From a virus, in IMG/VR virus record IMGVR_UViG_3300007734_000760, positions 1 through 64,000 of that record: DNA of 64,000 bases. One strand, given 5' to 3'. The number at the start of each line of letters is the position of its first letter. The first letter of the stretch is position 1. This document shows, one piece after another, positions 1-64,000 of the stretch. A program made the translations under genes and the position numbers. The notes beneath the pieces are model-generated. The model ran no database searches, was not told the origin of the DNA, and was given only the letters and a program-made list of their open reading frames with translations.

Positions 1-689
1 ACTACACTTCCATTACTATAGATTGTATCACTTATTGATAGTTTCATTGTTCCTGCATTAATGATGTCTTCACAATTATGGATATGACCAAACAAGCATA
101 GTTTAGGTTTTAAATCTAACATACGCTTTTTAAGTGAAGCATCACCACAAAATTCTAATTTATTAGTTGTATCATACGATAAGTCTAATATGCCTTTTGG
201 TGGTCCATGTACAACTACAATATCAGTATCATCAGGAATATGCTTCCAAACTTCAGAAGTCTTAGCTCTACTCTTATTGAATGCCCATCCATTACCAAAT
301 GTTGGTGTGATTGGAGAACCCCATATTTTAATGCGTTTAGATGGTACAATAGTTGATCCTATTTCACCACTATTTGCTAAACTAGTCCAACCATCATTTT
401 CATCTATTTCAATCCAATCATTTTCTAAGTAGATAATACCTGCTCTTTCAAAGTCATCCTTTTTAATAAAGTTTCTTTCAATGCAAACATCGTGATTACC
501 TGCTACAAATACTTTATGTTTGATTGGTAGTAAACTATACCAATAGATAAAGTTTTGCATTTCATCTTCACTTAGGTAAGGGTCTCTTGGATTAGTAGCA
601 TCACCACTATGAATCACCATGTCTATGTTTTCTGGGATATCTAATAACCCATGAAACGTGTGAGTATCACTTATGTGCCATATCTTCAT
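1..689 (-). CDS. Calcineurin-like metallophosphoesterase (3' end runs off the window; absent from the ORF track)
   Basis: Manual translation from ATG at 689: MKIWHISDTH...VIHSGD...VAGNHD...VVHGPP...LFGHIH, the five conserved metallophosphoesterase motifs. Confidence 0.9.
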   Translation of the reverse strand, partial: MKIWHISDTHTFHGLLDIPENIDMVIHSGDATNPRDPYLSEDEMQNFIYWYSLLPIKHKVFVAGNHDVCIERNFIKKDDFERAGIIYLENDWIEIDENDGWTSLANSGEIGSTIVPSKRIKIWGSPITPTFGNGWAFNKSRAKTSEVWKHIPDDTDIVVVHGPPKGILDLSYDTTNKLEFCGDASLKKRMLDLKPKLCLFGHIHNCEDIINAGTMKLSISDTIYSNGSV

Positions 690-702
690 ATTAGTCTTGT
701 TT
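687..702 (-). repeat. Junction motif AAACAAGACTAATATG, copy 1
   Basis: + strand catattagtcttgttt; same motif at 884-899 and 1089-1102. Confidence 0.8.
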
Positions 703-886
703 ATATAGTAGTTAAAAAATAGTTAAACTCATCAATGTCTCTCATCACATTACCACTAAAGAATGCTCTTTTCATGTCCTCATAAGTATACTTCTTATCA
801 GCCATATCTTCTTGGCATTGAGTGTAGCCTTTTTTATAAGCAACTGTGTATGTAGTTAATGCTATTTCTAATTCTTTTTTCTTCAT
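701..886 (-). CDS. Small hypothetical phage protein
   Basis: ORF track; tightly packed between junction motifs. Confidence 0.65.
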   Translation of the reverse strand: MKKKELEIALTTYTVAYKKGYTQCQEDMADKKYTYEDMKRAFFSGNVMRDIDEFNYFLTTI

Positions 887-903
887 ATTAGTCTTGTTTG
901 TTT
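884..903 (-). repeat. Junction motif AAACAAACAAGACTAATATG, copy 2
   Basis: Encodes NKQD-stop and the next ATG. Confidence 0.8.
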
Positions 904-1091
904 AAACCTGTCATGTAATTTACTTCAATATCCTTATCACCAGTTAAAGCATTTTTAGCATACTGTAAAGCACTTCTAACTTGTCTATCATGTGATGTTT
1001 CTAATTTACCGCTGTCATGTATGTTAGAAGTTATCCTAAGTGCTTCAATGATGTTTTCAAGTTGAAACTTGTATATTGTTATTTCTTCCAT
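888..1091 (-). CDS. Small hypothetical protein ending NKQD
   Basis: ORF track; stop/start overlap with the neighbour. Confidence 0.7.
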   Translation of the reverse strand: MEEITIYKFQLENIIEALRITSNIHDSGKLETSHDRQVRSALQYAKNALTGDKDIEVNYMTGLNKQD

Positions 1092-1105
1092 TAGTCTTGT
1101 TTGTT
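1089..1105 (-). repeat. Junction motif AACAAACAAGACTAATG, copy 3
   Basis: Encodes NKQD-stop overlapping the next ATG. Confidence 0.8.
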
Positions 1106-1294
1106 AGTTTCCCTTTCTAATTTTTCATCTTCAAACCATTTCTCGCAAGACATCCAACCATCTTGATAAGCATCTGAAATTTGCTCTTTTTCTTTTTCTT
1201 TGGCTTGTTCAAGTAATGTTTGAAAAGTTACATCTTCATTAGTCCAATGTGTATGCATTTGTATAATCAACCATTCTACTGCTGTTTGTTTCAT
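1091..1294 (-). CDS. MKQTAVEWL-type small phage protein ending NKQD
   Basis: Likely start ATG at 1294; MKQTAVEWL...AKEKEKEQISDAY pattern, recalled as typical of Bacteroidota phage accessory proteins. Confidence 0.7.
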   Translation of the reverse strand: MKQTAVEWLIIQMHTHWTNEDVTFQTLLEQAKEKEKEQISDAYQDGWMSCEKWFEDEKLERETNKQD

Positions 1295-1305
1295 ATTATT
1301 TCTTT

Positions 1306-1794
1306 TTAATGCCACCAATTTCTAATGTTGTGCTGTATTAGTTTCCACACCAATATATCAGCACGCTCTTGTTTTTTATAACCTATACACCGTCTTTTAG
1401 ATTCTATACTATTAATCTCGTTATTGTGAGTTTCATCAACTGCCTTTTCCCAAACCTGTCCAGTATATTCATGCGAACCATCTCCAATATCTTTAAATGT
1501 CATTTCTGATTTACCGTATACTTTTTCCATTTCCGTATAGTATTCATATTCATAATCACCATTTTGTACTTTGTCCATTAGTCTGCATATCATATTAATA
1601 CGTTGAGCACTATCACTACTTGATTCGTGTGTTCCTTTTTCTTTTAAATTCTTAGCCAATCTTTCAAGACTAAACTTGAATATATCTATGGAATAGGAAT
1701 AGTCCCAATCATATCCGGAATATGCCTTTTTACCAAATGCAACTGCTCTACACAATCTGCGATAGTGGCTTTTAATGTGGTTTATAATATACAT
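1306..1794 (-). CDS. Hypothetical phage protein
   Basis: 162-aa ORF with YDWDYSY and terminal NWW motifs. Confidence 0.7.
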   Translation of the reverse strand: MYIINHIKSHYRRLCRAVAFGKKAYSGYDWDYSYSIDIFKFSLERLAKNLKEKGTHESSSDSAQRINMICRLMDKVQNGDYEYEYYTEMEKVYGKSEMTFKDIGDGSHEYTGQVWEKAVDETHNNEINSIESKRRCIGYKKQERADILVWKLIQHNIRNWWH

Positions 1795-1796
1795 GG

Positions 1797-2030
1797 TTAT
1801 CCGCTTAAGTCTTCGTTCAATCTTTCTAAAAATGTTTCAGGTCCGTCATCTCCACTTACCAACCAATCTATACGTTGAGCATATATTTCAGCCTTTTTAA
1901 GTGCATCCAATCCTTCTTTTATTTTTTCAAGTACTTCAGGTGGATATTTATAGTTTTGAATAATGTCTTCAACACTTTCTGCTATCTCTCTGATGCGATA
2001 CTGATGGTAATCAAAATGTCCTCCGCTCAT
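1797..2030 (-). CDS. Conserved hypothetical phage protein (MSGGHFDY...IDWLVSGDDG)
   Basis: ORF track; motif pattern recalled from phage proteins. Confidence 0.7.
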   Translation of the reverse strand: MSGGHFDYHQYRIREIAESVEDIIQNYKYPPEVLEKIKEGLDALKKAEIYAQRIDWLVSGDDGPETFLERLNEDLSG

Positions 2031-2031
2031 A

Positions 2032-2334
2032 TTATTTAGTTATTAGTTCGTAAGTTGAATTTGTTGTTGTAAATTTAATGTATCCTTCTCGTTGTTCTAC
2101 TATCTCAGTGATTGCAGTTGTTGTCCAACCATTATCTAAGATAAGTGATCTTCCTACTTTGATCTCATCGTGTTTACTTTCAAAATGTCCTTCATCAGTC
2201 CATTCAATGTATTGTACTGACCATCTTCCTACTTGTCTGAAGCCATCATTCAATCTCCCTAAGATGTACTTTGGTTTATCTTCTCTTGCTACAACTGAGT
2301 CAGCATTGTATTTATTTTGTGATATCTCGTTCAT
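2032..2334 (-). CDS. Hypothetical protein (WTTT...TTNSTYEL beta-rich type)
   Basis: ORF track. Confidence 0.65.
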   Translation of the reverse strand: MNEISQNKYNADSVVAREDKPKYILGRLNDGFRQVGRWSVQYIEWTDEGHFESKHDEIKVGRSLILDNGWTTTAITEIVEQREGYIKFTTTNSTYELITK

Positions 2335-2350
2335 TTTAGTTTTTAAATGA

Positions 2351-2443
2351 CTATACTAAAAACGGTATACTAAAGAAAAGTACTATTCCTATTATTAGTA
2401 GCAAATGTGCTATTCCTGATTCTATTTTTTCTTTATTTTTCAT
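2351..2443 (-). CDS. 30-aa single-TM peptide (absent from the ORF track)
   Basis: MKNKEKIESGIAHLLLIIGIVLFFSIPFLV*; fills the gap and starts right after a GACTAAT junction. Confidence 0.55.
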   Translation of the reverse strand: MKNKEKIESGIAHLLLIIGIVLFFSIPFLV

Positions 2444-2444
2444 A

Positions 2445-2702
2445 TTAGTCAATTAATTCATCTATATTAATGTTATTATCTTCACACACTTTATGAATAT
2501 GATCCATAACCACTTCTACACCTTCCATAAAATCTTCACTTGCATCTTGATAGTTGTGAGCGATAGTCTTTCTTGCATTGCATAGCAAATCAAATAATAC
2601 AATTGCCATATCAGTTGATTTAACACAACGTAAGTGAGCTTTTTGCTCATCTGGAAATTCCAGATTAAATTTTAATGTTGCTTTCATTAGTTTCTTTTTC
2701 AT
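2445..2702 (-). CDS. Hypothetical protein
   Basis: ORF track; probable start MKATLKF at 2687. Confidence 0.65.
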   Translation of the reverse strand: MKKKLMKATLKFNLEFPDEQKAHLRCVKSTDMAIVLFDLLCNARKTIAHNYQDASEDFMEGVEVVMDHIHKVCEDNNINIDELID

Positions 2703-2940
2703 TTACAGGTATGATTTCTATTTGTTTAGGTAATGTTGTTCCATATGTTTGAATTAATTGATTATAAATTACATCTCCAGTGTAACATTCAGCGTACAAT
2801 CCTGTTGACTTACCATTACTTACTAATGGTATTTTATAATATTTAAGTTCTAATTTTTGTTTTTTATTTACTTTTATCAATACAATGATTGATATTCCCA
2901 TTACTATTATGGGGAGTATTATGTTTACTATGATTTCCAT
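2665..2940 (-). CDS. Hypothetical membrane protein (N-terminal TM)
   Basis: Hydrophobic N-terminus; first gene after the promoter at 2955-2986. Confidence 0.6.
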   Translation of the reverse strand: MEIIVNIILPIIVMGISIIVLIKVNKKQKLELKYYKIPLVSNGKSTGLYAECYTGDVIYNQLIQTYGTTLPKQIEIIPVNEKETNESNIKI

Positions 2941-2954
2941 TTTATTAATTTATT

Positions 2955-2986
2955 TAAATATAATATAAAATATTATGTAAGCCAAA
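2955..2986 (-). promoter_or_regulatory. Class I promoter TTTG-N20-TATATTTA
   Basis: Minus strand TTTGGCTTACATAATATTTTATATTATATTTA; resembles the Bacteroidota -33 TTTG / -7 TAnnTTTG consensus. Confidence 0.8.
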
Positions 2987-3015
2987 TAAAAAAGGTGATT
3001 CTTTCGAATCACCTT
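2984..3015 (-). terminator. Rho-independent terminator
   Basis: 10-bp stem AAGGTGATTC-GAAA-GAATCACCTT followed by a T tract on the minus strand. Confidence 0.85.
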
Positions 3016-3035
3016 ATTATTATTAAATAATAAAA

Positions 3036-3233
3036 TTAAGCGTTTACACGACGACGTGAAATGCTATACATAGCATCTGCTAGTTCATTATTAATACTAC
3101 GGCGACCTGAAGTTACATTCGAAATATGAGATTCCGATAATCCAGTCATTATTGATAAACGACTGTTGTCTCCTTGGCGTTTACGAGCATTATAAAATGC
3201 TAACGTTGCTGTTCTGTTCATTGATTTTTTCAT
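3036..3233 (-). CDS. Small XRE/Cro-like HTH DNA-binding protein
   Basis: SRLSIMTGLSESHISNVTSGRR resembles an HTH_3 helix pair; has its own promoter and terminator. Confidence 0.65.
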   Translation of the reverse strand: MKKSMNRTATLAFYNARKRQGDNSRLSIMTGLSESHISNVTSGRRSINNELADAMYSISRRRVNA

Positions 3234-3269
3234 TTTGTTTTTGTTTTTGTTTATAACTTATTTATGATA

Positions 3270-3301
3270 TAAATGTAATAATAAAAACACAAAAAGCCAA
3301 A
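3270..3301 (-). promoter_or_regulatory. Class I promoter
   Basis: TTTGGCTT...TACATTTA with a 20-nt spacer. Confidence 0.75.
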
Positions 3302-3302
3302 C

Positions 3303-3908
3303 TTAAATTCCAATTTCAATAAATTTTTTATATATCTTTTTAGGAGTTTTACTATAATATGATTCAGGCATGAACTTATTAGGACATAATTTCCATAACT
3401 CTTTAGAATATATTAAATGACTTTTATTCCAACGACGAGTTTCTTTTAAGTGGTTGTGAAATAATATATAACAATTTGCTTTTTGAATATAAGTAGGTAT
3501 ATCTATTTTCAACTCATATTTTTTAATATTTTTTACTGCTCGTTTTTCACAATCAAGTTCTAATAATTTTATTTGATCAATTTTAAAATCAATGTTTCTA
3601 ATTGATTCACCTGCTAACCAACTGTCAATATCGTAAGCATATTTAGATATACCCCATATATGAGAACGTTCACTCCATTGTTCTAAATGAGAAAATTCAT
3701 GTACTAATAAACTTTTATATTCAGGACTTTTAATAGCACAAGCTAATTCTCCTTCTTTTTTAGATATATCTGAGAAGTATCCTCCTATGTATGTTTTATT
3801 GTAAATCTTTATTTTAGATGATTTTTTTAATATGAGTTTTACATTATGTTCCTCACATTTGTCTTTAACAGTTTGAAGAAATATATTTTGTGATGAAGTT
3901 CTAGACAT
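3303..3908 (-). CDS. Zincin (HExxH) metallopeptidase-like protein
   Basis: LLVHEFSHLEQW plus downstream ELDCE; likely start MSRTSS at 3908, since the longer ORF overlaps the upstream gene. Confidence 0.65.
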   Translation of the reverse strand: MSRTSSQNIFLQTVKDKCEEHNVKLILKKSSKIKIYNKTYIGGYFSDISKKEGELACAIKSPEYKSLLVHEFSHLEQWSERSHIWGISKYAYDIDSWLAGESIRNIDFKIDQIKLLELDCEKRAVKNIKKYELKIDIPTYIQKANCYILFHNHLKETRRWNKSHLIYSKELWKLCPNKFMPESYYSKTPKKIYKKFIEIGI

Positions 3909-3915
3909 ATGTTTA

Positions 3916-4224
3916 TTATTTACATGAAGTTGCTCCACTCCACGTTGTTCCATTCCAATAATAATTTGTTTGTCCTGATCCTCCACTTGTGTCTCCATAA
4001 TATCCAGCGGATGCTAAAGTTGATAGTCCTAAATTTGAATATATAGATGAGTTATTTGTAAATGCACTAACAATTGTAGAATATGTAGAATTATATACTG
4101 TTGTAGCTGAAGTCACTCCAGCACAAAATCTACCAGAGTTAGATCCAACATATGCATTTATAGTTTGAGTACCACCACCTGTGTATTTTTTGCTTGACGC
4201 TACTACTCCTACTAATGTTGCCAT
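3916..4224 (-). CDS. Small Gly/Ser/Thr-rich virion (fibre-associated) protein
   Basis: Composition; directly follows the fibre gene. Confidence 0.55.
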   Translation of the reverse strand: MATLVGVVASSKKYTGGGTQTINAYVGSNSGRFCAGVTSATTVYNSTYSTIVSAFTNNSSIYSNLGLSTLASAGYYGDTSGGSGQTNYYWNGTTWSGATSCK

Positions 4225-4226
4225 AT

Positions 4227-5924
4227 TTATGCTTTTAAATCACCAATTAATGCCCAAGTATTTCCAGTAATATATTTAGCTACAGCTGATGAACCTGCTT
4301 TATTGATTTTTAAATTACTATCTGCTGATATTACTGTTTGTCCTGCTCCGGCCATAAATGAAATATCACTTGTTAAATTAGATGCAAATACTGTGAATTC
4401 AAATCCAAAATATGTTGCTGCGTCTAAAGTAATTGTTATTGCTCCTCCAGCGCTTGAAGCATTATAAAACATTCCGTTTATAAGTGAATTTGATGCTTGA
4501 TTACTAGTTAAAGATGCTACATCTGACACTCCACCATACCCACCACTTCCACTTAAAGCAGCAGGTAAACTTTTGATTCCAGTAAAATCTACACTAGTAG
4601 CATTTGCTGCTGTTGATGAATTTAAAGCGTATGATGCACTCACTGCTACAGATGATGATAAGGCATATGATGAGCTTAATGCAGTAGTTGTTGTTAAAGC
4701 ATATGATGATGTTGTTGATGTAGAAGCGTATGACGCACTTAATGCGGTTGTTGATGTAGAAGCATATGATGCACTTAATACACTTGCTGCTGTTAAAGCA
4801 TAACTTGCTGTTAAAGCATAAGATGCAGATAAATTACTTATACTAGTTAATATTGTAGTACCATCACTAGCGTATAGTCTAAGTGATCCTACTCCTGGAT
4901 TAGTTAATGAAGCCCCTAATGTATTTGAATATGAAGCGGTTTGAGCATAAGATGCAGATGTTATTGTTCCATTAACAGATCCACTTAAATTAGCTCCAAT
5001 TGTGTTTGTTGTTATATCATAAGATAATGTTCCAATACCAGCAATAGATGCACTATTAATAAATAGATTTGTGTACCCATCAGTTTGTGCGAAAGTAAGA
5101 TAATATGGATTTGGAGCAGGAACATTAGTTACTACTACATTTGAAGAGTTTATAGCATTTGTAGAATTAAATGCATTAGTAGCATTTAAAGCATATGAAC
5201 TACTTAATGCTGTTGATGAATTATTAGCAAATGAACTACTTACTGTCACTGATGAGGATATAGCATATGATGCGGTTGTAGTATTTAAAGCATATGATGC
5301 ACTAGTAGCATTTAAAGCATATGAACTACTTAATGCTGTTGTGGCATTCAAAGCATATGAACTACTTAACGCTGTTGTAGCATTCAAAGCATACGATGCA
5401 CTAGTAGCATTTAAAGCGTATGATGCAGTTGTAGCATTTAAAGTGTATGATGCAGTTGTAGCATTTAAGGCATATGATGCACTAGTAGTTAAAAACGCTA
5501 CTGATGAACTGTAAGCGTATGATGCACTTGTTGCTATCAAAGCATACGAACTACTAACAGCTACTGATGAGCTATAGGCATATGAAGCACTTGTTGCTAC
5601 AGAAGCAGAAGCAGCATATGATGCACTTGCACCTCCAGAAATAGTTACTGTTGCGTTAGGTGTTGTGCCTGATACTGTTCCTCCACTGAATGTAAGTGTT
5701 GTTACTCCAGTTACGGTTGCTCCACCTACTACTGTTAAACTTCCACCACCACCTCCACCATTCATAGCAAATGAGGCAGTTAAAGCATAAGATGCTGTTC
5801 CGTTTGTTCCAGCGGCCGCTCCTATAGTATTATAAGAAATATTAGATGGAGTACTATTATCAAATAATGTTCCTGATGGATCTCCAAATCCTGAATTATC
5901 AAAGATTATACTACTATTTGACAT
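4227..5924 (-). CDS. Tail-fibre/virion fibre protein with ASYA repeats
   Basis: Ala/Ser/Thr-rich, ~25 SASYA/SSYA repeats, C-terminal ...NTWALIGDL fibre-type domain. Confidence 0.7.
   Translation of the reverse strand: MSNSSIIFDNSGFGDPSGTLFDNSTPSNISYNTIGAAAGTNGTASYALTASFAMNGGGGGGSLTVVGGATVTGVTTLTFSGGTVSGTTPNATVTISGGASASYAASASVATSASYAYSSSVAVSSSYALIATSASYAYSSSVAFLTTSASYALNATTASYTLNATTASYALNATSASYALNATTALSSSYALNATTALSSSYALNATSASYALNTTTASYAISSSVTVSSSFANNSSTALSSSYALNATNAFNSTNAINSSNVVVTNVPAPNPYYLTFAQTDGYTNLFINSASIAGIGTLSYDITTNTIGANLSGSVNGTITSASYAQTASYSNTLGASLTNPGVGSLRLYASDGTTILTSISNLSASYALTASYALTAASVLSASYASTSTTALSASYASTSTTSSYALTTTTALSSSYALSSSVAVSASYALNSSTAANATSVDFTGIKSLPAALSGSGGYGGVSDVASLTSNQASNSLINGMFYNASSAGGAITITLDAATYFGFEFTVFASNLTSDISFMAGAGQTVISADSNLKINKAGSSAVAKYITGNTWALIGDLKA
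4620..4830 (-). repeat. ASYA coding repeat block 2
   Basis: Recurrent gcatatgatgca-like units on the + strand. Confidence 0.75.
5180..5630 (-). repeat. ASYA coding repeat block 1 (SASYALNAT / ALSSSYALNAT units)
   Basis: Imperfect tandem 21-33 nt repeats. Confidence 0.8.
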
Positions 5925-5932
5925 ATTTTATT

Positions 5933-5940
5933 ATAAATAT
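5933..5940 (-). promoter_or_regulatory. Class II (putative late) motif ATATTTAT
   Basis: Just upstream of the fibre ATG; recurs before lysis, head-leader and homing endonuclease genes. Confidence 0.5.
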
Positions 5941-5952
5941 TTAATTCCTAAA

Positions 5953-6546
5953 TTATTTTACTTCATATTCTGTAAAATTAGTTTTTGTAGGTTTAATATT
6001 TGGTAAATAATATTGATATGTTTTCTTTGAGTTTTGTAAATATATTGTTTTATAGAATCCTGTTGGAATAGTAGCTCCGGTTGGTAATTTATGATTAAAA
6101 TCAGTGAAAACTATTCTTATAGTAACAGATACAGCTTCACTCTTTGCCCATTCTCTTTCTTGTGCTTCTAACATTTTCCACACACCTCTATTTAAGTATT
6201 GGTTTTGTAAAGCACAATTAACATAAGAGAATGTTTTGTATAACATTTCTTTTGTGCAATTAAAGTCTGCTGCTGGAGCCATGTGACCTTTATCATACAC
6301 ATTATCTACATAGTCTTTTGCATCTGAAGTGTGTATACTCTTGTCAGTGTAAAAATCCATACCAGTTCTTGATGCGGTACCATTAGGACATTTTACTATG
6401 TATTTAATCCATAAAGGTTGTTCTAGTTTTTCAGAGTATGAAACAGTATAAATATCTGTTGATACTAATACGCTATCTTTTTGTTGACTGTAAGAATTTA
6501 AATTTAGTAATGTAAATAAAACAAATATTTTATTTAACATACTCAT
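5953..6546 (-). CDS. Exported DNA/RNA non-specific endonuclease (NucA/Serratia family)
   Basis: Signal peptide, YSEKLEQPLW, active-site YDKGHMAPAADF, TFSYVNCALQ..LNRGVWK..E, IPTGFYK. Confidence 0.9.
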   Translation of the reverse strand: MSMLNKIFVLFTLLNLNSYSQQKDSVLVSTDIYTVSYSEKLEQPLWIKYIVKCPNGTASRTGMDFYTDKSIHTSDAKDYVDNVYDKGHMAPAADFNCTKEMLYKTFSYVNCALQNQYLNRGVWKMLEAQEREWAKSEAVSVTIRIVFTDFNHKLPTGATIPTGFYKTIYLQNSKKTYQYYLPNIKPTKTNFTEYEVK

Positions 6547-7141
6547 AATACTTTAATGTTAAAGCTTTTCTATGATCTAATCCTAATGTACCACCATTAA
6601 TACGTTTTGTTAAAGCAGTAATTGATGCAACATCAATACCTTTATCACAAATAGTCCATAATTTGTTTTTATCAAAGAAAAACATAGCTGACTCAAAAGC
6701 ATATTCGTTTGCTACTAAATCAGGATTAACTAATATCTCAGGTTTATTTAAGTATTTAGAAAAAGCAGTATAGTTTTCTTTACCAGTTAATTGTAAAGCA
6801 CCTCTACCTCTAAATTTCCAACCTTCTCCACTTGCCTCATCACCATTACCCATTCTATTACCATAAACACGATTTGCAATCTTTTCTGGGTTACGAGCGT
6901 ATCCTTCTGCTAATGTACCAGGAAAGTATTTACCAAATATTTTTTTAAGTCCATCTGTTGAGTAACTTAGGTTTTCTGAAAATACTTTGTATTCTCCTGT
7001 CTCATGTGCTGTTTGAGCAAAAAAGTGAGCAGCACGTAGTGGTGTAAGTTTATAAAAAGCCATTGCCGCTTTTAAAGTTCCAGGTCCAAAAGCTCCGTCA
7101 GCAGTGACACCTATTTTAGTTTGTAATGCTTTAATACTCAT
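6530..7141 (-). CDS. GH19 endolysin with N-terminal peptidoglycan-binding motif
   Basis: LQTKIGVTADGAFGPGT; AHFFAQTAHET; FRGRGALQLTGKENY; TKRINGG. Confidence 0.92.
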   Translation of the reverse strand: MSIKALQTKIGVTADGAFGPGTLKAAMAFYKLTPLRAAHFFAQTAHETGEYKVFSENLSYSTDGLKKIFGKYFPGTLAEGYARNPEKIANRVYGNRMGNGDEASGEGWKFRGRGALQLTGKENYTAFSKYLNKPEILVNPDLVANEYAFESAMFFFDKNKLWTICDKGIDVASITALTKRINGGTLGLDHRKALTLKYYEYVK

Positions 7142-7144
7142 GAT

Positions 7145-7387
7145 TTATTTTTTTATAATTTTTTTTAATTCTTTAAGTTGCTTTTTTAATTCTGGTATTG
7201 TTTTGTCTCCATTTTTCTTAGGCTTTTTTTCTAACAAATCAATTTCCGTTGATCTAAGTAGTTTTGTTGGTGACTCTTCACTACTGTTGTCTTTAGCATC
7301 AAAGTGCATTAAAAGTATTTTTCTTAATACAAGTGCTATGATAAGTCCTAATAAGGCGGTTACTATAGCTTCAGTTATTGCGCTCAT
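7145..7387 (-). CDS. Small single-TM protein of the lysis cassette
   Basis: N-terminal TM, basic C-terminus; lies between the holin-like gene and the endolysin. Confidence 0.55.
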   Translation of the reverse strand: MSAITEAIVTALLGLIIALVLRKILLMHFDAKDNSSEESPTKLLRSTEIDLLEKKPKKNGDKTIPELKKQLKELKKIIKK

Positions 7388-7629
7388 TATTCTTCAGTTT
7401 TTTCTTCAGTTTTTTTACTACCAACAAACTTTTCAACTACATTACCACCTATACAAACTAAAACAATTACTTTAACTGCATCAACTAAATCAGCTGATGG
7501 TTCAATGTCTTTGTGTTCATATGAATTAAGTAACATTGTTACTGCAATAAATAAAAAGCCTAAAAAAGCTATCACTCGTTTAATAGAAGTATCACCTCCA
7601 GCAAACATGTTTTTAATAAATTTAATCAT
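7387..7629 (-). CDS. Holin-like 2-TM protein
   Basis: TSIKRVIAFLGFLF TM1, second TM, charged tail; upstream of the endolysin. Confidence 0.6.
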   Translation of the reverse strand: MIKFIKNMFAGGDTSIKRVIAFLGFLFIAVTMLLNSYEHKDIEPSADLVDAVKVIVLVCIGGNVVEKFVGSKKTEEKTEE

Positions 7630-7656
7630 AGTGTATGTTTTTGTTTGTTATAAATA

Positions 7657-8700
7657 TTAATTGTTTTTGTTTTCTGATGCATATTTTACTCCCATTAGTG
7701 TACCTACAATACTAAAGGCATTTGTAAGCAATATGCCGAACATATTAGACCAAGTTGATCCAATTATTTGTGTGTCTTTGTTTATTACCATAGCCAATAC
7801 ATACATTAAACTAGTAATTATACCTACACCTACTATAACATATAAGGCTACTTTAACAATAGTACCTATTAATGCTGTTTGTGATTTCTTTTGTAATATA
7901 TCTAAATCACTTAATGCTAATGCTTTTGCTTCTTCAGCTTGTTTATAGGCTTCTTCAGCAGCGGCTTTAGCAATTAAAGCTTCTTCAGCTAAACTTTCTG
8001 ACTTTATACTTTCTGCTACTGCTTCATCTTTTGCTTTAATTGCTTCTCTTTTAGCAACCTCTGCTTCAGTTAATGCTTTTTCTACCTGTCTATTAATACG
8101 TGCGTTTTCTTTTTCAGATCTTTGTAGTTCTATATTTTTCTCATCTGCCTTTTTAGTTATGCAGTTTATTATTTTCACTGAGTGAGCAAAGGAGTACAAA
8201 GCTGCTATCATTTGTACAAAATCTATTTCAGGCTTAAGCCAATATCTTGAAGACAGTTGTTCAATACAAACAACTCCTATTATCTCACCTCTGTAAATTA
8301 TAGGAACATCAAGCATTGATTTAATGCCTAATGGTTTTAGATAGCTCTCAGCAAAACAAGAAGTTGCTTCATGTGTTACAGCATCTTCAGCTATGATTAT
8401 TGGATCTTTGAGTAATGAATCGAAATAAGGCTTAAAATCCTTTTTATGTAATTCTGTGTTTTGATACCATGCGTCTTCAGACTTAATGTAAAGTTGTTGG
8501 CATATAATTGATGTTTTGTTATCGTTGTATAACCAAACTGAGCATCTGTCTACATCTAATGATACAGTTACTTGCTTGGTTAATGATTTAGCTCCTTCAA
8601 CAACCTTACCTTCATAAAATAAAGGATTTCCAGACTCTGTTACAAGTATTGATGTAAGTTTTTCAACGTATTTAATAGCCATGGATGAGTAGTGAATCAT
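7657..8700 (-). CDS. GAF domain - coiled coil - 2 TM membrane protein
   Basis: LDVDRCSVWLY...YLKPLGIKSMLDVPIIYRGEIIGVVCIE is a GAF signature; Ala/Glu/Lys coiled coil; two C-terminal TMs. Confidence 0.85.
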   Translation of the reverse strand: MIHYSSMAIKYVEKLTSILVTESGNPLFYEGKVVEGAKSLTKQVTVSLDVDRCSVWLYNDNKTSIICQQLYIKSEDAWYQNTELHKKDFKPYFDSLLKDPIIIAEDAVTHEATSCFAESYLKPLGIKSMLDVPIIYRGEIIGVVCIEQLSSRYWLKPEIDFVQMIAALYSFAHSVKIINCITKKADEKNIELQRSEKENARINRQVEKALTEAEVAKREAIKAKDEAVAESIKSESLAEEALIAKAAAEEAYKQAEEAKALALSDLDILQKKSQTALIGTIVKVALYVIVGVGIITSLMYVLAMVINKDTQIIGSTWSNMFGILLTNAFSIVGTLMGVKYASENKNN

Positions 8701-8713
8701 CCATAAATATTAA

Positions 8714-9349
8714 TTAATCAAAGATTATATTAAATATTTGTTCTTTTATTTCTTTTTCTCCTATGTCACTATTATATACTACTTTAATAAAAATCTGAGC
8801 GGTATCGTTTTTCATGTATTTACTTAAATATAGATTTTGTTTTGGAGTATAATTATATTTACTGTGAGTACCTAATATTGTTGGAAAATACGGACATTCC
8901 CAACATGCGTGAGAATTAATCTGATAGCCAGCAATATTTAATGGAGGATGAATATTTGATATATCTTTTAAAGTATAAGTATAATTACCGATGGGTATAG
9001 GTGTATTAAATTGTTTATCATTATACCAACCTAAAACAGAATACATAGGTGTTGTGAATTTAATAGTGTCAAATATTACCCAATAATCTGAATCATATGT
9101 TACTTCAATTAAAGGTACTTTATTAATTACATACTCAGAATCAAGTTCTGCTAATTTTCCTTTAATTGAAAAATAATTTACTCCTACCCACTTAACATGA
9201 GTATAATTATTTGCATCTATACTACTTGGAGATGGACCTTCAATCCAAAATTTTGTTTCACACGTTCCATCTAAACATGGATATGGTTTAATTTTTTGTT
9301 TTTCACAACTAATTAGCAATACTATTGCTAAACATAACATTTTTTTCAT
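8714..9349 (-). CDS. Lipoprotein
   Basis: MKKMLCLAIVLLIS-C lipobox. Confidence 0.7.
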   Translation of the reverse strand: MKKMLCLAIVLLISCEKQKIKPYPCLDGTCETKFWIEGPSPSSIDANNYTHVKWVGVNYFSIKGKLAELDSEYVINKVPLIEVTYDSDYWVIFDTIKFTTPMYSVLGWYNDKQFNTPIPIGNYTYTLKDISNIHPPLNIAGYQINSHACWECPYFPTILGTHSKYNYTPKQNLYLSKYMKNDTAQIFIKVVYNSDIGEKEIKEQIFNIIFD

Positions 9350-9369
9350 AACCTTTATTTTTTAATTTA

Positions 9370-9591
9370 TTAATCTACTTTTCTTAAATATTTTAATCGT
9401 TCTTTTACTTCCATTTTTAAATTTTTTATATACAATATATAATAATCATAAGGTAAGTGTTCACTTAAACATAATACTACTAAATTACTAATCATACTAT
9501 TTACAACGGCAATGTGCTCATCAGTAATACTAGTTTTAATTGTTGCTTTTATTTTATCGTAAGCATCAATTATTTTCTTGTGATCGTTCAT
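9370..9591 (-). CDS. Hypothetical protein
   Basis: ORF track, operon packing. Confidence 0.6.
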   Translation of the reverse strand: MNDHKKIIDAYDKIKATIKTSITDEHIAVVNSMISNLVVLCLSEHLPYDYYILYIKNLKMEVKERLKYLRKVD

Positions 9592-9856
9592 TTTCTCGTT
9601 TATTTAATTTTTTTCTTGGATCTACATCATTTACATGTTGTATTCCTATCACTTTTGGTTCTTTTACTATAGTATTAGTATCCCATAAATATATTGGACC
9701 ATTATATTCTATTTCTGTTATACGACGTGGAGCATTAAATGAACGAAAATCTCTAGGTGTTACTCTATACCATATTGTTTTTAATTGTACTTCTAAATTA
9801 TCAGCTTGATTAAAGTCATATTTTAATTTACCTGTATGTCCTCGTTTTTCAGCCAT
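9566..9856 (-). CDS. Hypothetical protein (WYRVTPRDFRSF motif)
   Basis: ORF track. Confidence 0.65.
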   Translation of the reverse strand: MAEKRGHTGKLKYDFNQADNLEVQLKTIWYRVTPRDFRSFNAPRRITEIEYNGPIYLWDTNTIVKEPKVIGIQHVNDVDPRKKLNKRENERSQENN

Positions 9857-9859
9857 ATT

Positions 9860-10117
9860 TTAAAATTTCCAATTTTGTTCATAGTCAGATCTTGTAGGCC
9901 AAATATAATTTTCAGTTGTGACCCAAAATCTTTCTTTCCACACTTCCATTTTTATTCCCTCAAGTAAATCTTTATCACCATATCCGTTTATAGTAGATTG
10001 AGTTAATAATACTATTCCTTTATCTAAAACTTGTTCAGCTTTTTTTAATTGTTCTGTTTTAATTAATTCCCTTGCTTCAAGCCATGTTCTTGTAACAATT
10101 CCTTTTGTTTTTTTCAT
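9860..10117 (-). CDS. Hypothetical protein
   Basis: ORF track. Confidence 0.6.
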   Translation of the reverse strand: MKKTKGIVTRTWLEARELIKTEQLKKAEQVLDKGIVLLTQSTINGYGDKDLLEGIKMEVWKERFWVTTENYIWPTRSDYEQNWKF

Positions 10118-10323
10118 AACTTATTCTTCTTTGCTTTTTTAGCCGCCTTTTTAATTAATATATCTTCCTCTGCTGACGTTAACCATTTTGGGTAATTAGT
10201 AGTTATTTTAAATAATACTTTAGTACCTTTTTCATAATGCCAAATTTGGGTGACATCATGCGCTAATTTATATTCACGTGTGTAGAACTCTTTAGGTTCT
10301 TTAAATTTTACCATAACCTCCAT
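10114..10323 (-). CDS. Hypothetical protein
   Basis: ORF track; first gene after a class I promoter. Confidence 0.6.
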   Translation of the reverse strand: MEVMVKFKEPKEFYTREYKLAHDVTQIWHYEKGTKVLFKITTNYPKWLTSAEEDILIKKAAKKAKKNKL

Positions 10324-10327
10324 TTTG

Positions 10328-10359
10328 TAAATATATAAAAAAGAGTTAGGTAAGCCTAA
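10328..10359 (-). promoter_or_regulatory. Class I promoter
   Basis: TTAGGCTTAC...TATATTTA, 20-nt spacer. Confidence 0.75.
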
Positions 10360-10362
10360 CTT

Positions 10363-10746
10363 TTAAATTATTTTAAATTTACTTGATGCTCTAGGAGCTT
10401 CTTGTTTTGCTTTTTTAAGTGCTTCTTCTTCACTTGATGCTTCAACTTCTATAGTTTCTGGATCTCCACCGTATTGGTCGTAAGTCCAATATCCTACTTT
10501 ATATTTTTGTGTTCTAAATTTATTAGCTCCAGTTGAAGGTTCAACTCCTGCTCGCATTCCTAAATTATCCATAGCTTTTTTAAAATGATCTGGATCATTA
10601 AGAGGACCATCTATAGACGGACCATCATTTTCCCAATATTCATCTTTTTCTAATAAAGCTTTAAAAAGTTGTTCTTTAACTAATTCTTTTAATTCTGATT
10701 TTTTCATATTATTCCAAAAATATTGAGTTTGATATTCGTCGTTCAC
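10363..10746 (-). CDS. Protein with MKKSELKELVKE leader (putative head-packaged protein)
   Basis: Alternative start at 10707; amphipathic leader similar to 11321..11695; class II motif at 10752-10759. Confidence 0.6.
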   Translation of the reverse strand: MNDEYQTQYFWNNMKKSELKELVKEQLFKALLEKDEYWENDGPSIDGPLNDPDHFKKAMDNLGMRAGVEPSTGANKFRTQKYKVGYWTYDQYGGDPETIEVEASSEEEALKKAKQEAPRASSKFKII

Positions 10747-10766
10747 TAATCATAAATATGTTAAGG

Positions 10767-11279
10767 TTATTGTTTCTTTGGTCTTCCTCGTTTTCCATCA
10801 CTAAGTTCACGTTTTGCTAATTTTTCTGCTTCTTTTGCTGCTTTTACAATTGGATCTAACTTTTTACGGCCTCGTTGTCCTCCTGTAGGCACATATGATT
10901 CTTTATATCCTTCAGGATTAATACGTTTACGACCACGTTTACCTTGAGAAGCATTTGGATCTTTAATTTTTTCTTTAATTATAGTTTGTGATTTAGAAAA
11001 ATAATTAACCATTCGTAATTCAAATGGATGTACAATTACTTGATCTAATTCATAATTGTATGTTGCTCCTTCAATGTGTTTTACTTCAAAACCACCATTA
11101 GGAAAATATTTATTTTCACCTGGTTCATAACGTGCTTTTAAAGTAAACACCGTATTATAATCATTATAGTAATTAACGGGTAATACTCTACACCTATCAG
11201 TAAAATTAATAAATTTAGGATCAATATCCTCATAATGTTTACGAGGGGGAGATAAGGTTTTGTCTTCTATAACTTTCAT
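10767..11279 (-). CDS. AT-hook DNA-binding protein
   Basis: Three AT-hook-like motifs: KRGRKR, QRGRKK, KRGRPKK. Confidence 0.65.
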   Translation of the reverse strand: MKVIEDKTLSPPRKHYEDIDPKFINFTDRCRVLPVNYYNDYNTVFTLKARYEPGENKYFPNGGFEVKHIEGATYNYELDQVIVHPFELRMVNYFSKSQTIIKEKIKDPNASQGKRGRKRINPEGYKESYVPTGGQRGRKKLDPIVKAAKEAEKLAKRELSDGKRGRPKKQ

Positions 11280-11285
11280 ATACTT

Positions 11286-11317
11286 TAAATATATGAAATA
11301 AAATTATGGAAGCCAAA
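11286..11317 (-). promoter_or_regulatory. Class I promoter
   Basis: TTTGGCTTCC...TATATTTA, 20-nt spacer. Confidence 0.8.
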
Positions 11318-11320
11318 TTT

Positions 11321-11695
11321 TTATTTTTTCTTATTTGCTTGTAAAGCAGTAAAGTCAGCACCGGTTATTTCATCTTCTGGTGGAGCGGCGGATGCTATTT
11401 TCTTTTGTTTAGGTGAAAGTTGTTTCTTTTCTTCTAATCCAGTTGGTGCTTTTTTGTGTATTAAAAAATTATATACTTCTTCTACATCATCTTTTGATGT
11501 AGCCATATGATCTTCAGCCCAATCATGTCCATCAGATAAAATATCATCAACCATTTGTTTATCTAAATTAAGCATTTCATCAACTGCTTTTTTAATAATT
11601 TTAAGATTTTCAAAAAACATATAGTGTTCTCCATCCTCTTTAAGCACCTTTTTAACTTCTTCGCGGATTAGCTGTCTTAATTCTAGTTTTTTCAT
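11321..11695 (-). CDS. Protein with MKKLELRQLIREE leader (putative head/prohead-core protein)
   Basis: Leader plus YMFFENL...GHDWAEDH and LSPKQKKI...ITGADF motifs. Confidence 0.65.
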   Translation of the reverse strand: MKKLELRQLIREEVKKVLKEDGEHYMFFENLKIIKKAVDEMLNLDKQMVDDILSDGHDWAEDHMATSKDDVEEVYNFLIHKKAPTGLEEKKQLSPKQKKIASAAPPEDEITGADFTALQANKKK

Positions 11696-11832
11696 TTGCC
11701 TTGCCCTTTATACGGTTTTTTGTAATTTTTACTTTTTTTATTTTTACTAGTTTTGGTTTTGGCGTGAACACCTGGACTTTTCTTTTTAAATCTTCCAATA
11801 AAACTATTAATAATATCTTTAAGTTTAGCCAT
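11692..11832 (-). CDS. 46-aa highly basic peptide ending YKGQGK (absent from the ORF track)
   Basis: MAKLKDIINSFIGRFKKKSPGVHAKTKTSKNKKSKNYKKPYKGQGK*; its TGA overlaps the next ATG (ATGA). Confidence 0.75.
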   Translation of the reverse strand: MAKLKDIINSFIGRFKKKSPGVHAKTKTSKNKKSKNYKKPYKGQGK

Positions 11833-11857
11833 AATATTTTAATATACATATGTTATA

Positions 11858-12163
11858 TTATTTAGTTTTAATTAAAGATTTAATAGCTGTGTTAATTTTT
11901 GCACATTCTTCATACATTTCTTTTAATTCAAAATACTCTAAATTTTCTTTTAATGTATCTACAAAGTGGTTGCGTTCTAATGTTATGTCAAATATTGCTT
12001 TTTCATCAGTACAATTTACAGAAAACATATGGATATTTTTTTTCCTAGTCTTTAAATTGTTTAAAATTGAACCTACTATAGCTTTATGAACATTTAAATC
12101 TTTTTTATTTACCATTTCTTGAAAATCTTCAATATTGTTTACTTTAAATTCATTCGGTTTCAT
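11858..12163 (-). CDS. Hypothetical protein with UVR-like C-terminal motif
   Basis: EMYEECAKIN resembles the UVR E.YE.AA..RD motif. Confidence 0.6.
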   Translation of the reverse strand: MKPNEFKVNNIEDFQEMVNKKDLNVHKAIVGSILNNLKTRKKNIHMFSVNCTDEKAIFDITLERNHFVDTLKENLEYFELKEMYEECAKINTAIKSLIKTK

Positions 12164-12165
12164 AA

Positions 12166-12324
12166 TTAAAATAAGTTTAAAAGGTTTGGGTTAATCTTCT
12201 TACTGCGCAACTTTTGCATTTTTTCATCATGCTTGAGTATTTTAGTAGCTATTTTTTCTAAATGATTTGATTTCTTTTTTTCATATTCACGAACAACTTT
12301 ATCATGATTTTTATGTTTATCCAT
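12166..12324 (-). CDS. Small basic hypothetical protein
   Basis: Likely start MDKHK at 12324, downstream of a class II motif at 12331-12338. Confidence 0.55.
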   Translation of the reverse strand: MDKHKNHDKVVREYEKKKSNHLEKIATKILKHDEKMQKLRSKKINPNLLNLF

Positions 12325-12337
12325 CTTATTATAAATA

Positions 12338-12985
12338 TTATATCCTAGAAATAAATTCAGAACCATCATCAGGTTTAGGAATATCATATAATCCTAATTC
12401 CTGTAATCTCTGTAGTTGATAGTTGTCTAATTGAAAATCTACCTCTTTAGATGTATTAGATGTAGGTTCATGTGTTTCTATTTGCCTAATATCATTTTTA
12501 TTAAATATGTCTCCAATATTAAGAAAAAAATGATTATAACATAAAAATCGAATGTTATTTAAATTATAATGATTTGAGTCATTATCTTTAAAATTTAATA
12601 TTAACGGTACCTTATAGTCAGTTACTCGTCGTTCATGAAATCCACACATAGCACATTCTTCTTTTAAATATCCTTCCTCAATCATTTTCTTCTTTATCTT
12701 TTCAGGAGAAAAATGTTTAACAGATATTCGACCTTCAATTACATCTAGTATGTTCCATTCTTTTTTAGAACTACTTTTAGTTAAGAATTTAGGTATTCCT
12801 TTACCTGACTGATTTTTATGTGATTCAAAAAGTGATGGACCGCCTTCTACAGTATGATATCTTTTAGCCCACATTTTATAGTGGATATATGAACAATTTA
12901 AATAACGAGCTGCAGAACGATTTGATTTAGTGTGCCGCATTGCTAAAAGAATTTGTTCTTTAGTTAAGTGCTTTGCTTTAGGCAT
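12338..12985 (-). CDS. HTH + Zn-finger/degenerate HNH protein
   Basis: SNRSAARYLNCSY HTH; CAMCGF; NLNNIRFLCYNH HNH-like C-terminal half. Confidence 0.7.
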   Translation of the reverse strand: MPKAKHLTKEQILLAMRHTKSNRSAARYLNCSYIHYKMWAKRYHTVEGGPSLFESHKNQSGKGIPKFLTKSSSKKEWNILDVIEGRISVKHFSPEKIKKKMIEEGYLKEECAMCGFHERRVTDYKVPLILNFKDNDSNHYNLNNIRFLCYNHFFLNIGDIFNKNDIRQIETHEPTSNTSKEVDFQLDNYQLQRLQELGLYDIPKPDDGSEFISRI

Positions 12986-13317
12986 TATTCTTCTTCTAAT
13001 TTAAAATAATTAGATAAATCTTTTATTTCTCCTTCAATTGGTACTTCTTCAAATTCTTCTTTAACTATTACTTCTTCTTCATCATTTACATCTTCAAATG
13101 GAACACCAGTAAACACAGCTTCCATTTGTTGATATTTAACATAATCATCATGTTCCATAATAACAGTTTCAGTATAAGTATGATCACCTTCTCCTCTCAT
13201 AATTACTACTCCACCTTTTGGTTTAGCGGTTGAACAACTAACACATCTGTTAGTTTTAGGTAAAATTTCTAATCGTTTTGGATGGATTAGTTCTCCACAA
13301 TTAATACAGTTTTTCAT
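12985..13317 (-). CDS. DksA/TraR-type C4 zinc-finger protein with acidic tail
   Basis: CINCGELIHPKRLEILPKTNRCVSC. Confidence 0.8.
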   Translation of the reverse strand: MKNCINCGELIHPKRLEILPKTNRCVSCSTAKPKGGVVIMRGEGDHTYTETVIMEHDDYVKYQQMEAVFTGVPFEDVNDEEEVIVKEEFEEVPIEGEIKDLSNYFKLEEE

Positions 13318-13320
13318 AAC

Positions 13321-13728
13321 TTATTTTTTATTTTGTTTTTCTTTTTCTAACCTAACTATAAAGTCCCATAGTTGGGTAGGAGTGTTTATTATTACTTCTT
13401 CTTTTTCTTTTTTATGTTTAGAAGACAACATTAATGAATAAAGATTACCTTCATCATCTATTCTACCATACACATACCAAAGTATAATTTCGGTTTTCCA
13501 ATCTCCAAAATGTAATGAAATTAAATCTTCAATTAATGAGAAAAAATTTTCTTCATATTCTGCTAAATTAATTTTAAATTTTTCATATAACTCATTTGAT
13601 GCATTCCAATTATTTTCTAATTGAGTGACTAAATCAATAAATTTTTCTTTTTCAGTTAATGGTTTTAATGAACTAGAACGTTTATTAAATTTTAATTGTT
13701 TTCCTAACTTATTTAAATCTATTTTCAT
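13321..13728 (-). CDS. Hypothetical protein
   Basis: ORF track. Confidence 0.65.
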   Translation of the reverse strand: MKIDLNKLGKQLKFNKRSSSLKPLTEKEKFIDLVTQLENNWNASNELYEKFKINLAEYEENFFSLIEDLISLHFGDWKTEIILWYVYGRIDDEGNLYSLMLSSKHKKEKEEVIINTPTQLWDFIVRLEKEKQNKK

Positions 13729-13891
13729 ATGTTTCTATATTATAAAGTGATATAAATAAGCTTACATCTATTTGTTTTCTATTTGTAAAATGTTCTAAAG
13801 CATCTTCATAATTTAAAGCTACTACTTTATCAATAGCTTCTTTTTTAGTATCATTTTTTGAATAAAAGTAATAAGTTTTATACTCTATCAT
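13709..13891 (-). CDS. Hypothetical protein
   Basis: ORF track; follows a class I promoter. Confidence 0.6.
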   Translation of the reverse strand: MIEYKTYYFYSKNDTKKEAIDKVVALNYEDALEHFTNRKQIDVSLFISLYNIETYENRFK

Positions 13892-13903
13892 CTGTAGATT
13901 TTT

Positions 13904-13935
13904 TAAATATACTAATAAATATTATGCTAGCCTAG
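13904..13935 (-). promoter_or_regulatory. Class I promoter
   Basis: CTAGGCTAGC...TATATTTA, 20-nt spacer. Confidence 0.65.
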
Positions 13936-14684
13936 ATAAATTTTAAATTATTTTGAGGATTATGTTTTATATATGAACCCCATTTATACTTTGCGTATTC
14001 ATGACCATTCATTTCAGCTTGTTTTCTTTTTTCTCCATTTATAGATATTGAAGCAAAGTGATAAAAACAGCATTCATATATTCTATACATATTCATTCCT
14101 GATAACTGACATTTAAGGAAAAAATCCCAATCTGCTACCATTCCTTGTTCATAATTTTCATCCCATCCTCCTACTTTTAAATAATCTATTTTAGACATAA
14201 AAATAGGTAATGTAGAACCAGTTTCATCTTTTTTAGGCATTAAATTTATATATTCCTCCCAGAATGTATCTAAATTAAACATTTTTGGATCACGTCCAAA
14301 ATCCTTAATAACAAATTGAGGAAACATACTAGGTGTAGGTTCTACTTGATTAGGTGATATAACTGAATTTGGTTGATAACTTTTGTTTAATATATCATCC
14401 CATTTGTGTGGGAACACATTATCATCATTTACTATGAGTATCAATTCATATTTTGCGTTATAAACGCCTAAATTGGTTGCTCGACAAAGTCCTACATTTT
14501 CTTCTAAATTAAGTATATCAATTGATTTAGCGTGTTTTTCCAATATTTCTTTATTAATATCATAAAAACCATCTACCACTACTATAATTTGATTTTCTTC
14601 TATTTGACCTTGAATAGCTGAACGAAGACATAAATCAAGTGCTTCGGGTGATTGGTAAGTTGGAATAATAACACTACATTTCAT
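13932..14684 (-). CDS. Glycosyltransferase family 2
   Basis: SVIIPTY, IIVVVDG, NLGVYNAKYELILIVNDD, GGWDE, ADWDF. Confidence 0.9.
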   Translation of the reverse strand: MKCSVIIPTYQSPEALDLCLRSAIQGQIEENQIIVVVDGFYDINKEILEKHAKSIDILNLEENVGLCRATNLGVYNAKYELILIVNDDNVFPHKWDDILNKSYQPNSVISPNQVEPTPSMFPQFVIKDFGRDPKMFNLDTFWEEYINLMPKKDETGSTLPIFMSKIDYLKVGGWDENYEQGMVADWDFFLKCQLSGMNMYRIYECCFYHFASISINGEKRKQAEMNGHEYAKYKWGSYIKHNPQNNLKFI

Positions 14685-15351
14685 TTATTTTATTTTTAAA
14701 TTTCCAAATAAATCCCCCTGAGGTTTTGCTTAAGTTTTTTAAACAGTTGGATATACTTGGTTGGTTAATATTTAATATTTGGCTAGCTTCAGTTTGGCTA
14801 ACCCACTCTTTAATGAAGTTATTTTTTAAATCATATTGAATAATTGGTTTTTGTAACTTTTCTTTTATTTTTTTATTCCTTTCAGGGGTGATTTCACCTT
14901 TTTTTCTATTTTTATATTGGAGACTTTGTTTTACTTCTTCAGAATGTATTCTTCCTAAATTATATTTATTACCCATTTTAGATTGGCTAATTTTTTGTTT
15001 TACTTCTTGGCTTAGTTTTCTTCCTGTTGCTTTTAATCGTATTATATTTTTTGTTTCTTCAGTGTGTTTTCCATTACTACCCCCTCCATTAGTTAAATTC
15101 ATTCCTTCATTTAAACTATTATAAAAATCAATCCAATATATTTCTCGTTCGTTTAGTTGTTCAATAAGACATTCTTCTATAATTTCAAATATGTGATTTT
15201 TAGGACTATATTTTTTAAGTGAATTATATATGTGTCTTCCCATTCCTGTTTTTTGAATATTTTGATATTGATTCCATCTTTTTTTAATGTTTACACTTTG
15301 ACCAATATATATTTTACCACTAGGATTTGTTATTTTGTAAATTCCTACCAT
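14674..15351 (-). mobile_element. Free-standing GIY-YIG homing endonuclease (NUMOD3/NUMOD1-type C-terminus)
   Basis: GIYKITN...YIGQS..R; repeated HTEETK/LSQEVKQKIS/HSEEVK; KPIIQYDL...EAS...GGFIWKF. Confidence 0.9.
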
Positions 15352-15404
15352 ATGTTATTTTATTATACATATTAGAAGGAATGGGAATTATTACTGATAT
15401 CATA

Positions 15405-16094
15405 TTAGTTATTTATTTGTTTCCAATTAATAGTTGGACTTAATAGTCCATCCATACAGTGTGTTGATAAACCAGGCATTGGAGTTAATATAAATCTTTC
15501 TTTATGTTCATTAAGATAAAGCCATTTATTATGATCTCCAATTACTTTAGTGTGTATGTCATAATCTTCTAAAAATATTTTTTTAGGAACAACATATGAA
15601 CCACAAGTGCTAGGAGTAGTTCTCCAATGATGAGTTTCAGTAACAATTATTTTTGAAGATAAATCATCATATAATGGTAAAAAATATTTATCATTATGAT
15701 CGTATAAACTAGTATATCCTAAATTTGAAAATGTATTATATAATTCATGTATTTTTTCAACCCAATTATTTAAATGTAAATAATCATTTTCAAGAAAATA
15801 AAATAAATCTTTATCTTCCATATTTTTAGATAAATCTTTAGCTATTTTATACATTTCCATAGCTGCACTTTCCATTGTACCACCTTGTATTTCATGAAGG
15901 GTGTAAAAGTTTTTATAACTATTTATCCAATTTTGATCTACTCTACCTCGAGTCACATCATATACAACATGAATTTCTACTTCTGATGCTGTTAGGATTA
16001 AATTTTTAAAACACTTTTCAAAATCAAACCATTGAGGTCTCATTTTATAATCTGTTCCAGACACATTTAAGTGACTATATAATATTTTTATCAT
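15405..16094 (-). CDS. GT-A fold glycosyltransferase-like protein
   Basis: YFLENDYLH DxD-like motif; cluster context. Confidence 0.65.
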   Translation of the reverse strand: MIKILYSHLNVSGTDYKMRPQWFDFEKCFKNLILTASEVEIHVVYDVTRGRVDQNWINSYKNFYTLHEIQGGTMESAAMEMYKIAKDLSKNMEDKDLFYFLENDYLHLNNWVEKIHELYNTFSNLGYTSLYDHNDKYFLPLYDDLSSKIIVTETHHWRTTPSTCGSYVVPKKIFLEDYDIHTKVIGDHNKWLYLNEHKERFILTPMPGLSTHCMDGLLSPTINWKQINN

Positions 16095-16855
16095 TTTGTT
16101 ACAGGTTTATAAATATATGGGTTTGGATAACCACGATTAATAAAATCTTGTTCTAACATATCTGTATATCTAAAATGACAAGACCATCTAATAGAATCAT
16201 CTAATATGTCTCCTGATTTATGTACTAACATAGTTGAAAATATTACTATGTCTCCTACTTCTAATTCAGGTTGAATTGATTCTCCTTTATATTCTACTTG
16301 AGCAAATCCTCCATTTGTTTTAAAAGGTAATACTCCATTTTTATGAGAACCAGGATAAATAATTATACTTCCATTTTTTATATTTGCATCAACTAATGGA
16401 ACCCATATTACTAATGAATTAAGAGATGCTTCCATTGATGACCAATCTTGATGATTTGGTGTTTTATAATATACTTCTTCTTTAGCTAGTTCAGGATGAT
16501 TAAAAAATAAAACAGGTCTAGTACACATATTAGGAAACTCAATTCCTAATTCTTCTAAATATGTTATTAACTCAGGATCTGATGCTAGTTGATATAATGG
16601 AATTAATCCAGTTTGAATTAATTTTCCACAGTTTTTAAAAATTTCTTCATGTTCATTAAATAAACGAACCATATTGTCTTTAAATTCTTCTTTATATCCA
16701 AACGTATCAAATTGAATTTGAAAAATAGCTTCTGCTGATTTTCTTATGTTTGTGACAAAGTCTTTGTTAAGAAATTTTTTAAAAATTACATAACCATCTT
16801 TATCTAATTGGCTGCGTAGCATATCCAATCCCTGTTTTTCCGAAGTTGTTTCCAT
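16091..16855 (-). CDS. PhyH-family Fe(II)/2OG dioxygenase
   Basis: DGYVI, HQD, WVPL.D....NG....PGSH, GD...FS...VH. Confidence 0.9.
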   Translation of the reverse strand: METTSEKQGLDMLRSQLDKDGYVIFKKFLNKDFVTNIRKSAEAIFQIQFDTFGYKEEFKDNMVRLFNEHEEIFKNCGKLIQTGLIPLYQLASDPELITYLEELGIEFPNMCTRPVLFFNHPELAKEEVYYKTPNHQDWSSMEASLNSLVIWVPLVDANIKNGSIIIYPGSHKNGVLPFKTNGGFAQVEYKGESIQPELEVGDIVIFSTMLVHKSGDILDDSIRWSCHFRYTDMLEQDFINRGYPNPYIYKPVTK

Positions 16856-17678
16856 TGTAAAACATTATTAAATTATTATTTTCTTTTATTATATATGGGT
16901 AAGCTACCATTTCTGAGTCCCATCCTTCTTGAGATATATCTAAATCAACATTTTTATCTCTAATCCATTTATCTCCTATTAATGTAGCGGTTTTAATTTT
17001 ATAAGATTCTTTTGGATTATTCCTATAATATACTTTACCTCTAACTGAAAACCAAGCTTTATTATCTATTTTTTGAAAAGACGCTATTCCTCCTTCATTT
17101 TCTTCTAACGGAATAATTATTTTATTAGTTGGTATCCAATCTATTCCATTACTTGAAGTGGCTGATTTAATATCATAAATTGGTTCTAAATTTTCAGTCC
17201 ATTCTCTACATGATAAATAATACATTGTCCATTTGTTATTTTCTTTAAATACTTTAGCTGTACCAATAAAACCTGGTTCTAAATAACTAGAATTAAAAAT
17301 AGGTCCATCAGACATTTTTTTCCAATTAACTCCATTATCTTTACTTATTGCTAAACCTAATGTATTATGAAATGGTACATCTTTTCTTAATGACCAACCT
17401 ATATAATAAAGATATTTAGTTCCATCTTCTAAAGTTACAATGTCTGTAGGCATAACTCCATAATGATCAAACATTCCGGGTTTGCCTAAAGGAATATTAA
17501 TTTCAATGGGATGAAGATATTGTTTTAAATTATCTTTAAAAACTGAAATAGACATAGGAATGCTACATCCGTTTTTATTTCTAGTTGAATAGTATATTTT
17601 ATATGTATCAAAATAAACATCTACAACTGGGAGTTGAGCATGATGTTCATTAAATATATTTCCATGCTTTATCCACAT
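16800..17678 (-). CDS. Five-bladed beta-propeller glycoside hydrolase-like protein (GH32/43 clan)
   Basis: GMFD..GV, YLYYIGW, GLAISKDNG..W, SSNGIDW, WDSEMVAYP..MFYNGN.FG; probable start MWIKHG at 17678. Confidence 0.75.
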   Translation of the reverse strand: MWIKHGNIFNEHHAQLPVVDVYFDTYKIYYSTRNKNGCSIPMSISVFKDNLKQYLHPIEINIPLGKPGMFDHYGVMPTDIVTLEDGTKYLYYIGWSLRKDVPFHNTLGLAISKDNGVNWKKMSDGPIFNSSYLEPGFIGTAKVFKENNKWTMYYLSCREWTENLEPIYDIKSATSSNGIDWIPTNKIIIPLEENEGGIASFQKIDNKAWFSVRGKVYYRNNPKESYKIKTATLIGDKWIRDKNVDLDISQEGWDSEMVAYPYIIKENNNLIMFYNGNNFGKTGIGYATQPIR

Positions 17679-18283
17679 TATTTTTTCTTTGCTGGTGAGC
17701 CAATCCATATTTCATTATCAGGAACACTTTTAGTAACTAATGAACCCATTCCTATAATACTATTTTCTCCAATTGTAATTCCATCTCTAAGTGTTGAGTT
17801 AACTCCTAAAAATGCTCCATTTTTAATGTGACAGTGTCCTGACATTACTACATGAGAAGTAAAGAAAACATTATCTTCAATTATACTGTGATGTCCAATG
17901 TGGTTACCACTCCATAATATGACATTATCTCCTATTGTTGTAAATGGCTGTAATGTATTATTTTCTAATATAAAGCAATTTTTTCCAATTGAAGAAGCAT
18001 AATTAGTACAATTTGGAGAAATATAAGATGTAAATTCATATCCTTTTTTTATTCCTTCATTATAAATTTTTTCTCTTAATTTATTATCTGTTACAGGAGC
18101 AAATAAGTAGTAATCTGAAGGTGGATAATGTTGTTCTAACTCTTCAAATGGTACAACAGGTAATTCATGAAATTCATTTTGGGTTAAATACTCTTTATTA
18201 ACAGTAAATGCTTCTAAATTATCCATGTAAAACCAAGCTAACTCAGCTAAATCATTTATACCAAATATAATTATTTTCTTCAT
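17678..18283 (-). CDS. Hexapeptide-repeat sugar acyltransferase (PglD/NeuD-like)
   Basis: Left-handed beta-helix repeats IGKNCFI, IGDNVIL, IGHH, GSPAK. Confidence 0.9.
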   Translation of the reverse strand: MKKIIIFGINDLAELAWFYMDNLEAFTVNKEYLTQNEFHELPVVPFEELEQHYPPSDYYLFAPVTDNKLREKIYNEGIKKGYEFTSYISPNCTNYASSIGKNCFILENNTLQPFTTIGDNVILWSGNHIGHHSIIEDNVFFTSHVVMSGHCHIKNGAFLGVNSTLRDGITIGENSIIGMGSLVTKSVPDNEIWIGSPAKKK

Positions 18284-19059
18284 AATTCGTTGTATCCTTT
18301 TTTCATTTCAATTCCTTCATATTCAGATAAATAAGGAACAGAAGCAAATCCTAAAATTGATTTTTCTTTTTGTGATAATTGATTTTTAATTTCTTCAGGC
18401 AATGCTTTAGTTATATCAAAATGTTGTTTAATCCACCATCTTGTAAATGTAGCTATAATTGTCCATCTAGTATCCTCTGTTTTATTATTTGTTGTGCCAT
18501 GCCAAATTCTACTATCCCAAATAGCTATATCTCCAGCTTTTAATAATAATGGAGTAGCATCATTAAATTTAGTATTATCAGCATATTTTCCAATTTGGTG
18601 AGAACCTGGAATGACTACTGTACATCCATTTTCTATAGACATATCTTCAAGTACAATTACCATTTGCATAGCTATTACTTCTTCTCCTTGATATGGTATA
18701 AATGAATCTATATGTAATGGTAAAGCTGAGTTGCTTGATCTGGCTCCAAATGATCTTAAAATGTAATTTGGTTGATCTTGTGGAATTTGTTTATACCATT
18801 TATCATTTAGATGTTTAATTAATATATGTTCTATTTCTTTATTATCAAATAATAATTTAATAAAATTAATATCTTTATTTTGAAGATTATAAACATTAGG
18901 TTGATTAGTGTTTAAATATGGAGTATCTTGACAAATTTTATCTTTTGTTTCTTTATATAATTCTTTAATTTTAGTTAAAAAATTATTTACTTGATTTTGA
19001 GATAACACTTGAGGTAATACACAATATCCATCTTTTTTTATTTGTTCTAAATAATTCAT
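18280..19059 (-). CDS. PhyH-family Fe(II)/2OG dioxygenase (second copy)
   Basis: DGYCVL, LHID, ENGCTVVIPGSH, WH. Confidence 0.88.
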   Translation of the reverse strand: MNYLEQIKKDGYCVLPQVLSQNQVNNFLTKIKELYKETKDKICQDTPYLNTNQPNVYNLQNKDINFIKLLFDNKEIEHILIKHLNDKWYKQIPQDQPNYILRSFGARSSNSALPLHIDSFIPYQGEEVIAMQMVIVLEDMSIENGCTVVIPGSHQIGKYADNTKFNDATPLLLKAGDIAIWDSRIWHGTTNNKTEDTRWTIIATFTRWWIKQHFDITKALPEEIKNQLSQKEKSILGFASVPYLSEYEGIEMKKGYNEL

Positions 19060-19062
19060 ATT

Positions 19063-19689
19063 TTAATTTTTATAAACATAAACTGTGTATTCATATAATC
19101 CATAATTGTTTTTAATTACAAAATTACGAGATAAATTATCTACTAACCACTGTCCTAATTGATCTATTGAAACATGAAATAAATCATCTCTTTCCCAATC
19201 AACTAATTTAGACATAACATTAAATGCTATTCCTTTATTTGTTTTAGTCCAAAGTTTTTCTAATGTGCTACACATAAAATTAGTCATTTCTTCTTGTGTA
19301 AGAGTATCTTTAACTGTAAATGTACCATTACATATTATGTAATCAAAATTTAAATCAAAAAGATTTTTATGTATGTCAGAATTAATCCATGTTGTTTTAG
19401 GATATTTTTCTTCAGCAATTTTAAGTACTTCTTTATTAATATCTAAACCTGTATATTCTACTAGTTTTTCATGTTCTTTAATCCATTTATAAAATCCTCC
19501 ATATCCACATCCAAAATCTAAAACTGTAGTATTTGGAGTTATTTGTGTAGGATATTTAATTAAATCAAACATTACTTCATATCTTTTATTTAGATTTATT
19601 TGGTTATCCCAAGCTAATCCTTCAGGTGTTTCACCATGTTTGTTAAATGCTTTATTATAATAGTCTGCTATTTTGTTATATGAGTTCAT
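19063..19689 (-). CDS. Class I SAM-dependent methyltransferase
   Basis: VLDFGCGYG, YTGLDIN, FDYIICNG. Confidence 0.9.
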   Translation of the reverse strand: MNSYNKIADYYNKAFNKHGETPEGLAWDNQINLNKRYEVMFDLIKYPTQITPNTTVLDFGCGYGGFYKWIKEHEKLVEYTGLDINKEVLKIAEEKYPKTTWINSDIHKNLFDLNFDYIICNGTFTVKDTLTQEEMTNFMCSTLEKLWTKTNKGIAFNVMSKLVDWERDDLFHVSIDQLGQWLVDNLSRNFVIKNNYGLYEYTVYVYKN

Positions 19690-20335
19690 AATTATTTAAT
19701 TCTTGTTTTATTAATTCTTTATCATATTTAAAAAGTAAATCAAGAATAGAAGTTGTTGGTAACTCAGATTTATTTTTTATAAATTTAAGATCTATATTTT
19801 GAGAAGCAAAATTCTCTTTATTATAAAGACTCTGTCCTCCAATAGCATTAATATAATTGTCTCCTTTAAAATGTTTTACTATATCTTGTAATCCTTCATT
19901 TTTCTTTCTAGTAGTTATACCTTCTGATGAATCAATAATTTTAGTTTTAATATCTAAATATTTACAAATTCTTTTAATGTAAAATAAATTAATTTGAGAA
20001 ATAGAATGTCCTAAACTATTTGTATCGGTAGTAAAAATTTGTTGAACTATATTTTTATAGTTTTCTTCTTTACTATATAAATGATGAATAGTTTTAGGAA
20101 AATTAATTATAAATTTATCATCTGATTTTACTATTACTTCATTACATTTTTTATTTTGACTACCTCCAATAACTGGAACTGACATTTGAACATTATTTTT
20201 TAAAGTATTTCTAGTCATGTAACTTGCTTTCATAAACGAAACATGATCTAAATTTACATATATGTCAACAGCATTTATAAGTTGAAAATAACCTATATAA
20301 GGAAAAAAATATGGTTGCATTATGCCTATAGTCAT
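19676..20335 (-). CDS. WbqC-family protein (putative aminoacyl/glycyl transferase)
   Basis: IMQPYFFPYIGYFQLI, YINAIGG..LY, SILDLLF. Confidence 0.9.
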   Translation of the reverse strand: MTIGIMQPYFFPYIGYFQLINAVDIYVNLDHVSFMKASYMTRNTLKNNVQMSVPVIGGSQNKKCNEVIVKSDDKFIINFPKTIHHLYSKEENYKNIVQQIFTTDTNSLGHSISQINLFYIKRICKYLDIKTKIIDSSEGITTRKKNEGLQDIVKHFKGDNYINAIGGQSLYNKENFASQNIDLKFIKNKSELPTTSILDLLFKYDKELIKQELNNYELI

Positions 20336-20988
20336 TATCTATTAGCTTTAGTGTATATTTCAAATTGACTTAAATCAGGATATGGTAATTCTTTATCTGG
20401 TATGTTAATTGGTTTTCCATCTTTATAAAATCCACTCATTAATATTAATCCCCTAACTGCTAACTCAGGATTTAAATAAAAATTCCATCCAAGCATATCT
20501 AAATTATCTTCCATATATGGAATTTCTCTACGTCCTGAAAATCTAGCTCGTTTAAACCAAGCTGCTGCTTCAGCATTATCACAAAGAATAGCTCCTGCTT
20601 TACTTCCCATTTTAAAGTTTTTTAACCCTCCAGTCATTGAAATACACATAAATGTTCCTGGTTTGTACATATTATGAGTAAAACATAAAGCTGAATCCCA
20701 AACATTTGATCCTTCTAATTGATATGCTCCTTTAAGTGTTTTTTTAGTAGGAGGATAAAAATCAACTTTTAATCCATTTCTAATAATTTCAGGTGGTACA
20801 CCTGGATATGTTCGAGCTGGAATCCTAATAGTATCTGCTGTTAATGTTTTAGCAATATTTTTTTCATAATGTAAACATAAAAATAAAGCATTACAAGCAT
20901 TATCTATAGTTACTACATATGGTGCTCCTGTATAATCTGATAGTGCTTCTTCAAATTCTTCAGTTATTCTATATACTCCTTTACTCAT
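20335..20988 (-). CDS. Shortened DegT/DnrJ/EryC1/StrS PLP sugar aminotransferase
   Basis: EFEEALSDYTGAPYVV..DNACNAL, IPARTY, WDSA, K..K.G..GAIL, GWNF. Confidence 0.8.
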   Translation of the reverse strand: MSKGVYRITEEFEEALSDYTGAPYVVTIDNACNALFLCLHYEKNIAKTLTADTIRIPARTYPGVPPEIIRNGLKVDFYPPTKKTLKGAYQLEGSNVWDSALCFTHNMYKPGTFMCISMTGGLKNFKMGSKAGAILCDNAEAAAWFKRARFSGRREIPYMEDNLDMLGWNFYLNPELAVRGLILMSGFYKDGKPINIPDKELPYPDLSQFEIYTKANR

Positions 20989-20991
20989 ATT

Positions 20992-21705
20992 TTATTTTTT
21001 AATTATTGAGGATGTTATACTTCTTTTTTTAAATTGAGGTTCTTGTTTAGGATTAAAACGATTATGAATATCTATAGTTTCAATATTATCATTTAAATAT
21101 TTATTTTGTTCATCTGTTAAATAAACACTTTTTAAAGATTCCATTAAATAAAATAAAGTAGTATTTTTTCTATTTTCTTGTATGTCTAATTGTTTACCAT
21201 AAAGTGGATATCCGCTATCTGCTAATGATGTGTGTAAATCTTCAATTATGTAAATACCTTTAGATTTTAATAACGGGAAAAAATAAGCTAAAGTAATTTG
21301 TTGATCACGCATATGATGACTACCATCATCAATTATAATATCAAACTCATAACCATTTAATTTACATTGATTAACAAAATTAACTAACTCAGATTCATTT
21401 GATTGATCTAATTGAAAAACATGAACTCTATCGTTAGAAAGATCTCGTTCATCATTTATGTCTAAAGCTATGATAGTAGCTTTTGGAAAATATTCATACC
21501 ACATTTTTAATGATCCACCACCACAAACTCCAATTTCTAATATTAAAACTGGTTTATCTCTTAAAGGTGATAATAATTTATCATAATAGTAAGTGTAACT
21601 ATGACCTGCGTTACGTTGAGTACCTTTATCTATTCCATCTGATCCTTCATCTTGGGCTTTAAAAAGAATAGGACAATCAGCAATTTCAGTTAATGTTTTA
21701 TTCAT
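20992..21705 (-). CDS. Class I SAM methyltransferase (sugar O-methyltransferase-like)
   Basis: ILEIGVCGGGSLKMW.EYF, DQS, FDIIIDDGSH, YIIED. Confidence 0.85.
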   Translation of the reverse strand: MNKTLTEIADCPILFKAQDEGSDGIDKGTQRNAGHSYTYYYDKLLSPLRDKPVLILEIGVCGGGSLKMWYEYFPKATIIALDINDERDLSNDRVHVFQLDQSNESELVNFVNQCKLNGYEFDIIIDDGSHHMRDQQITLAYFFPLLKSKGIYIIEDLHTSLADSGYPLYGKQLDIQENRKNTTLFYLMESLKSVYLTDEQNKYLNDNIETIDIHNRFNPKQEPQFKKRSITSSIIKK

Positions 21706-21716
21706 AATTTATTTGT

Positions 21717-21748
21717 TAAATATATTAATTATTTAATGAGTTTTCAAA
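21717..21748 (-). promoter_or_regulatory. Class I promoter
   Basis: TTTG-N20-TATATTTA, but lacks the GCTT extension. Confidence 0.55.
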
Positions 21749-22603
21749 CTTAATTAACTCTTTTTGAAAACTTTCATGAGCTATTTTTTTAAATTCTTCT
21801 TGTTTATTTATTACTGTTAAAAATTCTTTATATGGATTAAATCTATATAAGTGATCTTCTACTATAATTTCATTTTCTATAACATATTGAGTGACTCCTA
21901 AACCTTTTTGTTGCATCATATGTGAACAATACATTATAAATGTATCTTCTAATCCATAATGTCCTAATGATTCAGGTATTCCTATTTTTTTAGCTAATTG
22001 AGTACTAATTACTGTAGCCCATCCTCCTCCAAATTTAAATCCATCTATAGGTTTAATCATTACATCATTTGATAAACGTTGAAAATGTTTGTAAGGATCT
22101 CTACTTTGAAAATGAATACCATCATTTTTAAATTCATTATTAACAATTGGATCCCAACTATTATCCCACATTGGAGTTGTTTGAGGTGTTAATATAAAAT
22201 ATGGATTTTCATTTTTTAATGTTTCAACAGCATTATATGTAAAATAAAGTAATGTGTTATTAAAGAAAATATCTGTGTCTAAAATTAGTAAAGCATCAGA
22301 TTCTGTTTCTTGAATTGATTTTCTTCTATGTGATACACATCCTTGAATTGTTCCATCTTCATTTACTTCAAATTTAGTATCAGCCCAAGTTTTAGTTAAT
22401 TGTTCTAATTGATCAAATTTATTTATAAAAAATGATTTAGGTAAAATTGAAGTGTTCCAATCAACTAAATTACAATTTAAAACAACATCTACTAATATTT
22501 TTTCATCATTAATTAAATAATTAGAATTATATTTTAAACGAATTAAAAGTTGTTCTAATTGATCTATTTCATGCGGAAGAGTATGTATTAATACTTGAAT
22601 CAT
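21725..22603 (-). CDS. GT-A fold glycosyltransferase-like protein
   Basis: LILDTDIFF DxD motif; YGLEDTF. Confidence 0.7.
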   Translation of the reverse strand: MIQVLIHTLPHEIDQLEQLLIRLKYNSNYLINDEKILVDVVLNCNLVDWNTSILPKSFFINKFDQLEQLTKTWADTKFEVNEDGTIQGCVSHRRKSIQETESDALLILDTDIFFNNTLLYFTYNAVETLKNENPYFILTPQTTPMWDNSWDPIVNNEFKNDGIHFQSRDPYKHFQRLSNDVMIKPIDGFKFGGGWATVISTQLAKKIGIPESLGHYGLEDTFIMYCSHMMQQKGLGVTQYVIENEIIVEDHLYRFNPYKEFLTVINKQEEFKKIAHESFQKELIKFENSLNN

Positions 22604-23418
22604 AAATTATTTAATTTAAATATTTTTTCTATTTTATTTACAATACTTTGTTCATAATTAATATACTGTAGTGCTATTTGGTAATTATCTTCTATAGCTT
22701 CTTTATGAGAATTATAATAATCAGGAGTTAATCCGTTTGATAAGTAAATTAAATCATCTACATTTTTAAATGGAATTATTCCAGACGGATTAAAAAATTC
22801 AAAAATATCTGAACATCCCCAATATATAGGAATAGTTTTCATTAAAAAGCAATCTAATATCTTTTCACTAAAATAACCTCTATGAGAAAAATTTTCAATT
22901 ACTATTCCAAATTGTGAATTTCCAAATACTGTTTCTTTACCAATACGTGCATCATCTTCATTATGTCTATCTCCTATTGTTTTATAAAAATTAGTAGGTG
23001 TTTTAAATTCATTTTCTCTAACTAAAATTTCATGACGCATTTGATGTCCATAAGATTTTAATAAAACACCACATAAATGAGCTAATTCAAATTTTTTATC
23101 ATGCTCTTTTTCATACTGATCTGGTTTAAACCAAGTTTGTCCAAATGGAAAAAATAAAGCATTATCACAAGTATTTAATATTTTATCATTCCAAGTTAAT
23201 ATAGCTTGAAACATATTTTTATTTTGAATAGTCCAATCATGTAAATTAAAATATTCATTTGGTTCAGCTAGTACTATTATATTAATAGAAGAAAAATCAT
23301 CTTGTTTTTGAGGAATTTCATCTACAAATAAAGAAAAATCTACATGTTTTAAATGTGATAATTTTTCCTCAAATGTTTTTGGATTAAAAAATTTGCTAAA
23401 TATTTTCATTATTTTCAT
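22600..23418 (-). CDS. GT10 (fucosyltransferase-like) glycosyltransferase
   Basis: FGIVIEN...YFSEKILDCF...TIPIYWG. Confidence 0.85.
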   Translation of the reverse strand: MKIMKIFSKFFNPKTFEEKLSHLKHVDFSLFVDEIPQKQDDFSSINIIVLAEPNEYFNLHDWTIQNKNMFQAILTWNDKILNTCDNALFFPFGQTWFKPDQYEKEHDKKFELAHLCGVLLKSYGHQMRHEILVRENEFKTPTNFYKTIGDRHNEDDARIGKETVFGNSQFGIVIENFSHRGYFSEKILDCFLMKTIPIYWGCSDIFEFFNPSGIIPFKNVDDLIYLSNGLTPDYYNSHKEAIEDNYQIALQYINYEQSIVNKIEKIFKLNNL

Positions 23419-23965
23419 TTAATAAAACAAACCAACATCCTTCAGATTCATAAATTGTTTTATTTTTAAAAAATTCATTAACTGCTCTTCTTACATCATC
23501 ACACCATGTATAATCATGTCCACCTATTATTCCTTCTTTTTTAACTTTAGGATACCAAGCATTAATATCTTTTTTAACACTTTCATAATCATGAGCCGCG
23601 TCAATAAAAACAAAATCTAATGAATTATCTTTATAAAATGCTGCTCCGTCCCAAGATAATGCTTTAACAGGATTTATTTGATGTTTTACAGGTTCTATAT
23701 TTTTTAAAAATACTTCATATAAGTTATCAAACATATGTAAAGGTATTTCTGTTTGTGAAGGAACAAAATCCCAAGTGTCTACACAATCAAATTTAATATT
23801 CTTTCCTGAGTTAATAATTTCTACAGCCATATAAGCTGCGCTCATTCCTTTCCAAGTACCTACTTCAACAAAGTGAGAGTTAGTTGGAAATTTATTTACT
23901 ATGTAAGTGTAAAGTTCAGGATATGTAAACCATTCTTCTCCTAAATTTTTATAAAAATGTTCCAT
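23396..23965 (-). CDS. Methyltransf_24-type SAM methyltransferase
   Basis: VEVGTWKG.S, DFVFIDAAHDYESV..DI, GHDY. Confidence 0.88.
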   Translation of the reverse strand: MEHFYKNLGEEWFTYPELYTYIVNKFPTNSHFVEVGTWKGMSAAYMAVEIINSGKNIKFDCVDTWDFVPSQTEIPLHMFDNLYEVFLKNIEPVKHQINPVKALSWDGAAFYKDNSLDFVFIDAAHDYESVKKDINAWYPKVKKEGIIGGHDYTWCDDVRRAVNEFFKNKTIYESEGCWFVLLNENNENI

Positions 23966-23966
23966 G

Positions 23967-24485
23967 TTATTTTATTGCTAATATATTTAAACTCATTAAT
24001 GTTCCACTTTTATCCATATGTGGTAAATATGATTTACTAAAATCATCTACTGGGTAATTTGATTCGTTCCAAGTCTCAATAGTTTTATATCCTATATCTC
24101 TTAAATCATTAGATAAAGTATGATAATCAAAAGTAATATAATGATAATTTTCATCATAATCTTGACCACCATAAAGTAATCCAATTAATGATTTTAAATC
24201 ACCGGTTTTAGTGTAATAAGAACAAATAGCACTAAAATTAGGAATTGCTAAACGTAATCGTCCTCCTGGTTTTAAAATTTCAAACCAACGTCTAAGTACT
24301 TCTTTATATTCCCATCTACCAAAATGTTCTAAAACATGACAAGCATATATTTCATCTACTGTATTTTCTTTATAATTTCGTAAAAAACGAATATTATTTA
24401 CTTCATCTACTCCAGGTAAATATCTAATATCAATGTTAGTATATCCACTAAGATGTTTTGTTCCGCAACCTAAATGTAACTTCAT
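23967..24485 (-). CDS. SAM methyltransferase (Methyltransf_11 type)
   Basis: KLHLGCG, HVLEH, LKPGG.L.LAIP. Confidence 0.88.
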   Translation of the reverse strand: MKLHLGCGTKHLSGYTNIDIRYLPGVDEVNNIRFLRNYKENTVDEIYACHVLEHFGRWEYKEVLRRWFEILKPGGRLRLAIPNFSAICSYYTKTGDLKSLIGLLYGGQDYDENYHYITFDYHTLSNDLRDIGYKTIETWNESNYPVDDFSKSYLPHMDKSGTLMSLNILAIK

Positions 24486-25114
24486 AATGTATTATAATAA
24501 TTGTTTTGTTTTTCTTGTTTTTCTATTGTTTTGTGGTGTAATAAACAATACTCTACTGCTGATGGTAAGTTAGCATATGTATTAAATCCTGATAAGCGTT
24601 CATGTACTTTATTTACCCAAACAATTTTAGGATCGTTTTTATAAATTCTCCATTGATAATCAGGAAAATTTATCCATTTGTCTTGATTTACATTCCAACC
24701 CCATTTTTTAATATGATCTTGTGTTAATCCATCTACTGTATTAATTCTGGGAATTAAATAAACTTCATTATTGGGATTATATTCTAAAATATCAGGTAAG
24801 TTTTGAATTAGTATTTCACTAACCATCTCATCAGCGTCTATTTGAAAAATATAACTTCCTTTACAATAACTATTAAGTTTGTTTTTCCAATTTCCAAAAT
24901 GACCTTCAAACTCACTTCTCCAAACACACATATGATCATGATTATGACTTTCATACTGATACAGTAATGATATCATTTCATCATCTTCACCTCCTGGATT
25001 ATCAACTAAGACTACAATCTCATCTTGCTTTCTTTTATTAGCAAGAAGAAAATCAAGTAAGCGCTGAATCTCTATTAATTCATTGCATACTGTAATTGCA
25101 TAACTAATTTTCAT
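24482..25114 (-). CDS. Glycosyltransferase family 2
   Basis: ISYAITVCNE, IFQIDADE, PDYQWR, VHE. Confidence 0.88.
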   Translation of the reverse strand: MKISYAITVCNELIEIQRLLDFLLANKRKQDEIVVLVDNPGGEDDEMISLLYQYESHNHDHMCVWRSEFEGHFGNWKNKLNSYCKGSYIFQIDADEMVSEILIQNLPDILEYNPNNEVYLIPRINTVDGLTQDHIKKWGWNVNQDKWINFPDYQWRIYKNDPKIVWVNKVHERLSGFNTYANLPSAVEYCLLHHKTIEKQEKQNNYYNTL

Positions 25115-25120
25115 ATTATC

Positions 25121-25152
25121 TAAATATACAAAACTTTTTTTAGTAAGCCTAT
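25121..25152 (-). promoter_or_regulatory. Class I promoter
   Basis: ATAGGCTTAC...TATATTTA; spacer nearly identical to that at 31519-31550. Confidence 0.7.
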
Positions 25153-25611
25153 TTATTCTGGTAAAACTTCAATGTAAGATAAAGCTTCCATAAAGTCTTT
25201 CATTTCAAAAGATTTTATAGTAGTCATATCCATTCTCCATTCATAAAATTCTCCTGGTTTATTTTTTATTGGATATTTTTCTTTTTCTGTTTCTTCTACT
25301 TTAACAGCTTTTACTCCAGCCCACTTAGCATTTTCTTTATTTGTACCATTATAAAATACCATTCCGTTTTGAGGTAAATTAATAGTTACAGGCATCCATA
25401 CTTTTCCATCTTTGTCTGTAAAGAGTACATCTTTATAAAGATCAGGTAATATTTCTATTTGTTGATTATAAAATTCTTCTCCTTCTTTCATTAAAGAATT
25501 TGTTGTAAACCCACAACCAAAACAAGAATATGTTTTGATTGTAGGAGAGTTTTCAGTTACATAGCAAGCATCTGAGTTGCAATGTGAACATATAATTAAG
25601 TTATCGTTCAT
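25153..25611 (-). CDS. Zn-ribbon hypothetical protein
   Basis: CSHC...CFGCGF. Confidence 0.65.
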   Translation of the reverse strand: MNDNLIICSHCNSDACYVTENSPTIKTYSCFGCGFTTNSLMKEGEEFYNQQIEILPDLYKDVLFTDKDGKVWMPVTINLPQNGMVFYNGTNKENAKWAGVKAVKVEETEKEKYPIKNKPGEFYEWRMDMTTIKSFEMKDFMEALSYIEVLPE

Positions 25612-26897
25612 TATATTTTAGTTAATTTAGGTAATTTAAGTTGAATTTGTTTAGGAAACTCAGGTAATTTATTTAATTCTAATTTAATAACCTTTTTCAT
25701 AGCATCAAAACTAAATTTTTCAATATTTAATTCAGTTTGTTTACGAGCGCTAGGTAAATATTTATCATAATTTTTAAATACATCATTTAATGTTTCTCCT
25801 ATTTCTGAAAAGTTTGGACTAAACCAAGAACTTTCTTTAAGTAAAAACTGATTTGCTACTGAAGGGTGTACTAGTGTTAGTGTTCCATCAATTAAAGTAG
25901 TATACTGTTTACTTAAAAAATCAATATGTCCACTCCAATTTGTTGCTATAATTGGTTTTTTAACTAAACTAAATTCAAGTAATGGACGACCAAAACCTTC
26001 ACCTTTAGTTAATGAAACCATTGCTTTTACTTTTGGATGATTATATAATTCATTAATTTCAGTATCTGAAAAATCACCATGTAATAAATAAATATTAGGT
26101 AACAATTTAGAATTTACTGTGTTTTTAATCGCATTAATCATTTTTAAGATATTTTCTCTATCCATATATGAATTAACAGCACTTGATGTTTTAAGAATTA
26201 AAGCAGGCATATTTGCACTTGATTTATTTTTAAATGTTTCAAAAAATGCTTTAATTAATAATCCTACATTTTTTCTATCTTCACCTATTGGAGCTTGAAT
26301 ATTTATCCAGTGACCTACAAATAAATAACAAAATGATTCTTTAATATCTTTTAAATCAATATTAGTAATATCTTTTGCTTCAAGTATTTTATAAGTATTT
26401 AAATCAGCTCCTTCAAATACTACTTCTATTGGTTTTTCTAATTGAACTATCCCTACTACTTTTCCAGATTGATCTTTTTTCTCAAATTTAGAATTTTCAA
26501 ATACGTTTTTAGAGTGTTGAGATGAAATCCATGTTGTATTCATTCTATTTACTCCTTCAATCCATTCTGGTGGGCAAATAGTTGATTCAATTCCAGCTGT
26601 AACTCCGATATTATATTTTCCTAATGTTTGAAATTCATTAGGTACTGTTATTTGTATCCAAGTATCAGGTTGAGTATTTATTTGAGATGAATCTACAGTG
26701 TATTCATTTAAAAATAACCATTCTGGGTTATCATTAATGAATCCCCAACTGCAATCACCCCAACGTTGAGGAAGAATTTTTATATTCCATTCATCTTTTT
26801 TTAATTCAATAATGGCTTTAACTAAATCTCGAGAACGAGCTCCGTAACCACTATAAGTGTCAATAGGACAACTTATTACACATAACGATTTATTCAT
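25611..26897 (-). CDS. Glycosyltransferase family 4 (GT-B)
   Basis: YSGYG, FVGHW, RKN, GEGFGRPLLE, ATNWSGH.DF. Confidence 0.88.
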   Translation of the reverse strand: MNKSLCVISCPIDTYSGYGARSRDLVKAIIELKKDEWNIKILPQRWGDCSWGFINDNPEWLFLNEYTVDSSQINTQPDTWIQITVPNEFQTLGKYNIGVTAGIESTICPPEWIEGVNRMNTTWISSQHSKNVFENSKFEKKDQSGKVVGIVQLEKPIEVVFEGADLNTYKILEAKDITNIDLKDIKESFCYLFVGHWINIQAPIGEDRKNVGLLIKAFFETFKNKSSANMPALILKTSSAVNSYMDRENILKMINAIKNTVNSKLLPNIYLLHGDFSDTEINELYNHPKVKAMVSLTKGEGFGRPLLEFSLVKKPIIATNWSGHIDFLSKQYTTLIDGTLTLVHPSVANQFLLKESSWFSPNFSEIGETLNDVFKNYDKYLPSARKQTELNIEKFSFDAMKKVIKLELNKLPEFPKQIQLKLPKLTKI

Positions 26898-26907
26898 TTT
26901 TTTATTT

Positions 26908-28359
26908 TTAGTATATTAATTTATGTTTTCTTGTTATATCAGGTTGGTATTGTGTTGCATTAATTAATTCATATTTTTCTCTTGGTTTCCAAGTTTTAAA
27001 TAATTCGTCTATAAATTCAATAAAACGTTTTGCTTGATGTTTACTTGTAAAACCAGCCTCATCACTTATTGCCCATTCTCTACCTTCTAAACCAAGTTTT
27101 GTTCTAATTTCTGCAGACATATGATATAATTTAGCAATTTCTTCAGCGGCATCTTCAGGTTTAACTCTATCTGAGCTAATATAAGGCGTTTGAGGAGATC
27201 CTTGAATTGAAATGTTAGATGGATAAACTGGAAACGCCCATGAACCATGTTTTTTATAAGTACCTCTATGGTTTGATGGAAAATCAATACTAAAATCAAT
27301 CCATTTTCCTTTTTCATCTTCAAAACGCATTTGATCTTGCATACCTCCTTGACAATTAGCTATAATAGGTCTTCCAGTTAATAATGCTTCTGTTAAACTT
27401 AAACCCCATCCTTCATTATCTGTTAATAAAATTTGATGATCAGAGCAATTATACAACCAATTCATTTGTTCTACTCCTAAAGGTTGTTGATGAATTATTA
27501 TAGCATTTGGATAATCAGCTAATAAATATTCTTTTACAGCATGTAAATCAGTTCCATGTTCACTTATTAATTCAGTGTGAAGTAACAAACAACATTTATC
27601 TGCTTTTTCTTTTGTTAATTTATCTAAAAACATTCTAAATGCTAAAATAGTATCTGGAATTTGTTTACGACGAATGTTTCTTGAATTAAAAAATGTTACA
27701 AAATCATATTCTTTACCTCCAAATAGTTGTTTTTTAAATTCTTTAAATTCATTATACTTTGGATATTCAGGTGTAATAGGAAAATAATTATTTGAATCTA
27801 AACCATGAGGAAGATATTTTATAATTTTATTTTTTACTTTATCACCTAAAACTACTTCATTAATATTTTTAGTTTGTTTAGAAATAGCTAATAAAGCATC
27901 ACATGATTCATAAAAATCTTTATTCCACAATGGATAAGGAAATGGTGAATCCCAAATGTTTAAATAAATAATAGGCATTTTCTTCCTAATTTCATTTTCA
28001 ATATTAAATAACCAAGTAAAATATCTTGGATCAGTAATTAACATTATTGCATCTGGTTTTTCTAAATTGATTAAAGTACGAATAAGTGTAGTATCTCCAT
28101 AACCATCAGATGGATATAAAAATACACTTGCATCATCTATACCTACTACTTTACCGGTTTCTGCTGACGCATCAAACCGTTTTCCTTTATCAGGATGTGT
28201 CACAGCTCCAGCTATATTTACCCAATTAAAATGTTGAGCAGTATGAAGTACTATTTCTCTAGCTACAGTAGATACGCCTGAATGGGCTCTAATATCATCA
28301 CAAATTAATAAGATTTTTTTCCTCTCCTTTTGAGGAACATAAGCAAAACTTTCTTTCAT
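26908..28359 (-). CDS. Glycosyltransferase family 4 (GT-B)
   Basis: SGVS, PHG, RNIRRK, NEGWGLSLTEA, GG..DQ. Confidence 0.88.
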   Translation of the reverse strand: MKESFAYVPQKERKKILLICDDIRAHSGVSTVAREIVLHTAQHFNWVNIAGAVTHPDKGKRFDASAETGKVVGIDDASVFLYPSDGYGDTTLIRTLINLEKPDAIMLITDPRYFTWLFNIENEIRKKMPIIYLNIWDSPFPYPLWNKDFYESCDALLAISKQTKNINEVVLGDKVKNKIIKYLPHGLDSNNYFPITPEYPKYNEFKEFKKQLFGGKEYDFVTFFNSRNIRRKQIPDTILAFRMFLDKLTKEKADKCCLLLHTELISEHGTDLHAVKEYLLADYPNAIIIHQQPLGVEQMNWLYNCSDHQILLTDNEGWGLSLTEALLTGRPIIANCQGGMQDQMRFEDEKGKWIDFSIDFPSNHRGTYKKHGSWAFPVYPSNISIQGSPQTPYISSDRVKPEDAAEEIAKLYHMSAEIRTKLGLEGREWAISDEAGFTSKHQAKRFIEFIDELFKTWKPREKYELINATQYQPDITRKHKLIY

Positions 28360-28369
28360 AAAAACTTTT

Positions 28370-28558
28370 TTAGTCGTTAATTTTTAATTGATTGTTGGTG
28401 ATTTGTTTTCTAAAATTTTCGTCTTTAAGATATAAATCCATTGCTTGATTTACAAGCTTATTTAATGAAAATTTTCTCTTAACGCACTCTATTTTAAAAT
28501 TGTCAAATAAATCACAATTTACTTTGACTGATGTTAATTGTGTAATGTTTTTTTCCAT
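28370..28558 (-). CDS. Ribbon-helix-helix-like DNA-binding protein
   Basis: LTSVKV strand followed by two helices (SLNKLVNQAMDLYL). Confidence 0.6.
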   Translation of the reverse strand: MEKNITQLTSVKVNCDLFDNFKIECVKRKFSLNKLVNQAMDLYLKDENFRKQITNNQLKIND

Positions 28559-28596
28559 AACGTTAATATTAAATGTATATATATAAATATGTATAC

Positions 28597-29544
28597 TTAT
28601 TTTAAAATCGCCTTATCACATAACTCTTTTTTAGTTTTATAAGAGCAATAAGTACAATTATGTTTTGCTGGAGTAGCTTGAAAATCTGTTGATTTATATG
28701 AACCATCTAAATTAAATACTTCATTTATAAAAGTATCTAAAGCTGTTTTTGCTTTTTTTACTTTAGTTTTACCATTTGCAGGTGCAAATTGTTGAATTCT
28801 TTTTTGAGGAAATTCACTTTCTTCCCATATTTTACGTTTTACAATAAAAAATTCTACATCAATGTTTTCTTCAGGTACTCCAAACTGTTCACTAAAAAAT
28901 GATTTATAAAGTAATATTTGAAATTGTTTAATTTGATCTTTTTTTTCTTTATCTCCCCACCCACGAGTACTTGTTTTTATATCGTATATAACAAATTTAT
29001 TTGTTCCTTCATGATACATTACTAAGTCAATAAATCCATTAAATAAAACGTTGTTATGTGTTTTATTAGGCGCTATAACAATTGGAATCTCAATTCCTAC
29101 TAAGTGCCATCCTTTAATGGTAAAATATTCTCCTCGTTTCTTTTTAATAAAATCTAAAATTGCTAATCCGTCATTATAAAACTCTCTCATTTCTTCTGAA
29201 TTACTAAAATGGATACTTTTATTGTCTTTATATCCTTTAGTATAATTTTCTCTAAATCTATCTTCAAAGTATTCTTCTATATTTATTTCATCTGCTTTTA
29301 CTCCACTTTCAGTATACATTACATGTAAGTAGTTCTGTAGTGTTTCATGCATACTTGTTCCAAAAGTCATATTAATAGAGAAACTAGGTATTTTATGTCC
29401 GTCTCTATATTGTAATGACCATTTTTTAGGACAAGATAAATACATTGATAACTGTGAAAATGATATAGTTTTTTGAAATGCTAAATCAACAGTTATAGGT
29501 TTATATTCCTGTATTTGTTTAATTATTGATAGAGTTTTTGCCAT
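28597..29544 (-). CDS. PD-(D/E)XK (RecB/Cas4-like) nuclease
   Basis: ISFSQ...CP, FGT.MHE, GFIDL, YDIKT, Q...Y, C-terminal CxxC...C. Confidence 0.88.
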   Translation of the reverse strand: MAKTLSIIKQIQEYKPITVDLAFQKTISFSQLSMYLSCPKKWSLQYRDGHKIPSFSINMTFGTSMHETLQNYLHVMYTESGVKADEINIEEYFEDRFRENYTKGYKDNKSIHFSNSEEMREFYNDGLAILDFIKKKRGEYFTIKGWHLVGIEIPIVIAPNKTHNNVLFNGFIDLVMYHEGTNKFVIYDIKTSTRGWGDKEKKDQIKQFQILLYKSFFSEQFGVPEENIDVEFFIVKRKIWEESEFPQKRIQQFAPANGKTKVKKAKTALDTFINEVFNLDGSYKSTDFQATPAKHNCTYCSYKTKKELCDKAILK

Positions 29545-29892
29545 TTATTTTTTCCACAATCCTCTCTCTACTAATTGAGCTATAATACCATAATTAGTAA
29601 TATCTTGATATGTGTCAGTTAATGCTTCATTTTTAGCTACTTGTTTAGTTACAATAAGATTTTTCCATCTACTTACTTTATCATTTAATCTAAAAAATAA
29701 ACCTGTTAAAGCGAATTGTTTTTCTTCATCGTTTGCTAATTGTGTACCTGCTGCTACATTAGTTAAACCATAGTCTAAATGTTTTTGAGCAAACAAAGTA
29801 TATTGTTCTTTAATTATTTGTTTGTATCCTTGAGCAATTGTAGGATATTCTTTTTCTAGCTGTTCAATAACAGACATTTCTTCTTTAGCCAT
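29545..29892 (-). CDS. DUF1599 / nucleotide-modification-associated domain 1 protein
   Basis: KHLDYG, RLNDKVSR, E.L.DT..DI.NYGII. Confidence 0.8.
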   Translation of the reverse strand: MAKEEMSVIEQLEKEYPTIAQGYKQIIKEQYTLFAQKHLDYGLTNVAAGTQLANDEEKQFALTGLFFRLNDKVSRWKNLIVTKQVAKNEALTDTYQDITNYGIIAQLVERGLWKK

Positions 29893-30343
29893 TTTTAATT
29901 AGTTTTTTAATTTCTTTTTCATCAATACCTTGTTTAACTAAAATATCTTCTACAAAATCTTTACCTGTTAATATAATGTATTCTTCTGCTTCAGTTATTG
30001 AACATTCAAAATGTTCAGAAATATATTTTGACAATTCAGGTAAAACTACTTTTTTATTTGTTGATTTTATAAAAGGTGAAAATGTATTTTTTGATTGTGG
30101 AATCATCCAACAATATACTTCATATATTTTCTTATTATCTTTAATATTTAAACCTTGAACATAATTTACAGTTTCAATGTATTTTGAATTCATGCTTAAA
30201 AATTTATTAATCATGTATCCATTAAATAATTTTTGTTGTTCTAATGTAAATGATTCCCAAGGTTGTTTTGTATCAATTATTGCCTTTATAAAATCAAATA
30301 TAGAAAACGTTTTAGGTTTAGATACTTTTGTTGTACTCTTCAT
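29885..30343 (-). CDS. Clamp loader small subunit (T4 gp62-like)
   Basis: FDFIKAI, YMINKFLS, I.EHFECS..EAEEY; near the gp44-like gene. Confidence 0.7.
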   Translation of the reverse strand: MKSTTKVSKPKTFSIFDFIKAIIDTKQPWESFTLEQQKLFNGYMINKFLSMNSKYIETVNYVQGLNIKDNKKIYEVYCWMIPQSKNTFSPFIKSTNKKVVLPELSKYISEHFECSITEAEEYIILTGKDFVEDILVKQGIDEKEIKKLIKNG

Positions 30344-30566
30344 ATTCTACTTTTAATTCTTTAGGCATTAATTCAGTTAAAATTTTACCTGTTTTTAAAT
30401 CAATAAATACTGGAATTGGAATAACTGCATCTTCACTTGTACCTGTTAAAAATTTACTCATTTTTCTTAAAATTACAGCTTCTTGAAATACTTGATTTCC
30501 TTCTTCTGATTTAATTGGGGTAGACTGTTTAATGTCTACATTCATTTTTGTTTTTTGTTCTTGCAT
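30318..30566 (-). CDS. Hypothetical protein
   Basis: ORF track; LRKMSKFLTG..D..IPIPVF. Confidence 0.65.
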   Translation of the reverse strand: MQEQKTKMNVDIKQSTPIKSEEGNQVFQEAVILRKMSKFLTGTSEDAVIPIPVFIDLKTGKILTELMPKELKVEYEEYNKSI

Positions 30567-30567
30567 T

Positions 30568-31503
30568 TTATATGATTTTTTTAGTTGATATTGTTTCTAA
30601 TATTTTAGCTATACAAGCCATAATATTAATTTCTTTGTCTATTCTAAATGTTGCATGGTACATATACTCTTCTAAATAACATATAATTATACCTTCATTT
30701 CCGTTAGCATATTCACTTAATTTATTGTATAAAAACACATACATCGATTCAAAATCATCTGTTTCAGTATTAGCAATAAGTTGTCTAATAGCGTTAAACG
30801 ATTTTATAGACGGTTTTTTTAATTCATCTAGTATTTTACTTTGATAGTTATCATCTGTATTAGACATTGTGTCTAATCTTAAAGCACCATCTATAGTATA
30901 TTTTTGACAGTTATTAATAATTTTTCTAAAATCAGGAAAATATTTATTTATAATAGTAACTAAATCAGGTATTTCATATTCAATATTTTCTTTATCTAAA
31001 ATAACTGAAATATGTTGAGCTATTATTTTTTTAGACGGTGGTTGTAAATCAAACTCTTGACATCTACTTCTTAGTGGATCAATTAATCGTTCTGGATAAT
31101 TTCCTGTTAAAATAAAACGAGTAGTTAAACTATATGTTTCCATCATGTTTAACAGTATAACCTGTGATGCTTGAAGTAAATGAGTTGCTTCATCTAAAAT
31201 CACTACTTTAAGTGGTTTAAATGATCCAGCAGCAGCAAATGCTCCTACTTTGTCTCTCATTACTTCTATTGAACGTTCATCAGTAGCATTGATGTATAAG
31301 TAATCACAATCTATATTTTTAACTAATATTTTAGCGATTGTTGTTTTACCTGCACCTGGTTTACCTGCAAATAAAAGATGAGGAATATCTTGATTCTTAA
31401 TAAATTCCTCAAATTTAGTTTTAATATCTTCTTTACAAATATAACCTTCTAAAGTATTAGGACGATATTTTTCGTTTAATATTGTGTGTAACCTTTTTGA
31501 CAT
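30568..31503 (-). CDS. Clamp loader AAA+ subunit (gp44/RFC-small-like)
   Basis: EKYRP, GKPGAGKTT, ILDEA, SRC. Confidence 0.93.
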   Translation of the reverse strand: MSKRLHTILNEKYRPNTLEGYICKEDIKTKFEEFIKNQDIPHLLFAGKPGAGKTTIAKILVKNIDCDYLYINATDERSIEVMRDKVGAFAAAGSFKPLKVVILDEATHLLQASQVILLNMMETYSLTTRFILTGNYPERLIDPLRSRCQEFDLQPPSKKIIAQHISVILDKENIEYEIPDLVTIINKYFPDFRKIINNCQKYTIDGALRLDTMSNTDDNYQSKILDELKKPSIKSFNAIRQLIANTETDDFESMYVFLYNKLSEYANGNEGIIICYLEEYMYHATFRIDKEINIMACIAKILETISTKKII

Positions 31504-31518
31504 AACTTTTATTTTAAT

Positions 31519-31550
31519 TAAATATACAAAACTTTTTTTAGAAAGCCAAA
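31519..31550 (-). promoter_or_regulatory. Class I promoter
   Basis: TTTGGCTTTC...TATATTTA, 20-nt spacer. Confidence 0.8.
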
Positions 31551-31551
31551 T

Positions 31552-31794
31552 TTAATAATCACCGTAAATGTTAAATTTTTTAGGTGGTTCAGGAGTAATT
31601 TCTTCAGTTGATATCATATGTAATTCACCTTTTAGCGGTGAAAGTCTAAAATCACATCCTACTCCTGATTTTTTGAAATATGCTTCTAATGTTTCAGTTA
31701 ATGAAGTATAAACTTTATCTTCATTAAGTAGCGACCAGCGGTCCCCAGGTGGGACACGCTTCGCTATTAATATATTTTTTTCTACTTGTTCCAT
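31552..31794 (-). CDS. Hypothetical protein
   Basis: ORF track; RVPPGDRW motif. Confidence 0.65.
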   Translation of the reverse strand: MEQVEKNILIAKRVPPGDRWSLLNEDKVYTSLTETLEAYFKKSGVGCDFRLSPLKGELHMISTEEITPEPPKKFNIYGDY

Positions 31795-31795
31795 A

Positions 31796-33433
31796 TTACA
31801 TCATACCAGCCATTCCAGCCATTGGATCACTTTGATTTTTATCTAAATTTATTTCAACAATTGCTGCTTCAGTTAATAATACTGTACCTGCTACTGATGC
31901 TGCATTTTCTAATGCGTTACGAGTAACTTTAGATGGATCAATAATACCAGCTTCTGCCATATTTACAAATGTTTCTGTTTTTAAATTATAACCTGTAAAG
32001 TTATTTTCTAAGCCCATTTGATTAATTAAACCGTAACATTCTCCTTCTGTGTAACCAGCATTAGTTAAAATTTTCATAAATGGAGCAGCACATGCTTTAT
32101 AAACAATATTTTTACCAATGTGAACATCAGAATCTAATTCGGTTCTATTTTTAGTAATAGCTTCACGAGCGTATAATAATGCTGATCCTCCACCTGGTAC
32201 AATACCTTCTTCAATCGCTGCTTTTGTGGCGTGTAAAGCATCGTCAACTCTATCTTTAGTTTCTTTCATTTCTAATTCTGAATTTCCACCTACGTGAATA
32301 ATTGCTATTCCACCTACAAATTTTGCTAAACGTTCTTGTAGTTTTTCTTTTTCAAATGCTACAGTTGATTTTTCAATTTGATTTTGTAATTCATCAATAC
32401 GCTCTTCAATTTTTTCAGTTTTACCTTTACCATCAACAAGTGTTGTTTGATCTTTAGATATTGTAACTAAACGAGCATTTCCAAACCAATCCCAAGAAAA
32501 TTTATCTAATTTCATTCCTTTTTCAGAACTAAATACTTGACCACCAGTTAACACAGCAATGTCTTCTAAAATTAATTTACGACGATCTCCAAAATCAGGA
32601 GCTTTTACTGCTGCTACTTTTAAAGTACCTCTCATTTTATTTACTACTAATGTTGATAAAGCCTCGTTGTCAATGTCTTCAGCAATGATTAATAATGATT
32701 TACCTGATGATGAAACACCTTCTAAAATTGGTAGTAAATCTTTTACTTGTGTAAATTTTCTATCTGCAATTAAAATGTACGGATCTTCTAAAGTACAAGT
32801 CATATCAGCATTGTTTGTAACAAAATAATGTGATTTATAACCACGATCAAATTGCATACCTTCTACTGTTTCTAAGTATGTGTCTCCAGATTTACTTTCT
32901 TCAATGTGAACTACTCCTTCACGTCCTACTTTTTCTATTGCTGTGGCAATTAATTTTCCAATTTCAGGATCATTATTTGATGAAATAGTTGCAATTTGTT
33001 CTAATTGATTTTCTGATGTGATATCTTTAGATATTTCTTTACGTAAACAAGTTATTACTTCTTTTACTGCTAAATCAATTCCTCTTTTAATTTCAACTGC
33101 ATTTGCTCCTTTGTCTAAATAATTTAGACCTTCATTAATAATACTTTGAGCTAACAAAGTAGAAGTAGTTGTACCATCACCTGCATTGTTTGCTGTTTTA
33201 ATAGATGCTTGTTTAATCATCTGTACTCCTAATTCTTCAATTGGATCTTCTAAATTAGAAATTTGTTTTGCAACAGTAACTCCATCTTTAGTGCTTCTTA
33301 CTTCACCATATTCTGTGTAAATAACATTTCGTCCGTTTGGACCTAAAGTAGAAGTAACAGCATTTGCTACTTTGTTAATACCCTTGACTAATTTTTTTCG
33401 GGCGTCGGACCCCGATTCTACAACTTTATTCAT
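31796..33433 (-). CDS. groEL: Chaperonin GroEL
   Basis: TLGPNGRNV, TKDGVTVAK, GDGTTT, AVKAP.FGDRRK, GIVPGGG, GM-rich tail. Confidence 0.97.
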   Translation of the reverse strand: MNKVVESGSDARKKLVKGINKVANAVTSTLGPNGRNVIYTEYGEVRSTKDGVTVAKQISNLEDPIEELGVQMIKQASIKTANNAGDGTTTSTLLAQSIINEGLNYLDKGANAVEIKRGIDLAVKEVITCLRKEISKDITSENQLEQIATISSNNDPEIGKLIATAIEKVGREGVVHIEESKSGDTYLETVEGMQFDRGYKSHYFVTNNADMTCTLEDPYILIADRKFTQVKDLLPILEGVSSSGKSLLIIAEDIDNEALSTLVVNKMRGTLKVAAVKAPDFGDRRKLILEDIAVLTGGQVFSSEKGMKLDKFSWDWFGNARLVTISKDQTTLVDGKGKTEKIEERIDELQNQIEKSTVAFEKEKLQERLAKFVGGIAIIHVGGNSELEMKETKDRVDDALHATKAAIEEGIVPGGGSALLYAREAITKNRTELDSDVHIGKNIVYKACAAPFMKILTNAGYTEGECYGLINQMGLENNFTGYNLKTETFVNMAEAGIIDPSKVTRNALENAASVAGTVLLTEAAIVEINLDKNQSDPMAGMAGMM

Positions 33434-33444
33434 TTGTTTTGATT

Positions 33445-33744
33445 TTAATCGTTAATAATTGCTAATACTTGGTTTTCATTACACCCAAGATATTCTACTC
33501 CTTCACTTTCAATCTTAACAGGACCCATTGGAGGCAAAATTACTTTTTGTCCTACTTTAAGTGTAGTTGGGATAAATGCTCCTGTTACAGTATAAGAACC
33601 TTCACCAACAGATACAATAGTACCTGATAAGTGTTTTTCTTTTCCTAAATCTGGAACTACGATTGAACCATAAGTTGTTTCCTCTTCTTCATGAGGTTTA
33701 ACAATGATGCTGTTAAATACAGCTTGTAACTTTATTTTTTCCAT
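33445..33744 (-). CDS. groES: Co-chaperonin GroES
   Basis: IIVKP, GSIVVPD mobile loop, GTIVSVGEG, LKVGQKV; adjacent to groEL. Confidence 0.92.
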   Translation of the reverse strand: MEKIKLQAVFNSIIVKPHEEEETTYGSIVVPDLGKEKHLSGTIVSVGEGSYTVTGAFIPTTLKVGQKVILPPMGPVKIESEGVEYLGCNENQVLAIIND

Positions 33745-33759
33745 GACTTTTATTTAGTA

Positions 33760-33791
33760 TAAATATATTAACTTTCAACTGATTCTCCAAG
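33760..33791 (-). promoter_or_regulatory. Class I-like promoter for groES-groEL
   Basis: CTTGG...TATATTTA with the same spacing; also overlaps an ATATTTAT motif. Confidence 0.55.
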
Positions 33792-33992
33792 CTTAACATT
33801 GTTTTCTTCAATAATTTGCGCTTCATCTACTTTTTGTAAAAAATAAAGTAAACCATCTTTTTTAAGAACAGTATCTACACTTAGATATTCTTTCCAATCA
33901 TCAAGAATTGGACGTGAACTTTCTTTAATTACTCTTTTAAGAATATATAGATCTTGATTGTAGTCTATAAATGTGATAGGAATTGTAAACAT
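33768..33992 (-). CDS. Hypothetical protein
   Basis: ORF track. Confidence 0.6.
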   Translation of the reverse strand: MFTIPITFIDYNQDLYILKRVIKESSRPILDDWKEYLSVDTVLKKDGLLYFLQKVDEAQIIEENNVKLGESVES

Positions 33993-34732
33993 TATATATC
34001 TTTTTTAACAATGTAATAAATTGATTTTATATTTTCAGTTTCAAACTCTAATTTCATTAATCCTTCTAAATTAATACTCATCTTAGCTTTAGTTGCTTCT
34101 TTATTTACGTTTAATATTTCTTTAAGTAAATCAGAACCAAATCCTAATGTGAATTGAGACGGTAAATCTTTTTGTGTAAAATTAGATATAAAATAAGATA
34201 TTTTATTTGCATACTCTATGTCACCACCAAACATTAATTCTAGTTGAAATTCACCATCTAAACTTAACATTGGAGTTAACATAACTGTAGTACTTTCAGG
34301 CAATGATGATTTTGCTTTTATTAAAGCATTTATAATTTCAGTGTTTAATTCTGTTTCTAAATTATATTCTTCAGGACCTGTGTAATTACCTGATTTAGGT
34401 ATAGTTAATATGTCTGCTAAAGTATAATTAATAGTAAATTGATTGTCTGAAATTATTAGTTTGGAAAATATTTTATTATTTTTAATATAATTTAACATTA
34501 CCTCTCCTCCTGTAGTACTAATTAATTTAAGTAATTGTGTTGTATTACTTATTCCTACTGTTGAATCAGGTAATTCAAACTTATTATGAGTTACTTCTCC
34601 AATCATTTCTTTTGTTGGTGAAGTAAATTTAATAGTTATAGATTTATCTTTAATGTCCCATTTAACGGCTTCATTTATTCCGTTTAGATAATATTTGTTT
34701 ATAACACTTAGTAATTCAAATTTTGAAATCAT
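33992..34732 (-). CDS. DNA polymerase sliding clamp (gp45/PCNA-like)
   Basis: 246 aa, alternating beta/alpha pattern, GLMKLEF...YYIV C-terminus; directly after PolB. Confidence 0.7.
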   Translation of the reverse strand: MISKFELLSVINKYYLNGINEAVKWDIKDKSITIKFTSPTKEMIGEVTHNKFELPDSTVGISNTTQLLKLISTTGGEVMLNYIKNNKIFSKLIISDNQFTINYTLADILTIPKSGNYTGPEEYNLETELNTEIINALIKAKSSLPESTTVMLTPMLSLDGEFQLELMFGGDIEYANKISYFISNFTQKDLPSQFTLGFGSDLLKEILNVNKEATKAKMSINLEGLMKLEFETENIKSIYYIVKKDI

Positions 34733-34752
34733 AACTTTAATATATGTATTTT

Positions 34753-37341
34753 TTATTGGAAAGCAAAAAACTTTTTAACATTTGGATTAAGAGTTGGAAA
34801 CTCCCACTTTAAATCATTATACAACGATTTTAATTTATTAGCTAATAATGAGTCAAATATTTCCTCAACATCAATATATGTTTTAACAAATTCTTCTATT
34901 TCGGGGGGCACTTGGGCATTTGGAACACCTATTGTTTCTATGTTAAATGGATTTTGTTTTAAATTAATTACAAATAATTTATCTCCTTCAATAATAGATT
35001 CATATTTTTTGTCTAACTTTTTAAATTTAAGTAAATCATTGTAACGAACCGCAGCTTTTGTGTTAAAAGGCGCTTTTAATTTAAATCGACTAAATATTTC
35101 TCCAGTGTTTGCTTTAATTTGATAATTTGTTATTTGTTTTACTCCTGTAGGTTTGCCTAGTACTTTAGGATCTAATGTTTTAAGTGATTTATAAAAGTCA
35201 ACTATTGAATTGTCTATTTCAGTTTTATCTTTACCAAATAAAACATTCTTAATAAAGTCTTCACCAAACTTTTTAAATAATTTATTCATGTTAGACTTCA
35301 TTAATTCAAGTCCTTTCATGTCTAATTCATCAACTGGTACTCCTTCTTTGTTAGTAACGTACATTGCATAACGACGTTTACCTGTAGTTAATACTCCAGC
35401 ACATATTACTTCTTGTTTTAGTTGAAAATGGTGAGTATCTGGAGTTATGTTAAATAAACGCTTACTTAACTCATTTAAATAAAAATTAGCATCATTTTGG
35501 ATTTCTTGAGCTAATGTTAATATAAAATTATTTTTTTCTTCAGGTTTAAAATTTGGATGTCTAAATTTAAGTAAATCACCTAACACAATGTATAATGAAT
35601 CAGTATCTGAAATGCAAATATTTTGTTTTTCTTCTTTTATTTCAGTATTAATTTTATCATTTACAAACACAATAGATTCTTGTGTTAATCTTTGACCACT
35701 GTTAGTTATAGCAGCACTACAAATTAAATGTCCATCAGTGTATCTCCAACCGTTTTTAGCAAATGTACCATACATTGCGTTCTGTAAAATCTTAAATGAA
35801 TGTTGAAATAAATCATATAATTTATAATTTGCCCAATCCTCTGCTTTACCAGCTGTTTTCTTTAGTCCTCTATAGTGCTCTCGTTTTTCAAACCAACCTG
35901 CTAAAATAGTTGACACAACACTTTTTTCATTAGTGTCAAATATAGCTCCAGAGGCAGCAATTGTGTAATCATTTTGTTCAATTAAATTAATTACATCTTT
36001 TAATTTTACTTGTGCTGCTTTTAAAGTATAATTCTTTTTATTTAATTTTTCAATTATAATTAGTTCTTCAGGATTTCTTTCTTTAAGTTTTTCTAATGAA
36101 TGATTTTGTTCATAAGTTGGATTATCTTCTATTTTAATTCTACCTATTAGTGTTTCAATGCCTAAATTAAGTGATTTAATAATAGATGGATACAGTGATG
36201 TAAAGTCTAAGTCAATAACATCAAAATACAAACCAGGTATTGGTTCTAGTAAATACCCACCAGCATAAGATATATTCACCGCTTTTAAAGCGGGATTATG
36301 AGTAGTTGGCTTATTTGGTGATATTATACCTTCTCGTTTTAAATGTTTTAATATTGCGCCTTCATTCATAACTGTATTATAATACACACTTTCATAAGGT
36401 ATATTACAAATATGAGAAATCATTATTGTTAATTCGATAAATTTTAATTTTTCTTCTAATTTCTCAATAATTTCAACATCACGTAAGTTATAGTCTATAA
36501 AACGATTTATGTCATTTTTAAATAAAGTATTTAAATTACCTTCATATTCTACTTTACCTAAATTAACATATTTAGTTCCTATGTCTCCTAATTTATATGA
36601 TGATTCTTCCTTCATAATGTACTTTTTATGAAGTAACATATAGTCTAAGTGATTTATTCCTCCTATAGTTACTTGTAAAGCACCTGCAAATTCTCTAAAA
36701 CTTACTTTTCTAATAGGAGACATTCTGTTTATTTCATTTTCACCTAATATTTGTTTAATTCTAAAGTACATATAAGGAATGTCAAAGTAAGCTGAATTGT
36801 ATCCTACTACTATTGTTGGATCTAATTCTTCCCATTTGTCTAAGAATTTTTTAACTAATTCTTTTTCTGAGTAGCAAGGAATAATATGTTTACCATCTTG
36901 AATTGTTTCTTGTATTTCTTTACTTTTATCTACAATAAAACAAATATATTGTTTAGTAGTAACATCTCTTAAAGCAATAGATGTGATAGGCATAGGAGCA
37001 GCTTTAATATATTCAGGTGTTAAAGCACCTCCCATTTCAATCTCAATGTCTAAATAAACAATGTTATGCCAAGAAGGAACAACATCATCTAATTTATAAT
37101 ATAGCTCTCGTAATACTAATAATGATTTATCAATGTCCTTTTCTAGTAAATTAGGATCTTCTTTGTCTAATTTTTTAGTAGGAACAGCCCATCCTCCAGT
37201 TAAAACAGGTTGAGCATTTTCTTGCCATTTATCAACACGTTTCCAATAAGTTGGTTGATATTGAAATTCAGACCAACCAATTTCATCATCACGAAGATAA
37301 TAAGTATAGGTTTTAAAATCGTAGTAAACACTTTGATACAC
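34753..37341 (-). CDS. Family B DNA polymerase (gp43-like)
   Basis: Exo I DIE, Exo II GYNS..FDIPY, Exo III YN..DV; DFTSLYPS, K...N.MYG, DTDS, KRRYA; GTG start. Confidence 0.96.
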   Translation of the reverse strand: MYQSVYYDFKTYTYYLRDDEIGWSEFQYQPTYWKRVDKWQENAQPVLTGGWAVPTKKLDKEDPNLLEKDIDKSLLVLRELYYKLDDVVPSWHNIVYLDIEIEMGGALTPEYIKAAPMPITSIALRDVTTKQYICFIVDKSKEIQETIQDGKHIIPCYSEKELVKKFLDKWEELDPTIVVGYNSAYFDIPYMYFRIKQILGENEINRMSPIRKVSFREFAGALQVTIGGINHLDYMLLHKKYIMKEESSYKLGDIGTKYVNLGKVEYEGNLNTLFKNDINRFIDYNLRDVEIIEKLEEKLKFIELTIMISHICNIPYESVYYNTVMNEGAILKHLKREGIISPNKPTTHNPALKAVNISYAGGYLLEPIPGLYFDVIDLDFTSLYPSIIKSLNLGIETLIGRIKIEDNPTYEQNHSLEKLKERNPEELIIIEKLNKKNYTLKAAQVKLKDVINLIEQNDYTIAASGAIFDTNEKSVVSTILAGWFEKREHYRGLKKTAGKAEDWANYKLYDLFQHSFKILQNAMYGTFAKNGWRYTDGHLICSAAITNSGQRLTQESIVFVNDKINTEIKEEKQNICISDTDSLYIVLGDLLKFRHPNFKPEEKNNFILTLAQEIQNDANFYLNELSKRLFNITPDTHHFQLKQEVICAGVLTTGKRRYAMYVTNKEGVPVDELDMKGLELMKSNMNKLFKKFGEDFIKNVLFGKDKTEIDNSIVDFYKSLKTLDPKVLGKPTGVKQITNYQIKANTGEIFSRFKLKAPFNTKAAVRYNDLLKFKKLDKKYESIIEGDKLFVINLKQNPFNIETIGVPNAQVPPEIEEFVKTYIDVEEIFDSLLANKLKSLYNDLKWEFPTLNPNVKKFFAFQ

Positions 37342-37814
37342 TAGAAAAATTTCTTAAGATCTGGTTTGAAATAATTTATTGATTTCATTACTTTCATATC
37401 ATCTCTATAGACAATCCAATTGTCTCCTACTTTTACATAATGGCATGGACGACCTTGTTCAGCAGAACGTTTAATAACTGTTAAACGTGCTTCTTCTTCA
37501 GTTTTACAAACTTTAGATAAATTAGATGCTTGTACTTCAGCATAACCTTCTTCAATTTTGTCTTTTAAACCAAATACTAAAGCTCCATTTCCTAATCCTA
37601 CATAAGTAATATCTAAAATAGCATCAAGTACTCCTACAATATTGTTTTCTTCTACTGCTTGTTTTAATTCATCAAGTTCTTCTTGAATAAAATTAATTAC
37701 AAAATCAGCATCTGATTTATCAATAGTTGGAGTGGTTCTATTTTGCCACTCTTTACCCATTATAATGTTAAACTCCTCTACTTCGGAGATAAACGGTACG
37801 TGTTTTTTTTCCAT
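37341..37814 (-). CDS. MazG/PRA-PH-like NTP pyrophosphohydrolase
   Basis: IQEELDEL, DAILDITYV, EV..SNLSK, KVMKS..Y..PDL. Confidence 0.85.
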   Translation of the reverse strand: MEKKHVPFISEVEEFNIIMGKEWQNRTTPTIDKSDADFVINFIQEELDELKQAVEENNIVGVLDAILDITYVGLGNGALVFGLKDKIEEGYAEVQASNLSKVCKTEEEARLTVIKRSAEQGRPCHYVKVGDNWIVYRDDMKVMKSINYFKPDLKKFF

Positions 37815-37816
37815 GT

Positions 37817-38119
37817 TTATATGTTTGTTAATATTAAATAAGATATTTTATATCCAGCAAATGCTCCTAAAGCAGATGGAATTGGAAATACAATTAATTG
37901 TCCTAAAGAAGTAACATATTTTGGTCTGTTAACTATTTTACCCATAAAAAAGTAATATGCTATGTAACCTACTAAAACAGCTAAATCAGCTTTAGTAGCA
38001 ATAAATACCACTAATGTTGCTCCTATAAAACCAAATGTAAAGTTATCTCTTACACCTTCCCATATTTCTAAGGCTGATGCATCTTTATATTCTTTAATTA
38101 TCTTTTTGTATCTTGCCAT
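37817..38119 (-). CDS. Small multi-TM membrane protein
   Basis: Probable start MARYKK at 38119; three hydrophobic segments. Confidence 0.65.
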   Translation of the reverse strand: MARYKKIIKEYKDASALEIWEGVRDNFTFGFIGATLVVFIATKADLAVLVGYIAYYFFMGKIVNRPKYVTSLGQLIVFPIPSALGAFAGYKISYLILTNI

Positions 38120-38249
38120 CTTGTTTTGGTTCTTCATCAAATAAATCTTCACCCTTATAGTCTGGATGATTTTTATGCATGTAATCTATTCCGTTAACCC
38201 ATACTATGGCTACTAACATTACTATTGTAAACGCTGCGAATTGTATCAT
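38094..38249 (-). CDS. 51-aa membrane peptide (absent from the ORF track)
   Basis: MIQFAAFTIVMLVAIVWVNGIDYMHKNHPDYKGEDLF...; ATGA overlap with the upstream gene. Confidence 0.65.
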   Translation of the reverse strand: MIQFAAFTIVMLVAIVWVNGIDYMHKNHPDYKGEDLFDEEPKQDGKIQKDN

Positions 38250-38485
38250 TGTTCTATTTTTATTTGGTTTGTATCAGATTTTATTTTTTCTATCCATTGA
38301 ATTTTTTTAACTTTAATTGTATCATAGTATAGTACTTTTACTTTAATTGTATCATAATATTTTTCTGGCTTTTCTATAAGTGGTGGTTTTACTTCATATG
38401 AACTTAAAGTAACAACTATTATTATAAGTAATGGAGTTAATATAATAAATAATCCTGAGTAAAACAAGCTATTAAATTTTTTCAT
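38246..38485 (-). CDS. Membrane-anchored protein with duplicated YYDTIKVK
   Basis: N-terminal TM; ~24-nt internal duplication. Confidence 0.6.
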   Translation of the reverse strand: MKKFNSLFYSGLFIILTPLLIIIVVTLSSYEVKPPLIEKPEKYYDTIKVKVLYYDTIKVKKIQWIEKIKSDTNQIKIEQ

Positions 38486-38885
38486 GAGTTAAGTTTTTAT
38501 AAATGTTAGATAATGAATGTTTTACATTTGAGCGTATTTCTGTTTCCATTTTTTCTCTACGTTTTTCTACTTCAATGTCAAATATATTTGATATTAAATC
38601 ATATGTTTTAGTCCAAATATTAATATTATAACTGTATTGATGATTTACAATTGTAAGTTGTTTTGATTCAATAATAATAAATAATTGACTGTCACCACTT
38701 TCAATGTATCTTTTACCTGATATAGGAGAAATAAGTAATGTACTATCTTCTTGATGTATTAATTCTTTACAAATAGTTATACTTTCTTTCTCATACTCAT
38801 TAAAATGAGTATCTTGTTTAGGATTCATTGTTTTAAACAATTTAAGAGCTGTTTTTTGAAATAATCTTTTTAATTTATGTTTCAT
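38472..38885 (-). CDS. Hypothetical protein (LLISPISGKRYI motif)
   Basis: ORF track. Confidence 0.65.
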   Translation of the reverse strand: MKHKLKRLFQKTALKLFKTMNPKQDTHFNEYEKESITICKELIHQEDSTLLISPISGKRYIESGDSQLFIIIESKQLTIVNHQYSYNINIWTKTYDLISNIFDIEVEKRREKMETEIRSNVKHSLSNIYKNLTHEKI

Positions 38886-38898
38886 AACCTTTTTTTAT

Positions 38899-39192
38899 TT
38901 ATTTTATAATGTAATAACCTAATCCAATACTGTTTATAACAAATATCCATTTATAAATTTTTTGTCTTTTAAGTTGTTTTTTTGTTTTAACAAGACTTTC
39001 ATTTAATAAATCAATTTCAATTAATTTTGCTTTTAAATTAGTATTTTGAAAATTTATATTATTTTGTAATTTAACTTCTAATTTTTTATACATGTTAATT
39101 GTTCTTACATAATCAACAGAATCCATATGTTTAGTTTGTGATAACGTTGTTAAACTTAATAACAACATAGTATATAATAATATATTTTTCAT
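38899..39192 (-). CDS. Signal-peptide, coiled-coil protein with hydrophobic C-terminus
   Basis: Sequence composition. Confidence 0.55.
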   Translation of the reverse strand: MKNILLYTMLLLSLTTLSQTKHMDSVDYVRTINMYKKLEVKLQNNINFQNTNLKAKLIEIDLLNESLVKTKKQLKRQKIYKWIFVINSIGLGYYIIK

Positions 39193-39350
39193 GTTTTGTT
39201 TCCGTTAGTAAAAAACCATGCAAAGTGTTTATTAAACCAATGTTCTAATTTTATTAGTTTTATTTTCATATTTTACCCCACCCTTGATGAATCATACATT
39301 TAATTCTATATGACTCGATTAGTGTTAAAAATTTAATTATTTTTTTCATA

Positions 39351-39704
39351 TTATTTTATTATTCTTATTCCTTTATAATTAGTGTTAACAAACTTAATTA
39401 GTTTATTATTCCATTCTATATTCTTTTTGTTTTGTACTATTAATGTTTCTAATGTATTAATTCCATGTATTGATTCATAGTGCTCTTTACTTTTATAATC
39501 TTTTGAACGATCACAAGTACTGTTTATTGGTATAGCAGTTGCTTTTTCCCAAACTACAATTTTTGCTACTGGTTCATCTAAATAATATATTATATTTTTA
39601 TTTACTGACCATTCATCTAATTCATCAATAAGTAACTCAGGTTGAACTGTACATCTAATTAATAGAATTAATAGAATTAATAATATAGATAATACTTTTT
39701 TCAT
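39351..39704 (-). CDS. Exported or lipoprotein-like hypothetical protein
   Basis: MKK + long hydrophobic stretch + Cys. Confidence 0.55.
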   Translation of the reverse strand: MKKVLSILLILLILLIRCTVQPELLIDELDEWSVNKNIIYYLDEPVAKIVVWEKATAIPINSTCDRSKDYKSKEHYESIHGINTLETLIVQNKKNIEWNNKLIKFVNTNYKGIRIIK

Positions 39705-39964
39705 TTGTGTTTTTGTTTAATTGAATCATACTTATGACCCCAATAACTAATTTCAGATTCTTTAAATTGTAGTTCATCTCTTAAAAAGTGTATTTGATCT
39801 TTTTGATCTACAATAATTTCATTTAGTGAGTCTACTAAATCTGTACAAATGTCTTTTTTATTTTCATTAGATCTATTTGTGTTTATTGTATCTACTTCTA
39901 AAATTATACAATTTATAAATACAATTGCTCCAAAAAATAATATTGTGCTTTTAATTGATGTCAT
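39701..39964 (-). CDS. TM-anchored coiled-coil protein
   Basis: Sequence composition. Confidence 0.55.
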   Translation of the reverse strand: MTSIKSTILFFGAIVFINCIILEVDTINTNRSNENKKDICTDLVDSLNEIIVDQKDQIHFLRDELQFKESEISYWGHKYDSIKQKHK

Positions 39965-39967
39965 AAT

Positions 39968-40600
39968 TTAAAATTTAGTGCCATTCATTTCAATAGCGTG
40001 TAAAAATTCTTCTCTAATCATATTACTTTTTTCCATAAATACGCCACTAAATTTATTTGTAGTCATTACAGATGGATGTTTAATTCCTCTATGTGAACAA
40101 CAAGTGTGTTTACAAGCAACACTTACTGCTACAGATCTACATTCCATTTTATTAGCTATATAATCATGAATTTGTTGTGTTAATGATTCTTGCATTTGTG
40201 GTCTACGAGCAAACCATTCTACAATACGATTTAGTTTTGATAAACCAATTACTTTTTCACTAGGCACATAAGCTACAGTAGCAAATCCTGTAAATGCTAA
40301 ATTATGGTGAGCACACATACTAGTAATAGGAATACCTGATTGAATTACTAATCCATCATAATTTTCATCATTTGGAAAAGTAGTAATGTTTGGTTCATTT
40401 GACACTGATCCTACAATTAAGTCTTTTAACCATGCTTTTGCTACTCGACGTGGTGTATCTTCTGTTTGTTTATCAGCTGTAAAATCAAAACCTACTGCTT
40501 TTAAAAAATGTCCATAATGTAATTCAGCTTCACTAATCATTTGTTCTATTTCTTCCGGAGTACGAGCTATACTACCATTTGATTTTTTTAATAATTCCAT
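39968..40600 (-). CDS. folE: GTP cyclohydrolase I
   Basis: TPRRVAK, SMCAHH, GLSKLNRIVE.FARRPQMQE, H.C...RG. Confidence 0.95.
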   Translation of the reverse strand: MELLKKSNGSIARTPEEIEQMISEAELHYGHFLKAVGFDFTADKQTEDTPRRVAKAWLKDLIVGSVSNEPNITTFPNDENYDGLVIQSGIPITSMCAHHNLAFTGFATVAYVPSEKVIGLSKLNRIVEWFARRPQMQESLTQQIHDYIANKMECRSVAVSVACKHTCCSHRGIKHPSVMTTNKFSGVFMEKSNMIREEFLHAIEMNGTKF

Positions 40601-40617
40601 TTTTTATTTTATTTAAT

Positions 40618-40649
40618 TAAATATAAGTATTTTATTTTTGGAAGCCTAA
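40618..40649 (-). promoter_or_regulatory. Class I promoter
   Basis: TTAGGCTTCC...TATATTTA, 20-nt spacer. Confidence 0.75.
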
Positions 40650-40651
40650 CT

Positions 40652-41428
40652 TTATACTCCTCTTTTATCATTATAAGCTACAATGTGAGCTCTTCCAGTA
40701 AAATTATATCCTCTTTTAATACACTCCTCCATCACATAAGGATAGTTGGGTTGTAGTTTGTCTAAAGTATCTCCTGCAGGCATAACCCATACTTTGTTTT
40801 TAGGTATGCTGTGTGTTGTAATAAACTCTTCTATTTCATTCCATACTTCAGGATCATTTCTATCTACAACTGGTTTGAAATGATAATCTAAATGATAGCT
40901 TAACATGTTTTTAATTGCTTCATGATTCATTCTAAACTTGTTATGTTGTGTAATAATCTTTTCATCTACAGCTACTCCTAATGGTGTTTCAGTTCCTAAT
41001 TTTGGAATTGAGTTTTTAAACTTAGGTGATAATGATATTAAATCTATTTTATAATTAGTTTCAACAAAATGACTTCCTTCAGTCTCTATTGTAACATGCA
41101 TTGATCTCATGTTCTTAGCCATAGTGACTAATTCATCTATTAACTTAGGATGCATAGTTGGAGAACCACCTGATATCATTAAATGATTGATTTGTGGATT
41201 AGTTTCAAATAATTCTTTAATAGCGTTAAGAGTCCAAGTTCCTTTTTCTGGATGAATACTTGTATACCAAGAATCACACCATCCTCCTTCACCAAAATAA
41301 CATCTGTGAGTACAGCCTGTTGTTCTAATTAAAAAGTTAGGATATCCTGCTTTTGAACCTTCAGTTTGAACACAAGTATATGCTTCAATGATAGGTTGAA
41401 TCTTATTGTAATCTAATTTATTTTCCAT
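40652..41428 (-). CDS. queE: 7-carboxy-7-deazaguanine synthase (radical SAM)
   Basis: VQTEG..AG....IRTTGC...C...WCDS, ISGGSP, IETEG, SLSPK, R.H. Confidence 0.9.
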   Translation of the reverse strand: MENKLDYNKIQPIIEAYTCVQTEGSKAGYPNFLIRTTGCTHRCYFGEGGWCDSWYTSIHPEKGTWTLNAIKELFETNPQINHLMISGGSPTMHPKLIDELVTMAKNMRSMHVTIETEGSHFVETNYKIDLISLSPKFKNSIPKLGTETPLGVAVDEKIITQHNKFRMNHEAIKNMLSYHLDYHFKPVVDRNDPEVWNEIEEFITTHSIPKNKVWVMPAGDTLDKLQPNYPYVMEECIKRGYNFTGRAHIVAYNDKRGV

Positions 41429-41445
41429 TTATTATATTTTTTATT

Positions 41446-42015
41446 TTAAATTGCTGCAAATCTTACCATACATCCTATGTATCCTATTGGTCTATATTCT
41501 TCAGGATTATCCAATACTTTTTCTAACATATTACGAATCATTTGTTTATCATCTTCATATGTTCTTACCGGAGCATCAATGTCTTGAGGAAAATCAGGTG
41601 ACCAAGATATAGTAATACTTTGTTTAGGCTCAAATGTTTCTGAATCGTATATTGTGGGTGCAAATACACACCCATCTTTTACTGGTTTGTACATTTCTCC
41701 TGATTGATACATTTTTGGTGTAAATCCTACAGTGTAAACATATCCTACTTTATGTTTATAAGTTGGATTTTCTAAATCAGATATTCTTATAGATTTCACA
41801 ACAAATGGTGTTTTTCCGTCTTCTGCAATACCTGCAGGCAACTCTATCCATATAATTTTATCAAACTCAAAATGTTTAATTAGTTGTACTTCAATTTGAA
41901 CACGCTGTTCTTCGGTTAAATTGTTTACACCATATACTCCTGAAAAAGGTGTTAGTGGGTCAACTTTACTGCTTTCACATATTGATAATAGTTTTTCTGT
42001 TAAATTTGATTTCAT
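41446..42015 (-). CDS. Unknown protein inside the que cluster
   Basis: 189-aa ORF with no recognised motif. Confidence 0.7.
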   Translation of the reverse strand: MKSNLTEKLLSICESSKVDPLTPFSGVYGVNNLTEEQRVQIEVQLIKHFEFDKIIWIELPAGIAEDGKTPFVVKSIRISDLENPTYKHKVGYVYTVGFTPKMYQSGEMYKPVKDGCVFAPTIYDSETFEPKQSITISWSPDFPQDIDAPVRTYEDDKQMIRNMLEKVLDNPEEYRPIGYIGCMVRFAAI

Positions 42016-42026
42016 GATTTATTTTT

Positions 42027-42104
42027 TTAATAATTTTTACCATATATGTAATTTATTTTAATGTCTCCGAATGTGGTTGTTGTAATCCAATAACTATTCT
42101 CCAT
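42027..42104 (-). CDS. 25-aa peptide MENSYWITTTTFGDIKINYIYGKNY (absent from the ORF track)
   Basis: Fills the gap after queD. Confidence 0.4.
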   Translation of the reverse strand: MENSYWITTTTFGDIKINYIYGKNY

Positions 42105-42561
42105 AACTTGCACTGTTTCTTTCATGTTCATAAACTTCTACTTTTACTGCTTTAACTCTTCCATTTGTTTCTTCAAACAAAAACTTATTAATTGCTTCAT
42201 ACAAATACTCAGCAAACTTTTCACATCCAGTTGCTGAAATTACTCTTAGTTGAATGATACCGTCCTTATCCATTTGAATAAACTTATCTAAATAAGGATC
42301 ATCTTGAGCTACAACAACAGTATGATCTAGAAGATAATTAAAATAGTCTTTAGGAGACATTCCATTAATTTGTGTTTTAGATCTCTTCATTCCACCAAAG
42401 TCCCATACCCAGTTTCTATAATCCAACTCACCTTCAAACCATACCCTAAAAGATATGGCATAACCATGTAAAAATTTACAATGTGTATCTTCTGCTTTCC
42501 ATTGACGAAAACAAGCACTGTATCCGTCAAATAATTTTGATGATGTAAATTTCTTATCCAT
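42094..42561 (-). CDS. queD: 6-carboxytetrahydropterin synthase
   Basis: HCKFLHGY, WVWDFG, LDH, CEKFAE, VEVYEH..NSA. Confidence 0.92.
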   Translation of the reverse strand: MDKKFTSSKLFDGYSACFRQWKAEDTHCKFLHGYAISFRVWFEGELDYRNWVWDFGGMKRSKTQINGMSPKDYFNYLLDHTVVVAQDDPYLDKFIQMDKDGIIQLRVISATGCEKFAEYLYEAINKFLFEETNGRVKAVKVEVYEHERNSASYGE

Positions 42562-42805
42562 TGATAAATTCTTTTATTTTGTTTTCAGATTGAGTACCTA
42601 CTATACGTTTAATTTCTTGACCGTTTTCTAACAAAATTAATGTTGGAACACTTTTTACTCCATAATCAGCTGTATAAGATACATCATAATCAGTATCTAT
42701 TTTATTAATAGGAATACCCATTTGTTTACTTATTTGTTCTACTGTTGGCTTCATTGCTTGACAAGCTGAGCACCAATTTGCTGAAAAGAAAATTAATTGT
42801 TTCAT
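42554..42805 (-). CDS. Thioredoxin
   Basis: FSANWCSACQAMKP, VKSVPTL. Confidence 0.9.
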   Translation of the reverse strand: MKQLIFFSANWCSACQAMKPTVEQISKQMGIPINKIDTDYDVSYTADYGVKSVPTLILLENGQEIKRIVGTQSENKIKEFING

Positions 42806-42807
42806 AT

Positions 42808-43665
42808 TTATTTTTTATAGTTGTTTAAAATTACTTTAACCCACACTGCTGCTTCATCCCAAGTTCTTGGAAGAAAATCACCGTTAGGCAATACTTCAGC
42901 ATACTCAATTGGATCTGGTCTTCCTATTTTTAAAAAAGCTTCAATACGTTCTATTGAAGATGCTGATCTATAATCTGAATACCATTTATTTGTTTCTTTA
43001 ATAAAAATAGGTTTATAAGATGTATTAGTACGTTTATATACTTCATCAAAATTTAATTTTAATTTGTCACAACATTCAACTCCATCTTTTAAAATATCAA
43101 ATTTATCTCCTAATAAATAAGGTGTATAAACATTTACTTTTTCAGCACCCCAATTACCTATTTTAAATGCTTCAAAATCAATATCTCTAAATTCTTGTCT
43201 ACAATCAGGATAAATACTATGATCACCAGCATGAATTCCCATTGCTATAGAACATTCAGTATTATTTTTATCTGCTATTGATAAAGCAACAGCTTGAATA
43301 ATACTTGAAAATATTTTATTACGATTAGGTACTACTGTATCTTTCATATTTTCTTCAGCGTAATGTCCTTCAGGAACATCTGCTCCACCTTCTACTAATG
43401 TAGAATTTAATAATTGACCTAAACCATCTATTTTGATAATTTGATGTTTAATATAATGTGGATAATCTACAGTTTTAGATTCTTCATCAATTATAAATGT
43501 TCCATTTAAATATTCTACTAATTCAGTAGCTCTTTCTAATTCAATTTTATGTTTTTGACCATAATCAAATGATAAAGCAGTTACCTCGTAACCGTTTGAT
43601 AATAAGTGGAGTAGTAATGTACTACTATCCATTCCTCCACTTAATGATAATACCGCGTGTTTCAT
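42808..43665 (-). CDS. queC: 7-cyano-7-deazaguanine synthase
   Basis: LSGGMDS, FDYGQKH..E, TVVPNRN, YPDCR.EF; probable start at 43665. Confidence 0.93.
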   Translation of the reverse strand: MKHAVLSLSGGMDSSTLLLHLLSNGYEVTALSFDYGQKHKIELERATELVEYLNGTFIIDEESKTVDYPHYIKHQIIKIDGLGQLLNSTLVEGGADVPEGHYAEENMKDTVVPNRNKIFSSIIQAVALSIADKNNTECSIAMGIHAGDHSIYPDCRQEFRDIDFEAFKIGNWGAEKVNVYTPYLLGDKFDILKDGVECCDKLKLNFDEVYKRTNTSYKPIFIKETNKWYSDYRSASSIERIEAFLKIGRPDPIEYAEVLPNGDFLPRTWDEAAVWVKVILNNYKK

Positions 43666-43666
43666 A

Positions 43667-43927
43667 TTAAAATGGAAGTTCATATCCATCTGAATCTTTA
43701 GATTCAAATGATGGTAAATTACTATCAGCTTTAATTCCGTTAAAGTACTCTGTTAAAAAACTACGTTCATATGTTAATACTTTACCTGTATACTTAGGAT
43801 TACTTACTTCTCTTTGTTTTACAGTTTTATTTAATTCTTTAGCTTTAGCATAAACTTCTTTACCTAAAGTTCCTCCTGCTGAATGTCCTAGAAATTCAAA
43901 CAGTGATATAAATTTTTCTTCTTCCAT
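43667..43927 (-). CDS. Hypothetical protein
   Basis: ORF track; first gene of the queC-trx-queD unit. Confidence 0.65.
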   Translation of the reverse strand: MEEEKFISLFEFLGHSAGGTLGKEVYAKAKELNKTVKQREVSNPKYTGKVLTYERSFLTEYFNGIKADSNLPSFESKDSDGYELPF

Positions 43928-43931
43928 AATT

Positions 43932-43963
43932 TAAATATAATAATTATTTTTTTGTAAGCCAAA
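43932..43963 (-). promoter_or_regulatory. Class I promoter
   Basis: TTTGGCTTAC...TATATTTA, 20-nt spacer. Confidence 0.8.
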
Positions 43964-43965
43964 CT

Positions 43966-44760
43966 CTATAACCCATTTATTAATCTAAATAATTTTGTAT
44001 TTTTACTTAATAAATTTAAATTAACATCTTTTATATCAATATTAAAATTATCATTCATACATGACTTAGGTTTATTTATTAATCCATAACCTTTATATTC
44101 AATTCCATCTAATGTTGCCATAGTTGGATTTGATGTATCTATTGATTCAATAAAAGACATATTTTTATACCATCCAAATTCTTGAGGTACAGCACATCCT
44201 AATAAATGTACTCTATCTGTTTTATCAATAATATTTAAATTAAATAATTCAGATATTACTTTAATACGCCCCATTGCTTTACCTAAATCTTTATTTGGAT
44301 GAGGACAAAGATCATTATAATAAGATGCTCCATAACTAAATGCTATTTTTTTATATCCTAAATCTTTATATGTTTGATAACAAATTATTGCTTCATATAA
44401 ATTTTGAGCTTGTACAACTGCTACTTTAGTAACTTCTTTAGGTAAATTTACTCCAATCCATGATTTAGCATTTACTACAGACTGTGTTTTATCTTCCCAA
44501 ACATCAGGAACAATAAATTCATTTGGTTTTAATTCATTTATCCAGTATAATAAACGTTTTGTATCATAAGCAACACCTAATTCATGTAATGAATTATCCA
44601 TAATTGTATATCTACCTAACTCTTTAGATTTTATAAAGAAATTCTTATATTCTTCATATTGATCTAATAAATGAGGAAGACAATAATCGTAATTGTTAAA
44701 TTTTAAACTTTCCTCTAAAAGACATAGAGGCACTTCATGTGAGATTTTTATTTTATTCAT
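43966..44760 (-). CDS. TGT-fold protein, candidate DNA 7-deazaguanine transglycosylase (DpdA-like)
   Basis: IMDNS (cf. DSG), IVPD, AVVQ, RVHLLG, SIDTS in TGT-barrel order; next to the queC/D/E-folE genes. Confidence 0.7.
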   Translation of the reverse strand: MNKIKISHEVPLCLLEESLKFNNYDYCLPHLLDQYEEYKNFFIKSKELGRYTIMDNSLHELGVAYDTKRLLYWINELKPNEFIVPDVWEDKTQSVVNAKSWIGVNLPKEVTKVAVVQAQNLYEAIICYQTYKDLGYKKIAFSYGASYYNDLCPHPNKDLGKAMGRIKVISELFNLNIIDKTDRVHLLGCAVPQEFGWYKNMSFIESIDTSNPTMATLDGIEYKGYGLINKPKSCMNDNFNIDIKDVNLNLLSKNTKLFRLINGL

Positions 44761-44775
44761 AACTTTTTCTATATT

Positions 44776-44807
44776 TAAATATAATAAACTTAATTAAGAA
44801 AGCCTAA
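44776..44807 (-). promoter_or_regulatory. Class I promoter
   Basis: TTAGGCTTTC...TATATTTA, 20-nt spacer. Confidence 0.75.
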
Positions 44808-45796
44808 TAAGTAATTATATCATCATCATCATTTCTTTTTTTCTTAAAAATAGGAGGAATAAATGAAAATGGTTGTGATTTTTCTTCAAATTGTTTAGAT
44901 TGAAAAGTATTTGGAGGTAATGTTGGATTTGGTCGTTCATTATATATAGGTTCTTCTTGAGATTCTATAGGTTTTTCATTGTATATAGTAAAAGATTCAG
45001 GTGATTTTAGTTGGTTAAATGCAAAATTAGCCGCTATAACTAAACTAATAGCTAAGGGATCAAACACCATTATAATAACTAATAAAAACCAATTAATAAT
45101 TCTATCCATAGATATTCCAGTTAGTTTATTAATATATTTTAAAGGTCCTAATTCACCAGCTAGTTCAGCATTTGATTCTTTAGTTAATTTTTCTTCAGAC
45201 AGTATTAATAAAGTAGAATCTAAATTATTTATTTTACTATTTATAGTTTTTTCTTCTTTTAAAGCAAATTCAAGTTGTTTTTCATATGATTTTCTATTTG
45301 ATGAAGATGTAGTAGTTAAAATGTTTCCTTCTTTATCTTTATAAGTTTGAGTATTATTACCTAATGCTCCTCTTAGTTGAGCAATACTTTGTTGAGTTTG
45401 TTTTAATTGTTGTAAAGTAAATTCTTTACTTGATTCTTGTGTTTTTATTCTGTTATCAATTAAAGCAATTTCTTTATCTACAACACCCGTTTTATTAGCT
45501 GTATCTTGATAGCCTGAAGACAGATAACCATATATTCCAGCTGATGTAATTGCCATTAATATAATTAAAGCTAAAGTTAAATACAATTTAAGCATCCAAT
45601 TTACTTTTTTCCAATATTGATAAAGTAAAGAAGCTACTACTAATTTAGCTACTTCAAGAGATGAAGCCATCCATATAACAGCAGTTTCAGCTCCTGCAAA
45701 TAATTTTGCTAAACCTGTAACACTATAAAAAGCAGCTGCTGCACTAATTGATAGTGCAGACAGTGCTATTAAAATTGGTAGTAAGTATTTTTTCAT
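44804..45796 (-). CDS. Membrane protein (3 TM - coiled coil - TM)
   Basis: AAFYSV.GL..LF, LEVAK, ITSAGIYGYLS, GPLKY, VFDPLAI. Confidence 0.75.
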   Translation of the reverse strand: MKKYLLPILIALSALSISAAAAFYSVTGLAKLFAGAETAVIWMASSLEVAKLVVASLLYQYWKKVNWMLKLYLTLALIILMAITSAGIYGYLSSGYQDTANKTGVVDKEIALIDNRIKTQESSKEFTLQQLKQTQQSIAQLRGALGNNTQTYKDKEGNILTTTSSSNRKSYEKQLEFALKEEKTINSKINNLDSTLLILSEEKLTKESNAELAGELGPLKYINKLTGISMDRIINWFLLVIIMVFDPLAISLVIAANFAFNQLKSPESFTIYNEKPIESQEEPIYNERPNPTLPPNTFQSKQFEEKSQPFSFIPPIFKKKRNDDDDIITY

Positions 45797-45808
45797 AATT
45801 TAAATTGT

Positions 45809-47533
45809 TTAACCTTCACAACTAACACATTCTGATAAACGTTGTAAATTATCTCCTCTTAATACACTTTCAGTGCGTAAATAATATAGTGTTTTAATTC
45901 CTAATTTATGTGCTTCTTTATGTACTTGAGAAATCCACTTAGGTGTATCATTTGGATCAAAACATAAATTTAATGAAATTGCTTGATCAACATATTTTTG
46001 TCTAATAGCATTTTGACGAACAATTTCTAATTGATTAATTTCTTTAAATGTTAAAAATATTTCTTTTTCTTCATCAGTTAAAATATAATCAGGTAAACCT
46101 AAAACAGAACCTTGATCTTTAAGAATTTGTTCCCAAACACTGTCAATATTATATCCTTTTGACTCAAGTAATTGTTCTAAAATTTTATTACGTTTAATAA
46201 AAACACCTTTTGCTGTTTTTAAATTATAAACATTAGCAGGAATGGGTTCAATTGAAGGTGAAACTCCTCCTGATATGTGAGCATTAGATACTGTAGGAGC
46301 AGGTGCTAAAAGATGTGTATGTCTTAATCCTGTACCTTTACACCATTCTGGTTCGCCATACATTTCTACTTGAGCTCGAGATGCTTTTATTGATTCTTTT
46401 TCAATAAATTCAAATATCATTCTTGTGTAAGCATTTGCTTGAATGCCTATAAATGGTAATCCTTTTAATTGTAAAAACGTATGCCATCCTAAAATTCCTA
46501 AACCAATTGCTCTACCTTTAGTAGCAGAACGAACTGTATTTTCCATGAATTTAATATTTTTAGCTCTATCAATAAATTCTTGTAACACACCTTCTAAAAA
46601 CCAAGTTGATAATTCAGGTAATGTCATTCCGTTTTCAAATTTATAATCTTTCCATTCATCCCAACGAGCTAAATTTAATGAAGACAAACAACAAATAAAA
46701 GAATGTAATTCATCAGTGTAAAGAGCAATTTCAGTACAAATGTTAGTCATTGATACTTTTAAATTATTTTTCTTGTACGCTTCAGGATTTGCATTATTTA
46801 TATTGTCTCCAAACATGATGTAAGGTTCGCCTGTTTCAAGACGTGTTTTTAATATTTCACCCCATAACTTTACTGCTTTAGGATCTTTATTTTCTAATTT
46901 ATTCATAAATTCATCATCAATAACAACACATTGATGTAAATTTAAACATTGACGGTTAACATCTCCTTTAGGACGACGAATCATTAAAAATTCTTCAATG
47001 TCTGAATGGTTAATATTTAAATTAACTGATGCTGCTCCTCTACGAACTGATCCTTGATTAGTAGCTAATATAGTTGAATCATAAATTTTAGCCCAAGGTA
47101 CTATACCTTCAGATGTACCATTATCTTTAATTTGTTTTCCTCTACTTCTAATGCGAGATAAACCAATTCCTACTCCTCCACCTTGAGATGATAAACGCAT
47201 TAGTTCTGAATTTGCATCTGCAATTCCTTCAATACTATCACCTACATCAATTCCAAAACATGAAATAGGCATTCCGCGTTCTGTTCCCATATTAGATAAA
47301 ACAGGTGATGCTAAGCATAACCAATTTTTTTCAATTGCTTCATAAAAAAACGGTTGTAATTCTTTACGTTTTAATCTTCTTGCTGCTGCTTTACTTACTC
47401 GTTTATAAGCATCAAATACATCTTCATCCGGTAATAAATATCCTTTTGAAATCATACTGATGGCTATTTCGTCTAACCACTCTGGGTAGTTTTTCCCTTT
47501 AATCCATTTACTGGTGTCTGTTTGTATACTCAT
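45809..47533 (-). CDS. nrdA: Class I ribonucleotide reductase alpha subunit (no ATP cone)
   Basis: SPVLSN, PISCF, GGGVG, TNICTEI, APTVSN, KTLYYLR, C-terminal CVSCEG. Confidence 0.96.
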   Translation of the reverse strand: MSIQTDTSKWIKGKNYPEWLDEIAISMISKGYLLPDEDVFDAYKRVSKAAARRLKRKELQPFFYEAIEKNWLCLASPVLSNMGTERGMPISCFGIDVGDSIEGIADANSELMRLSSQGGGVGIGLSRIRSRGKQIKDNGTSEGIVPWAKIYDSTILATNQGSVRRGAASVNLNINHSDIEEFLMIRRPKGDVNRQCLNLHQCVVIDDEFMNKLENKDPKAVKLWGEILKTRLETGEPYIMFGDNINNANPEAYKKNNLKVSMTNICTEIALYTDELHSFICCLSSLNLARWDEWKDYKFENGMTLPELSTWFLEGVLQEFIDRAKNIKFMENTVRSATKGRAIGLGILGWHTFLQLKGLPFIGIQANAYTRMIFEFIEKESIKASRAQVEMYGEPEWCKGTGLRHTHLLAPAPTVSNAHISGGVSPSIEPIPANVYNLKTAKGVFIKRNKILEQLLESKGYNIDSVWEQILKDQGSVLGLPDYILTDEEKEIFLTFKEINQLEIVRQNAIRQKYVDQAISLNLCFDPNDTPKWISQVHKEAHKLGIKTLYYLRTESVLRGDNLQRLSECVSCEG

Positions 47534-47537
47534 ATTT

Positions 47538-47789
47538 TTAGTCTAGTCCTTTTACTACTAATATTCCTGGATCTTTTTCTCCGTTAGATGTTAATACTTT
47601 TTCTTTTGGAACAATTTTAATGTGTACTTTTTTAATGGTTATTTCTCCACCTTGTTTAAGCATTTTTTTAAATAAATTTTCTTGAGCATCAGTCCAATCT
47701 GAGCTTAAATCTATTACTTCTTGTTTTTCAGCATCTTTTCCATTTAATTTAATGGAAGTACCTTTTCTAATTGATTGGGGTTTTAACAT
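47538..47789 (-). CDS. Hypothetical protein between nrdB and nrdA
   Basis: Probable start MLKPQ at 47789. Confidence 0.6.
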   Translation of the reverse strand: MLKPQSIRKGTSIKLNGKDAEKQEVIDLSSDWTDAQENLFKKMLKQGGEITIKKVHIKIVPKEKVLTSNGEKDPGILVVKGLD

Positions 47790-47796
47790 TTTTTTT

Positions 47797-48747
47797 TTAT
47801 AAATCTGACCAGTCAGATGTTGATTTTGAATAATTTGTAACTCGTCCTGCAAAAAAATCTTGGTGTGTTTTACCACTTGTTAAATGACCAAACCATTCCA
47901 TTTGTTTTAATAAATTAGGATCAATATCATTATAAATTGCTTGATATCCTAATTCAATTACTTTTTCATTTGCTCTTGCTTTTATAAATGCTTTTAGTTG
48001 TTCTTTATTTAAACCTTCTATATCACCCATTTCAAACGCTTTATCAATAAAATCATATTCTAATTTAACTGATAATTCACATGCTTCTGTAATTTTATTT
48101 CTTAACTCAAGATTATTTAATTCTGGTTGTTCTTCTAATAATTTTCTAAACAACCAACATCCAGCTTTTGAATGTAATGATTCATCTCTAACACTCCATT
48201 CTACAATTTGACCTGTTCCTTTCATTAAGTTTCTTAATTGAAAACTCATCAATATAGCAAATGAAGAAAATAAATTTACTCCTTCAGTAAATGCTGAAAA
48301 TATAGCTAATGAAACTGCTTTTTCTTCTATTGTGTCACCTGGTACTTCAATTAAACGATCTATTTTATTTTTTGACGCTTCATCTTCCATAAATGCAGCA
48401 AAATTATCTAATCCTAATTCTTCATTTAAACGAGCATATGCTTCAGCATGGATTGACTCAAAATCAGCAAACACACGAGCCATTGCTTGTATTTCAGGTT
48501 TAGGAAACCAAATTGATACTTTTGTTGACCAATAATCATTAACGTGTACTTCTGTTTGTGCAAATGATTTTAAAATGTTACCAATTAAATTCTTTTCAGA
48601 TTCATTAAGTTTTTGTAACCAATCATTTAAGTCAGATGCTAATGGTACTTCATCAGCTAACCAATGAGCTCTGTGTTGATCTTTATAAAAATTAAATGCC
48701 TCTTGATATTCAAAAGGTTTGTAAAAATGTCTAGGTTCAGTTATCAT
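47797..48747 (-). CDS. nrdB: Ribonucleotide reductase beta subunit
   Basis: YKPFEY, W...EV, E.IH..AY, EGV..FSSF, DESLH, DFF. Confidence 0.96.
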   Translation of the reverse strand: MITEPRHFYKPFEYQEAFNFYKDQHRAHWLADEVPLASDLNDWLQKLNESEKNLIGNILKSFAQTEVHVNDYWSTKVSIWFPKPEIQAMARVFADFESIHAEAYARLNEELGLDNFAAFMEDEASKNKIDRLIEVPGDTIEEKAVSLAIFSAFTEGVNLFSSFAILMSFQLRNLMKGTGQIVEWSVRDESLHSKAGCWLFRKLLEEQPELNNLELRNKITEACELSVKLEYDFIDKAFEMGDIEGLNKEQLKAFIKARANEKVIELGYQAIYNDIDPNLLKQMEWFGHLTSGKTHQDFFAGRVTNYSKSTSDWSDL

Positions 48748-48756
48748 AAATTCTAT

Positions 48757-48788
48757 TAAATATATTAAAAATTTTAAAGTAAGCCAAA
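48757..48788 (-). promoter_or_regulatory. Class I promoter
   Basis: TTTGGCTTAC...TATATTTA, 20-nt spacer. Confidence 0.8.
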
Positions 48789-48795
48789 TAAATTA

Positions 48796-50172
48796 TTATT
48801 TATTTAATGCAAAAAATTGTTTAGATAAATAGTCTTTATCAAATTGATCTAAATTAGTAGAAGATTTTGGAAATGTTGATTTAACGTTTTGTGGTTGTTC
48901 TTCATCATCTTCATCTAATTCACCTAAAATATCAATGTGGCCAGTAGATGTATCTACTTTAACATTAAATGTCATACCATCTACACCATATCTGTTTTTC
49001 ATAATATGGAATCTACCTGTTCCATTAAGTTTATCTTTCTTTTGTCTTGATAAAGACATTGCAAAATCTGCGATCATAATTTTGTCATAAGATCCTGCGG
49101 CTTTATCTCCTTCAATTATATTATCTTTTGCTCCTGCTCTATTTACTTGTGACACGCTCCATATTGGTAATTTTAATTCTCGAGCTAATCCTTTAGTACT
49201 GGTATAAATATCATCTATTTCTTCTTTACGCTCACTATTTTTTCTTCTTGATGAAAGTAAATCAATGTAATCAATAATAATTAAATCAGGTTTAAAATCT
49301 AAATCAATACATTTTTTAATATGCGATTCTATTGTATGCATTGATGCTTTACCCATCGGATATTCTTTAATAATTAAATTACCAGGCAAATCAGATGTAG
49401 CAGCTTCAACTTTATCTTTATTTTGTGCTATAATGTTTACAGGTATTTTAGTAAAAAATGAATCATATCGTCTTCCAACGTATCCTTCACCTAATTCTAA
49501 TGTATAATGTATAACATTGTATCCAGATTGTACAGCAAACGCGCCTAATGCAACTAAACTCCATGATTTGCCTCCACCTGGATTTCCAAATATTAATCCA
49601 AAATCACCTTCACCTAAACCACCTTGAAGATATTCATTAAACTTCTCCCATGGAGTTGGTATTGGATTGCGATCATCCATTCTATATCGAGATTCAACAT
49701 CTTTATTATATTCATGTCCAATATTTTTATCTTGACCTGATCGTAAAGCGCTATCTACTAATAATCTAATAGAATCATAATCTCCTGCTTTTAATAAATC
49801 TACCGAGTTTAATAATGCTTTTTTTAATTGTTGATTTTTACAAAAATTAGAAAATTCTTGTTTAATGTAAGTTAAATCACTTTCATCAGATGATCTATAT
49901 GCTTCTTTTAATTGTTCTTTAATTGAAAGTTGAAGTATTTCGTTTTCAACTTTTTTCATTTCTACTTTAAGTACATCCATTGTAGGATTAGTATGATACT
50001 TTCCATAGTATTTTAACACCTCATTTATAATCCATTTGTGTGAAACATTTGGAAAATAATCTTCTGTTAAAACATCATTAATGTTTTGCAGGAATGGTTT
50101 ATCAGTTAATAATGCTGATATTACTTTTGTTTGGAATGAAATTCCATAACTTTCTAACTGATTGAGTGTCAA
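48796..50172 (-). CDS. DnaB/gp41-like replicative helicase
   Basis: GNPGGGKS, YTLEL, IIIDYIDL, SQVNR, KNRYG. Confidence 0.93.
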   Translation of the reverse strand: MTLNQLESYGISFQTKVISALLTDKPFLQNINDVLTEDYFPNVSHKWIINEVLKYYGKYHTNPTMDVLKVEMKKVENEILQLSIKEQLKEAYRSSDESDLTYIKQEFSNFCKNQQLKKALLNSVDLLKAGDYDSIRLLVDSALRSGQDKNIGHEYNKDVESRYRMDDRNPIPTPWEKFNEYLQGGLGEGDFGLIFGNPGGGKSWSLVALGAFAVQSGYNVIHYTLELGEGYVGRRYDSFFTKIPVNIIAQNKDKVEAATSDLPGNLIIKEYPMGKASMHTIESHIKKCIDLDFKPDLIIIDYIDLLSSRRKNSERKEEIDDIYTSTKGLARELKLPIWSVSQVNRAGAKDNIIEGDKAAGSYDKIMIADFAMSLSRQKKDKLNGTGRFHIMKNRYGVDGMTFNVKVDTSTGHIDILGELDEDDEEQPQNVKSTFPKSSTNLDQFDKDYLSKQFFALNK

Positions 50173-50188
50173 AATTTTTATTTTTAAA

Positions 50189-50881
50189 TTAATAATTAAT
50201 TATATTTCCGTTTTTATCTACATATGCCCAATATCCATCCTTATATAATTTTAAATGAATTCGTATAGCATTTTTTACTCCTTTATTGTCAATTTCTGCT
50301 TTTTTAAGACTATCATATGTTTTTAAAATTTCTAAAGTAGTTGGATTTAATTTTACAACTTTTCTTGGATTTGTATTTCTTGGTTTTTTTCTTCTACAAG
50401 CTAATATTTTTTCAGTAACTATAAAATTAATTCTTTTTTTACCTTTTTTAGCTTTACTAATTAACTGTCCAAATCCATCATGTTTTTTACTACCTTTTTT
50501 TGGACCAGTAACATATGTTTTTTTCTTTCCTTTTTGGAATAAAGAAGTTCCAGGTTTTAATTTGCCTTTAACATTAATGATAAATCCTTGTTTTAGTCGT
50601 TCATAATCTCTACTACTAACTTTATAAATATTTAATTTATGTTTTTGTTTACCTATAGTCATTAACCAAAGTGCATACCATAATTTTGTTTCTTTAGGAT
50701 GTATTTCAACTAATAAACGATGACATAAAAAATGTTCTCTTGCTGTTAGTTCTACTATATTTTTTTTATTGTTTAATCCACCTAAACATTTAGGTATGAC
50801 ATGGTGTTTTTCTTTATAACCTTGTATTTGACGAATTTTAGCACGTTCTATTATTTGACTGTATATTCTTTGGTAATCCAT
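50189..50881 (-). mobile_element. Free-standing HNH homing endonuclease (MobE-like)
   Basis: Y..IY..II, EKHHVIPKCLGG, NIVELTAREHFLCH; basic DNA-binding C-terminus. Confidence 0.88.
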
Positions 50882-50917
50882 ATTTTATTATAAATATTGA
50901 ACTGTATTCGTAAAATA

Positions 50918-51970
50918 TTATTTGTTTTTTGCTTTATTATATCTATCAATTATATTCCAATTCTCTCTAATCCAATAATCTACATTCTTTAAAACATTAC
51001 CTAATCCATCTTTATGATAAAATTTTAAAAACGTTTCTACATTTAATTCATATGGAGGTTCTTTAACTTGTTCTAATATATATTCTTTTTCTTGATCATC
51101 CAACATAGGATTACTTAAATTCATAATCTTATAAGCCTTTCTTAAATTGTCAAAATTTTCTAATGCCCTACAGTATATAATATGTTCTTTAAATTTTAAA
51201 GCACAAATATCATATATGTCATCAAGTGATATATTTTTTTCATTCATTACTTCAGGAAAATATTTTTCAAATTTATTTTGACCTAATCCTTTTACACCAC
51301 CTACTTTATCTGATTTGTCTCCCATTAATGTTTTATAAATAAGAAAATTGTGTGGATGAACACCATATTTTATTTTTACATCTTTAGGTGTAACAAATTC
51401 TTTTTCTACAGATCTATACATTAAGATATTTTCATCTACTAATTGAAGAAAATCATTATCAGCAGATACTAAATATACTTTATTTTTTTTATCTTGAGTA
51501 AGATTTTTACTTAAAAAAGCTATAATATCATCTGCTTCAACTCCATCAATAGATAAAAGTTTAATAGGTAAACATTGTAAATAATGAATTAAATGAATAA
51601 TTTGATCTGTTTTAGATTCATTTTCTTTTTCAACACTATCAAAAGAATTTTTATTAACTCGATTAACACTTCTTCCTGATTTGTATTCTGGAAGTAAGTT
51701 CTTTCTGTTTACAGAAGAACCTACTCCATCAAATACAACATAAATTGATGTTGGTTTTAGTTGTTTAACTAAAGATCCTAATGAACGTAAAAATCCACCT
51801 AAACCTCCTATGTGAGTACCTTCAGCATTTATATAATTTAATACTGCAAAGTTTCTTAAAAATAAATTTAAACCATCTACTATTAAAATTCTTTCTCCTG
51901 TTTCTTCAGGATTAGGTACTGTATCTTCTTTAATACTGTCAAGAAGTTTAAGTAAATCTTTATTATTCAT
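50918..51970 (-). CDS. 5'-3' exonuclease / T4 RNase H-like flap nuclease
   Basis: LIVDGLN, VFDG, YKSGR, EADD, SAD.D..Q, GDKSD.V.GVKG.G. Confidence 0.93.
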   Translation of the reverse strand: MNNKDLLKLLDSIKEDTVPNPEETGERILIVDGLNLFLRNFAVLNYINAEGTHIGGLGGFLRSLGSLVKQLKPTSIYVVFDGVGSSVNRKNLLPEYKSGRSVNRVNKNSFDSVEKENESKTDQIIHLIHYLQCLPIKLLSIDGVEADDIIAFLSKNLTQDKKNKVYLVSADNDFLQLVDENILMYRSVEKEFVTPKDVKIKYGVHPHNFLIYKTLMGDKSDKVGGVKGLGQNKFEKYFPEVMNEKNISLDDIYDICALKFKEHIIYCRALENFDNLRKAYKIMNLSNPMLDDQEKEYILEQVKEPPYELNVETFLKFYHKDGLGNVLKNVDYWIRENWNIIDRYNKAKNK

Positions 51971-51972
51971 AT

Positions 51973-53061
51973 TTAGTCTTCAGATTCTACAATATCAGAA
52001 ATATCAGCTTTTTCATTCCATTCACTATTATCCTCTATTGTTTTATAGTTACCTTCTCCTAATATAGCAGCCCACTCATGTGAATGTTCTTTTTTATATT
52101 TAGTAACGTCTTTAGGATCATCTGAGATAAAACCGTGTACTGTACTAATAACTGTGTTTTTAGTAGTTATACCATTTACATGATTTTTATCACAGGCTAC
52201 TTTTGTTCTTAAAGCAAACTCTACATCTTTACCATCTTTTTGTGCTTTAATTTTAGATGTTCCACTATTAGTAACATTACCAAAAGTTAAACATAATGAT
52301 GAATCATAGTAAAATGTATTTCCACCTTTATTTGTCATTCTAGGTTGTGAAAATACGTTTTCAGCAGGTGCTACTCCGGTTTTATTAATAATCAAGAAGG
52401 TATTTGTGTGTTTACTTTCTTCTTTTCTTGATAATATAATTCTTTGGTTTATAAAATTACCAAATTGAGTTGCTATTGCTCCTGCATTCCACATAGGATT
52501 GTTTTTACCTTGTTCTATACTCATTCTACAAGCAATAGAACCTACCGAATCCCATAAAAATAATAAGTCGTAAGGTAAGTTTCCTTTATCTTGTTCATTT
52601 AGCATATCTAAAATAAATTCAGCTACATCTTCAATTGAATTAAGTTTTCCTCTATCTCTATATAGAAAAAATCCTTCATAATCAATAACATTTCCTTTAT
52701 TATCTTTAACTTCATCCATTTCAAATCCCATAGTTTTCCAATGTTCCCAACTGTGTTTCATTTCAGTAATAATAAGAACTGGTAAAATTCCCATCTTTTG
52801 AGCTGATACAGCTGTTTCAATAGACGTGGTAGTTTTACCTGTGTTACTTCCACCACGTACTATATTAATATGTCCCATTGCTATTCCTGGGATTGACAAA
52901 GCATCTTGCATTGCTTTTGAAAATGGAATCCATTTTTGTTCTTTGAATTTAACATTTCCACTTAATAGCTTTTTCTCTTTAAATTTATTTAAATCAAATT
53001 TAGATTTAAGTTCTTTAGAGACTGCTTCCATTAACGAATCTTTGTCGTTTGTTTTAGCCAT
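51973..53061 (-). CDS. RecA/UvsX-like recombinase
   Basis: GGSNTGKTT Walker A, WDSVGS Walker B, KGG..F, KNH. Confidence 0.88.
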   Translation of the reverse strand: MAKTNDKDSLMEAVSKELKSKFDLNKFKEKKLLSGNVKFKEQKWIPFSKAMQDALSIPGIAMGHINIVRGGSNTGKTTTSIETAVSAQKMGILPVLIITEMKHSWEHWKTMGFEMDEVKDNKGNVIDYEGFFLYRDRGKLNSIEDVAEFILDMLNEQDKGNLPYDLLFLWDSVGSIACRMSIEQGKNNPMWNAGAIATQFGNFINQRIILSRKEESKHTNTFLIINKTGVAPAENVFSQPRMTNKGGNTFYYDSSLCLTFGNVTNSGTSKIKAQKDGKDVEFALRTKVACDKNHVNGITTKNTVISTVHGFISDDPKDVTKYKKEHSHEWAAILGEGNYKTIEDNSEWNEKADISDIVESED

Positions 53062-53080
53062 TTTAAATTAATTTTAGATT

Positions 53081-53926
53081 TTAGTCTTCGTCTTCAAATA
53101 ATGCATCAAACTTGTCTGCTTTTGATGGTTTTGTTTCTTTTAACTTGTAATTAGATGCTTTTGGAGTAACAGTAGTTTCTTCATCTTTCCAAGGTAAATC
53201 ATTACCTGGTGTTGTTGGTTCTTCTATAGCTTCATCAGTTTCTTCTTCAGCTTCAGGATTTAAAAAGTTTTGTAATACTTCTTTTAATTTTTCAAAATCC
53301 ATTTTATATAAAGTTTGAATTTCTAAAATGTCTGGTTGTTCATTTAAGAATTTTTCTACTTCTGCTTTATTTGGACTTACTTGAGAAGTTTTAGGTTTAA
53401 TACGAATTGATGATTTAAGACCTTGACGACCACCAATGTCACCTGTTACAGCTTCAAGTGTAAAATCACGACCTTCATTAATGTCAGTATAATCACCATA
53501 ATCTTCATCATCAGCAATTCCTAATAATTGCATGTAAATTTCTTTACCAAATTCCCAAAGGCGAACACCTTTATCTTCTTCACCCCTAATAATTACTGGA
53601 GCGAAAATTCTCATTTTTGGTTCTAATTTTTTAGATAATTTCCAATTTTCTTTGTCATTGGTTGTACGAAGTTGTTTTACGAATTCTACAATTGGATCTT
53701 TTTCACCCCAATTAGTTAAAGCATAGACAGGAAATTTTGAAAATCCATAGTGTACAAACACTTCTTTAAATGGATTGCTTTTGTCTAGTTTAGAGGGAAT
53801 AATTCTAATTTGATACTTACCTTCTTGTTTTGGTTTCCATAGATATTTTGAATAATCTACTTTTTCTTTTTTCTGCCCGGATGTCTGTAAGGCACTCAGT
53901 TTGTTTTTGATTGATTTTAAATCCAT
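53081..53926 (-). CDS. gp32-like single-stranded DNA-binding protein
   Basis: WKP..G...IRI.P, PF.E..VHY, V.LWEFGK, D...G.D, acidic tail FDALFEDED. Confidence 0.82.
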   Translation of the reverse strand: MDLKSIKNKLSALQTSGQKKEKVDYSKYLWKPKQEGKYQIRIIPSKLDKSNPFKEVFVHYGFSKFPVYALTNWGEKDPIVEFVKQLRTTNDKENWKLSKKLEPKMRIFAPVIIRGEEDKGVRLWEFGKEIYMQLLGIADDEDYGDYTDINEGRDFTLEAVTGDIGGRQGLKSSIRIKPKTSQVSPNKAEVEKFLNEQPDILEIQTLYKMDFEKLKEVLQNFLNPEAEEETDEAIEEPTTPGNDLPWKDEETTVTPKASNYKLKETKPSKADKFDALFEDED

Positions 53927-53955
53927 CTTTTTATTTGTTTTTATTGGTTACTATT

Positions 53956-53987
53956 TAAATATACTACTTATTTTTCTGCAGGCCAAA
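53956..53987 (-). promoter_or_regulatory. Class I promoter
   Basis: TTTGGCCTGC...TATATTTA, 20-nt spacer. Confidence 0.75.
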
Positions 53988-54052
53988 TTTAGCTTATAAA
54001 GCTCTTGAATGCCTTTTTATTTGTAGTGTAATACTAGTTTATATATTGTAAT

Positions 54053-54649
54053 TTAAATATCTAACATTTTTAATTCTCCTTTTGAATTATATCCAAAATT
54101 TTCATCATTTATATCTTTTTCTATTTTTGAATCCCATGAAATATTCTTTACATTTTGAAGTAAGGGATACCAATTTTTAATTAAAGAATTATATAAATTA
54201 CTTGGTAGTTCTTTTTGTAATTGAGATTTTAATTCACTATCATCTAAATTATTATATATTAATTGAATCATCTCAGAATTATACCAATTTGGTCCTTTAA
54301 TTCGAGATCTTTGAACTAATTTAGCGATATGTTGATTTTTAGGTGGAATTTCTGATGATTGTGAAAACAAATATTTTTTACATTCCCACATTTCTGAATT
54401 AGCTTTATTATCGTCTAATTTTTCTAGAATAACATAATCTTCACCTATATCATAAACTTTTGGAAATATCTCAGGATATTTATCAAATATTTTTATATGA
54501 TCAGATATAGGTTCACCTTGATTTTGATTAAATTTTATAACTTTATCTTTACCATAATTATATACTATATGTATACTTCCTTCTCCATGTTCATCTCCTA
54601 TCAAATTTTTATTGTAAAGTTCTTTTAATAAATTAACCAATTTAATCAT
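54053..54649 (-). CDS. Protein-kinase-like protein with MIKLVNLLKE leader
   Basis: GEGS..IVY P-loop, KVIKF lysine, ILEKL hinge, DINDENFG catalytic loop, KMLD. Confidence 0.72.
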   Translation of the reverse strand: MIKLVNLLKELYNKNLIGDEHGEGSIHIVYNYGKDKVIKFNQNQGEPISDHIKIFDKYPEIFPKVYDIGEDYVILEKLDDNKANSEMWECKKYLFSQSSEIPPKNQHIAKLVQRSRIKGPNWYNSEMIQLIYNNLDDSELKSQLQKELPSNLYNSLIKNWYPLLQNVKNISWDSKIEKDINDENFGYNSKGELKMLDI

Positions 54650-54660
54650 GGTTATAAATA

Positions 54661-55116
54661 TTAAAGATCTATAATTTTGTAAATTTTAGTGTTAAGCTGT
54701 TTTATATCCCCATGTTGGGTAAGTAAGATACAGTTACGATAATGAGGCCATTCTATTCTATAAGATGGATCAACTACTCCCCCATTTAATTTTTTAATTA
54801 AATCATTTAAAGCATTGATTGTATATAAAGTGTTTGATTCTTTTTTACGATGTACTAATATAGTATTTGCAGGAATGTTTTCAACGTTACCTTGTTCTAC
54901 ATTATACGTAATAACGTATTCATTTGTACTTTTAACAAAAAGTATAAACATTTTTTTATACATTATGTTGTAGGTAGTTGATAAATTTTCAACTAGTATT
55001 TCAATTGACTCTTGCGGGGTAAAAGTAGCAAATAACCTGTTATTCATATTGTCCGTATCAGTTGTATTATAATCATACATATTGAAAGCGGGTGTTGAAA
55101 TAATATTTAAATTCAT
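54661..55116 (-). CDS. Conserved hypothetical phage protein
   Basis: TILVHRKKESNTLYTINALN motif. Confidence 0.7.
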   Translation of the reverse strand: MNLNIISTPAFNMYDYNTTDTDNMNNRLFATFTPQESIEILVENLSTTYNIMYKKMFILFVKSTNEYVITYNVEQGNVENIPANTILVHRKKESNTLYTINALNDLIKKLNGGVVDPSYRIEWPHYRNCILLTQHGDIKQLNTKIYKIIDL

Positions 55117-55117
55117 T

Positions 55118-55732
55118 TTATATTGATTTAGAGCGGTTTTGATTACCTATATATCCTTTGTAACCTAAGGATTCAGCAATTTTTGTATTTATAAATAGAG
55201 GCCTAGTATTAGTATAGTGAAAAGCACGCATCTGTTGCATATGATCAGTCATATCAAAACTAAATAGTGGTTGAATATGATCTATTTCCCAAATTTTACT
55301 TTGATTTTCCCAAGTCATTTCTGGGAGAAATTGATTTTCTAAATATACTTTCCATTCACTAGCGGTGCATCCTAAAAGTTTTTGAGAGTTCATTGACGTA
55401 TTTTTGTTTTTTAAATAATTATTAATACTTGATCTTAATATCATAGAAATTCTAAAAGAAGGATCAGTATTATATTTGTTTTTAAAATAAATTCGATAAT
55501 ATTCTAGATGTTTTTCTTTATTCTCACATCTCCATTTTTTATCATATTCTTTTTTCTTTTCTAAGTTGTCTAAGCGCCACTGTTTATTAATTTCAGTATT
55601 ATGTTGTTTGTTTTTGTTATTGTATTCTTTTTTACAAGACCTACATATATTATTTAATCCATCTTTTTGAGATTGATTTTTAGAAAATTCAATTTTATCT
55701 TTTTTTATTTTACATTTAATACAGTTTTTCAT
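55118..55732 (-). mobile_element. HNH/EndoVII-like homing endonuclease with N-terminal Zn finger
   Basis: CIKC...CRSC; LLGC...YLE.QF...MTWEN...WEIDHIQP...FHYTN..PL. Confidence 0.82.
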
Positions 55733-55770
55733 TTTATTATAAATATATAACAGTATGACTTTTTCATATA

Positions 55771-57051
55771 TTATTGTAATGGCGACATTACGCCATAATT
55801 TTTGCCTTTTGTTAGTTTAATTTTTAAATTATGTTTATTGAATTGATTTTGTATATCTTTTAATATATTATCGTCCTTATTATAGTCTAATAATATAGAA
55901 TCATAAGTATACAGTACTATTTGTGTTTCTTTACTTTTTAATAATTTAATAACGTCCCACATTATACAAACATTGTTTGCAGTTTCCAAATTTTGGAGCG
56001 TATAATTAAATAACTTTTGTGGATTAATATCTTTTATACCTTTATAAAATTTATGACCTGATATAGGACATTCAATAAATCCATCAACCGTATATTTTTT
56101 CCACATTTTATTAACATGTTCCTGTATTAATTGAAAGTATTCTATGTATTGATATTCTTTATAAATTCCACCGTACAATTGTTTAAACATTAATATTTTT
56201 GCTTCACTTATTTCAATGTCTGCTTCTCGTGCAAAGTATTCATATGGTGTGTCCTTTCCAAAATCATATCCTATTAATTGAGCAGCTAATGTTGGATGAT
56301 AAGCACTTATGTCTATTTCAATAAAATAATCATTTTTAGGTATAAATGCATTTCTACAACCATTGTCTTTAGACAAAGCAGCAAAATTAATAGTGTTAAA
56401 ACTATTTGATGGTCTTCCTGTTGTAGTACATAAGTTATACTGAGTGTGTATTATGTCATTTTTAATAGATAAAAATTCATTATTTAGTTCAAAATGTTTA
56501 TCTAATGTTTTTTTATCTATTTTTATACCATTACTTTCAATATAATTAAAAATACTAGTTATTTGATTATTAAATTTATTGTTTTTAGGTTTAACACAAT
56601 ATTCTTTTATTTTACGGTATATATTTTCACATCTTTCATAATGTTTAACTAATGGTATAACAGTGTTAATATCCTCTACATTGTGTGTTCTGTAAAAAAA
56701 ACTGTGAGCAGGTGTTGTAATTTCTGAGTATTCTGGGGTGTTAAATGAAATGTCTATTAAATTTTTAAGTGGGAATAGATTAATAAATGATTTTCTATCT
56801 CGTACATAAATTTCACTATAAGAAGCGAGTAAATCGTTTATAACAACGGAATTCAATAAAAGTGCCTCATTATGACTAATACTTAATATATAACCTTTAT
56901 CCCCGTTTAATGGTTTGATATACAATAAAGATATATCGTTTAGTGATGGATGAACAAAATCATTAAAATATATAGGTTCAATAAATACTTTATCATAACC
57001 TATTTCAAAAAATTCATTTAGTTGTTCATTATTTTCAATAATGTAAAACAT
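55771..57051 (-). CDS. Divergent, short family A DNA polymerase
   Basis: TTTGRPS, motif A EIDISAYHP, motif B AK..MFKQLYGG, NY..Q, motif C YTYDS, GKNY. Confidence 0.8.
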   Translation of the reverse strand: MFYIIENNEQLNEFFEIGYDKVFIEPIYFNDFVHPSLNDISLLYIKPLNGDKGYILSISHNEALLLNSVVINDLLASYSEIYVRDRKSFINLFPLKNLIDISFNTPEYSEITTPAHSFFYRTHNVEDINTVIPLVKHYERCENIYRKIKEYCVKPKNNKFNNQITSIFNYIESNGIKIDKKTLDKHFELNNEFLSIKNDIIHTQYNLCTTTGRPSNSFNTINFAALSKDNGCRNAFIPKNDYFIEIDISAYHPTLAAQLIGYDFGKDTPYEYFAREADIEISEAKILMFKQLYGGIYKEYQYIEYFQLIQEHVNKMWKKYTVDGFIECPISGHKFYKGIKDINPQKLFNYTLQNLETANNVCIMWDVIKLLKSKETQIVLYTYDSILLDYNKDDNILKDIQNQFNKHNLKIKLTKGKNYGVMSPLQ

Positions 57052-57069
57052 AACCTTAATTTATATAAT

Positions 57070-57101
57070 TAAATATAAAATAAAATTTTATGTAATCCAA
57101 A
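57070..57101 (-). promoter_or_regulatory. Class I promoter
   Basis: TTTGGATTAC...TATATTTA, 20-nt spacer. Confidence 0.75.
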
Positions 57102-57104
57102 TTT

Positions 57105-57146
57105 AAAAGAAAAAACACCCCAGATAGCGAATCAAAGGGTGTTTTT
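57105..57146 (-). terminator. Terminator-like hairpin with a 16-nt loop
   Basis: AAAAACACCC / GGGTGTTTTT 10-bp stem followed by a T-rich tail on the minus strand. Confidence 0.7.
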
Positions 57147-57180
57147 AATAGCCGAAGCTATAACGGTCCTAATCCGTATG
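57105..57180 (-). ncRNA. Structured 3'-UTR RNA complementary to 23S rRNA H69-H70
   Basis: Three hairpins, one with a C(UUCG)G tetraloop; + strand GCCGAAGCTATAACGGTCCTAA is 20/22 identical to 23S 1907-1928 and GATAGCGAA is 8/9 identical to 1929-1937 (E. coli numbering from memory). Confidence 0.6.
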
Positions 57181-57184
57181 TCTT

Positions 57185-57805
57185 TTATTTATAAAATTTA
57201 AGATAATCTTCTCTAAGAAACTTATCAAACATAATAAATTTAAAATTATCCATCATGTACTTAGTTACATTTTTATTAGTTTTATATACTTGTTCTTTAT
57301 TACCAGATATTGTCCACTGATATTTAAAAGGAATGTACATTTGCCAAAGATAATCTGGATTTTTATTTGCTAGTTTAGTGTATATATCTTTATTTATTTC
57401 TGTGTAAATTACTTCATTTGTTTTTTTACAAAAATATCTTGTAAATTCTCCTAAAGTATAATCATTATCTGTAAGTTGAGGTTGAGATGAGTTAGGTAGT
57501 AAAAATCCTGTGTATTTGTATTTAGGGTAATCTAGTGGTGTAAATAAACTTGGTTGAGGTTTAAAATCATTTACATTAAGTTTATTAGATGTATCTGTTT
57601 GAGGTTCATTACCTATATCAGTTTGATTAACTTTTGGTTTTATTAATTCATTGTTAGGTCCATCATTAGGTACTTTTCCTGTAAAATATTTACCTTTAGA
57701 GGTTTTAAAATAAAAACCTTTATAATTTAAATTATTATTAAGATATGCTAGTTCTCCTCCATTAGTATATAAATTAGTTGTTATTTGAGATTTAGGATAA
57801 TACAT
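57185..57805 (-). CDS. Conserved virion/baseplate-region protein
   Basis: MYYPKSQI..NLYTNG.E, DY..GEFTRYF; last gene of the tail operon. Confidence 0.65.
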   Translation of the reverse strand: MYYPKSQITTNLYTNGGELAYLNNNLNYKGFYFKTSKGKYFTGKVPNDGPNNELIKPKVNQTDIGNEPQTDTSNKLNVNDFKPQPSLFTPLDYPKYKYTGFLLPNSSQPQLTDNDYTLGEFTRYFCKKTNEVIYTEINKDIYTKLANKNPDYLWQMYIPFKYQWTISGNKEQVYKTNKNVTKYMMDNFKFIMFDKFLREDYLKFYK

Positions 57806-57806
57806 T

Positions 57807-60800
57807 TTAATTTAATTTTCTGACAGGTAAAAGTGTGCCAGCCATTCCTAAATTAATAAGCATTTGTACTAATTTAGGAGAAGGAAAAGTATCAACATGA
57901 GTTCCTTCTCTTGCTCTACCGTGACCATATATTCCTGGTCCAGGATCTCCTGTTACTTTAGTGTGTGTTGAAGCCATTGGTGCTCCTCCAAATACCATAG
58001 CGTAAACATCTTTTCCTAAAAATCCAGGTTTAATTTTAGGATGTCTATTACAAATACCTGTTATTAAAGTTTGTAAAGCAGTCATTTGTGCTGGTAAAAA
58101 ATCTGAGTATACGTATGTTCCCTCCCACTTATGATCAAAACTTATTACATCCCTACCATAAGAATTTACATATTTGTTAGTACTATAATTATCACTTTCT
58201 CTATACCAAGACTCAGGTATAGGATCTCCAGGTTTCCATCCTCCTCCTTTTTTATTTAAACGCCCATCAGTAGCTATTTCAATAGCTATACTTCTATAAT
58301 TTAAATCATTAGATGCTGGAAAATTTTGGAGTTCAAATTTAGCTAAATCACTACCATTTTGTGCAAACCATGGATTTTTATTTATAGTTCCATCATAATT
58401 TATAGCATAATGTACTGAATCAAGTGGACCTATTCTATCAGTAACAGTGTGGTGTAATATTATTTTATCTATAAATTGATTTGTTCCTTGGCTACCACCT
58501 CCACCACCTCCACCACTACTTTGGTTTGCACCTCCTAAAGGTCCTCCATTAACACCATCTTCAATTACTGGGGTTGAAATTGTTTCTAATGTAGTTGTCC
58601 ATCCATCTTTATCAATTTTATTTGTTACTCCTTTTATAATAAATTTTAAAATACCAGGATATGTAACTGGTAAGAAATTAGCATTGATTTGTAGTTTTTG
58701 ATAAATTTTTATTCCAGACATTCCATCTAGTGTCATTGATAAGTTTAATGGAAGAAATCCTTTACTACTTGTTGAAGTAGGAGTAATATCATTATTTATT
58801 TTTTTTTGTAGTGTTTTAAGATACTTTACATGTTTTAAAAAATTTGTTACTATTTCTTTTGTAGTATCAGATTGATCTGGCTCTATATCTATTTCAGTAC
58901 CATTCTCATCTGTGTATCTTTCTGTTAAATATTCTTCATATGAACTAGCAAGTTCTTTACTTTGTTCTATTGCTTCAGCAATTAATTTAGAATTTGTTTT
59001 TATTGGGGGTGCAGGAACTGTATTAAGTGGTTTGTAAGTAAGAGTTTCATGTATTATAGGTTTTAATCCTTCATTCCATTTAGAAAAAGCAGTAGCATCT
59101 TCACCAACCATAGCGCCATTAGCTGTAGCTCCTATAGTCATCATAGCCATAGAAGCATTAGTAAGTTCAGTTTTTATTGATACATCTTTAACAAATCCAG
59201 CATTTGATCCATCATATCCTATAACTACAAAAGGTTCAGAAAGTTTTTCTGTTTCTTCAAAAGTATCATCTGCTAAAGGAGTACTATCTATTATTTTAAC
59301 TGTATTAATATTTTCATCAACTATAACTTCTAGTTGGTTAATTCCTCCTAATGCTCCATTTATTGATGAAACTATATCTTTAAGTAAATCAATTAAAAGA
59401 ACTTCATTAGTTTCAGTATCTTGTAAACTAATTAATTTACTTAAAATAAATTCAGCATTAACATATATATTATTAATATTTCCTAAAACTACACTTTTTC
59501 CTGGAGGTGAAATTTTAAATGAATATTCATTAATTTCCGCTAATATCTCAGCTTTTATATGTGAATATTCATTATCTCCTTGAAGAGAAAATCCACCAAT
59601 GTAACATATTCTTGCGTCACCAGAAATTTGAAAAACTTCTGTGTACATATATTGAGGTTTTTCTTCTTTTGTTGTGTCATCTATTTCTATCATTTTTACT
59701 AATGGTTCTCCTGTTTTGGCATCACAAGGTAATACACTTTCTAATATTTTTAAAAATTCTCCAAATCGTACACAATATAAATTAGCATCTTCTGATCCTA
59801 AAATAATATAATTTTTATCTTCAGAAGATTTTATTTCTTGTAAGGTGTTCTCTTCACCTAAAAGACCAGAAGTTGTTAGTGGAAACTTTTCAAAAAATAT
59901 TTTGCCTATTGTATTAGTACTTTTATATCTATCAATCCATTTTTTTCCTTGATTTGCTTTTACTTCGTCTTGTTTTTCTCCTTTTCCTAAATCTTCTGAT
60001 ATAGAAGTATCAGTGAGTAAATTTACTTTAAATGATTCAACTATGGCACCTACACTTATTAATTTTAAAGTAATATTATATGAATTATCTTTGTTTAAAG
60101 TCCAATCAAAATTAACTACTTTACTCCACATTCCATCATAATTGCCTCCTGACGATTTTCTTTTGTCTTCTAATGCTGTTAAAACTTCAGTGTCTTTTGT
60201 ATATTTTGAAAGTAAAAGATCATTAGAAATGCTATAATTAGGATTAACATCTATTACTCCATTTGCTCCTACAATTATTGAATGTCCCCATTCTAACAAC
60301 ATAGGAAAGCCTAATCTTAAATATAATATATCAATTATTTCTAATTGAGCTTTATTAAAAGCTTTTATGTTAATAGTTCCTTCACGAATTGAACCTCTAT
60401 TTCTAAATTTTGTTTCAGTTGAAGTTATACCAGGCATAGGTCTAAAACCTTGTTCTAGTCCTCCAATACCATAAGTTACTTTACTTAAAATACCATAACT
60501 ACTTAAATTTATTCCAGAATATGGTTGGCCAGAAGTATCAGATGTGCCATTAAATAAAATAAACTGTTTAGCTAAACCTGTGCCTAAAAGACTAGTGTCA
60601 CTAAGACCTATAGTACTTAATCTATCTAAAGCAGTATTATTATCTCCTGCTATTGTTACTCCAGATGTAAGTTTAATCCAACTAGTTTTAGAATGTAAAT
60701 AAGATAAAGTATTTTTATCTCTATTACTATTTAAACCTTGACCGTGTGTTTTTTGTCTATCTTTTATTTGTTTATTTACATATTCATCAAATGGTTCTCC

Positions 60801-60815
60801 TACTATATTACTCAT
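57807..60815 (-). CDS. Baseplate hub-like protein with C-terminal N-acetylmuramoyl-L-alanine amidase domain
   Basis: RPMPGIT...LLEWG hub-like N-terminus; Gly linker; IILHHT, VHY, SIAIEI, GH amidase_2 motifs. Confidence 0.7.
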   Translation of the reverse strand: MSNIVGEPFDEYVNKQIKDRQKTHGQGLNSNRDKNTLSYLHSKTSWIKLTSGVTIAGDNNTALDRLSTIGLSDTSLLGTGLAKQFILFNGTSDTSGQPYSGINLSSYGILSKVTYGIGGLEQGFRPMPGITSTETKFRNRGSIREGTINIKAFNKAQLEIIDILYLRLGFPMLLEWGHSIIVGANGVIDVNPNYSISNDLLLSKYTKDTEVLTALEDKRKSSGGNYDGMWSKVVNFDWTLNKDNSYNITLKLISVGAIVESFKVNLLTDTSISEDLGKGEKQDEVKANQGKKWIDRYKSTNTIGKIFFEKFPLTTSGLLGEENTLQEIKSSEDKNYIILGSEDANLYCVRFGEFLKILESVLPCDAKTGEPLVKMIEIDDTTKEEKPQYMYTEVFQISGDARICYIGGFSLQGDNEYSHIKAEILAEINEYSFKISPPGKSVVLGNINNIYVNAEFILSKLISLQDTETNEVLLIDLLKDIVSSINGALGGINQLEVIVDENINTVKIIDSTPLADDTFEETEKLSEPFVVIGYDGSNAGFVKDVSIKTELTNASMAMMTIGATANGAMVGEDATAFSKWNEGLKPIIHETLTYKPLNTVPAPPIKTNSKLIAEAIEQSKELASSYEEYLTERYTDENGTEIDIEPDQSDTTKEIVTNFLKHVKYLKTLQKKINNDITPTSTSSKGFLPLNLSMTLDGMSGIKIYQKLQINANFLPVTYPGILKFIIKGVTNKIDKDGWTTTLETISTPVIEDGVNGGPLGGANQSSGGGGGGGSQGTNQFIDKIILHHTVTDRIGPLDSVHYAINYDGTINKNPWFAQNGSDLAKFELQNFPASNDLNYRSIAIEIATDGRLNKKGGGWKPGDPIPESWYRESDNYSTNKYVNSYGRDVISFDHKWEGTYVYSDFLPAQMTALQTLITGICNRHPKIKPGFLGKDVYAMVFGGAPMASTHTKVTGDPGPGIYGHGRAREGTHVDTFPSPKLVQMLINLGMAGTLLPVRKLN

Positions 60816-60818
60816 AAC

Positions 60819-61115
60819 TTATGAATTTAAATTGTTAAAACTACTTTTAATGTTTTCTATATTAACAGGTATTCTAAGTTGAATACCTTCAGGTATAATT
60901 AATGAATTTTGAGGTAATGAAGCGTTTGCAATAGATATAACCCACCACATACTTTCATCTTGATAGTATTGTCCTGCTAAAACATCAAATCTATCTCCTT
61001 GAACTGTTGTAACATACATATCATTTTCATCTAAAGGAATTTCAGGATATTTAACTGTTCTATAAACCGGTTTTTGATTTATTTTAATTGTAGGTATATT
61101 TTGATAGCGATTCAT
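60819..61115 (-). CDS. LysM-like baseplate wedge / tail X-like protein
   Basis: GDRFDVLAGQYY.D..MWWVI..AN...G.QLRIP. Confidence 0.8.
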   Translation of the reverse strand: MNRYQNIPTIKINQKPVYRTVKYPEIPLDENDMYVTTVQGDRFDVLAGQYYQDESMWWVISIANASLPQNSLIIPEGIQLRIPVNIENIKSSFNNLNS

Positions 61116-61122
61116 TTATAAA

Positions 61123-63705
61123 TTATTTTCCAAATTTTCGAAATATTAAATTATTGTTTTGTCTTTGATCATCTTTAGTTATATCAGCAGTAAAAGGATC
61201 TTTATTTCTTTCCTGTTTAGGGATAACTCCTTTTCTTTCTAAATCACGTGTTATAGCATCAATTAATTGTTGTTTTCCTGCTACTTGTGAAGTAGTAGTA
61301 TCAGATATTATTTTTTTAGATGTAGGCTTAGAATCTGTTTTAGGCTTAGGAGTAGGATTAGGCTTAGGCTTAGGTTTAGGAGTAGGTGGAGTAGGTGGAG
61401 TAGGTGGAGTAGGAGCAGTCTTAGGCTCTCCACAATTTAATATATAAGGTGTAGCTCCTAAATTTTTCCAATCTGCTTTTTTAACAGCAAATTTATGAAT
61501 TGGAGTAAAGCTAAATCCACTTACTTTTATTACATGAGCTAGTTGAGGATTTATATCTGTATAACCATCATATCCAGCCATTTTAGTCATTTTTCCATCT
61601 TCATCAATTCCTATTTCCCAAGTTGTATCTTCACCCATTTCAACAGTTAAACCAGTTATAAATCCAGGTTGATCACATATGTATCCTCCAATAGTTAAAG
61701 TAACTAAAGGACCTCTCATTAAACCTGCTCTACTATAGTCTGGAGCCATTTGTGATATTAAATAATTTAATTTTTTATACATAGGTATTAACTCTACTCT
61801 TGATTGAGCAGCTAATGTGAACGATAATGAAATTTTTCTATCAAATCCATCGTAAGTGTAAAAGTTTTCGCCTCTTCCAACATATTTTTGAGGATTCCAA
61901 TTTGCGCTATAATTATCACTAATTGATCCTAAAAATGCTCTAAAATGCATGTATATTTCTTCACTTGGATTATTATTACTAATAGAAGTAATTCTAAAAT
62001 TTACTAAATCATTTTGTTTTTTTAATATATCTGAAAAATCTTTATCTTCACTACTATATAATTTTTGTGTTGTTATTTTATCATATGATGTAAAAGAAGC
62101 TGCTCCTGTATTTCCGTCAAGTTTAACTCTACCTTTAGTAAATTTATAAAGATGTTTATCATAAGGATTGCCTGAATCTCCTACTCCAATTCTTTTTTCT
62201 ATTCTATTTATTTCATAATCATTACAATATGGAATAATATTATTAAATTCCTTTATACCTAATAATTGAGTATAGTCTTCAGGATTAGATATATTATTAT
62301 CTAATTCTACTCGAAATCGTATATTAGCTCTAAAGTCTATCATTAGATTAGGATTATATCTATATAACTCCTCTAATTTTATTTTATCAATATCTGTTTG
62401 TCGGTATGTAAAAGTATTACGTGGTTCATCTACATCACTTAATGTTCCTACTTCTATTTCATCCATTTTGCGTGGTTGATAATTTGAGTTTGGATCATTT
62501 ACATTTTTTCTATCTACTCCATCTGTTACAAATTGAATTGCTAAATAATCATTAGGATATGATAAGTGATTATATTCGTACATATTACTAGCACCTGGTT
62601 TTAAACCATATGTATTTAAATTTTCAACAGAATCTTTTAAAGATATAGGAGATGTTACAGAAAATGGTAATTTATATGTTTGTGTTAATAATTGTTTATT
62701 TCTAAATCCTACACCAGAATCAGTCATTAATCCTACATTTTTTTTAGAATAATCATAATGAACAGTCATATGTTTTTCTTCATATTTAGCATTATTTGAT
62801 AATATATTACGTGGGAATAACTCAATTGCATCTAAATCATTTAATATATTTGATACTCCTATAGGAGGATGAGGATATTGCTTTAATGAAGAATTTGTTG
62901 AATTATCTTTATAACGAGAATCTATTGTAGAATTATTGTAATTACTAGTATAAAAATTTGTAGAATTTGTATTATATTTAAAAAAAGTACCATTAACACC
63001 TGTTCGTAAAACATCTCCAGTTGCTCTATCTGTAGCAAATCTAATGCGAGTAAAGCCTATACCTAAAACAGATCCTGGGCCTCCTCCATATTTATAAACA
63101 TTTTCTCTTCCTCCAAATACTCCTAGTTCTTTTTTATACTTTTCATCATATATTCGTATTAATCTATTGTCAGTATTAGGTTTATTTAAAGATATATTAA
63201 TTATGTTAGCGTAAGATGTACCAGGATTAATCTTTTTAAGTATATTAGGATGTAAAGCATCTTGATAAGTAGGTAATGAAAGAAATGAGTTAGGAATTGG
63301 ATTTAAACCTTGTTTGTTTAAATGAGTTCCAAGAAATCCAAGACCTGCTTGACCTAAAGTAGACAATGGAGTGTAAATACCCCCATTAAGTAACAATCCA
63401 CTAGCTTGTGTTTGTACTGCTATTCTAGATAATACTAGTTGTTTAGCAATAAATAAAAGACCGTTTGGTGATTTTGTGTCTGTAAAGTATTTCCCTAACC
63501 TGATTACATCATTAACTGCTGCTAATGGTGCTCCAGGTATTCCGCCTCTTATTAAAAAATCAGTACTTAAAAATCCTAAATTAGGTAATTTAATGTTAAT
63601 AGGAGTCTCAATGTATGGTTGATTACTTGATCCTCCTTCTGCTCTATCATGACCAAATTTTAGATTTTTAAGATTAGTACTGTTAAGTAGATCTATTAAA
63701 GCCAT
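61123..63705 (-). CDS. Large baseplate/tail-tube-initiator-like protein
   Basis: FRAFLGSISDNYSANW....YVGRGE.FY.Y.GF.RKISLSF...P.V.LTIG pattern typical of contractile-tail hub proteins; Pro-rich linker. Confidence 0.65.
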   Translation of the reverse strand: MALIDLLNSTNLKNLKFGHDRAEGGSSNQPYIETPINIKLPNLGFLSTDFLIRGGIPGAPLAAVNDVIRLGKYFTDTKSPNGLLFIAKQLVLSRIAVQTQASGLLLNGGIYTPLSTLGQAGLGFLGTHLNKQGLNPIPNSFLSLPTYQDALHPNILKKINPGTSYANIINISLNKPNTDNRLIRIYDEKYKKELGVFGGRENVYKYGGGPGSVLGIGFTRIRFATDRATGDVLRTGVNGTFFKYNTNSTNFYTSNYNNSTIDSRYKDNSTNSSLKQYPHPPIGVSNILNDLDAIELFPRNILSNNAKYEEKHMTVHYDYSKKNVGLMTDSGVGFRNKQLLTQTYKLPFSVTSPISLKDSVENLNTYGLKPGASNMYEYNHLSYPNDYLAIQFVTDGVDRKNVNDPNSNYQPRKMDEIEVGTLSDVDEPRNTFTYRQTDIDKIKLEELYRYNPNLMIDFRANIRFRVELDNNISNPEDYTQLLGIKEFNNIIPYCNDYEINRIEKRIGVGDSGNPYDKHLYKFTKGRVKLDGNTGAASFTSYDKITTQKLYSSEDKDFSDILKKQNDLVNFRITSISNNNPSEEIYMHFRAFLGSISDNYSANWNPQKYVGRGENFYTYDGFDRKISLSFTLAAQSRVELIPMYKKLNYLISQMAPDYSRAGLMRGPLVTLTIGGYICDQPGFITGLTVEMGEDTTWEIGIDEDGKMTKMAGYDGYTDINPQLAHVIKVSGFSFTPIHKFAVKKADWKNLGATPYILNCGEPKTAPTPPTPPTPPTPKPKPKPNPTPKPKTDSKPTSKKIISDTTTSQVAGKQQLIDAITRDLERKGVIPKQERNKDPFTADITKDDQRQNNNLIFRKFGK
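61341..61416 (-). repeat. Tandem 9-nt and 6-nt repeats encoding a (PTP)n(PK)n linker
   Basis: ggagtaggt x3-4 and ttaggc/ttaggt units on the + strand. Confidence 0.8.
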
Positions 63706-63708
63706 TCA

Positions 63709-63981
63709 TTAAGTTGGCAAGTTATTAAGATATTCAGTTGGTGTAGCACCATTTAAATCTAATAATGAGGGTTGAGGTAACACATTAACTGCTCCATCGT
63801 TATATTGTTGATATTGAGAGTTAACTGTACCTACTCCATTTCCGTTTAATGAATATCCTGGTAAGTTACCAGCAGCATGCATTTTTGATGCTTGTGTTGC
63901 TAAAGGATTAATAGCTATTGGTCCTCCGTTTGCTACAGATAATATTGAACCAGCAAGTTGTAATTTTGTTAGTAAGCCCAT
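63709..63981 (-). CDS. Small virion-region protein
   Basis: MGLL.KL...PS.LDLNG..P..Y..NLP; tail-operon context. Confidence 0.6.
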   Translation of the reverse strand: MGLLTKLQLAGSILSVANGGPIAINPLATQASKMHAAGNLPGYSLNGNGVGTVNSQYQQYNDGAVNVLPQPSLLDLNGATPTEYLNNLPT

Positions 63982-64000
63982 GTTGTTTGTTGTTTAAATT

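Follow-up and report, generated by a model that had tools for sequence, protein, structure and literature searches.

The window, that is the whole stretch of DNA that was analyzed (64,000 nt), constitutes the first 64 kb of a complete phage genome of 159,934 bp, which has direct terminal repeats and a G+C content of 27.6%. In a region where all the large open reading frames (ORFs) lie on the minus strand, the stop codon of a 206-residue ORF is followed after a gap of 4 nt by a patch with a G+C content of 39%, the RNA strand of which opens with CAUACGG at position 57180. This patch is a folded element that consists of three hairpins, H1, H2 and H3. Its parts and immediate surroundings are as follows:

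57185–57805, minus strand: upstream ORF of 206 residues, stop codon TAA at 57187–57185
57109–57180, minus strand: folded element with three hairpins, from the sequence and its minimum-energy fold
57174–57179, minus strand: conserved 5′ block AUACGG, in which ACGG (57177–57174) is the 5′ arm of H1
57162–57172, minus strand: block a′, UUAGGACCGUU, complementary to 23S rRNA 1918–1928 and made up of the H1 loop UUAGGA (57172–57167), the H1 3′ arm CCGU (57166–57163) and a linker U
Minus strand, between the ACGG and CCGU arms just given: hairpin H1, ACGG / AUUAGGA / CCGU, from the sequence and the computed fold
57148–57161, minus strand: hairpin H2, AUAGC / UUCG tetraloop / GCUAU, from the sequence and the computed fold
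57111–57146, minus strand: hairpin H3, a stem of 10–11 bp (57146–57137 with 57120–57111) and a loop of 14–16 nt
57123–57130, minus strand: block b′, UCGCUAUC, within the H3 loop, complementary to 23S rRNA 1929–1936 with one G-U pair
57105–57110, minus strand: U-rich tail UCUUUU, the terminator run after H3, from the sequence
57070–57101, minus strand: promoter-like motif of the next gene, TTTGG (57101–57097), 19 nt, TATATTTA (57077–57070); the same motif stands ahead of the 426-residue gene in relatives that lack the element

The minimum-energy fold reproduces H1–H3 at −25.8 kcal/mol, with a z-score of −3.5 versus shuffled sequences. A preliminary description of this locus had proposed a structured minus-strand RNA with three hairpins, and the computed fold is the same. 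In the window, H3 has the form of a Rho-independent terminator, as its stem of 10–11 bp is followed by UUUUUUCUUUU; a simple terminator scanner overlooked it because its loop is longer than 8 nt.

The next gene encodes 426 residues and starts at 57051, behind the promoter-like motif. The motif lies outside the RNA and marks the end of the unit, and its role as a promoter is putative. In the window (57051–57101, minus strand) and in loci L001–L080, TTTGG, 17–20 nt and TATATTWA are found upstream of the 426-residue gene together with the start context AAGGTTATG, and both the motif and the start context are kept in nearly all relatives, with or without the RNA element. The slot between the 206- and 426-residue genes is a hot spot for small inserted genes (L011, L022, L032, L034, L037, L048 and others). 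Where the element is present in this slot, it stays beside the 426-residue gene; in 22 loci the downstream gene is the same and the upstream genes differ.

The preliminary description had also spoken of a tail operon and of a Flavobacterium 23S rRNA. Neither label is established; the neighboring proteins gave no informative matches. The sole support for a structural or tail label of the region is a 1002-residue ORF (57807–60815, minus strand) that contains an N-acetylmuramoyl-L-alanine amidase domain at residues 781–941, possibly a virion-associated lysin. A 204-residue ORF located two genes downstream of the element (55118–55732, minus strand) matches the endonuclease VII / HNH endonuclease families of PHROG with an E-value of 6e-10 and may be a free-standing nuclease.

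Distribution and genomic settings of the RNA family

A total of 172 loci with 106 distinct sequences emerged from five scans of IMG/VR with anchored patterns and from a search of deposited genomes; as the members were collected by exact patterns anchored on conserved blocks, strongly diverged ones would have escaped. The carriers are large, jumbo and mega phages, among them contigs of 167–519 kb as well as LR756501.1, a phage of 735 kb. With a covariance model derived from 81 sequences, exactly one copy is detected in the present genome and one in each of four other large records, and a sixth large record shows a clear copy and a weak second match. The weak match, in a 292-kb phage (G020, IMGVR_UViG_3300034117_001582; 266703–266774), scores 22.8 bits with an E-value of 0.003 and may be a diverged paralogue. 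The model matched nothing in 150 other Bacteroidota genomes.

Comparison with Rfam gave no match to the element at gathering scores over the entire window, and nothing on the minus strand over the element at E-values up to 10 in the interval 56900–57400; a weak plus-strand match (E 0.92) overlaps the terminator only. Among deposited phage genomes, a DNA search with 1.2 kb had no match, whereas a search with 76 nt retrieved only the 735-kb uncultured phage and otherwise chance hits, and no cultured carrier with a named host was found among these genomes. In the 735-kb phage (LR756501.1, 735,411 bp) the element occupies positions 2992–3065, its H1 is altered from ACGG/CCGU to ACGA/UCGU, and no tRNA is found at a distance of up to 3 kb from it. 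Among “bacterial” assemblies there is a single hit, on a tRNA-rich contig of 163,048 bp (L129, contig C1 of G001) in an “uncultured Bacteroides sp.” MAG, and this contig most likely represents a phage genome that was binned into the bacterial MAG. Should this binning reflect a real association, it hints at a Bacteroidota host.

The family is well supported and, relative to Rfam and the literature, undescribed. A 2023 catalogue of IMG/VR RNA candidates contains 8,495 unnamed entries for which no functions are given (PMC10690425), and the present RNA could sit among them.

The element is found in two kinds of settings. In most members it begins 0–10 nt after the stop codon of a same-strand ORF, with an A-rich lead-in before AUACGG. 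In at least four loci it is located inside a phage tRNA array, on the tRNA strand: in one of them (L101) the 69 nt that separate tRNA-Glu from tRNA-Val are taken up by the element, which lacks a U-run, and in L129 it is found between tRNA-Phe and tRNA-Lys. The 3′ UTR, to which the element had originally been assigned, is thus one of its settings but not the only one. Its gene contexts number more than 30, are unrelated and share no recurrent neighbor; the adjacent genes are as diverse as those of a terminase, an exonuclease, an HNH nuclease, a lipoprotein and proteins of no recognized kind.

The 206-residue protein has 142 relatives in IMG/VR with 39–55% identity, most of which have a short spacer ahead of the next gene. 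A minority carry the element at the equivalent place, with the first 40 nt nearly identical and a different H3 stem, so that the element is conserved at the nucleotide level far better than the genes that flank it. At least eight changes are required to explain its presence and absence on a tree of the flanking protein. Some relatives from which it is apparently absent contain it about 1.2 kb further on, and one relative, 93% complete, does not contain it anywhere. With its usual single copy and its diverse settings, the element behaves like a single-copy accessory small-RNA gene and not like a generic terminator.

Fold, fixed blocks and complementarity to 23S rRNA

When 86 sequences were aligned to the model, 95% of the cells were paired, compared to 69.5% in shuffles. 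Each of the five pairs of H2 and each of the ten pairs of H3 is changed on both sides, with all four pair types occurring in either stem. H1 is invariant in this alignment. Both H1 and H2 are present in all members. The stems of H2 are diverse and mostly carry four-base loops such as UUCG, UACG or UGCG, and H3 ranges from 7 to 13 bp in its stem and from 9 to 18 nt in its loop. G-U pairs outnumber A-C oppositions 65 to 8, and a U-run terminates most members that follow an ORF. The G-U excess, the U-runs and the orientation common with the tRNAs together place the RNA on the minus strand of the window. One clade (L149, L156, L171, L178, L190 and L231–L246) has an extra long-range helix, AGCAAG...CUUGCU, around H3, and the U-run follows that helix; the same clade holds two of the b′ variants that mismatch the rRNA, CCGCUAUC and UCGCAACC.

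Three blocks are constant across the family, namely AUACGG, UUAGGACCG and UCGCUA in the H3 loop, although the constancy of each was assessed only with the other blocks held fixed. The first of them is found in 41 of the 44 loci that were retrieved via an anchor elsewhere in the element. The second is followed by U in 92% of the members and by another U in 87%, and UUAGGACC is unchanged in all true members retrieved with anchors outside it. All 84 parsed members contain UCGCU; the next base is A in 81 of them, G in two and C in one, and the preceding base is not conserved. The covariation check suggested in the preliminary description gave the result anticipated there, as the stems of H2 and H3 covary and UUAGGACCG and UCGCUA stay fixed.

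We compared the sequence with the rRNAs of E. coli, using the 16S, 23S and 5S genes of the rrnH operon as the reference. The plus-strand segment 57158–57172 is identical to 23S 1914–1928. This 15-mer occurs once in the 160-kb genome and is the longest rRNA match of the whole genome. The plus-strand segment GATAGCGAA at 57123–57131, also found once in the genome, corresponds to 23S GGTAGCGAA (1929–1937) except for one transition. All the 23S matches quoted in the preliminary description are therefore present where it placed them. However, the 15-mer by itself is not significant: 20 Markov-shuffled copies of the genome contained zero to two 15-mer matches to the E. coli rRNAs, and about half of them contained at least one, exactly as had been cautioned for a 15-mer taken alone.

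Examination of the fixed blocks shows that the complement of the second block has one site in the E. coli 16S, 23S and 5S rRNAs, at 23S 1918–1928, and that the complement of block b′ likewise has one, at 23S 1929–1936. The two targets are contiguous, whereas the matching segments follow each other in permuted order in the element. Two fixed segments with permuted complementarity to contiguous stretches of 23S rRNA had been proposed earlier, and they are borne out across the family. The target sequence is identical in the one Bacteroidota 23S rRNA that was checked. We estimate that two fixed blocks of 11 and 8 nt would match contiguous rRNA by chance with a probability of ~1e-6 to 1e-5. It is the conservation in other phages that shows the feature not to be a chance one; a single sequence would not have shown this.

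The extent of the complementarity is smaller than first thought. The 20/22 match that had been reported around the 15-mer does contain the 15-mer core, but the additional GCCG is the tetraloop of H2 with its closing pair and varies among relatives, so that this part of the match is meaningless. Similarly, the H2 5′ arm prolongs the rRNA match to position 1914 in the subfamily of this phage only, and many members have an unrelated sequence in place of UAUAG in that arm. Of the target of ~31 nt that had been envisaged, a stretch of ~19 nt (23S 1918–1936) is complementary family-wide. In summary, the original observation is confirmed, and much reinforced by the comparison with other phages, and its interpretation is partly supported by the sequences, with the extent trimmed to 19 nt and the function unproven.

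Variation within the blocks was inspected for its effect on the predicted rRNA pairing. The base of b′ that faces G1930 is a pyrimidine in 84 of 84 members (59 C, 25 U), and the one that faces G1929 is a pyrimidine in 78 of 84 (48 C, 30 U and 6 A). Of the three changes of the base facing U1931, two are A to G. Most natural changes in the rRNA-matching blocks would thus retain the pairing by means of wobble pairs. Nevertheless, some lineages have one mismatch to the rRNA, with UCGCUCC, CCGCUAUC, UCGCAACC or CCGA, and a′ is interrupted by an additional base in about 12 of the 84 sequences.

The pairs of H1 were examined by variant searches in which both bases of a pair were required to differ from the usual ones. 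For G7:C17, six variant loci were found in IMG/VR, and for G6:C18 seven; in all of them the pair is A:U, and a wobble opposite G1922 or G1921 is retained. In a′, these searches brought to light no change other than C to U opposite G1921 or G1922. The same G-C to A-U replacement is present in the 735-kb phage. Such double changes demonstrate that H1 is a real helix. For C5:G19, the G of which faces C1920, the searches of IMG/VR and metagenome contigs gave non-members only, and for this pair no alternative would keep the rRNA pairing. The behavior of H1 is compatible with a second constraint on its 3′ arm. It should be noted, however, that the A:U changes may represent as few as two events and that transitions are the easiest path for any helix.

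Candidate functions of the element

Helix 69, a drug target, forms the central intersubunit bridge of the ribosome and participates in decoding as well as in termination and recycling. In the mature 50S subunit, the stretch to which the element is complementary is mostly paired or packed, first in the H69 stem and then, from ~1934 on, in H70. The family displays what would be expected of the seed of a trans-acting base-pairing RNA, that is conserved exposed blocks (a′ and b′) that are complementary to a defined 23S target. We therefore consider an RNA that acts in trans on immature or free 50S subunits by pairing at the site where helices 69 and 70 join, an explanation that, judged from the sequences, has about an even chance of being correct.

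According to this proposal, the element would be the gene for a small stable phage RNA of ~70 nt. The RNA would be cut from longer transcripts or form their ends: it would be released at mRNA 3′ ends, where H3 would double as the terminator, and by tRNA processing where it resides in a tRNA array. H2 and H3 would provide the scaffold that displays two invariant segments, UUAGGA in the H1 loop, running into the H1 3′ arm, and UCGCUAYY in the H3 loop. Both would pair with 19 contiguous bases of 23S rRNA, 1918–1936, which run from the 3′ strand of helix 69 through the single-stranded junction into the first pairs of helix 70. Contact would begin at the junction, where the two loops would find footholds, and would extend from there into helix 69 with the opening of H1. 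A subunit bound in this way would have no helix 69 and consequently no bridge B2a, so that 30S joining and normal termination and recycling would be lost. The most accessible targets would be nascent 23S rRNA, late pre-50S particles or free 50S subunits. One may speculate that in the copies that follow an ORF the terminating ribosome melts H1 and exposes a′. Capture of the displaced 5′ strand of H69 by UACGG is an equally speculative and attractive idea, but the A:U variants of H1 would break such pairing.

We attempted to calculate the energetics of the interaction. Unfortunately, RNAduplex applied to the whole element and 23S rRNA returned an unrealistically long interaction, and cofolding is unsuitable because the two-part permuted contact is a pseudoknot. 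The energies were therefore calculated block by block and amounted to about −16 kcal/mol for a′ and −10 to −12.5 kcal/mol for b′, compared to −3 kcal/mol for H1 and −7.2 kcal/mol for H69. As the energies of a′ and b′ together exceed the cost of opening H1 and H69, pairing with naked or loosely folded rRNA is predicted to be favorable, although it counts against the pairing that a part of a′ is locked in H1. In late pre-50S particles, H68 is undocked and H69 and H71 are flexible (PMC11260487). This flexibility, together with the mostly closed state of the target in the mature subunit, is the reason why loop-first pairing is proposed for immature or free 50S. DNA of the phages themselves is not indicated as a target, as in 1.9 Mb of loci the 8-mers complementary to the blocks are no more frequent than expected by chance. 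The more far-reaching statement, that a tRNA-sized RNA encoded by large, jumbo and mega phages uses two loop footholds to invade helix 69 at its foot and thereby controls subunit joining, termination and recycling or late 50S assembly, is put forward more tentatively on the same sequence comparisons, and we would sooner doubt it than rely on it.

The element might instead bind a protein, with H1 and the H3 loop serving as recognition sites, for example as a decoy for a defense nuclease or for an enzyme that handles tRNA or rRNA, in which case the rRNA likeness would be incidental or an echo of its origin. A nearly invariant H1 stem among stems that covary is reminiscent of many protein-binding hairpins, the location in tRNA arrays suits a decoy for enzymes that act on tRNA, and the rRNA mismatches tolerated in some lineages would be of no consequence. 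Yet this explanation accounts neither for two separate fixed blocks that match contiguous rRNA and nothing else in the rRNAs, which is improbable as a coincidence by the estimate given above, nor for the limitation of the variable positions to changes that keep a wobble. Besides, the element has no recurrent neighbor gene, is not called as a tRNA by ARAGORN and has no match in Rfam, and we regard protein binding of this kind as unlikely. The complementarity would serve equally well an RNA whose pairing with 23S rRNA, or with the sense strand of rDNA, directs an enzyme there for cleavage or modification, such as host RNase III acting on a stacked 19-bp duplex, since from geometry the two helices would be expected to stack on the unbroken target strand. 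A guide of this type is, in our opinion, distinctly improbable: no partner gene is found near the element, this genome lacks genes for RNase III and RtcB, as well as for bS21, the alignment shows no conservation of box C/D or H/ACA motifs, and destruction of ribosomes would harm the phage too.

Two further explanations dispense with rRNA pairing, and we consider the chances of either to be very small. The element could be an ordinary terminator or a 3′-end stabilizer with a fortuitous likeness to rRNA, for H3 with its U-run resembles an intrinsic terminator, the element is found at operon ends, and a single 15-mer is within chance for this genome. But there is usually one copy per genome and not one per operon, the tRNA-array copy L101 lacks the U-run, the loop sequence UCGCUAYY is fixed while the stem around it changes, and H1 and H2, which termination does not need, are always present. 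Alternatively, the feature could be a relic or a site that functions at the DNA level: a captured piece of rDNA, an attachment site or a mimic of a homing-endonuclease or intron target. The corresponding 23S stretch overlaps the I-CeuI site and the L1925 intron hot spot, and the patchy distribution of the element among close relatives (the eight or more changes on the flanking-protein tree), its nucleotide conservation far above that of the flanking genes and the endonuclease-like genes near some loci would all be in line with such an origin. However, the matching segments, in permuted order and with 27 nt between them on the DNA, form no continuous site, covariation with G-U pairs on one strand is a signature of RNA, no integrase or LAGLIDADG gene is linked to the element, and some of the apparent absences are copies located ~1.2 kb further along.

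Several other roles were tried and rejected. The element is not a tRNA or a tRNA-like RNA, as ARAGORN calls the flanking tRNAs and never the element, there is no acceptor stem, and the H2 loop usually has 4 nt; the variation of the H3 stem between 7 and 13 bp rules out a fixed tRNA elbow. A box C/D or H/ACA guide was dismissed because no such boxes are conserved in the 81-sequence alignment, where the UGAU of the H3 loop in the window is not conserved either. Pairing between the H1 and H3 loops within the RNA would comprise at most two to three pairs by inspection. The AGGA of the H1 loop has one mismatch to the anti-Shine–Dalgarno sequence and no start codon linked to it, which speaks against a Shine–Dalgarno role. 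An external guide sequence for RNase P would need a different order of segments and an RCCA end. The order is also wrong for the internal guide of a group I intron, the 5′ exon of which would need to end in U.

Relation to known RNAs

To our knowledge, no natural bacterial or phage RNA pairs with rRNA, and our search of the literature found no report of a natural phage or bacterial RNA that pairs with H69 or 23S rRNA; this lack of a precedent weighs against the proposed pairing. Phage proteins that act on ribosomes are only recently being described. If the helix 69/70 pairing proposed here is true, the element would be, for bacteria and their viruses, the first known natural RNA with a mode of action based on rRNA pairing and would represent a new route of host takeover or of defense against host countermeasures. 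As the target is nearly universal, one such RNA would work in any host.

The element resembles bacterial and phage small RNAs that act in trans by base pairing, among them the 3′ UTR-derived ones, in that it is short, has a terminator hairpin with a U-tail, can arise from an mRNA 3′ end and combines a conserved exposed seed with covarying scaffold stems. It differs from them in its apparent target, which is rRNA and not mRNA, in a seed that is split over two hairpin loops in permuted order, and in its occurrence in tRNA arrays as well. With the snoRNAs and sRNAs of eukaryotes and archaea (U3, box C/D, box H/ACA), which contact rRNA during ribosome assembly, it shares small size and short, sometimes two-part, complementarity to conserved rRNA. 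Unlike these RNAs, it is phage-encoded and has no conserved C/D or H/ACA boxes, and the order of its segments is the reverse of that of a pseudouridylation pocket. The closest geometrical parallel is given by the EBS1/EBS2–IBS1/IBS2 interactions of group II introns, where two guide segments in separate loops recognize contiguous target segments in the same 5′-to-3′ order. This analogy is one of geometry only, as the element has ~70 nt and contains neither intron domains nor a reverse transcriptase.

Some viruses have elements in the 3′ UTR that bind to ribosomal subunits or have a match in rRNA, such as the T-shaped structure of turnip crinkle virus and the 18S-complementary elements of the BYDV type. 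They, too, are structured viral RNAs that occupy the 3′ end of a message and have ribosome affinity or complementarity, but they belong to eukaryotic RNA viruses, enhance translation in cis and have no sequence or fold in common with the element. The same target region has been addressed artificially: an anti-H69 PNA inhibits the growth of E. coli (Kulik et al. 2017, as cited in PMC7038079). The PNA is a man-made continuous oligomer, whereas the element is a natural folded RNA. Since E. coli and the one Bacteroidota 23S rRNA checked do not differ in the target sequence, the element could serve as a natural model for antisense antibacterials.

Even if the pairing fails, the element constitutes a widespread phage RNA family whose sequence signature is unusually sharp, and it adds a second kind of cargo to the tRNA arrays of phages. 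Phage T4 produces the stable RNAs C and D, which have no assigned function, from its tRNA gene cluster. They are similar to the element as small non-tRNA RNAs transcribed together with a phage tRNA array, a likeness by description only. Also of note is that on one element-bearing contig (L112, 2634–2732) ARAGORN calls a 99-nt tRNA with a four-base anticodon (ttat), which could be similar to a frameshift suppressor or an artifact.
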